Assembly: GCA_048886185.1 (NCBI GenBank)
Contig: JBHLKY010000027.1
Span: 16,976-48,975 of the forward strand
DNA length: 32,000 nucleotides
From: Candidatus Hermodarchaeota archaeon
GTDB lineage: Archaea; Asgardarchaeota; Heimdallarchaeia; Hodarchaeales; Hodarchaeaceae
Reading direction: 5' to 3'
Shown here: piece by piece, positions 1-32,000 of the stretch
Layout of the letters: each line of letters starts with the position of its first letter
How positions within the stretch are numbered: position 1 is the stretch's first letter
Translations under genes and position numbers: made by a program
The notes under the pieces: generated by a model
Databases searched by the model: none
Seen by the model: the letters and a program-made list of their open reading frames with translations, nothing else
Told to the model about the DNA's origin: nothing

Positions 1-297
1 ATGAAAGAAGTGGCCCGTATCACAAAAAATAGAGGCCGATTTGTGATCCTAGAAGCCACTCCTCCTACCAATTGTTATGTGAGATTTCTTGGTTTATTCT
101 ATTTCAGAAAATTAGCTCCACTATTAGCAAAAGCATTTTTATTAAATTCAAAAGCCTATAATTACCTGGCAGAGAGTATTTCACAATTCCCAAAAGCTTC
201 AGATTTCTCGAAAATAATTAAACAGGCCGGTTGGAAAAGAGTTTATTATTATCCATTATATTTAGGACTCGTTACGATTTTCTTAGCTATCAAATGA
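1..297 (+). CDS. ubiE: UbiE/MenG-family quinone C-methyltransferase, C-terminal part (probably truncated by window start)
   Basis: C-terminal signature EVARITKNRGRFVILE...AYNYLAESISQFP...LGLVTIFLAIK is typical of the UbiE/MenG/COQ5 family; the SAM-binding motif I would lie upstream of the window. Confidence 0.75.
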   Translation: MKEVARITKNRGRFVILEATPPTNCYVRFLGLFYFRKLAPLLAKAFLLNSKAYNYLAESISQFPKASDFSKIIKQAGWKRVYYYPLYLGLVTIFLAIK

Positions 298-316
298 AAA
301 TGCATACCAGGGATAG

Positions 317-1015
317 CTACAATCCAGAAATTTGTTGTTTCAGAAGAGAAAAAAGTTCATCAAATAGTTCATGAAATCGGGGGTTGATTCCATTGATTAA
401 TTTTAGAAAATCGTATAATACACCTAGATTGAGGTTTTCTTCAACAATTAATTCTTCATGTTCTACTAACCAGTTACCCAATACTTTATAGTAGTGTTGT
501 TTAGTTTCTAGCAGTTTTTGTGGGAGCTCGGAATAATCTCTGGGCAAAGAAATATCTAATAAGCCTGCAAGTTTTTTAAATTCATCAAACCGTTCATTAT
601 ATTCAGATATACTAACTTCCTCACTTGAAACGAATAGATTTCGTGCCACTCTTCCGAAGTACTTTACTTTATTTCTCCCATAACGCCCTTTCTGCAGTGC
701 TGTAACAATTTTGATAAATCCCATTTCTTGCAGGGAATCCAAGTGGAAATAAAGATTCGTAGGACTCATAATAATATCTTTTCTTTGCCTCAACAAATCT
801 TTGATTTCTTGCACATTGAGAGCATGTCGTACCGTAGATCTCCCGTCTGGAGACTTATCTTCTATCCCTTCTCTGAGAAGTTTTACAATTTCCCTTTTCA
901 CAGGGTGAGAATAGTACTTATCTTTGGAAACATCAAGATATTTGGAGGAAGGGATCTCATGCCAATGATCAAATAAAACTTGTCGATTTTCAGCCATATT
1001 ATTATCACTTATCAA
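317..1015 (-). CDS. Winged helix-turn-helix (ArsR-like) transcriptional regulator with helical C-terminal domain; start may be ATG at 997
   Basis: HPVKREIVKLL...LNVQEIKDLL...NLYFHLDSLQEMGFIKIV...KVKYFGR pattern of wHTH domains; divergent from the GNAT/AKR cluster. Confidence 0.7.
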   Translation of the reverse strand: MISDNNMAENRQVLFDHWHEIPSSKYLDVSKDKYYSHPVKREIVKLLREGIEDKSPDGRSTVRHALNVQEIKDLLRQRKDIIMSPTNLYFHLDSLQEMGFIKIVTALQKGRYGRNKVKYFGRVARNLFVSSEEVSISEYNERFDEFKKLAGLLDISLPRDYSELPQKLLETKQHYYKVLGNWLVEHEELIVEENLNLGVLYDFLKLINGINPRFHELFDELFSLLKQQISGL

Positions 1016-1189
1016 TTATTTTTATTCTAAAGTTATATTAAGTTCCTTATTTGTATAATATAATTTGATGTTCGCCACAATCGAAAACTATAAATCAATT
1101 TTTACTTTTCTAATATTCCTTGAAACGATACTTTAATTTTCAAGAATTATTTGAAACGTCAGGAAAAAAGTGTTTAGGAGAATTATCAT

Positions 1190-2149
1190 ATGTTAAACGC
1201 AACCTTTTCCATTAGAGATTATCATGAAGAGGATGAAAAGGATCAAGCTGATATTTTTAACAAAGTAATGATCGAAATCGATCCAAATATACTTCCAACT
1301 ACACCAGAAGAGATAAGAATAAGAAATCCCATATATGGAAGTCTCAGAATTGGATATGAGTATGGATCTGAAAATACTAAATTTCTGGAACATTCACAAA
1401 AGGGAATTGTTGGCTATGCTGAATGTTACGGTCGATTAGGATCGTACAATCTTCATTATCCATTAATTCTTAGGAAATATCGGTCAGAGGAAACATTGAA
1501 TTTACTTTTTAAAGCAAATTATGATTTAGCAAGATCAAAGAACGCAAACAGGATCCATTCAACTTATAACAGCAAATATGAGGAAATTCATGAGTTCCTA
1601 AGGAATCAAAAAACTGCTCCAATAAAATCAATTAATGAAAACAGGCGTTTAGTCATTCAAACTGACAGACTAAACTACCAACTTACAGGTTTTAAGTTTG
1701 TATCTTTCACACCTAATAAAATTGGAGAACTTATAGATTTTAGATACTCCAAAGAGGGTATTGTTGGTCGAGATCTATCTAAAGAGGAATTGTATCTAGG
1801 ATTCGAGTCAGGTAAATATTCTCCAGAAAATTCAACCTTAGTTTATAAAAATGATACATTATTAGCTTGGTGGAGCGTAGGTATTAATAATCCTCCATAC
1901 GATTATGATAAATTGCTGAAATATTCCATTGGAGTATTAAACGAGTTAGCAATTGATACTAATTATGAAAATCTGACAGAATTGCGTAAAGCAACATTTA
2001 AAGCTGGATATAAATTCCTTAAAACAAAAGAAATCCCAGAATTTCGTATATGGGCTTCTTGTGAAGGACAGTTTTACAAAGAGTCGGAGAAGTATGGGTT
2101 TTCTCCTACTGGAGAAGGGGAATTTGAGTATATATATGAAGATAATTAG
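1190..2149 (+). CDS. Hypothetical protein, probably tandem GNAT (acetyltransferase-like) fold
   Basis: 319-aa ORF with GGAG RBS; N-terminal IRDYHEEDE, IVGYAE and C-terminal FYKESEKYGF segments resemble GNAT motifs. Confidence 0.45.
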   Translation: MLNATFSIRDYHEEDEKDQADIFNKVMIEIDPNILPTTPEEIRIRNPIYGSLRIGYEYGSENTKFLEHSQKGIVGYAECYGRLGSYNLHYPLILRKYRSEETLNLLFKANYDLARSKNANRIHSTYNSKYEEIHEFLRNQKTAPIKSINENRRLVIQTDRLNYQLTGFKFVSFTPNKIGELIDFRYSKEGIVGRDLSKEELYLGFESGKYSPENSTLVYKNDTLLAWWSVGINNPPYDYDKLLKYSIGVLNELAIDTNYENLTELRKATFKAGYKFLKTKEIPEFRIWASCEGQFYKESEKYGFSPTGEGEFEYIYEDN

Positions 2150-2170
2150 GAATGGAACAATCAGAGGTTA

Positions 2171-3166
2171 TTGAAATTGTACAAAAGAAAGTTTGGTAAG
2201 AGTAACATTACAGTTAGTGCCATTGGAATGGGTTGTTTTGCCATCGGAGGCCCATTTAAAGGTAAAAATGGAAATTTCTTCGCATATGGTTCTGTAGATG
2301 ATGAAGAATCAAAAAGAGTAATTCATAAAGCAATTGAGTTAGGAGTGAATTTTTTCGATACTGCTGATATATATGGATTTGGACGCTCAGAACGAATCTT
2401 AGGATCAGTTCTCTCTGAATACAATCGCAATGATATGGTGATTGCAACAAAATTTGCCAACGAATTCGATGAAGTTAAAAAAATTTCCATTGGAAAGAAT
2501 GTTGATCCTGATTACATCCGTAAAGCGCTAGAGGCAAGTTGTAAAAGATTGCAAACTGACTTTATTGATCTATATCAGCTCCATGACAGTGATCATGATA
2601 TTGAAAACGCAAAGAATGTTATGAATACACTTGAGGATTTAGTTGCAGAGGGTCGAATAGGGGGTTATGGATGGAGTACCGATGACGTTGAGCGAGCTAA
2701 GGTTTTTGCAGAGGGAAAGAATTGTACAGCTATTCAATACGCCATTCATATCACCCGAAACAATCCCAAAATGATTGAATTATGTGAAAAATATAATTTA
2801 GTCGGTGTCATCCGATCTCCACTAGGGAGTGGGACGTTAACAGGTAAGTACTCCAAAGAATATATGCAAAATTTAGACAAGAATCATATGTGGTATGGAC
2901 GAGAATTTATCGCTGAAGAATGGTTTATTAAAAGACAGAAGAAACTAGAAGAGTTAAGTGAACTACTCAGTGGAGAGGATTTGACGTTAATTCAGGCGTT
3001 GTTGAGTTATTTATGGAGTACAAGTGAAACAACAGTTCCTATTCCAGGTGCTAAAACACTATCCCAAATCAAGGAAAATGCTGCAATACTAGAACTTGGT
3101 CCTTTAAAATCGGATTTATTACAGTCTATGACCAATATTTTTGAAGAAATTAGGACTTATGTTTAA
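2171..3166 (+). CDS. Aldo/keto reductase
   Basis: VSAIGMGC, FFDTADIYG (Asp, Tyr), IATKF (Lys), LYQLHD (His), PIPGAKT; TTG start after GAGG. Confidence 0.93.
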   Translation: MKLYKRKFGKSNITVSAIGMGCFAIGGPFKGKNGNFFAYGSVDDEESKRVIHKAIELGVNFFDTADIYGFGRSERILGSVLSEYNRNDMVIATKFANEFDEVKKISIGKNVDPDYIRKALEASCKRLQTDFIDLYQLHDSDHDIENAKNVMNTLEDLVAEGRIGGYGWSTDDVERAKVFAEGKNCTAIQYAIHITRNNPKMIELCEKYNLVGVIRSPLGSGTLTGKYSKEYMQNLDKNHMWYGREFIAEEWFIKRQKKLEELSELLSGEDLTLIQALLSYLWSTSETTVPIPGAKTLSQIKENAAILELGPLKSDLLQSMTNIFEEIRTYV

Positions 3167-3215
3167 TCAGTGAAAACTAGACAATTAAACTCACTTTGAA
3201 AGGATAGATATTTAG

Positions 3216-4298
3216 ATGAAGTTTCGAAAATTAGGAAAAAGCGGAATGCACGTTTCCATAATTAGTTTTGGTACAATGGCTTATGGAGGAGCGCAATATA
3301 AATTCACAGAAAATCCTGTTTCTAAAACAGATGGTTTAAAATGCCTTGAAAAGGCAGTAGACCTAGGTGTCAACTATATTGACTGTGCTGATATATATGG
3401 AGCATTTGGGGAAGCTGAAAGAATCATTGGTGAATTCATTCAAGAATATGATCGTTCAAACTTTATTATCAGTAGTAAAGTCATGTTTCCGATGAGTAAG
3501 AATGCAAACGACCGAGGACTTAGTAAAAAGCATATCCATGAATCAATAAATAAAACTCTAAAACGGCTTAATACTGACTATCTTGATCTATACTACTGTC
3601 ATCGATATGATTTTGCAACACCTATTGAAGAAACTGTAAATGCAATGAATGATTTAATCGAACAAGGGAAAATACTTCATTGGGCAACATCAAATTGGAG
3701 AGCAGTTCAATTAGAACGCACTTTTGGTATCACGAATAGATTAGGATTAAGAGCTCCTGTATGTGATCAAACTAAGTATAATATGTTTCAGAGGTATGCA
3801 GTGGAAGTTGAATTACCTTATACTGCTGATTATCATAGCTTGGGTATTGTTGCTTACCGTGTACTAGCTGAAAAATTGTTAACAGGAAAATATAGTTCTT
3901 TAGATCTTGAAGATCTTCCCGTAGAAGACAAGAAAAATTTTTCCAGCTACATAGAGAAAGATTCTCAAATAATGGAAAAAACCAAGAAACTCTCTGAATT
4001 AGCCCAAGAACTAGACATTTCCCTACCTCAACTTGTTCTCGCTTGGACGATGCAAATTCCCCTTGTTGACACAGTTTTAATGAGTACAAGGAATCCTGAT
4101 CGTGTTGAGGAAAACATTCAATCAATAGACATCAAATTAGATTCTGAAATTTGTGAAAAAATTGAATCTTTCTTAAATAATCGACCTATACCAATTAGAA
4201 GAGGTGTAACCGAATCATATGTTGATTTTATCAATTTTGTTCGTCAAAATCCTTTAGCAGAAGTTGGTAAATTCCCTCCAGACCCACATGAATTTTAA
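3216..4298 (+). CDS. Aldo/keto reductase (Kv-beta/YajO-like subgroup)
   Basis: MKFRKLGKSG, DCADIYG, SSKV, GLSKKHI, YYCHRYD, TPIEET motifs. Confidence 0.93.
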   Translation: MKFRKLGKSGMHVSIISFGTMAYGGAQYKFTENPVSKTDGLKCLEKAVDLGVNYIDCADIYGAFGEAERIIGEFIQEYDRSNFIISSKVMFPMSKNANDRGLSKKHIHESINKTLKRLNTDYLDLYYCHRYDFATPIEETVNAMNDLIEQGKILHWATSNWRAVQLERTFGITNRLGLRAPVCDQTKYNMFQRYAVEVELPYTADYHSLGIVAYRVLAEKLLTGKYSSLDLEDLPVEDKKNFSSYIEKDSQIMEKTKKLSELAQELDISLPQLVLAWTMQIPLVDTVLMSTRNPDRVEENIQSIDIKLDSEICEKIESFLNNRPIPIRRGVTESYVDFINFVRQNPLAEVGKFPPDPHEF

Positions 4299-4320
4299 TT
4301 ATTGTTATGAAGGTTTTCAA

Positions 4321-5322
4321 ATGAAATATAGAAAAATGGGAAAACATGGAATAAAACTCTCAGAAATCAGCATTGGCACGATGTATCATGGCTCATACAT
4401 CAAGAAAGAAGCAGCCATGGCATGTTTAACCGAAGCATTGAATCAAGGTATTAATTTCATCGATTGTGCTGACAGATATGGTATTATGGATTCAGAACTC
4501 CCCATTGATCAACGTACAAGAGCTGAAATAATACTGGGAGAATTCTTGCTAGATCAAAACCGAGACGATTTAGTAATTAGCACTAAAGTATTCAAACAAC
4601 TACGTGAAAGCCCAAATAGTGGAGGCCTGTCACGTAAACATATTAAAGAATCAATTCACGACTCATTGAAGTATTTACAAACAGATTATGTTGATATCTA
4701 CTTTTGTCACCGACCCGATCGTGGTACTCCTTTAGAAGAAACGATTCTGACAATGACCAATCTAATAGAAGAAGGATCTGTTCATTATTGGGGAACTAGT
4801 TGGTGGCCTCCATTTCTTGTGGAGAGAACGATTGGAATCGCAAAAGAAAGTGGATTAATACCTCCTGCGGTTGAAGAACCTCCTTATCACATGAATGCCC
4901 GCTTCATAGAAGTTGAGCTTTTGGATGTAGCCAAGTATCATGGTTTAGGAATTACGGCTTTTGAAGCTCTTTCTGGTGGATTATATACTGGAAAGTATTT
5001 GAATGGATTTCCAAGGGACAGTCGTTTTTCCATTGATGCTATAAAGAAAGATCTTCCAAAGAATTTGTTTGAAAAACGTAGAATTCAGCTATTGAAGTTA
5101 CTAGAAGTAGCTGGATCCATCGATATACCTTTGAGTCAATTAGCACTAGCTTGGGTTCTCCGAAAACCTGAGATTACTTCAACTATTATGGGAGCTACCA
5201 AACCTGAACAAGTGATTGAAAATGCTGCTGCAAGTGAGGTAAAGCTTAATGAAGAAAAATTAGAGATGATTGAAAAGATCCTAGATAACAAACCAACTAC
5301 TCCTTTTAGACAATGGGGTTGA
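4321..5322 (+). CDS. Aldo/keto reductase (Kv-beta/YajO-like subgroup); start placed at ATG 4321 rather than 4264
   Basis: MKYRKMGKHG N-terminus parallels the upstream paralog; DCADRY, STKV, GLSRKHI, FCHRPD, TPLEET, IMGATKPEQ. Confidence 0.93.
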   Translation: MKYRKMGKHGIKLSEISIGTMYHGSYIKKEAAMACLTEALNQGINFIDCADRYGIMDSELPIDQRTRAEIILGEFLLDQNRDDLVISTKVFKQLRESPNSGGLSRKHIKESIHDSLKYLQTDYVDIYFCHRPDRGTPLEETILTMTNLIEEGSVHYWGTSWWPPFLVERTIGIAKESGLIPPAVEEPPYHMNARFIEVELLDVAKYHGLGITAFEALSGGLYTGKYLNGFPRDSRFSIDAIKKDLPKNLFEKRRIQLLKLLEVAGSIDIPLSQLALAWVLRKPEITSTIMGATKPEQVIENAAASEVKLNEEKLEMIEKILDNKPTTPFRQWG

Positions 5323-5350
5323 TATTTTAGATTAGTAATGTTGAGGTATT

Positions 5351-5722
5351 ATGATGTTAGAAATCGCCATGAATCAAATCAATGTCTCCAATCTTGAGGA
5401 GGCAATCACTTGGTATACTGAAATATTAGGATTTGAAGTTTCAAAAGATCATTATTACCCTCCACAAGCTGTGGATTTAGTTCAAAAGGGTAGGATTCGT
5501 TTATTATTATATAAAGTTGATAAAACAACAGAAATTGACTATCCTAATGAAGCTCAATCGGTTATTATCTTCAAAACGAATGATTTAAACAAAATAATGA
5601 AAGATTATAGAAAAAAAGGGGTTAAATTTATCTATCCCGAAGCAATAGAATTCCCTGCAGGCATTTTTAATGCTTTTAAAGATCCTTATGGGAATGTACA
5701 TGAAATTGTACAATTTCGCTAA
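5351..5722 (+). CDS. VOC (glyoxalase/bleomycin-resistance) family protein
   Basis: INVSNLEEAITWYTEILGF...FKDPYGNVHEI; GAGG RBS. Confidence 0.88.
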   Translation: MMLEIAMNQINVSNLEEAITWYTEILGFEVSKDHYYPPQAVDLVQKGRIRLLLYKVDKTTEIDYPNEAQSVIIFKTNDLNKIMKDYRKKGVKFIYPEAIEFPAGIFNAFKDPYGNVHEIVQFR

Positions 5723-5736
5723 TCTTTCTTTTTATT
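5723..5736 (+). terminator. T-rich archaeal-type terminator after the GNAT-AKR-VOC cluster
   Basis: TCTTTCTTTTTA immediately after the stop codon. Confidence 0.4.
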
Positions 5737-5905
5737 ATACTACTCTTTAAACATGTTATTCACATTCCTTTGAAACGCCATATTTTGTTGATTCTTTCAA
5801 TAATATTAGAGTACTCTCTTCAAGAAAGCCGTTAATGGTAATCCGTGAGCTCTCAACTAAAGAAAACAAAAAATAGACAGAGATATCAAGGATTTTTGAT
5901 AGTTT

Positions 5906-7108
5906 ATGAAGCATAATAATAATATGTTAATCTATCTTGGAACTGCTTTTCTTGCTCTTGGACAATCTTTCTCCCGAGGGAATTTTCCCTCCTATGTTGA
6001 AGTCTTGGGAGGAACTATTGTCAATTATGGTTTCATTCAATCAATGCAAATGTTCTCTAATCTCTTATTTCTTTTTCCAGCTGCATTTCTAGCTGATAGG
6101 TTAGGTCATAGACGATTGGTGCTAAGTGGTACTATTATTTACGCGTTATCCTATTTCATTATTGCTTTTACCCCTCAGTGGGAATATTTATTATTAGGAG
6201 GATTTGGTGTTGGACTTGGTCAAGGAATGATCGAGCCATCTCAAATCGCGATTCTCGCTCATAATAATCCAACTGATAGGATTAAAGTATTCACTAAGAA
6301 TGAAACCATGCGATGGGGTAGCTTAGCTGTGGGGTATTTTTTATCTTCTTTTTTCTTTATTCTGTTCCAAAATGAATTTTCTCACGCAAACCTCCAATTG
6401 ACAATGATCGTGACTTTCCTTGTTACTACTGTAGCAATTATTCCTTTCATTTTATTAGTAAATGCTGAAGAGTGGAGAAATAATGTTGAATCTCAACCCA
6501 AAGTTGATCTAAAAATGATGATTAGAAGTCCTGAAGGAATGTATATTGTTGGCTTTCTCGTCATATCTCTTATGATTGGATTTGGAGCTGGATTTCTAGT
6601 TCCCTTTACTCAACCTTATTTCGTTAAACGATTTCTCCTTGGTCCATCCGAAGTTAACTTTATTATGGGAACAGCTCAAATTCTAACTGCAATATTTATG
6701 GGGATGGTTCCATTATTATCAATTAAATTAGGCAGTAATGCTAAGGTGATTTATTTAACACAGGGAATATCCATCCCTCTAATACTAATTCTAGCCTATA
6801 GTTCATTTCTACCATTGTCATTATTTGCATTTTTGTTTAGAATTGTACTTATGAACATGAGTAGTCCAGCTCAAACAACAATCGTACAAGAATATATTCC
6901 AGAAGCATTTCGTGCACGTATTCAATCGTTAATGCGAGTTACTGACAGGGTGGGACGAGGTTTTAGTCCTTCGATAAGTGCGGTCATGATTGATGAAACA
7001 AATGACTTCTATTTCTCATTCACAATAACTGCTGTAATGTACACAGCTGCGGTATCAACACTCTTCTTATTAACAAGAAACCTTAAGAAAAAACTACAAT
7101 TAAATTGA
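5906..7108 (+). CDS. Major facilitator superfamily transporter
   Basis: About 12 hydrophobic segments; motif A-like AAFLADRLGHRR. Confidence 0.9.
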   Translation: MKHNNNMLIYLGTAFLALGQSFSRGNFPSYVEVLGGTIVNYGFIQSMQMFSNLLFLFPAAFLADRLGHRRLVLSGTIIYALSYFIIAFTPQWEYLLLGGFGVGLGQGMIEPSQIAILAHNNPTDRIKVFTKNETMRWGSLAVGYFLSSFFFILFQNEFSHANLQLTMIVTFLVTTVAIIPFILLVNAEEWRNNVESQPKVDLKMMIRSPEGMYIVGFLVISLMIGFGAGFLVPFTQPYFVKRFLLGPSEVNFIMGTAQILTAIFMGMVPLLSIKLGSNAKVIYLTQGISIPLILILAYSSFLPLSLFAFLFRIVLMNMSSPAQTTIVQEYIPEAFRARIQSLMRVTDRVGRGFSPSISAVMIDETNDFYFSFTITAVMYTAAVSTLFLLTRNLKKKLQLN

Positions 7109-7181
7109 TCTATTGATACTTGTCGCCAAAAATTATACTTAAGGGAAAATTAATTGATTTAGTACGGGTATGAGCTGAAAT

Positions 7182-7742
7182 ATGATGGTTCGATCTTTCA
7201 TATGTGTAGAAATTAATGACAATGAAATTGTTCACCAAATAGAAGAAATACTCACAAGAATTAGATTTAGTGGAGTTCGTTCGGTTAAATCTTCTCAATT
7301 ACATCTTACATTAAAATTTTTAGGAGAAGTTCAAGAATCTCGTGTTGAATCGATAAAAGAAGCGATTCAAACTATTAAAATTCCTCCTTTCGAGATTACA
7401 TTACGAGGAATTGGCTGTTTTCCCAACCTTAATTACATCCGTGTTGTATGGATTGGAATAAAAGAAGGGAGTGATAATCTTAGGCAGCTTGCCCAGATGA
7501 TTGAGGAAAAATTGAATCAGATAGGATTCCCACGAGAAAAAAGAGGTTTTTCTCCTCATCTAACCTTAGCTCGTGTTAAAAAGTTGTCAAACACAGATAA
7601 ACGGAAGTTAACAGAAATAATTCAAAATTCGAGTGAATTATCCATCGGTATTCAAACGATAGAAAAATTTATTCTCAAAAAAAGCACATTAACACCAAAA
7701 GGTCCAATCTATGAAAATTTATCTGTTATCCCGATGGAGTAA
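7182..7742 (+). CDS. thpR: RNA 2',3'-cyclic phosphodiesterase (2H phosphoesterase)
   Basis: RSFICVEI, two HxT motifs (HLTLKFLG, PHLTLAR), C-terminal STLTPKGPIYE. Confidence 0.92.
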   Translation: MMVRSFICVEINDNEIVHQIEEILTRIRFSGVRSVKSSQLHLTLKFLGEVQESRVESIKEAIQTIKIPPFEITLRGIGCFPNLNYIRVVWIGIKEGSDNLRQLAQMIEEKLNQIGFPREKRGFSPHLTLARVKKLSNTDKRKLTEIIQNSSELSIGIQTIEKFILKKSTLTPKGPIYENLSVIPME

Positions 7743-7813
7743 TAGTTCTTGATAAGGGCTGCTTTCATAGGAAGATTTTTATTATCTTTTAATTTAATAA
7801 GGAAGACAACAAG

Positions 7814-7837
7814 TATATGGGGAATTTTCCACATATA
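7814..7837. promoter_or_regulatory. 24-bp imperfect palindrome, candidate operator upstream of plsC
   Basis: TATATG-G-GGAA-TT-TTCC-A-CATATA (10 of 11 arm positions pair), located downstream of a TATA-like TTTAATAA at 7793-7800. Confidence 0.4.
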
Positions 7838-7872
7838 GCCCTTCTACTCATGACATTACATGGGATCGAAAA

Positions 7873-8829
7873 ATGGCTTCAGACATCTCTAATTTAAAAT
7901 ACGGAGCCATAAGAAAAGCAGTTCAGTTTTCCGCACTTTTTGGTTATCGGTTGATCATTGAAGGAAAGGAAAAACTAATTGATAACATCAATGATCTTCG
8001 AGAGGGTGTTATCTTTGCTGGAAATCATGAAAGTGTAATTGATGCTTTTCTGATGGGATTAACAGTACCATCGGAAATGAAAGAGAAAAGAATTTATTTT
8101 CTAGGTAGAAAAAGTGCACTTTGGCGTAATCGTTTTTGGGGTACAATGATGGACTACTTTGGAGTCATTCCAGTGATGAAGAGAGGTAACCAAGAAGCGA
8201 TTAGAAGAGGAATTGATGTTCTGCAACACAATCAAGCATTAGGTATTTTTCCCGAGGGACATATCCGATATTCCCAAAAAGAACTAGAGGGGAAAGTAGG
8301 GGTTGCCCGCTTTGCATTTGAGACTGATTCACCTGTTGTACCTGTAGGAATAATTGGAACAGATGGAATTTTACCTTATGGAGGAAATTGGCCCTCTCCT
8401 GGTAAAAAAGTCACCTTAAGAATTGGAAATCCAATCTTTCTCCATACTTATAGTCAAAAAGATGTATTCAATCCTTATGCCCTTCGAGCTGCAACTGATG
8501 TTATTATGCATGAAATTCGTGAGTTATCGCAGGGCTATGGAATTCCTCCAAACGAGGCTCATAATTTACGATGTATGGAAGGAATTACTGAGATGATAAC
8601 TCCTCCCAAGTGGCTTTTAAAAAAGAAAAAAATAGTGAGCGAATGGACCGAGAGAAGAAAAAGGAAAAAAATTATTGATTCCTTTGAGGACTGGCTAAAT
8701 AGCGTTCCCCAACCAAAACAGAAGAAAAAACGAGTGAAGATCCAGAAAGAAAAGATCTTATCACAGGAATTGGATTATGAATCAACTCCAACGGACCAAT
8801 TTTTAAAATGGTTGGATGAACAGTTATAG
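7873..8829 (+). CDS. plsC: Lysophospholipid (1-acyl-glycerol-3-phosphate) acyltransferase family protein with basic C-terminal tail
   Basis: HX4D motif NHESVID, FPEG, VVPVGIIGT, V.LRIGNPI motifs of the PlsC family. Confidence 0.85.
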   Translation: MASDISNLKYGAIRKAVQFSALFGYRLIIEGKEKLIDNINDLREGVIFAGNHESVIDAFLMGLTVPSEMKEKRIYFLGRKSALWRNRFWGTMMDYFGVIPVMKRGNQEAIRRGIDVLQHNQALGIFPEGHIRYSQKELEGKVGVARFAFETDSPVVPVGIIGTDGILPYGGNWPSPGKKVTLRIGNPIFLHTYSQKDVFNPYALRAATDVIMHEIRELSQGYGIPPNEAHNLRCMEGITEMITPPKWLLKKKKIVSEWTERRKRKKIIDSFEDWLNSVPQPKQKKKRVKIQKEKILSQELDYESTPTDQFLKWLDEQL

Positions 8830-9053
8830 CTCAATTGTTTGAAACTCTCCTTTTCAGCTTAATTGAAGGGTGGAAGTTAGTAGAATTTCGTTTCATCATA
8901 TATGGAAATTTCTCTTTTGGATTAGTTGGATTAATCAGTGTATTCATTGCTTTACGATGGACTTTTTTCCCAACTCTAATTTTTGCAGTTATAGTAAAGC
9001 CTACAGATTATTCAGCCTGTCTTGCTTCTTTTGTTATAGTAATTAAAAACTTT

Positions 9054-10073
9054 TCAGGTTTCAGGATTCCAAAGAAATTTCAATGGTTTCGATTGTAAAA
9101 AATTTAAAATGTCCTCTGTAATCATATCTGTTTGGTGACGAACTACATCTACAGTATTTCCTCCAAAATGTGGCATTACAGTCACATTATCAAATTCTAG
9201 GAATCGATTGTCTGAATCAACAGGTTCTTCATCGAAAACATCAAGGCCAGCACCAGCTATTCGTTTCTCTTTGATAGCATCATAAAGGGCATCTTCATCA
9301 ATACAAAATGACCGAGCTAGATTGAAGAACTGAGCTGTGGGTTTCATTAATGAAAAAAGCTTTGCGTTAATTAGCTCCTCAGTCTCTTCCACAGGAGGGG
9401 TGTGAATTGTAACCATATCAGATTCTTTCATTAATGTTTCAAGGGAAACGCTTTTCGCTCTAGTTTCAAGTACAACTTTGTCATCTTCAGGAACATAAGG
9501 GTCAAAATAAAGAATTTTAGACCCAAAACCTTTGCTTAGTCTATATGCTACCCTCGAACCAATTGCTCCAAATCCAATTATTCCTATAATTAAACCACCT
9601 AGTTCCACACCCCGATAACGATTAAAAAACTCTGCAAAATCTTCCTCATTTTCAAGCTCCGCAGTATTGAATTTACCACCTTTAAGAAGACGATCAATCT
9701 CAATCATTTTACGTGCTTGGGTAAACATCATTGCTACTGTGAGATCTGCCACAGCATCAGCATTCCGATGAGGTGTATAGATAACAGGAATATTTTTTTC
9801 CTTAGCGGCTTCCTCATCAACATTTACTGGAGTACCTCTAGTTGATGCGATAAGTTTTAAATTTGTTTTGTCAATAACCCAAGCATCTACCTCATCTGTC
9901 TCTGTTATGAAGATATCCACTATATTGTCGTTTAATTTTTTAATGAGTTCATCTTCATCGAAATAGATCTTTCCTGTATCTCTCCAGCTCTCATAAATGA
10001 CTTCGCAGTGTTCCTGCAGCTTTTTTATCCCACTTTCGTGGAATGGGGCAGTAATTAGGATTTTCACAAACAA
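9054..10073 (-). CDS. D-isomer-specific 2-hydroxyacid dehydrogenase, YoaD-like
   Basis: GIIGFGAIG Rossmann motif, NLARS (Arg), DVFDEEP (Glu), MPHFGG (His); N-terminus resembles B. subtilis YoaD as recalled. Confidence 0.9.
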   Translation of the reverse strand: MFVKILITAPFHESGIKKLQEHCEVIYESWRDTGKIYFDEDELIKKLNDNIVDIFITETDEVDAWVIDKTNLKLIASTRGTPVNVDEEAAKEKNIPVIYTPHRNADAVADLTVAMMFTQARKMIEIDRLLKGGKFNTAELENEEDFAEFFNRYRGVELGGLIIGIIGFGAIGSRVAYRLSKGFGSKILYFDPYVPEDDKVVLETRAKSVSLETLMKESDMVTIHTPPVEETEELINAKLFSLMKPTAQFFNLARSFCIDEDALYDAIKEKRIAGAGLDVFDEEPVDSDNRFLEFDNVTVMPHFGGNTVDVVRHQTDMITEDILNFLQSKPLKFLWNPET

Positions 10074-10092
10074 TTCCTCTTAATAGAAAGCT

Positions 10093-11601
10093 TCAATCTT
10101 CTTCTCTTGATTTGTTATACAATTCCAACCATTGTGAAAAAAGAATATCATATTCAGCCTGATAATCTTGATTAGGAGAAAAAATAGTTTTCTCTTTAAT
10201 TAACTGGGAAACTGCTTCATTTACGGTATTAAAGCGTCCAGTACCAATCATGCATGAAATAAATCCAGCTACGGAAGCTCCCTCTGGCACAAAAACGTGA
10301 ATATCAGTTTGAACTACATCTGCTAGGACTTGACAAAAAGCCTTCGATCGAGCTAACCCTCCAACAACATAAATAGTCTCCAAGGAAGAGTCTGTTACAT
10401 TAAGAATCTGTTCCATATTTGCTCGAACAGAGAAAGAAAGATTCTCTACCACAGCTCTCGCAAAGGCACCAACATCCAGATTATCTTCTAACATATATGC
10501 TATTGGAGAAAAAATAAATCCTCCTGTTGGAATTCGTAACATATCCTGAGCATTAAATATTTGAGGCCCAATATCTGCCTGAACTCCTCCTGCTCCAGGC
10601 GCTTGAGAAAAAACAAGCTCTTCAAATTTCTCATAAGGATTTTTTACACCTAACTTTACCAAAAAAGATTCCACAAACCACTGATGAGCATCTCCCGCAG
10701 ATCCAGCATTTGATTCAATCACCCAATTTCCCAAGAAAGGATTTGTCCAGACACGTCTTTCAGAATCTAAAATAGGGTGTGACAAAACAAAATAAATGGG
10801 CATTGTAGAACCTGCAACTACTCCTAAAGATCCAGGAGCTATTGCTCCGCATCCAATAAGGGATGCTTGACTATCAGCACACCCCATATAAACAGGTGTT
10901 TGTGATTGTAGGTTTAATCTCTTGACAATGCTAGGGAGGATAGGCCCGATTAGTTCTCCATACTCTAAAATTTTCGGTAGAATCTCATGGGAAATTTTAA
11001 AAGCTTCAAGAATCTTTTTCGACCAATTTTTCTTCGTAATATCATAGAGGAGAGTTTCACATGCCCCTGTCTCATCAATTGTATATTGATTTGTTAAACG
11101 GAAATTAACCCATCCGTCAATTGTCAAGAGATGCTTGATTTGTTCATATATTTCTGACTCATTTTCTTGAAACCACAGTAATCTAGCTAATGGAAAAATG
11201 AAGGGAAGACCTCTACCAGTAATATCATAAATTTCATCATTTTCCATGTATTCTTCAGTATCAACTTCTAATCCCCGGACATCCCGATTTGGGCCTGCAT
11301 AAAGCTCCTTCCCATCTTTATCGAGAAAAACACACCCTTGCCTTTGAGATGTGGCTGAAATAGCCTTGATGTTTCTCGGATCGATATGGGCTTGACTAAT
11401 AGCATCTTGAATGGTTTTGATGATAATATTCCAGAATTTTTCTGGATCAAACTCATGTCCATATGGCGCTAAATCTTCCGGAATCTGATATAAGTGACTC
11501 CATTTGGTTTTTGCAAAACCAACGATTTTGCCATTCTCATCTCCAATAACAGCTTTTCCTCCACTTGTCCCCGCATCTATCGTTAAATAATAATCTGTCA
11601 T
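10093..11601 (-). CDS. FGGY-family carbohydrate kinase, YoaC/LsrK-like
   Basis: LTIDAGTSGGK, ATSQRQG, GCADSQAS, VVGGLARS..QVLADV motifs. Confidence 0.9.
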   Translation of the reverse strand: MTDYYLTIDAGTSGGKAVIGDENGKIVGFAKTKWSHLYQIPEDLAPYGHEFDPEKFWNIIIKTIQDAISQAHIDPRNIKAISATSQRQGCVFLDKDGKELYAGPNRDVRGLEVDTEEYMENDEIYDITGRGLPFIFPLARLLWFQENESEIYEQIKHLLTIDGWVNFRLTNQYTIDETGACETLLYDITKKNWSKKILEAFKISHEILPKILEYGELIGPILPSIVKRLNLQSQTPVYMGCADSQASLIGCGAIAPGSLGVVAGSTMPIYFVLSHPILDSERRVWTNPFLGNWVIESNAGSAGDAHQWFVESFLVKLGVKNPYEKFEELVFSQAPGAGGVQADIGPQIFNAQDMLRIPTGGFIFSPIAYMLEDNLDVGAFARAVVENLSFSVRANMEQILNVTDSSLETIYVVGGLARSKAFCQVLADVVQTDIHVFVPEGASVAGFISCMIGTGRFNTVNEAVSQLIKEKTIFSPNQDYQAEYDILFSQWLELYNKSREED

Positions 11602-11615
11602 ATAAATACCAATTT

Positions 11616-12233
11616 TTAATCAAATCCAGGAAATTTCCGCAATTCCCTACCAAATTGTTGAGCATTTAGATAAAGTCGTAAATATTCCTCCAGTGCACGA
11701 GTCTTAATTGCAGCCTCCTCAAATGTTTCTCCCACAGCAACGACCCCATGATTTTCAAGAATCACTATACTAGCATCCCATAGCTTGTCAGCTACTGCTT
11801 CTCCAAGATCTTCTGACCCCGATTGCTCATAAGGCACTATTATAATTTCAGGAACCAGAAAACCTAATTCAGCAGTTAAGGGAGGAAATTCTGGAGGATT
11901 CTTAAGAACAGAAAGAGCAGTTGCAAGGGGAGCATGGCTATGGATAATTACTTTGAAATCTTCATCTTCTTTAAAGATACGTAGATGCATTGGCCACTCA
12001 ATAGAAGGATTCATATCAGAATCAGACGATACTTCTCCCTCCATTGACATCTTAATTAAATGCTTAGGTTCAACAATGTTTTTTTTCAATCCAGAAGGAG
12101 TAATCCAGAAAAATTCATCATTTTCTTCTGACCGAAAACTTAAATTCCCTCCTACATCTGTAAGAATTCGCTCCTTATATAATTCTTTCATAGTTTGACA
12201 TAACTCAACTTTAATTTTTTCATCAATAGTCAT
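11616..12233 (-). CDS. Class II aldolase/adducin family protein
   Basis: GGNLSFR, ITPSG, PSIEWPMH (catalytic Glu), IHSHAP and ENHGVV Zn ligands. Confidence 0.92.
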   Translation of the reverse strand: MTIDEKIKVELCQTMKELYKERILTDVGGNLSFRSEENDEFFWITPSGLKKNIVEPKHLIKMSMEGEVSSDSDMNPSIEWPMHLRIFKEDEDFKVIIHSHAPLATALSVLKNPPEFPPLTAELGFLVPEIIIVPYEQSGSEDLGEAVADKLWDASIVILENHGVVAVGETFEEAAIKTRALEEYLRLYLNAQQFGRELRKFPGFD

Positions 12234-12327
12234 TTCATGACATCCATTAGATGAATAATTAAGAATAAAAGAATAATTTGAAGTACTTAATTCTGATTTT
12301 TGAAAATGAAGACATGTAAACTTATCA

Positions 12328-12666
12328 TTATTTCATTAATTTTTGCAGTTTCAGAAGATCGGGCATACTACCTTTTACTTTCAGCTTTTTACTGGTGTAG
12401 GCTTTCATTCCACCAATTTCACCAGCCATAATGCCTTTCCAAGTTACAGCATCAGTTGTAATTTTCACATGGACTTTACCTTCGGGAACCCCTTCTATTA
12501 CATCACTGGGCACACCATTTTCAATGTTTGTAAAGAAAGTTTTTCCTAAATCAGTGAATTCGAAAGCCATGGTTTTTGACCACTTTCGGAAAGTCTTTTG
12601 GGCATTTTCCGTGTTAAAATTCTCCAGCATCTTGTTTATTGAATCAATTGCATCCTGTTCTGACAT
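12328..12666 (-). CDS. SCP2 sterol/lipid-binding domain protein
   Basis: 112-aa ORF; WKGIMAGEIGGMKAYTSKKLKVKGSMPDLLKLQKL matches the SCP2 C-terminal pattern. Confidence 0.85.
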   Translation of the reverse strand: MSEQDAIDSINKMLENFNTENAQKTFRKWSKTMAFEFTDLGKTFFTNIENGVPSDVIEGVPEGKVHVKITTDAVTWKGIMAGEIGGMKAYTSKKLKVKGSMPDLLKLQKLMK

Positions 12667-12741
12667 TATTACTCACATAAGTACGTTGTTTAAGCAAGAT
12701 TCGATTTTTCATCATTATCTAAAAGGATTTTCTTAATTCAA

Positions 12742-14679
12742 TTAAATTTCTATAATAAATTCTTCCAATCCTAAATCCTTCAAATGGTTACTATCTGGAA
12801 TAGTAGTATATATATCCCATCTCAAAGCCTTTAGGAACTTCTCGAGGATTTTATCTTCTTCTTCAACTAAAGACACGTCTTGATTGGGGCCATCCTCCGC
12901 TTTTTCCATTATTCTTCGAGGTAGTTCAAATTCCAATGGATTAATCCCTTCACGAAGATTAAATAGGTGTTTTAATGTTAAAATCCTTTCTCCTGTTGTA
13001 ATAAAATCTTCAATAGATAGATTCAACCCTGTTACTAAGTTAACAAACTCTAGGACTGGGAAATTTCCAGTTAATAATCCAAATTGACATAATCCAACTG
13101 AAGAGATCGCTTGATGATAACAATAGAAATCTGGAATTCGGTTCTTTTTGTTTAAGGAAGGATACATCTTATGGAATTTAGATAAATCAATCATAACTTC
13201 TCCGAATGGTGTATGACGACCAGGACAAGGATCAAGCTTATAGGGAATCAAATATGCTTTAGAAAAACGCGGATCATGCGCGGGGAGAGCTTGATTGTTA
13301 ATATGAATTGCAAATTCCTCCACACCAAATTCTTTAGCTACTTTACCTATTCCATTTGCTAATAGATCTCCTATACCCTCACGATTTGCAATTTTTTTAA
13401 TCAATGGGAGAAGATCGTCAGAATTACCCCAAGAAATATCTAGTCCATCTAAGTCAGTAATAATTCTTTTTTCTGTAGCTTCCATTAATAATCCAAGGAG
13501 AGAACCAACAGCAATGGTGTCTAATCCTTGACGATTACAATAATCATTCATAGCATAAATTGATCCTAAATCGTCATTAAGTAAATTGGGGCCAAGCATC
13601 GCTAATGTTTCATATTCTGGTTTTTGTGTTTCTGACACATTAAAGCGTTCGTCTTTATATTCCATTATTCCTCCACAGGCCATGGGACATCTTTTACATC
13701 CATACTTTCGAACCCGATACTTTGTAACGTTATCAGTTGCTAATTTTGAGCTTTTTCTAAGCGGGAAGTCTTTATGACTCCCTTTCCAATTCTTTATAGG
13801 TGCATCTCCAGTCTCAACACATACTGCTGTTCCTGCTGCTGTTCCCCATCGCTTGTATGATTCAATCACCATGCTACTAGTACTCATTGACTCATAATTC
13901 TTAATCTTGAATCGACGAAGCCAAGGAGCAAATGTGGTTGATAATTTTAGACTAGGTTTTAAAAGAAAGTTTAAACTCTTCGATATCCACTTATTAACTG
14001 TAGTACGGAGCTCAAGAAGTCCATTAGGATCGAATTCGGGAATATCTTTTGTTCCTCTTACAACTACTGCCTTAAGATTCTTTGAACCCATTACAGCACC
14101 AAGACCACTTCTTGCTGCAACTCTAGCTTTATCTGTCACTATACCAGTGATCAAAACAATATTCTCCCCAGCTAACCCAATACTAGCTACCTGAACTTTT
14201 GATCCATACTTCTGTTTTAGTTCCTCCTCGGTTTCAACACAATCTAATCCTTTCAAATTTGGAGATGGAACTATCTCAATAGACTCATCAGTAATGTATA
14301 AAATAGAAAGATCTCTTGCTTTCCCTTTAATGAGCAGTAAATCAAATCCAGCTTGACGTAATTCAGGACCAAATCGCCCCCCTGAATTTGATTCCCCCCA
14401 AGTACCAGTTAATGGTGATTTTCCAGCAACAATATACCTTCCAGAGAAAGGTACTTTAGTTCCACTAAGAACACCAGTAATGAAACATAAAATGTTCTCA
14501 GGTCCTAATGGATCTGTATTAGAAGGCATATTTCGGAGAATATAATCAGTAGCAAACCCCTCACCTCCTAAGTACTTTTTGAATATTTCATCCTTGAATG
14601 AATGGGACTCCATGGTTACCGTAGACTTTGATAGGTCTACGAGACCCACACAAATCGAATTATTGAAGTTGAAGTTCAA
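12742..14679 (-). CDS. aor: Tungsten-type aldehyde:ferredoxin oxidoreductase family protein
   Basis: KSPLTG..GESNSGG, AARSGLGAVMGSKNLKAV, CKRCPMAC 4Fe-4S motif, PEYET, GLDTI. Confidence 0.93.
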   Translation of the reverse strand: MNFNFNNSICVGLVDLSKSTVTMESHSFKDEIFKKYLGGEGFATDYILRNMPSNTDPLGPENILCFITGVLSGTKVPFSGRYIVAGKSPLTGTWGESNSGGRFGPELRQAGFDLLLIKGKARDLSILYITDESIEIVPSPNLKGLDCVETEEELKQKYGSKVQVASIGLAGENIVLITGIVTDKARVAARSGLGAVMGSKNLKAVVVRGTKDIPEFDPNGLLELRTTVNKWISKSLNFLLKPSLKLSTTFAPWLRRFKIKNYESMSTSSMVIESYKRWGTAAGTAVCVETGDAPIKNWKGSHKDFPLRKSSKLATDNVTKYRVRKYGCKRCPMACGGIMEYKDERFNVSETQKPEYETLAMLGPNLLNDDLGSIYAMNDYCNRQGLDTIAVGSLLGLLMEATEKRIITDLDGLDISWGNSDDLLPLIKKIANREGIGDLLANGIGKVAKEFGVEEFAIHINNQALPAHDPRFSKAYLIPYKLDPCPGRHTPFGEVMIDLSKFHKMYPSLNKKNRIPDFYCYHQAISSVGLCQFGLLTGNFPVLEFVNLVTGLNLSIEDFITTGERILTLKHLFNLREGINPLEFELPRRIMEKAEDGPNQDVSLVEEEDKILEKFLKALRWDIYTTIPDSNHLKDLGLEEFIIEI

Positions 14680-14815
14680 GTTCTCACCAGTTTCTTTAAC
14701 ATTAAGAATTATTCATTCTTAAAAGCAATTTATTAACTCTCCTTTTATATCAATCCTCTTTAATACGAGAAATGAAACAAGACAAAATATCACTCAATAG
14801 GTAGTTGGTACATTA

Positions 14816-16183
14816 ATGCTATCATTAAAACTCATAGAAAAGTGTGCTGAAGAAAATCTTGAAAAATCTCTCGATGATTTATTTAAGCTTACAAGAATTC
14901 CTACCGTAACTGCAAAAGGAGGAGAACATTCCTCAGATGCTTTAGTAGAATTACAGAGGATTTGTAATCAATTAGGCTTTAAATGCTCTATAATTAATAC
15001 GAAAGGTGAACCCATTTTTATTGCGGAATTAAATGCGAATCAGCCCAAGACCTTACTTTTTTACAATCATTATGATGTGCAACCAGCTGAACCTTTGGAT
15101 CAATGGATCACTCCTCCATTTGAACCAGAAATAAGAGAAGGAAAGATATATGGACGAGGAGTAGCTGATAATAAAGGCAACATACTTGCAAGAGTGTATG
15201 CAGTAAAGATCATTCAAGAGTTACAGAACGGCATCCTTCCAGTTAATGTAAAGTTTATCATAGAAGGAGAGGAAGAAGTGTCAAGCCCACATTTAAAAGA
15301 ATTTGTAGATTCACATAATGATTTCTTATTTTCAGACCAAACAGTATGCATATGGGAGTTTGGAGGGACAAATGCAACAGGAAAACAAACGATATGGGCA
15401 GGTGTGAAAGGAATTTGCTATGTACAAGTTAAAAGCACAGGCCCAATTAGAGATTTACACTCAGCCTATGGCGCAATTATTGAGAATCCAGCTAATCATT
15501 TGGTTTCAGCATTAGCCTCTCTAAGAGATGATCAAACAGATAAGATTCTAATTGAGCACTATTATAAACCAATTATTCCTCCTTCTGAAGAAGTTTTAGA
15601 AGCTATTTCAATGGTAGAAAGAGATTTTGATGAAGAAAAACAGAAGGAACAATTAGGCGTTAAATCGTTCATTGGAGGATTACAAGGGGAAGCTCTGCTT
15701 AAGAAATATTATTTAACTCCAACATGCACTATTTGTGGAATTTGGTCGGGTTGGCAAGGTATTGGAGGGAAAACGGTGTTACCAGCTGAAGCTTATGCTA
15801 AGCTAGATTTCAGACTGGTTCCCAATCAAACACCAACCGATGTTATTCAGAAGTTACATACTCACTTCCAAACACATAATTTCAATGTTGAGATTGAATG
15901 GTTTGAAGGATATCCTCCGGCCTCTACTTCACTATCAGATCCTTTCGTTGGATTACTCAAGGAGACTATGACCGAAGTCTACGGACATAATCCCATTATT
16001 CACCCCTGGAGTCCTGCTTCAGGACCCATGTATTTATTCGCTGATCATATTCCTACATTATCAATAGGTGTATCAAACGCAGGGAGTTATGGTCACGCTC
16101 CTAATGAAAACATTTTAGTTGAAGACTTTAAACAGGGACAAGTTTGTATTGCTAGATTCATGGAAAAAATGGCAGAATCCTAA
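14816..16183 (+). CDS. M20/M25/M40 family metallopeptidase (DapE/ArgE-like)
   Basis: YNHYDVQP, GRGVADNKG, EGEEE, HAPNE metal-binding motifs. Confidence 0.92.
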   Translation: MLSLKLIEKCAEENLEKSLDDLFKLTRIPTVTAKGGEHSSDALVELQRICNQLGFKCSIINTKGEPIFIAELNANQPKTLLFYNHYDVQPAEPLDQWITPPFEPEIREGKIYGRGVADNKGNILARVYAVKIIQELQNGILPVNVKFIIEGEEEVSSPHLKEFVDSHNDFLFSDQTVCIWEFGGTNATGKQTIWAGVKGICYVQVKSTGPIRDLHSAYGAIIENPANHLVSALASLRDDQTDKILIEHYYKPIIPPSEEVLEAISMVERDFDEEKQKEQLGVKSFIGGLQGEALLKKYYLTPTCTICGIWSGWQGIGGKTVLPAEAYAKLDFRLVPNQTPTDVIQKLHTHFQTHNFNVEIEWFEGYPPASTSLSDPFVGLLKETMTEVYGHNPIIHPWSPASGPMYLFADHIPTLSIGVSNAGSYGHAPNENILVEDFKQGQVCIARFMEKMAES

Positions 16184-16212
16184 TTTGTATTGATAATAGA
16201 TATATTTGTTAA

Positions 16213-16662
16213 GTGAGGAAGATGCTCAATAAAATGATTCATGCTGCTGATGGTCTGTTAACATATGAAGATGAAAAGATTGTTTTAATCCAACGCAAGA
16301 GTGACACTTTCGGCGGATTTTGGGCAATTCCTGGAGGGGTCGTTGAGGAGGAGGAAACTGTTGAGGAGGCCCTTATTCGAGAAATGAAAGAGGAAGTAGG
16401 GGCATTAGTTACACCAAAAGGAATACTAGGAGTCTTTTCTGATCCAAATCGTGACCCAAGAGGGCGAGTGATCTCTACTGTCTTTATTTGTGATTTCGAA
16501 GGAGACTTAAAGGCAGGATCAGATGCAGGGGGCGTAAAGATATGCAAAATTGAAGAAGCACTTAGAATGAATCTCGCTTTTGATCACAACTTGATTTTAG
16601 AATGTTATCAACAATGGCTTGAAAAAGGAGGTACATATTGGTCTAACAAAACTTTAGAGTAA
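16213..16662 (+). CDS. Nudix hydrolase
   Basis: Complete Nudix box GGVVEEEETVEEALIREMKEEVG; RDPRG; LAFDH. Confidence 0.93.
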   Translation: MRKMLNKMIHAADGLLTYEDEKIVLIQRKSDTFGGFWAIPGGVVEEEETVEEALIREMKEEVGALVTPKGILGVFSDPNRDPRGRVISTVFICDFEGDLKAGSDAGGVKICKIEEALRMNLAFDHNLILECYQQWLEKGGTYWSNKTLE

Positions 16663-16691
16663 AAACCTTAAACCCCTATTCAAAGACCCCT

Positions 16692-18125
16692 TTAGCAATA
16701 ATAATCCACAAGAGCTTTCATCGCTTTAACTGCCATTGAGGGCCATTTGAAAACAGCAATACCATTATTTTGAAGAAATTCTACCGCTTCATCAGCAGTA
16801 TCTAAACAACTGATTAATACAGGTATTTTATTCTGATGAATCCAGCTGACAAAGTTCTCTAAATTTTCCCTTAACATAGCTTCCATAACTGATGCTGGAA
16901 GCAATTCCATAAATTCATTGTTCCCAAATTTGAACATACGTTCCATCATGTTCCCTCCAAAGACACCATAGAAGAGTAATGCATCAACTTCACCTGATTG
17001 CCAGATAAGACGCGGAACTTCGTTATAAAAAAGGTTCATATCCATATCAAAAGTGAGATCAATAGGATTATTAGCAGATGCGGTCGGAAGAATAACGTTT
17101 CGAAGTTGATTCTGTAGATTAGAAGAGAATGAGGGGACAGGTAATCCATATCGTTCGCAGCTGTCTGCAAAAGTCACAGCAGGACCGCCAGAATTTGTAA
17201 TCAATCCTATTCGCTCTCCTTTAGGAGGATAAGTTAGAGAAAAAGTATGAAGAAACTCGTACATTTCTTCCATTGTTTCAGTAGTGATAGCTCCTGACTG
17301 TTTAAAGACAGTGTCATAAACAGAAGAATTCCCCCCTAAAGAAGCGGTGTGTGACATGCCCGCTCTTGACCCAGCCTCCGTTCCGCCTACATAATGCACA
17401 ACAACAGGCTTATTTTTTGCTAATTCCTGGAGACCATTCGCAAATCGTCGCCCCCCCCTTTTCACTCCCTCAATATAAAGACCAACAACCTTTGTGTCTG
17501 AATCATACCTAAGATATTCCATACAATTTGTGATATCGACATTTGCTTCATTTCCTACTGAAATTGCTTTTCCAAGACGTAATCCTCTTCTCTCCATCCA
17601 AATTAAGATTTGAGAGATCCATGATCCCGATTGACTTACCAATGAAATGTTCCCCTTTTGATTTTTTGGTAATTCGAAAGGGAACCAAGTACAGTTGAAA
17701 ATACCTTGTTGACAATGAAGATTTATTATTCCAATGCAGTTTGGACCTATAAAGCGCATTCTATAACGTTTAGCTATTTTATTTAATGCTATTTGATTTT
17801 TAATCTCGCCTACTTCACTGAAACCTGCGGAAACAATAATTACATAAGGAATACCTAGTTTTCCTGCTTTTTCTAGGTAATCAGGAACCAATTGTGTTGG
17901 TAAAACAATTATAAGAAGATCAGGGATTTCAGGTAGGTCTTCAAGTTTTCTATAAGCTGGAAATCCTAAAATGATATCTTCCTTAAGATGTACAGGATAA
18001 ATTTTCCCCCTAAACCGAGTTTGTAAAACGTACAATTGTCCTGTCCCCATTGTTGTGAAGTCATTACTCGCTCCTAAGAAAGCGACCGATCTCGGGTTCA
18101 TTAGTTTCTCTAAAAAGTGGGTCAT
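16692..18125 (-). CDS. acdA: ADP-forming acetate/acyl-CoA synthetase alpha subunit (CoA-binding + ligase domains, no ATP-grasp)
   Basis: NPRSVAFLGAS, IGPNCIG, VSQSG, SVGNEA, SHTASL phospho-His motif, TNSGGPA, NPIDLT. Confidence 0.85.
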   Translation of the reverse strand: MTHFLEKLMNPRSVAFLGASNDFTTMGTGQLYVLQTRFRGKIYPVHLKEDIILGFPAYRKLEDLPEIPDLLIIVLPTQLVPDYLEKAGKLGIPYVIIVSAGFSEVGEIKNQIALNKIAKRYRMRFIGPNCIGIINLHCQQGIFNCTWFPFELPKNQKGNISLVSQSGSWISQILIWMERRGLRLGKAISVGNEANVDITNCMEYLRYDSDTKVVGLYIEGVKRGGRRFANGLQELAKNKPVVVHYVGGTEAGSRAGMSHTASLGGNSSVYDTVFKQSGAITTETMEEMYEFLHTFSLTYPPKGERIGLITNSGGPAVTFADSCERYGLPVPSFSSNLQNQLRNVILPTASANNPIDLTFDMDMNLFYNEVPRLIWQSGEVDALLFYGVFGGNMMERMFKFGNNEFMELLPASVMEAMLRENLENFVSWIHQNKIPVLISCLDTADEAVEFLQNNGIAVFKWPSMAVKAMKALVDYYC

Positions 18126-18207
18126 GGCTTCATAATCAACACTAACTGCTTTTATAAAATATTTTCAGTAACACCTAAATACAGGCTATATTAAAGCTCT
18201 AATGCAG

Positions 18208-20955
18208 TTAATATTCTGATACTAGTCTTTCTTTACAAAGAGGACAGCTATTACCTTTCTCAACCTGATTGGGATGAATAAAATCAACTTGGCATTTAGT
18301 ACATTCTCTAGGATACTTCATTAATGACCCTGAACAATAAGGACATTTCCTTATTGATACAAAACATGATGAACAAATTGGGCGATAACAGTTTTCACAA
18401 TAATAAAATTGCATTGGATTTTCAGGTACATTCTGACAGATTTGGCAAGTAATTCTTAGTGATTGGGCTCTAAAGTGTTTATCATCTATTTGTGTTAAGA
18501 AAATCTTTTTTGAATGAAACCTGTGACGTAATACTTTGCGTACACTAATGTATACACTTTCAAATGGAATTCTCTTTCCTTTTAGCATCATCTTTTCTAT
18601 TTGGTCTAATCGACGTAAGAATGCATATTCCTTAATAGAATAAACCGAAATTTCAGCAGTTTGGTAAGTAATGCTACAGGAAGGACATAATAGATTCTCT
18701 CCTAATTCTTCAACTGAAATGATTGTTATGAGACATTGTGGACAGGTTAATGGTAATTCCTGTAAATCTTTATTACCACAAGAGGGGCAAGCTAACATTC
18801 TTGTTATCTCTAAACTTTTGTAACAATTTTGACAGAGATACTTAAAACATCGTTTACACTGATAAAAGATTAAATTAGAAGTAATTTCTTCATTTTTTAA
18901 CTGACATTTAGCTTGAAATTTCTCCGCAAGATAGAATCTGTTTTTAATTTGTGTTAAAATGAGCCCAGTATCTAGTGCAAAGTGTCTAGCGAATCTTATT
19001 CCATCAAAAATGTTACCTAAAGATCTTTCTAGACGATTAAATGGAATTGCATTCCCCCTTTTGATATCACGAGCAAGATCCCCAAGTTCTTGGTCAAACT
19101 TAAGACAATCTTCAGTAATGAAGAGGTCAGAGTCCTTAACGAATGTTCCTCGTTGGGGTTCTTTCATCAGTTCTTTTTTGAGGATTTCAGGATCAGTGTG
19201 GAGAATTTCAGCTAATTCACTAATTCGGACCACAGGACCTAGTTTACTGTCAACAATGATCGGATTGTTCACATCATTAGAGCTCAACAAGATAATGCTG
19301 TTCTTAATAATTTCTCTTTCACTTTTAATAAGATCTCTCAACCAACTTATTTTTACATCCAATTTTTCAGCAAAATTTGATAATTTTATTGCTTTTTCCT
19401 TTCTTATATTTTGAAATAGATCTTTCTCAAAAGAATTTAACCAATCTGGACTTATAAGGTAATTTATTCCTTTAAATGTTGGAATAATGGAAATTCCTTT
19501 GATTTTATCAGAATTTTGATCTAAATAATCTCTTAACCACGTCAAATTGATATCTAATTCCTCAGCAAGATTATTCAAACTGATTTTACCTTTATTTTGA
19601 ATTATTCCCAATAATAGATCATTAAAGGATTTTAACCACTCTGTAGTGGCAAAAGTCGGATACTTATGATAATCATGTATTTTCTGGATATTAGGGGCAA
19701 CTTTTCGTATTATTCTTTTGAAGTTAACATTATCAGGAACACCTAATTCGTTTTGTAACTCATTTATTCTAAATCGCCCTCTTGTCTGAAGTATTCTAGT
19801 AATCTCTTCCTGTAGATGTTTTGTTTCAATATCTGGTTCTCTAATCTCATATATCCGTAAAATTACACCAATTATTAGTAGAGAAAAGGTGGAAATCAAT
19901 AGAACTACAGTCATCACCATATCTAAAGAAATCACCGTCAGGCTGAGACAAACACCTAGTAAGATTGTTAGATAACGCCTATAACTCCAGCTGATCCATG
20001 TGGCTGCTAAAACTAGACAAAAAGTAATCCAATTTTGATAGAAAGCTGTAAGGATAGGAGTCAATGGATCAATAAAGTCTACTGAATACACATCGATGAA
20101 TAATGTTGAAGAAACAATTAGTCCTACAACACCAGCTTTTAAACTTCCAAATTGTTCAGTAGTATATCCTTTTTCTATTGTAACTGATATCTGATAAAGC
20201 AGGTCTGGGACACTTTTATTACTAAAATAGAGTCGTAAAATAACGAATAATCCAATAAAAAAGAATACAAGAACTATGTTTACTTGGATAATGACCAATA
20301 ATAATATTATAAAGAAAAAGAAAAAAGGAATTTCACGATCATTTTCAAAATCCTTATGAAGAAAATTGATTAACTTCCGACGATAGTTACTCAACACACG
20401 ATTGACTGTTAATGCCCATTTTGAAGTTGGACTCCCGTATTTCTTGTAAGAAACATCGGAATCGAAAAAAATGTCAAGGGAGAGAAAAATGATAAATAAA
20501 AAGAATAGAGCAAAGGGAGAAGCAAGGCCAATGTTAATATATTCTATATTCAGTAAAATACTAAGAATTCCAAGTAAAACTATTAAGGTCAACAAAAAAA
20601 TGTCAAGGAATTTTAAAAACCTTTCTTTGTAAGAAAGATGGATTAAAAATGAAGAAAATCCTTTAAGGAGAAAAATTTTTTCAATTAACGACCATAAACC
20701 CCTTAACACAAGGTATAGGGAGTAACAGAAGCATAAAATAACTACAGGGATAAAATTGGGGTTCTTAATTATATTTCGACAAAAGATGATGATATCAGAG
20801 TGTACTAAATTAGGGACTTCGATACCAATAATTTTTAAGCTAAGATTCCCAACAAGAAAGGCTAAGAGTAGTCCAAAAACGAGTGTAACACCTAGTTTCA
20901 ATACTTCAGCGCTTTCTTTTGAGTCATCACCTTTCCCGATTGGATCTAATGACAT
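18208..20955 (-). CDS. Large hypothetical polytopic membrane protein with tandem winged-helix-like repeats and two C4C4 RING-like + zinc-ribbon modules
   Basis: 915-aa ORF; roughly 10 hydrophobic segments in the N-terminal ~370 aa; four x-I/L-x-x-L-A-x-x-L repeats; 11 CxxC pairs in the C-terminal ~230 aa arranged as a duplication. Confidence 0.8.
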   Translation of the reverse strand: MSLDPIGKGDDSKESAEVLKLGVTLVFGLLLAFLVGNLSLKIIGIEVPNLVHSDIIIFCRNIIKNPNFIPVVILCFCYSLYLVLRGLWSLIEKIFLLKGFSSFLIHLSYKERFLKFLDIFLLTLIVLLGILSILLNIEYINIGLASPFALFFLFIIFLSLDIFFDSDVSYKKYGSPTSKWALTVNRVLSNYRRKLINFLHKDFENDREIPFFFFFIILLLVIIQVNIVLVFFFIGLFVILRLYFSNKSVPDLLYQISVTIEKGYTTEQFGSLKAGVVGLIVSSTLFIDVYSVDFIDPLTPILTAFYQNWITFCLVLAATWISWSYRRYLTILLGVCLSLTVISLDMVMTVVLLISTFSLLIIGVILRIYEIREPDIETKHLQEEITRILQTRGRFRINELQNELGVPDNVNFKRIIRKVAPNIQKIHDYHKYPTFATTEWLKSFNDLLLGIIQNKGKISLNNLAEELDINLTWLRDYLDQNSDKIKGISIIPTFKGINYLISPDWLNSFEKDLFQNIRKEKAIKLSNFAEKLDVKISWLRDLIKSEREIIKNSIILLSSNDVNNPIIVDSKLGPVVRISELAEILHTDPEILKKELMKEPQRGTFVKDSDLFITEDCLKFDQELGDLARDIKRGNAIPFNRLERSLGNIFDGIRFARHFALDTGLILTQIKNRFYLAEKFQAKCQLKNEEITSNLIFYQCKRCFKYLCQNCYKSLEITRMLACPSCGNKDLQELPLTCPQCLITIISVEELGENLLCPSCSITYQTAEISVYSIKEYAFLRRLDQIEKMMLKGKRIPFESVYISVRKVLRHRFHSKKIFLTQIDDKHFRAQSLRITCQICQNVPENPMQFYYCENCYRPICSSCFVSIRKCPYCSGSLMKYPRECTKCQVDFIHPNQVEKGNSCPLCKERLVSEY

Positions 20956-21161
20956 TTGAAGTTGTTTTAGCTAAAAAGTTTTTAAGGATATTTTTCTCGG
21001 AAACAGAGAGACCGAAGCTTGGTAGATTATAAATAATAATTTTCTTTTATTCTTAAAAAACTTCAATAAATGAGTAATATTCCAACCTCTTTCATAAGCT
21101 ATTTAAATTTCATAAATATCTTTTATTTAGAGAAAATTTCACAATTAATAGGTGAATTATT

Positions 21162-21668
21162 ATGAGTTTAAACGAATGTCCTAACTGTGGTGAATTGGCA
21201 AAACCCAACGAGTTTTTTTGCCAATCTTGTGGTACAGCATTAACTCGACCTGATAGACCTCGTACCCGAGAAATTCGTGGGTATATCCAGATCATTGGCA
21301 CTGTTGAGATAGTTTTCGGGATAATGGGGATCATAGGATCAATTTTTATTGGTTTTTTTGCAGTATTTATTCCTGCTTTGGTATCAGAGGGGGTACTGAA
21401 TGGGTCTGAAGAAGGTAGTATCCTAAGTTCTACCTCAACGGTTTCTTTTCTTGCAGTCCTAATTGGATTGATTGCATTGATGTTTCTCCTTTTCTCACTA
21501 GCGGCTATATTGAGTGGAATTAAATTAATGCAATACCGAAATTCGGGTCGAATTGGCACAATGATAATTGGGGCATTTTCCCTATTCATCATTCCAGTAG
21601 GAACGATATTTGGTGCGGCTGCATTATATATTTTGACAAAACCAGAAGTTGAGCCATTATTCGCATAA
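21162..21668 (+). CDS. Zinc-ribbon domain membrane protein
   Basis: CPNCG...FCQSCG N-terminus followed by about 4 hydrophobic helices; GGTGA RBS. Confidence 0.8.
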   Translation: MSLNECPNCGELAKPNEFFCQSCGTALTRPDRPRTREIRGYIQIIGTVEIVFGIMGIIGSIFIGFFAVFIPALVSEGVLNGSEEGSILSSTSTVSFLAVLIGLIALMFLLFSLAAILSGIKLMQYRNSGRIGTMIIGAFSLFIIPVGTIFGAAALYILTKPEVEPLFA

Positions 21669-21742
21669 AGGTATCAACTTCACCTCTTTTTTCAGTTAAT
21701 TTCAAAGATACATTTATAAAAGAAAACCAGAAAATTCTATTT

Positions 21743-21788
21743 AAAGACTAGAAGCAGCGGGGACTCATCTGGAGAGGTTCTACTCTTT
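21743..21788 (+). other. Predicted hairpin in the leader of the DEAD-box helicase gene
   Basis: AAAGACTAGAA (21743-21753) pairs with TTCTACTCTTT (21778-21788) at 10 of 11 positions around a GC-rich 24-nt interior; TATA-like TTTATAAA at 21713-21720. Confidence 0.4.
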
Positions 21789-21857
21789 TAACAAATATAT
21801 TAACACATTATTACCGTAGAATTTACGCAATTATTTTTATCTATCAGTGGAATTTTT

Positions 21858-23102
21858 ATGACAAATATTACTGCATTTAAACAATTAGGTATCAACGATT
21901 CTATTCTTCAGGTTTGTGTAGAAGAAGAATTCAAATTACCTACCGAAATACAAAAGAAATCAATTCCTTATGTAATTGAAGGGAGAGATGTTATTGGTGA
22001 AGCAGCAACAGGGAGTGGTAAAACACTCGCGTTTGCCTCTGGTATTATACAAGAAACAAATAGGGGGAAAGGTATTCAAGCATTGGTTATTACACCAACA
22101 CGAGAACTAACCCATCAAGTTGCTGAAATGATTAACAGTCTTTCAAAATATAAAACTCTTCGAGTGGTATCTGTATATGGAGGAGTCTCAATTCATCCCC
22201 AAATTCGCGATTTAACACGGGCAGATATCGTTATTGGGACCCCAGGACGCCTAATCGACCATATTGAGCGTAAAACTATCAATCTGAAGCGAATAAAGAC
22301 ATTAGTTCTTGATGAATGTGATCGACTCCTTGACATGGGATTCTTACCTGATATTGAACGAATTATCGTCACTCTTCCCAAGAAAAGGCAAACTCTCTTA
22401 TTTTCCGCCACTATTTCGTACGACGTGACATTGATCGCTCAGAAGTATATGAATAATCCAATTGAAATAGGAGCTAAATCGTATGTCGATCCAGGGAAAT
22501 TAACTCAAGATTATTATGGCCCCGTAAACGATTCATTAAAGTTTTCATTATTAGTCTATCTATTAAATCTGAATAAAGGAGAGGGACTTTCATTGGTGTT
22601 CTGTAACACTAGAAGGTATGCGGATATTGTTACCCAAAACCTGATCCACTCAGGGATCAAAGCAACCGTTCTTCATGGTGGTTACTCTCAATATGAGCGG
22701 GAAAAGAGATTAGATAATTTTCAGTCAGGAAAGATAAAGATTTTGGTGGCTACTGATGTTGCTGCGAGGGGATTAGATATCGAGGGGATCTCACATATCT
22801 ACAATTATGATCTTCCCTCTAATTATAAACAATATATTCATCGAATTGGAAGGACAGCACGCGCAGGGAAGTCAGGTAAAGCAATCACACTTCTATCACA
22901 AAGTGATAGCGATCAATTCTTCCATTTATTTAGAAATAATAGAATGAATATCCAAAAAGGGAAAATTCCTTTCATAAAAAAGATTCGATTAATACGAAAC
23001 ACTCCAGGGACACATAGATCTCGAAAGAGACAATCACAAGGCAATCGAGAGGTAAGACAAAACTCTTCGAAGCCAAAATCGTCCCGTTATTCGCTATATT
23101 AG
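21858..23102 (+). CDS. DEAD-box RNA helicase (motif II reads DECD)
   Basis: Q motif, ATGSGKT, PTREL, TPGRL, DECD, FSAT, ARGLD, HRIGRTARAG; basic C-terminal tail. Confidence 0.95.
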   Translation: MTNITAFKQLGINDSILQVCVEEEFKLPTEIQKKSIPYVIEGRDVIGEAATGSGKTLAFASGIIQETNRGKGIQALVITPTRELTHQVAEMINSLSKYKTLRVVSVYGGVSIHPQIRDLTRADIVIGTPGRLIDHIERKTINLKRIKTLVLDECDRLLDMGFLPDIERIIVTLPKKRQTLLFSATISYDVTLIAQKYMNNPIEIGAKSYVDPGKLTQDYYGPVNDSLKFSLLVYLLNLNKGEGLSLVFCNTRRYADIVTQNLIHSGIKATVLHGGYSQYEREKRLDNFQSGKIKILVATDVAARGLDIEGISHIYNYDLPSNYKQYIHRIGRTARAGKSGKAITLLSQSDSDQFFHLFRNNRMNIQKGKIPFIKKIRLIRNTPGTHRSRKRQSQGNREVRQNSSKPKSSRYSLY

Positions 23103-23422
23103 AGATTTCCCCTCCCTTTTTAACATTCAAAATGGATTCTAAGTTTTTTTGTTATGATGTTAAACGTGTTGACATTGGTTATGTGATCAAAAATTATTAA
23201 TAAAAATTGTTGACATGAATGAGGAATTTTAGATGGTATAATGGTTCATTCTTCATTGCATTGATGAATTTGATTCTTATTACATAAAACATTGCTAAAG
23301 ATTTCTTTTCAAGATTTTATGGATGTTTGATGAAAAATCTGATTAAATGTATTTTTCCAGATAGGATCTTGGCTTTTGGAATGGATAGGAGAAAATTATA
23401 TTGTTGATCTCAATTTGGTTGG

Positions 23423-23992
23423 CTATTTTTTAATGGCATTCCATGCAATTTTACAAGCTTCAATAATATGATCCTCATCCATGTTAATCATTCCCTCAAA
23501 ATGGAAGTTTAGTAAAGTGATGATTGGAATAAAAGCGAAAGATGTTAGAAGTGGAATTGGAAGATCTTTGATAATATATTCTTTTATACCCCGTTGGAAA
23601 AGATTATTGACATAATTATACAATTCAAAATCTTCAAGTTTGATGTTTTCCATCATTGGGGTTTGTTCGAATTTTTCACGGTAAATGAGGTAATCAGGGT
23701 GGTTAAGATTATATAAGAAGGAATTAATCCAGATAGATTTGAAGACTTGCTCGACATCCATCTCCTCATGCACCCCCTTTAATGCACCATTACTCATATC
23801 AGTTCTTATTTTTTTGTATAGCTTAGTGAAAAGGTCTTCTCTGTTTTTGAAATGGATGTAAATTGTAGCTGGAGAGATGTTAGCTTCTTTAGCAATCTTG
23901 GAGATCGAGATACCAGTAAAACTTAGCTCCTTTACCAGCTTAAGAGAAGAATTGATAATGGCATTATATTTGGTTTGATCTTTAGGCCTCAT
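23423..23992 (-). CDS. TetR/AcrR family transcriptional regulator
   Basis: N-terminal HTH ISISKIAKEANISPATIYIHFKNREDL. Confidence 0.92.
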   Translation of the reverse strand: MRPKDQTKYNAIINSSLKLVKELSFTGISISKIAKEANISPATIYIHFKNREDLFTKLYKKIRTDMSNGALKGVHEEMDVEQVFKSIWINSFLYNLNHPDYLIYREKFEQTPMMENIKLEDFELYNYVNNLFQRGIKEYIIKDLPIPLLTSFAFIPIITLLNFHFEGMINMDEDHIIEACKIAWNAIKK

Positions 23993-24051
23993 TCTATACG
24001 AAAATCTCCTTTAAATTAAATTCATAATGATTAGTCAAAAATAGAAATATA

Positions 24052-24116
24052 TATAAATGAATGTTCATTCACTTAAAAATGAATCTCATTATAAATGAAT
24101 GTTCATTCACTTAAAA
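24052..24116. promoter_or_regulatory. Duplicated 27-bp unit containing a TATA-like box and a palindromic operator (candidate TetR sites)
   Basis: TATAAATGAATGTTCATTCACTTAAAA occurs exactly at 24052-24078 and 24090-24116; each copy contains TGAATG-TT-CATTCA. Confidence 0.75.
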
Positions 24117-24127
24117 GGGTGAAAGAA

Positions 24128-24736
24128 ATGAACTTGAAAAAATCTGAAAAAATCAAAAATGAATTTTTAAAAGACTCTGGAAAATCCCTAATGAAACATC
24201 TGATATATATCAGTCTACTAGCAGTGTTGATAACGGGTACTCTCGTGATACTATTATTGGAATTATCTGGATATCCTGGTACATTGAATGATACTCAGCT
24301 AGGATTTAGTGCCGAAATAATTAAAACTCATTTTGCTATGATGAAATCTGAAGATATAGCACTCTTCATTCTAGGAAATCTCCTGGATTATGTGTTCATG
24401 ATCGCTTATGTTTGCCTTTTCTATAGTAGTGCCAGATATCTATCATGGAACTATCAACAAGGAAGTTTACCTCTAAAAGTAGGTAAGATGATTACATGGA
24501 TTGGAGTTTTGAGTGCCATCTGTGATGCAGTAGAAAATGTATTCCTCCTTTCGATGACTGCTAATCCTGTGGGTTTTCCGAACTGGCTTGCTATAGCACA
24601 TTCGACATTCGCACTTCTCAAATTCATTCTTATGAATCTGACTATAGTTTGGTTAATCCTCTTCTTCGTTTTAAACAAGATTCCCTCAATATCAAAGAGA
24701 ATAAATAGTGAAATTCCAACAAATCTTGTGAAATGA
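24128..24736 (+). CDS. Hypothetical membrane protein (about 4 TM helices); start placed at ATG 24128
   Basis: Hydrophobic segments and CDAVEN motif; the ATG at 24095 lies inside the operator repeat, whereas 24128 follows a GGGTGA RBS. Confidence 0.75.
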   Translation: MNLKKSEKIKNEFLKDSGKSLMKHLIYISLLAVLITGTLVILLLELSGYPGTLNDTQLGFSAEIIKTHFAMMKSEDIALFILGNLLDYVFMIAYVCLFYSSARYLSWNYQQGSLPLKVGKMITWIGVLSAICDAVENVFLLSMTANPVGFPNWLAIAHSTFALLKFILMNLTIVWLILFFVLNKIPSISKRINSEIPTNLVK

Positions 24737-24775
24737 GAAGGAGGAAAAAATTTTTGCTCTTCTATTTCTTTTTTC
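24737..24775 (+). terminator. Hairpin plus T-tract terminator candidate
   Basis: GAAGGAG...CTCTTC followed by TATTTCTTTTTT right after the stop codon. Confidence 0.35.
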
Positions 24776-24844
24776 AAATCACTACCACTAATTGTGGTTT
24801 AATTTATTGCATTAGAAAAACAATACAATAAAAATCAGTGAAAA

Positions 24845-25540
24845 ATGATGAATGAAACTTCTTCTGACTTAATTAAAACCATTACATTTAGAAGTGTCAA
24901 TTGTTACCTTATTAAAACTAAAAACGATTTTATTTTGGTTGACAGTGGGTTTACTAATCAACGTTCCAACATTGAAAGTGCCCTCAATAGTGCGGGTGTT
25001 CAACGTGGGAATCTCAGACTAATCTTACTGACTCATGGAGACTTTGACCATACTGGTAATTGCTCGTATCTTCGTGACAACTATCAAAGCAAGATAGCAA
25101 TGCATAAAGACGATCTAGGGATGGTTGAACATGGAGATCTCTTCTATTCTAGAAAAGGTAGAAATTTCATTATTAGAACACTTGTTAAGTTTATGTTACC
25201 CATTTTTAGAATGAATTTAAAGAAAAAGGATCAATTTACCCCAGATATTTATCTCGAGGAAGGAGATGATCTTTCTGAGCATGGTTTCAATGCTCAAGTT
25301 ATTTATATCCCTGGACACTCCAAGGGGTCTATTGCATTCCTCACAACTGAAGGAGATCTATTTATTGGTGACTTACTGGAAAATCACAAGAAACAAGGCC
25401 CAGTTAAGGGTTCTCTGATCGATGATCCTTTGGAAGTCAGTGCTAGTATTGATAAACTGGAGTCCTTACCAATAAATACTGTTTATCCTGGTCATGGGAA
25501 CCCATTCCAGATGGAAGACTTCATGAGAAACTACCAATAA
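24845..25540 (+). CDS. Metallo-beta-lactamase fold hydrolase
   Basis: LVDSG, THGDFDH (HxHxDH variant), PGHSKGS, IGD, YPGHG. Confidence 0.9.
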   Translation: MMNETSSDLIKTITFRSVNCYLIKTKNDFILVDSGFTNQRSNIESALNSAGVQRGNLRLILLTHGDFDHTGNCSYLRDNYQSKIAMHKDDLGMVEHGDLFYSRKGRNFIIRTLVKFMLPIFRMNLKKKDQFTPDIYLEEGDDLSEHGFNAQVIYIPGHSKGSIAFLTTEGDLFIGDLLENHKKQGPVKGSLIDDPLEVSASIDKLESLPINTVYPGHGNPFQMEDFMRNYQ

Positions 25541-25649
25541 TTAGATATCATAAAATTTCGTTTTTCGTTGGATAAGTCAATGTATTTATGCAAAAACATA
25601 CGTAAAATACGCTAAAGTAATGACGTCAAATTTATATTTGGTAAGCTTT

Positions 25650-25670
25650 ATTAAGTCAAATTGACTAAAT
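25650..25670. promoter_or_regulatory. 21-bp imperfect palindrome, candidate operator of the RHH-recombinase unit
   Basis: ATTAAGTCAA-A-TTGACTAAAT (9 of 10 arm positions pair); TATA-like TTTATAT at 25631-25637. Confidence 0.45.
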
Positions 25671-25701
25671 TATCTTGGATCATTTTTTGAGGTTTTTGAT
25701 C

Positions 25702-26112
25702 TTGGATAATAATATACAACCAAAAAAGGCTAAGGGGAAGCCTATAGAAGACAAGATTAAATGGACGATTTGGTGGACTCCAGAAGAGTATAAAAAATTC
25801 GTTAATGTCCAAAAAGCGACTGGAAAACGCACTTTAGCAGCTCTTGTGAGAAATTTAGTAGATCTTGCAGACAAAAATCCTGACGCTCTAGAAATAACAG
25901 GTGATCAAGATTTTAATGAGATTATCAGTGAATTAAAAGAATCTTTTATTGAATCAAACAAAGAAAGAGTTAATTATCGTAAATCTGTTGAAAAAAACTT
26001 TATTCGACTCAATAGAAAGATTAATTTACTTTTAGAGAAGCAAAATATCGATAAAACTACCATTCAAGCACTGGATGGTGAAGATACAACAGGAGAGGCA
26101 ATATTTGAATAA
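25702..26112 (+). CDS. Small DNA-binding protein, ribbon-helix-helix/CopG-like N-terminus plus coiled coil; start placed at TTG 25702
   Basis: KWTIWWTPEEYKKFVNVQKATGKRTLAALVRNLV has the beta-strand + two-helix RHH pattern; GAGGT RBS before TTG 25702 (ORF track start is 25675). Confidence 0.5.
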   Translation: MDNNIQPKKAKGKPIEDKIKWTIWWTPEEYKKFVNVQKATGKRTLAALVRNLVDLADKNPDALEITGDQDFNEIISELKESFIESNKERVNYRKSVEKNFIRLNRKINLLLEKQNIDKTTIQALDGEDTTGEAIFE

Positions 26113-26968
26113 AAAACTACTTGATCAATTTCAAGAACATTGGATAGGTGATATAGTACCCAGTACAGTTCGAGAGTATTCTTATGTTCTAGCAAAAGTG
26201 CCAACAGGGAAGAAATTTGTAATAACTAAGAATACAGAGAAATATTTGAAAGCCAATAAGAAGAATCGTATGCTCATGAATGCTTGGAGAAAATTCATTC
26301 GTTTTCTCTATCAAATAGACAAAATAAGCCAGAAAGATTATCATATTCATTTAGCGAATTACTATCCTGAAAAAAGAAGAGGTTATGTAAATACAGAACA
26401 GGCAGGACAAGCTTTCCCTAAAAGTGAATGGACAGAGTTAATCAGAAAAGCCCCTAATCCTTGTGCTAAGATGGGGATTTGGTTAGGCTTACAATTTGGG
26501 ATGAGACTCTCGGAGATATTGAATTTACGTGTTCATGACATTGATTTTGCGAATCAGTGCATCAGAATATTTCATCACAAATCTGATTTAGAAAACGGAG
26601 TCCAAGAATGGAATCCTAAGCATAAACATGATCGTTTGATCGCTTTTAACGAAAAACAAGCTCAGACTCTTAAACGATGGATTGGTGAACGCCCTGACGA
26701 ACTTAGTCATCCATATCTGATTTGGACACCTAGAACCAAAACACAAGTGATTCATAGAACCTTTCAACGATGGTGTAAAGAATCCAATCCCAGATTAAAG
26801 TCTCATGATCTTCGTAGAAGCTTTGCAACAAATCTTTATTACGCTTCAGGGAAAGATCTAGTAGTTGTTCAGAAAGCTCTAGGTCATTCGAATATCTCTA
26901 CGACAAGTCAGTATTTACGTTTGGAGGAGGAGACTTATTTAGACAAGATGCGTAAAGCTCTCGCTTAA
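26105..26968 (+). CDS. Tyrosine recombinase/integrase (XerC/D-like); start may be TTG 26105 (ORF track start is 26075)
   Basis: Catalytic residues present: GMRLSE (R), PKHKH (K), HDLRR (HxxR), LGH, TSQY (Y); GGAGAGG RBS before TTG 26105. Confidence 0.92.
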   Translation: MNKKLLDQFQEHWIGDIVPSTVREYSYVLAKVPTGKKFVITKNTEKYLKANKKNRMLMNAWRKFIRFLYQIDKISQKDYHIHLANYYPEKRRGYVNTEQAGQAFPKSEWTELIRKAPNPCAKMGIWLGLQFGMRLSEILNLRVHDIDFANQCIRIFHHKSDLENGVQEWNPKHKHDRLIAFNEKQAQTLKRWIGERPDELSHPYLIWTPRTKTQVIHRTFQRWCKESNPRLKSHDLRRSFATNLYYASGKDLVVVQKALGHSNISTTSQYLRLEEETYLDKMRKALA

Positions 26969-26980
26969 ACTTTTTTTAAT
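26969..26980 (+). terminator. T7 tract after the recombinase
   Basis: ACTTTTTTTAAT directly after the stop codon. Confidence 0.4.
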
Positions 26981-27152
26981 AATCAAAAATTTGAGAATTA
27001 TTTCTCTTTTTTCTGTTTCCTTTGTCATTTATTCTTCATTATTCGCTTTAAAATCTAGCTTTTTTTATTACTTATAAAACCAATTTGTTTTACAAAGTAT
27101 AATAGCATCTTTTATATTTTAAGTTTTAAGGGGAATTTTAGATTTTAATTGA

Positions 27153-27854
27153 GTGAACAATATGTCTGAATCCGATGAATTATCAATAGCTTTTCAAAAA
27201 GTTAGAAAGTTCGACAATTATCGTTTCTTACGATCGTGGGGATTAACAATAATTGTTTTCGGGATATTTTCCTTGGTTACTGACACTAGATTAGCCCAAA
27301 ATTTTATTCTAAACTTACTAATACCTGAAGCGAATGGTATATCTGATTTTGTCTCACTTTTTTTCAATATCCTTATGATTGTTGTATTATTTGCTGTCAT
27401 TTTACACACTTATCTATCTGTGAAGATCATCTCTGTAGAAAATAGTCGTGTGATAACAGCAAATAATGTTCGTTTAGGTCTTGCCATGATTGTGATGTAT
27501 CTCATAAGTCCTAGAATTTTGACTTTTTTCATTCTTGATTTATGGGCATTTATAATAGCTACTTTTTGTATTCGATTATCGGAGGTTATTGGTGCATTTA
27601 TGGCCTATTTAATTCTAAGAAATTCCATGAAATCACATAATTTCAAAGAAGTTCTTTATTTAACCTTGATTTTCACGTTTTTCATGATGATGGATGCAAT
27701 TCTTATGATTTCAACCTTCTTCTTGATGCCTAATATATTATGGATATTTTTCTTCATTCTCCTCTCATTTGGAATGACAACTTGTTTTGCAATCTGTTAT
27801 ATAATTACAGGGCGATATTCACTGAAAAAGGCACAAATCATTCTACAATTATAG
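27153..27854 (+). CDS. Hypothetical polytopic membrane protein
   Basis: 233-aa ORF with about 6 hydrophobic segments. Confidence 0.75.
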   Translation: MNNMSESDELSIAFQKVRKFDNYRFLRSWGLTIIVFGIFSLVTDTRLAQNFILNLLIPEANGISDFVSLFFNILMIVVLFAVILHTYLSVKIISVENSRVITANNVRLGLAMIVMYLISPRILTFFILDLWAFIIATFCIRLSEVIGAFMAYLILRNSMKSHNFKEVLYLTLIFTFFMMMDAILMISTFFLMPNILWIFFFILLSFGMTTCFAICYIITGRYSLKKAQIILQL

Positions 27855-27873
27855 TAAATTCCAAAGAAAGAGG

Positions 27874-28197
27874 GTGGTTGATGAAATGGATAAAAATAAA
27901 ATGATAATTCCAAGTGATGAGGTATTTACCACTTCAACTCGGTTAACAATCATGTTAATTCTATTCATTTATAAGAAAGTCCTGTTAAATGAATTAAAGA
28001 ACCTTTTAAATTTATCCTCAGGGAATTTAAATCATCATATCCAGAAACTGGTTAAATCTAATTATGTAACAACAAGAAAGACTATTTTTCCTAGTCGCCC
28101 ATTGACTGTTGTTGAAATAACACCTACAGGCGTTAATGATTTTAAAAAATACCTGCAAAAGATGAAAGACATACTTGATCAGATCACTGTTGATTAA
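27874..28197 (+). CDS. Winged-helix (MarR/ArsR-like) transcriptional regulator
   Basis: TRLTIMLIL...NELKNLLNLSSGNLNHHIQKL...ITPTG. Confidence 0.85.
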   Translation: MVDEMDKNKMIIPSDEVFTTSTRLTIMLILFIYKKVLLNELKNLLNLSSGNLNHHIQKLVKSNYVTTRKTIFPSRPLTVVEITPTGVNDFKKYLQKMKDILDQITVD

Positions 28198-28238
28198 TTA
28201 ATCCATATTCCTAAAAATTATGTCTAATTGGTGATAAA

Positions 28239-29138
28239 ATGAATTCAAAACAAAAAAATATGTTTCTAAATGTGCTAACCCTGATAATAGTCTTGTCTCC
28301 ATTTTTAACAATTAAAAGTAGTTGTGATAATGACTACTATAGAAAGAACATTGATGACGGATGTCCTTTTCCTTATGACATTACAAATGCAGCTTCTGTT
28401 TTTTCTTTTTCTTTAAAGGAAATTTTTTACAAGGGAGTGTTTAATTACCCAAATGTAGATATTTCAGCTAATTATACTATTCAAAGTCATAACGATACTG
28501 AACAGACAATAGGAATATTCTTTCCCTTCTCAATGGATGGAAACATAACTATTCATTCTATAATGACAGGAAATCAAAGTTTGGAATTTAATTGGAGAAT
28601 TAATATTACTATTGATGCTTATCATCCAAAATTTTCGGAAAATCTAAAATTGTTACAGCTTGAATTGACCTTTGCCGCTTTTGAAGAGAAAACCATCTAT
28701 CTCAATTATTCATTCCCTTATCATACTTATACGATCCAGACAATCTTTCGAGAACATAGATATTTACATTTCTTTGAACCTGCAAAATTATGGGAGAATC
28801 CTCACCAATCAGTCCATTATGAAATCTGGATTCCAAAAAGCTATCTGAAAAACAATGGGGTACTTGAATACGGTATTTGGAGCCCTAGAGGATGGAAAGA
28901 AATTGAAGTAGAGGAAAATGAAGATTTTTCAATAATAATTTTTGAAAATGAGAATAACCAGGTTGAAGCAAAATATATAGAACCAGGTTATCAGGATACA
29001 ATCGGCGTGAGCCCGGAAATAGGTTTAATAATACTAACATTAGAATTTTTAATTGTTTTTTCACTTTTAGCAGTAGCAATAATAATCTTCTATCGAAAGC
29101 TCAACAACTTACTTTCAGTAGAGAATCTTAAGACATGA
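28239..29138 (+). CDS. Hypothetical extracellular protein with N-terminal signal/TM and C-terminal membrane anchor
   Basis: Hydrophobic N-terminus, beta-rich middle region, C-terminal hydrophobic helix followed by YRK. Confidence 0.7.
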   Translation: MNSKQKNMFLNVLTLIIVLSPFLTIKSSCDNDYYRKNIDDGCPFPYDITNAASVFSFSLKEIFYKGVFNYPNVDISANYTIQSHNDTEQTIGIFFPFSMDGNITIHSIMTGNQSLEFNWRINITIDAYHPKFSENLKLLQLELTFAAFEEKTIYLNYSFPYHTYTIQTIFREHRYLHFFEPAKLWENPHQSVHYEIWIPKSYLKNNGVLEYGIWSPRGWKEIEVEENEDFSIIIFENENNQVEAKYIEPGYQDTIGVSPEIGLIILTLEFLIVFSLLAVAIIIFYRKLNNLLSVENLKT

Positions 29139-29329
29139 TCACCTTAGATCAAATATTTCCTTGAAAAAGTCCAAAAAACTATAAATTTAAAACTGAATAG
29201 GCCCTTATCATATAAAAGTTGGTTTAGTGTCTTTTTATTTGTTTTCAAATGAAAACTCATTACCTTGATAAAAATGGTTTTAAGGTACGTAATAATTTTA
29301 ACATTTGGGATTAAAAGGAATTGGTTTAA

Positions 29330-30085
29330 ATGAATTCAAGAATTAAACCGAATTATTATGTACAAACAAAAAAACAGTGGATGAAAAACCTCTCAAGTAT
29401 AATGGATAATAAGAAAGTGGAACTTGAAGTATTCCAAAAATACATTGATCCATCAAAAATACCTAATCTCAGATTAAAAGTCCGACGAGAATTTGAAAGT
29501 CTTTTAACACAACTACCTGAGCCTGGATCTAAGAAAAAAAGCATTTTCAAGACGGACATGATCAAATTTACAATGTCTTTAGCATTTTATCGTGTCTTAA
29601 AAGAGGAAGGATTCAAATTACATCAAATAGGGCAAATAATCTATGAGACTAGTATAGTGTATTACAGGGCAATGAATCCAATCACTAGGCTATTCATGCG
29701 TTGGTTTTATTTGTATTATCCAAAGCAGCGCATGAAAAAGCAAGTTGAAGAATATAATAAAAAAGCAAATTCCACAGAATCAAAAGTAGAATTTGTTGAT
29801 GGAGATGGAAAAAATCTACTTTTTGGTGTAAACTATATCGAATGTGCAGGAATTAAATTCCTAAAGACTCAAAATGCATTGGAATTAGCTCCTTATCTCT
29901 GTCCATGCGATTATCCTGTGTATCAAGCAATAAATGTGGGTTTTAACCGGACCCAAAATCTTGCACTTGGAGGAAAAATGTGTGATTTCCGATTTTACAA
30001 AAAATTTCCGATCCCTCCTCTGGATTGGCCACTTGTAAATATCAGTGAATATAAAAATTTCTTTGCTGACAAACAAAATAGATGA
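29330..30085 (+). CDS. L-2-amino-thiazoline-4-carboxylate hydrolase-like (ATC hydrolase family) protein
   Basis: C-terminal NYIEC...YLCPCD...RTQNLALGGKMCDFRF pattern. Confidence 0.75.
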   Translation: MNSRIKPNYYVQTKKQWMKNLSSIMDNKKVELEVFQKYIDPSKIPNLRLKVRREFESLLTQLPEPGSKKKSIFKTDMIKFTMSLAFYRVLKEEGFKLHQIGQIIYETSIVYYRAMNPITRLFMRWFYLYYPKQRMKKQVEEYNKKANSTESKVEFVDGDGKNLLFGVNYIECAGIKFLKTQNALELAPYLCPCDYPVYQAINVGFNRTQNLALGGKMCDFRFYKKFPIPPLDWPLVNISEYKNFFADKQNR

Positions 30086-30216
30086 TTTACTGTGAATTCT
30101 GCTTTCATATATAATATAAGGAATTATTCAAGACTTAAGTTAGATTAGGCTAGAATTCAATGTTCAATGTGTGTTTTCGTATTTAATAGATGTGCAATAA
30201 CCAACATTAGAATAGA

Positions 30217-31056
30217 ATGATTATGTTGAAAACTGAGGAAACTATTCTCCAATCTACAATGGTGAGCACTTTATGGGCTAGAGCTGTTTACAGTAAGTTA
30301 TATCCTGAAATTTTAGACGATAAAAAATCTCGTAAGATAATCAAAAGAGTCTATGATGATTATCCGCTTGCAAAAATTAAATTTGAAAACCTCCATGAAG
30401 TCGTTGATGAATTCTTAGGATTAAGTATCATTATCAGAGCGAAAGTATTTGACGATGTTATTAAGAAATTTATTAAGAAATTTCCAAGAGCTTCTGTTGT
30501 TAATCTTGGTTGTGGTTTAGATACTACTTTTTATCGAAATGATAATGGAAGTATAGATTGGTACGACTTAGATCTACCTGAAGCAATTAAATATAGAAAT
30601 ACAGTTATTTCTCCAGCTCAAAGATGTTTCTCCCTTGCAAACTCTATTTTTGATTATTCATGGATGAATAAAATAAATTATGAAAAAGAAAATGGTATCC
30701 TTTTTATTTCTGGAGGATTATTTTATTATTTCGAAGAAAGAAAAGTATCAGAGTTAATTATGAAAATGGCGACTCATTTTAAGGGAGGAGAATTAATATT
30801 TGATAATTTTTCAGGTTTAGGGAATATTATTCTAAATAGAAAATTAAGGAAAACAGGAGTAAAATACAAATTCAGTATGGGAAATCCTAAGAAGCAATTA
30901 GGTAAATGGTCAAATAAAATAATTGTAATAGACTGGTTTCCGTATTATTCGAAGATATCTTATAACCCAAAATGGAAATTTAAAACTCGAGTGATGATGA
31001 AACTAACTAATCTGTTGAATCTAGGAAACTTTATCCATATTGCCTTTAAGAATTAG
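30217..31056 (+). CDS. Class I SAM-dependent methyltransferase (leucine carboxyl methyltransferase/TpmT-like)
   Basis: TLWARA, VVNLGCGLDT, WYDLDLPEAI motifs. Confidence 0.88.
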   Translation: MIMLKTEETILQSTMVSTLWARAVYSKLYPEILDDKKSRKIIKRVYDDYPLAKIKFENLHEVVDEFLGLSIIIRAKVFDDVIKKFIKKFPRASVVNLGCGLDTTFYRNDNGSIDWYDLDLPEAIKYRNTVISPAQRCFSLANSIFDYSWMNKINYEKENGILFISGGLFYYFEERKVSELIMKMATHFKGGELIFDNFSGLGNIILNRKLRKTGVKYKFSMGNPKKQLGKWSNKIIVIDWFPYYSKISYNPKWKFKTRVMMKLTNLLNLGNFIHIAFKN

Positions 31057-31468
31057 TTATTTAGAGTGATCAAAATTAAGAATTTCCTAATTTTTTGATT
31101 TGAAATTTATGGTAAGCTGGCTTTAACAATTATAATCGGTGTTTGAAGACATAAATTGGTAAACAATAACAAAACATAAACAGATGTTCTAAGAACTGAA
31201 AATACCTTCACAGGCATTAGAAGATGTTATTCATTATTTCAACTTTGTTGGCAAAACTAAATCAATCAAAAAATATTCAGTTGAGGACATAAAGAAACTG
31301 GACACCTTTTCAATTTTGTTCTTTAAAACTTCTGTATGAATTTACCTGAAATCAATGGAATAATTAAGGATTATTTTTGAAATTTTTTACTAAGAGATCG
31401 AAAAATTATAAATAAAAGCTTGAATGCGAAAGAAAAACACCCATTGAATACCATAAGAGGTGAAAAGG

Positions 31469-32000
31469 ATGGAATTGACCACTGCGGAAAAACAATTTTT
31501 AATGCTTCTAAGAGGCGTTGAACGACAGCCTAAGGATATTGAAACTGGAGAAAAAGTAGATGCTAACATTGAGACCTTGAAAAAGAGAGGAAAATTCTAT
31601 TTTAGCGAAAAATTAGACTCAATGATATTTAATGAAGAGACCATTTTAAAACTGTTAGATAATAAATTAGTAGAACAACAAGAAACAATTTTCAAGTTAA
31701 CAAATGAGGGGAAAGGTCTGGCAAAAAAGGCTCGAAAGAACCTCCTTAACAAAAATAACAATGATATCTACAAAATATTAAACTCAAGCAAGACTTTAGC
31801 AACCATCACGAAACAGGTTTATGGTAAAGATCTTGGGCAAAATAACATGATGACCATGCCTGAACTTAATATATTACTTGAGGTTTTAAAGATCACTCCT
31901 GAAGATTCTGTAATTGATCTTGGTTGTGGCACTGGAAAAATTACTGAATATATATCTGATGTAACTCAAGCTCAGGTTATTGGTATTGATATTGCTAGTG
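31469..32000 (+). CDS. Class I SAM-dependent methyltransferase with N-terminal wHTH-like extension, truncated by window end (absent from the ORF track)
   Basis: Open frame from ATG 31469 (GAGGTGA RBS) to the window end, translated by hand: MELTTAEKQFL...VIDLGCGTGKITEYISD...IGIDIAS. Confidence 0.88.
   Translation, partial: MELTTAEKQFLMLLRGVERQPKDIETGEKVDANIETLKKRGKFYFSEKLDSMIFNEETILKLLDNKLVEQQETIFKLTNEGKGLAKKARKNLLNKNNNDIYKILNSSKTLATITKQVYGKDLGQNNMMTMPELNILLEVLKITPEDSVIDLGCGTGKITEYISDVTQAQVIGIDIAS

Follow-up and report, generated by a model that had tools for sequence, protein, structure and literature searches.

A candidate membrane-anchored ubiquitin-type conjugation component combining a UFL1-like winged-helix array with duplicated RING-like zinc modules in a Hermodarchaeota archaeon

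Our analysis points to P0001, a protein of 915 amino acids, as a membrane-anchored component of ubiquitin-type conjugation, most likely a candidate RING-type E3 ligase or E3 scaffold, a reading to which we assign a probability of about one half. Its gene, as given by the list of open reading frames and its translation, occupies positions 18208..20955 (minus strand, stop codon included) of the window, i.e. the whole 32,000-nucleotide stretch of DNA that was analysed. From the N- to the C-terminus the protein consists of a polytopic membrane domain, a five-repeat winged-helix array and two zinc-finger modules. Four full-length orthologues have the N-terminus MSLDP or MPLDP in common, and the closest homologues come from metagenome-assembled genomes labelled Promethearchaeota or Hodarchaeota, which bears out the presumed Asgard origin. 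A first-pass annotation of this DNA had proposed a membrane-tethered RING protein; the p44-like fingers and the ubiquitin context of that description have held up, whereas the UFL1-type array had been missed.

The membrane domain and the winged-helix array

The N-terminal membrane domain (residues 1–371; 19843..20955, minus strand) comprises about 8–10 transmembrane (TM) helices according to hydropathy and model, so that of the earlier description as a protein with about ten TM helices the membrane part stands and the count becomes a range. It is modelled as all-helical at low confidence (pLDDT below 50 in the full-length model), and a K/R-rich loop at residues 170–208 suggests an N-in/C-in topology. 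Pfam and NCBIfam gave no family for this orphan domain, no paralogue of it was found in the genome and no homologues were found outside the group of five orthologues. A search of the ESM Atlas returned no usable match; with a model pLDDT below 50, a fold search would be uninformative.

The domain is followed by an array of five winged helices (residues 373–683; 18907..19839, minus strand), which Pfam, profile and Foldseek searches assign to the UFL1/DDRGK1 type and which shows an H-S-H-H-S-S pattern of secondary structure in the model. The Pfam family PF09743 matches the whole of P0001 with 23.9 bits and residues 375–680 with 28.6 bits (cut-off 23.2); matches to the same family are also precomputed for the orthologues P0003 and P0005, and the module-bearing relative P0011 reaches 72.8 bits. 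With a profile of the array (A3), the top match in the PDB is a DDRGK1–UFL1 chimera (8b9x_A, E 1.6e-4), and in Foldseek the five best matches are all UFL1 (E 2.2e-6 to 6.5e-6), with the next at 4e-3. In VIA, the array aligns with UFL1 8qfc_B over 271 residues at Z 10.1, residues 373–678 mapping onto UFL1 residues 45–365; the rmsd of this superposition is 13 Å and the winged-helix array is therefore flexible. Pfam, PDB profile, Foldseek and VIA thus show that the architecture, initially not recognised from any named family, contains an array of a named one. The fifth winged helix of the array is at the same time part of the first of two C-terminal repeat units, and a sixth (residues 771–836; 18448..18645, minus strand), aligning with residues 620–683, forms the linker of the second; its modelled elements are helices at 774–791 and 800–815 and strands at 818–822 and 827–832.

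A UFL1/DDRGK1-type family has already been reported from Asgard archaea (PMC10183829; bioRxiv 10.1101/2020.10.19.343400), and Picchianti et al. suggested that the Asgard homologues work independently of UFM1 (PMC10183829). In the genome studied here, which is 96% complete, neither Ufm1 (PF03671) nor UFC1 (PF08694) had a Pfam match, the test for UFC1 being weak, as the UFC1 control matched nowhere. The N-terminus of the main Asgard UFL1-like family bears a finger whose ligand spacing is AN1-like.

The duplicated zinc modules

Each C-terminal repeat unit consists of a winged helix, a binuclear finger with eight ligand positions and a ribbon with four cysteines. Module 1 (18676–18906, minus strand) contains the binuclear finger at residues 684–726 (18778..18906), in which ligand 2 is a lysine, and the zinc ribbon CPQC-x15-CPSC at residues 738–760 (18676..18744), both pairs of which are invariant in 46 modules. 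Its cysteines C684 (CQLK), C700xxC703, C708xxC711, C723xxC726, C738xxC741 and C757xxC760 give the spacing CQLK-x12-CxxC-x4-CxxC-x11-CxxC-x11-CxxC-x15-CxxC. Module 2 (18235–18447, minus strand) has all eight cysteines of the binuclear C4C4 finger (residues 837–874; 18334..18447) and the ribbon CTKC-x15-CPLC (residues 885–907; 18235..18303), i.e. C837xxC840-x12-C853xxC856-x4-C861xxC864-x6-C871xxC874-x10-C885xxC888-x15-C904xxC907. The repeat period is 153 amino acids (837 minus 684), and the two halves, linkers included, align in BLASTP with E 2e-15 at 24% identity; judged by this alignment, their likeness is not a matter of chance. The first-pass annotation had reported just such a tandem duplication with a 153-residue period, aligning upstream linkers and the loss of the second cysteine from copy 1, and the translation reproduces its cysteine positions and spacings exactly.

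All cysteines are invariant across the four orthologues (59–80% identity), and so is the lone C684, with K or R in place of the second cysteine of pair 1. In more distant homologues, pair 1 is CxxH or CxxC (CHLH in P0007, CDFH in P0009, CVSC in P0008). An alignment of the zinc module comprises 46 copies from 35 protein clusters, in which C/H/D swaps at positions in pairs 1, 3 and 4 resemble those of metal ligands. The degenerate ligands 2, 5 and 6 all map to site 1 of a cross-brace; ligands 3, 4 and 7 are invariant and ligand 8 is C or H, and in P0017 the ligands of pairs 1 and 3 have been lost together. An I, L, V or M precedes ligand 2 in 42 of the 46 modules, Pro follows ligand 7 in 40 and L or I stands four positions after ligand 6 in 26, positions of a RING-like surface which in RING domains contact the E2. 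The residue after ligand 8 is G, S, N or D, and not the Arg/Lys 'linchpin' typical of many active RINGs. Because some relatives stop just behind pair 4, the last two pairs constitute a separable ribbon.

Ligand pattern and predicted model together indicate that the finger is most likely a two-zinc cross-brace with pairs 1+3 and 2+4. The AlphaFold2 model of module 2 has a pLDDT of 84 (84–91 over the binuclear finger), and its residues 4–58 superpose on ZZ and RING domains with an rmsd of 2.2–2.8 Å over 47–50 residues. The first four Cys pairs of the model superpose only on such cross-braced domains, in line with the cross-braced RING originally proposed. ZZ domains, which are peptide binders, fit at least as well as RINGs (Z 4.0–4.6): among solved domains, those of p62, Nbr1, KCMF1, BIG and HERC2 superpose best, second only to aS34. 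Foldseek ranks RING1B/BMI1, RNF4, PCGF5 and TRIM32 highest, and neighbours in the Atlas are RING and B-box clusters. Throughout, these structural matches are sub-significant (Foldseek E of 8e-3 or more, Z of 5.4 or less), and against the p44 finger Z is only 3.0. An alternative topology suggested by the p44 alignment, in which pairs 4+5 are a p44-like ribbon inside a finger closed by pair 6, is less likely, given that pair 4 is the last one in several relatives and that the cross-brace matches span pairs 1–4. An RBR/IBR reading was rejected, HOIP and ARIH2 appearing only at probability 0.04–0.09.

At the level of sequence, a profile of the module (A2) finds the C4C4 finger of TFIIH p44 first among PDB sequences (E 3.9e-6, 30 bits), in agreement with the p44/Ssl1-like C4C4 reading of the first-pass annotation. 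The match falls into two stretches, one aligning with p44 residues 342–388 and the other being the p44 ribbon CPQC..LPVECKIC; the isolated p44 finger 1z60_A scores E 4.8e-3. The RINGs of CesA, RNF4, RING1B, BRE1 and CNOT4 come next, and ZZ sequences are absent from the best 60 rows. No Pfam RING family passed its cut-off, the best for P0001 being zf-C3HC4_3 (14.7 bits, cut-off 27) and the best zf-RING_2 E-value among the 46 modules being 4.7e-4, below cut-off level. The TFIIH family C1_4 (PF07975) had no listed match with either P0001 module at E up to 10 and did not appear among the 25 best-matching families of the 46 modules (E up to 0.05), and Pfam found no vWA domain in P0001. No Pfam ZZ or AN1 model came near its cut-off: the only ZZ match was ZZ_ADA2 (E 2.9) and zf-AN1 was weakly matched by five of the 46 modules, the first six ligands being AN1-like in spacing. 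The module lacks the final His-His pair that ZZ domains typically have. With no Pfam zinc family above cut-off, and no NCBIfam match for P0001, its paralogue P0042 or the module itself, the zinc module is outside all Pfam and NCBIfam models.

Ubiquitin-type systems and the module family

The presence of a ubiquitin system in the genome, on which the first-pass reading depended, is borne out by ubiquitin-like (Ubl) genes, an E1 and four UBC-type E2s. P0042, a soluble paralogue of 587 amino acids with a winged-helix array and two modules (about 31% identity with P0001 in the module), comes immediately after unk263, a Ubl with a GG terminus, and an E1, with an E2 and a JAB gene opposite. Five genomes of the genus share this JAB–E2 / Ubl(GG)–E1 / P0042 order, here called the C8 operon, and by its gene order P0042, the only evident E3 candidate, would occupy the E3 position. 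The C8 E2 is UBE2D-like, the Ubl matches ubiquitin, and the E1 matches Uba1/UBA2/UBA3 with E 1e-38 to 1e-29 and UBA5 with E 1e-16. These affinities, together with the lack of a Ufm1 or UFC1 Pfam match, make this a ubiquitin-type system; a proto-UFMylation reading was rejected on its Uba1-like E1, UBE2D-like E2 and ubiquitin-like Ubl. A complex prediction of the C8 E2 with module 2 and three zinc ions (score 0.02, mark 0.32) gave no verdict either way. The P0001 gene itself has metabolic neighbours (AFOR, M20 peptidase, NUDIX, acetyl-CoA synthetase-like) and none from the ubiquitin system, so the operon evidence comes from the paralogue P0042 only. No RNA data set was listed as containing the P0001 gene; the DNA occurs in sediment metagenome runs of a single study, from which it may stem. 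A second Ubl operon in the genome ends in a polytopic TM protein with a RING-H2-like finger.

The genome encodes about nine module-bearing paralogues, and in the genomes sampled the module is almost entirely confined to one Asgard family, with 2–10 matches per genome. In other paralogues it is fused to seven WD40 repeats, PCI, TPR or TM segments, by analogy the layout of substrate-receptor-plus-RING E3s. A word-based search of longer proteins with the module profile found only the seven relatives already known. When the profile was run on the ORFs of the genome, two RING-H2-like proteins were among the next matches after the family members, one of them the small RING-H2 protein encoded in the C14 ubiquitin cluster, a weak match (23 bits). 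The genes around those of the distant relatives P0011 and P0007 include none of the ubiquitin system.

Proposed function, alternatives and relation to known systems

If P0001 is indeed a component of ubiquitin-type conjugation, its orphan domain of about 8–10 TM helices would hold it in the cytoplasmic membrane, with the UFL1-like array of five winged helices on the cytoplasmic side, followed by the two repeat units, each with a winged helix, a C4C4 finger predicted to bind two zinc ions in a cross-brace, and a ribbon predicted to bind one. The fingers would recruit a Ubl-charged UBC-type E2, presumably one of the four in the genome, docking it via the canonical RING surface, i.e. the hydrophobic residue before ligand 2, the Pro after ligand 7 and, on the helix that follows ligand 6, a further hydrophobic residue. 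The winged-helix array may position a membrane-proximal substrate, and the Ubl would be transferred at the membrane. Speculatively, the two modules may form an intramolecular RING pair in which module 1, one zinc ligand short, is the non-catalytic partner, just as BMI1 is that of RING1B. Against a ligase stand the facts that no Pfam RING cut-off is passed, the structural matches are sub-significant, the linchpin Arg/Lys is missing and module 1 has a ligand gap.

A less probable alternative is a non-catalytic membrane scaffold or adaptor that engages no E2, with zinc modules as interaction fingers and an array tethering a partner, e.g. ribosomes or another ligase. The best sequence match of the module is p44, whose finger acts mainly as a protein–protein interaction module in TFIIH; UFL1 is a scaffold-type E3, to our knowledge without a RING. 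According to the titles of 8ohd and 8qfc, the winged helices of UFL1 bind the 60S subunit, and a UFM1-independent role has been suggested for the Asgard homologues (PMC10183829); the absence of ubiquitin-system neighbours at the P0001 locus and of an Arg after ligand 8 would also fit. Against this, P0042 is the sole evident E3 candidate of a Ubl/E1/E2/JAB operon, WD40, TPR and similar domains typical of substrate receptors are fused to the module elsewhere, and the modules keep the hydrophobic and Pro positions of a RING surface.

It is quite unlikely that P0001 is a membrane receptor for conjugated or degron-bearing proteins, with ZZ- or AN1-like fingers recognizing N-degrons, Ubl or modified substrates. 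The superposition of ZZ domains, the AN1-like spacing of the first six ligands with its few zf-AN1 matches and the AN1-like-spaced finger of the main Asgard UFL1-like family would be consistent with such a reader; however, Pfam ZZ and AN1 scores are far below cut-off, p44 and RINGs rank first in the profile search while ZZ sequences do not appear, and the ZZ-typical His-His pair is absent. Finally, a membrane-tethered DNA- or RNA-binding regulator, released or controlled at the membrane and comparable to TFE/TFIIE or the SelB array, is very improbable: SelB arrays and MarR-type winged helices are indeed among the structural neighbours, WH1, WH5 and WH6 are basic (pI 9.8–10.6) and winged-helix plus zinc-ribbon combinations are common in archaeal transcription factors, but UFL1 is ahead of SelB by three orders of magnitude in Foldseek, UFL1 and DDRGK1 are the only sequence-level relatives of the array, WH2 and WH4 are acidic and the pI of the entire soluble region, 8.75, is only mildly basic, and paralogue context and fusion partners point to the ubiquitin system.

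As a candidate ubiquitin-type conjugation component, P0001 shares tandem PCI-like winged helices and membrane anchoring with UFL1/DDRGK1 (PF09743, PF09756). In eukaryotes, however, UFL1 is anchored via its single-TM partner DDRGK1, whereas P0001 is anchored in cis by its polytopic domain; the C-terminal region of UFL1 is replaced by two RING-like zinc modules; and the partner system of UFL1 is UFM1/UFC1, whereas the paralogue P0042 goes along with a UBE2D-like E2 and a Uba1-like E1 of ubiquitin type. With the TFIIH p44/Ssl1 finger the module has in common CxxC-x11/12-CxxC-x4-CxxC-x(6-11)-CxxC and the motif [FY]xCxxCxxx[FVIL]CxxC, but P0001 lacks the vWA domain and the TFIIH context, and the order of ribbon and finger is reversed. 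With x4 separating ligands 4 and 5, the predicted all-Cys cross-brace also corresponds to that of the CNOT4-type C4C4 RING, and TRAF6, RNF125 and SIAH1 likewise have a further zinc finger directly after the RING; all four are weak, non-significant sequence or structure matches. Hrd1, Doa10/MARCH6 and RNF145 combine a multi-TM domain with cytoplasmic RING-type fingers as well, by analogy only, and unlike P0001 have no winged-helix array between membrane and fingers. The small RING-H2 E3s described from archaeal ubiquitin operons of Caldiarchaeum and Asgard archaea (Hennell James 2017; bioRxiv 10.1101/2023.07.25.550441) belong to ubiquitin-type systems, as the P0001 family does, but are short soluble C3H2C3 proteins, in contrast to a membrane protein of 915 amino acids with duplicated C4C4 fingers and ribbons.

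Overall, whereas Asgard UFL1/DDRGK1 homologues were reported without a known partner system or mechanism (PMC10183829), our data add a lineage-specific family that combines UFL1-like winged-helix arrays and RING-like fingers in one chain, with one member inside a complete conserved Ubl/E1/E2/JAB operon and another anchored by a polytopic membrane domain. Thus, an archaeal UFL1-like role becomes testable with the E1, E2, Ubl and candidate E3 of one genome. P0001 may be a prokaryotic counterpart of membrane-anchored ubiquitin-type ligases such as UFL1–DDRGK1 or ERAD E3s, which bears on the origin of the eukaryotic membrane-anchored ligases. We also put forward, as an unlikely but far-reaching idea, that the family represents an early form of the UFL1/DDRGK1 ligase, with RING fingers, a UBE2D-like E2, a ubiquitin-like modifier and an anchor in cis, from which the fingers were later lost while UFC1 was adopted, and that P0001 marks membrane-proximal targets. 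If so, the eukaryotic UFM1 ligase would derive from RING-bearing scaffolds by finger loss and a switch to UFC1, and the targets of P0001 would be, for example, ribosomes bound to the membrane or membrane proteins that have stalled, in an archaeon related to the ancestor of eukaryotes.

The membrane protein and its UFL1-like array

The window gene at 18208–20955 (reverse strand) is a single long open reading frame that encodes a membrane protein of 915 residues, P0001, with zinc modules in its C-terminal quarter. The tandem duplication described here by the first-pass annotation, with its cysteine spacings and 153-residue period, is found exactly as claimed when positions are read from the translation: copy 1 consists of a lone C684 (CQLK) followed by CxxC pairs at 700, 708, 723, 738 and 757, and copy 2 of CxxC pairs at 837, 853, 861, 871, 885 and 904, i.e. 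spacings of x12, x4, x11 (copy 1) or x6 (copy 2), x11 or x10, and x15. The two halves align at E 2e-15, including about 65 residues N-terminal to each finger, and every cysteine is kept in four full-length orthologues (59–80% identity), as is the lone C684 followed by K/R. Both source-named orthologues are labelled as Promethearchaeota/Hodarchaeota MAGs, in line with the supposed Asgard origin.

The architecture, which the annotation had not recognised from any named family, contains a UFL1-type array in residues 373–683 that had been overlooked. By the secondary structure of the model, this region forms five winged helices (pattern H-S-H-H-S-S), and a sixth (771–836) lies immediately N-terminal to module 2. 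The assignment of residues 373–683 to UFL1—with DDRGK1 the eukaryotic UFM1 E3 complex—is based on four results: the array exceeds the Pfam cut-off for PF09743 (E3_UFM1_ligase; 23.9 and 28.6 bits versus 23.2); its profile matched only a DDRGK1–UFL1 chimera (E 1.6e-4) and DDRGK1 (E 0.015) in the PDB; with the full-length model as query, UFL1 structures take the first five places in Foldseek (E 2.2e-6 to 6.5e-6), followed by the SelB winged-helix array (E 4e-3); and VIA aligned 271 residues onto UFL1 residues 45–365 with Z 10.1. Residues 1–371 are hydrophobic and all-helical, with about 8–10 transmembrane helices predicted from hydropathy and a low-confidence model, and the K/R-rich loop 170–208 is compatible with an N-in/C-in topology. 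Neither Pfam nor NCBIfam has a match for this domain, the genome contains no paralogue of it, and its homologues are confined to the five orthologues. An anatomy of membrane domain, UFL1-like array and two modules, each a cross-brace plus ribbon, is well supported.

The neighbours of the gene are unrelated metabolic genes, in an arrangement kept in another species of the genus. Divergently oriented to it is the gene of a 168-residue protein (21162–21668, forward strand) that carries a zinc ribbon at its N-terminus and has about four transmembrane helices, a pairing also kept in another species (G208). About 5 kb away, a phage-integrase-family gene (26075–26968, forward strand) adjoins TetR and metallo-beta-lactamase-fold genes.

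The zinc module as a family of predicted cross-braced fingers

An exhaustive homologue search yielded 35 protein clusters, most of which share the module alone. Across 46 aligned copies, neither ligand 7 nor any residue of pairs 2, 5 and 6 varies. Ligands 2 and 6 can each be C, H or D, with ligand 2 missing from some copies, and ligand 8 is C or H; such swaps, judged from the alignment, are the behaviour of metal ligands. All degeneracy is confined to ligands 1, 2, 5 and 6, which in a cross-brace would make up site 1, the protein P0017 has lost ligands in both pair 1 and pair 3, and several proteins carry a shortened copy ending just past pair 4. By these patterns, the unit is an eight-ligand domain with a separable four-Cys ribbon.

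Comparison with known structures upholds the proposed cross-brace in kind, but with no score that would be decisive for a domain so small. For an AlphaFold2 model of module 2 (residues 826–915; pLDDT 84), no Foldseek match reached E 1e-3, and the leading ones short of that value were RING1B/BMI1, RNF4, PCGF5 and TRIM32. In an exhaustive structural search, the Sulfolobus ribosomal protein aS34 (PDB 9fhl chain a) came first with Z 5.4, ahead of ZZ domains (Z 4.0–4.6, rmsd 2.2–2.8 Å over 47–50 residues spanning pairs 1–4) and then of RINGs, U-boxes, p44, Nse1 and PHD fingers at Z ~3; in the Atlas, the model lies next to B-box clusters and to RING clusters such as DUF1272 and makorin. All these neighbours of the model are cross-braced folds.

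The likeness to the C4C4 finger of TFIIH p44 is borne out by the module profile, whose best PDB match is p44 itself (E 3.9e-6), with the C-terminal finger of p44 aligned to pairs 1–4 and its preceding ribbon to pairs 4–5. Later matches include aS34 (E 1.8e-4), the CesA RING, RNF4, RING1B, BRE1 and CNOT4. None of the 46 copies exceeds the cut-off of any Pfam zinc family, and the module is therefore regarded as a family of its own among binuclear cross-brace fingers. The finger has its best structural match in aS34, which also scores well by profile, a hint that fingers of this type have an older root among archaea.

Distribution and fusion partners

At a threshold of E 1e-8 or better, every one of the 20 further genomes sampled from the window's own family has the module, as do one of two from the sister family and 1 of the 278 remaining Asgard genomes sampled; the 915-residue membrane form was seen in 4 of 21 genomes of the family, its own included. 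Strong PF09743 matches are found in a different Asgard family (60 of 68 genomes), in proteins of about 790 residues widespread in Asgard (e.g. L041:436–2799, reverse strand; similar loci L042–L050). These proteins begin with Cys/His fingers whose spacing is AN1-like (CxxC-x8-CxxC-x4-CxxH-x8-HxC) and continue with DDRGK, E3_UFM1_ligase, PCI and a Vps28-like C-terminus, a domain fusion that Liu et al. had described before (bioRxiv 10.1101/2020.10.19.343400). UFL1-like arrays with zinc fingers thus occur repeatedly among Asgard archaea, the fingers differing in form and in the end at which they stand. Full-text literature searches brought up no account of p44-like fingers on a UFL1-like array, none of such proteins sharing an operon with E1, E2 and Ubl, and none of the polytopic membrane form.

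About nine proteins of the genome bear the module. Apart from P0001 and the soluble P0042 (587 residues; a winged-helix array weakly matching PF09743, one full and one short module), it is joined to a seven-bladed WD40 propeller, PCI-type winged helices, TPRs, or transmembrane segments with double zinc ribbons. The WD40 paralogue (803 residues; G000:C4:218540–220951, L025:6544–8952, reverse strand), in which one full module follows the propeller, resembles WD40-RING or U-box E3s such as COP1 or Prp19 in layout. Distant relatives combine the module with WD40 or PQQ propellers or with strong UFL1-type arrays (P0011, PF09743 at 72.8 bits). In their modular layout, a receptor domain combined with a small finger, these proteins are like RING E3s.

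Ubiquitin-type systems and a possible ligase function

The ligase role suggested at first pass would have partners in the host, as four genes of the genome (4.84 Mb, 96% complete) exceed the Pfam cut-off for UBC-type E2s and two to three are ubiquitin-like; Pfam found no Ufm1 or UFC1 match in it. At one complete Ubl locus (G000:C8, ~7.6–17.7 kb; L022:646–10727), one strand carries two Arf-like GTPases, an unknown 264-residue gene (unk264), a JAB protease and a UBE2D-like E2, and the other an unknown 263-residue gene (unk263), a 109-residue Ubl ending in QIKGG-stop, a 410-residue E1 and, directly after these, P0042, then Band7. Five further genomes of the genus share this gene order, with winged-helix–zinc proteins 50–68% identical to P0042. 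The nearest matches are UBE2D for the E2, Uba1/UBA2/UBA3, far ahead of UBA5, for the E1, and ubiquitin for the Ubl; by these affinities the system is ubiquitin-type rather than UFM1-type, with P0042 as its only evident E3 candidate. In addition, the module profile weakly matches a small RING-H2 protein within the ubiquitin cluster of contig C14.

The modules conserve hydrophobic residues preceding ligand 2 and four positions past ligand 6, as well as a Pro that follows ligand 7, which we take to match RING–E2 interface positions; the residue after ligand 8 differs from the Arg/Lys of many active RINGs. The fingers may instead have non-catalytic roles like those of ZZ domains or p44. The best supported reading of P0001, to which we give a probability of about one half, is that it serves a ubiquitin-type system as a RING-type E3, or E3 scaffold, anchored in the membrane; this reading draws on the predicted fold, the weak profile matches and the operon of the paralogue. 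A second Ubl operon (G000:C1, ~292.4–298.2 kb; L024:2471–8154, reverse strand), encoding Ubls of 115 and 158 residues, E1, E2 and JAB, ends with a 384-residue polytopic transmembrane protein with a C-terminal RING-H2-like finger, followed by a 194-residue multi-transmembrane protein. The former is a candidate precedent for membrane-directed conjugation in this organism.
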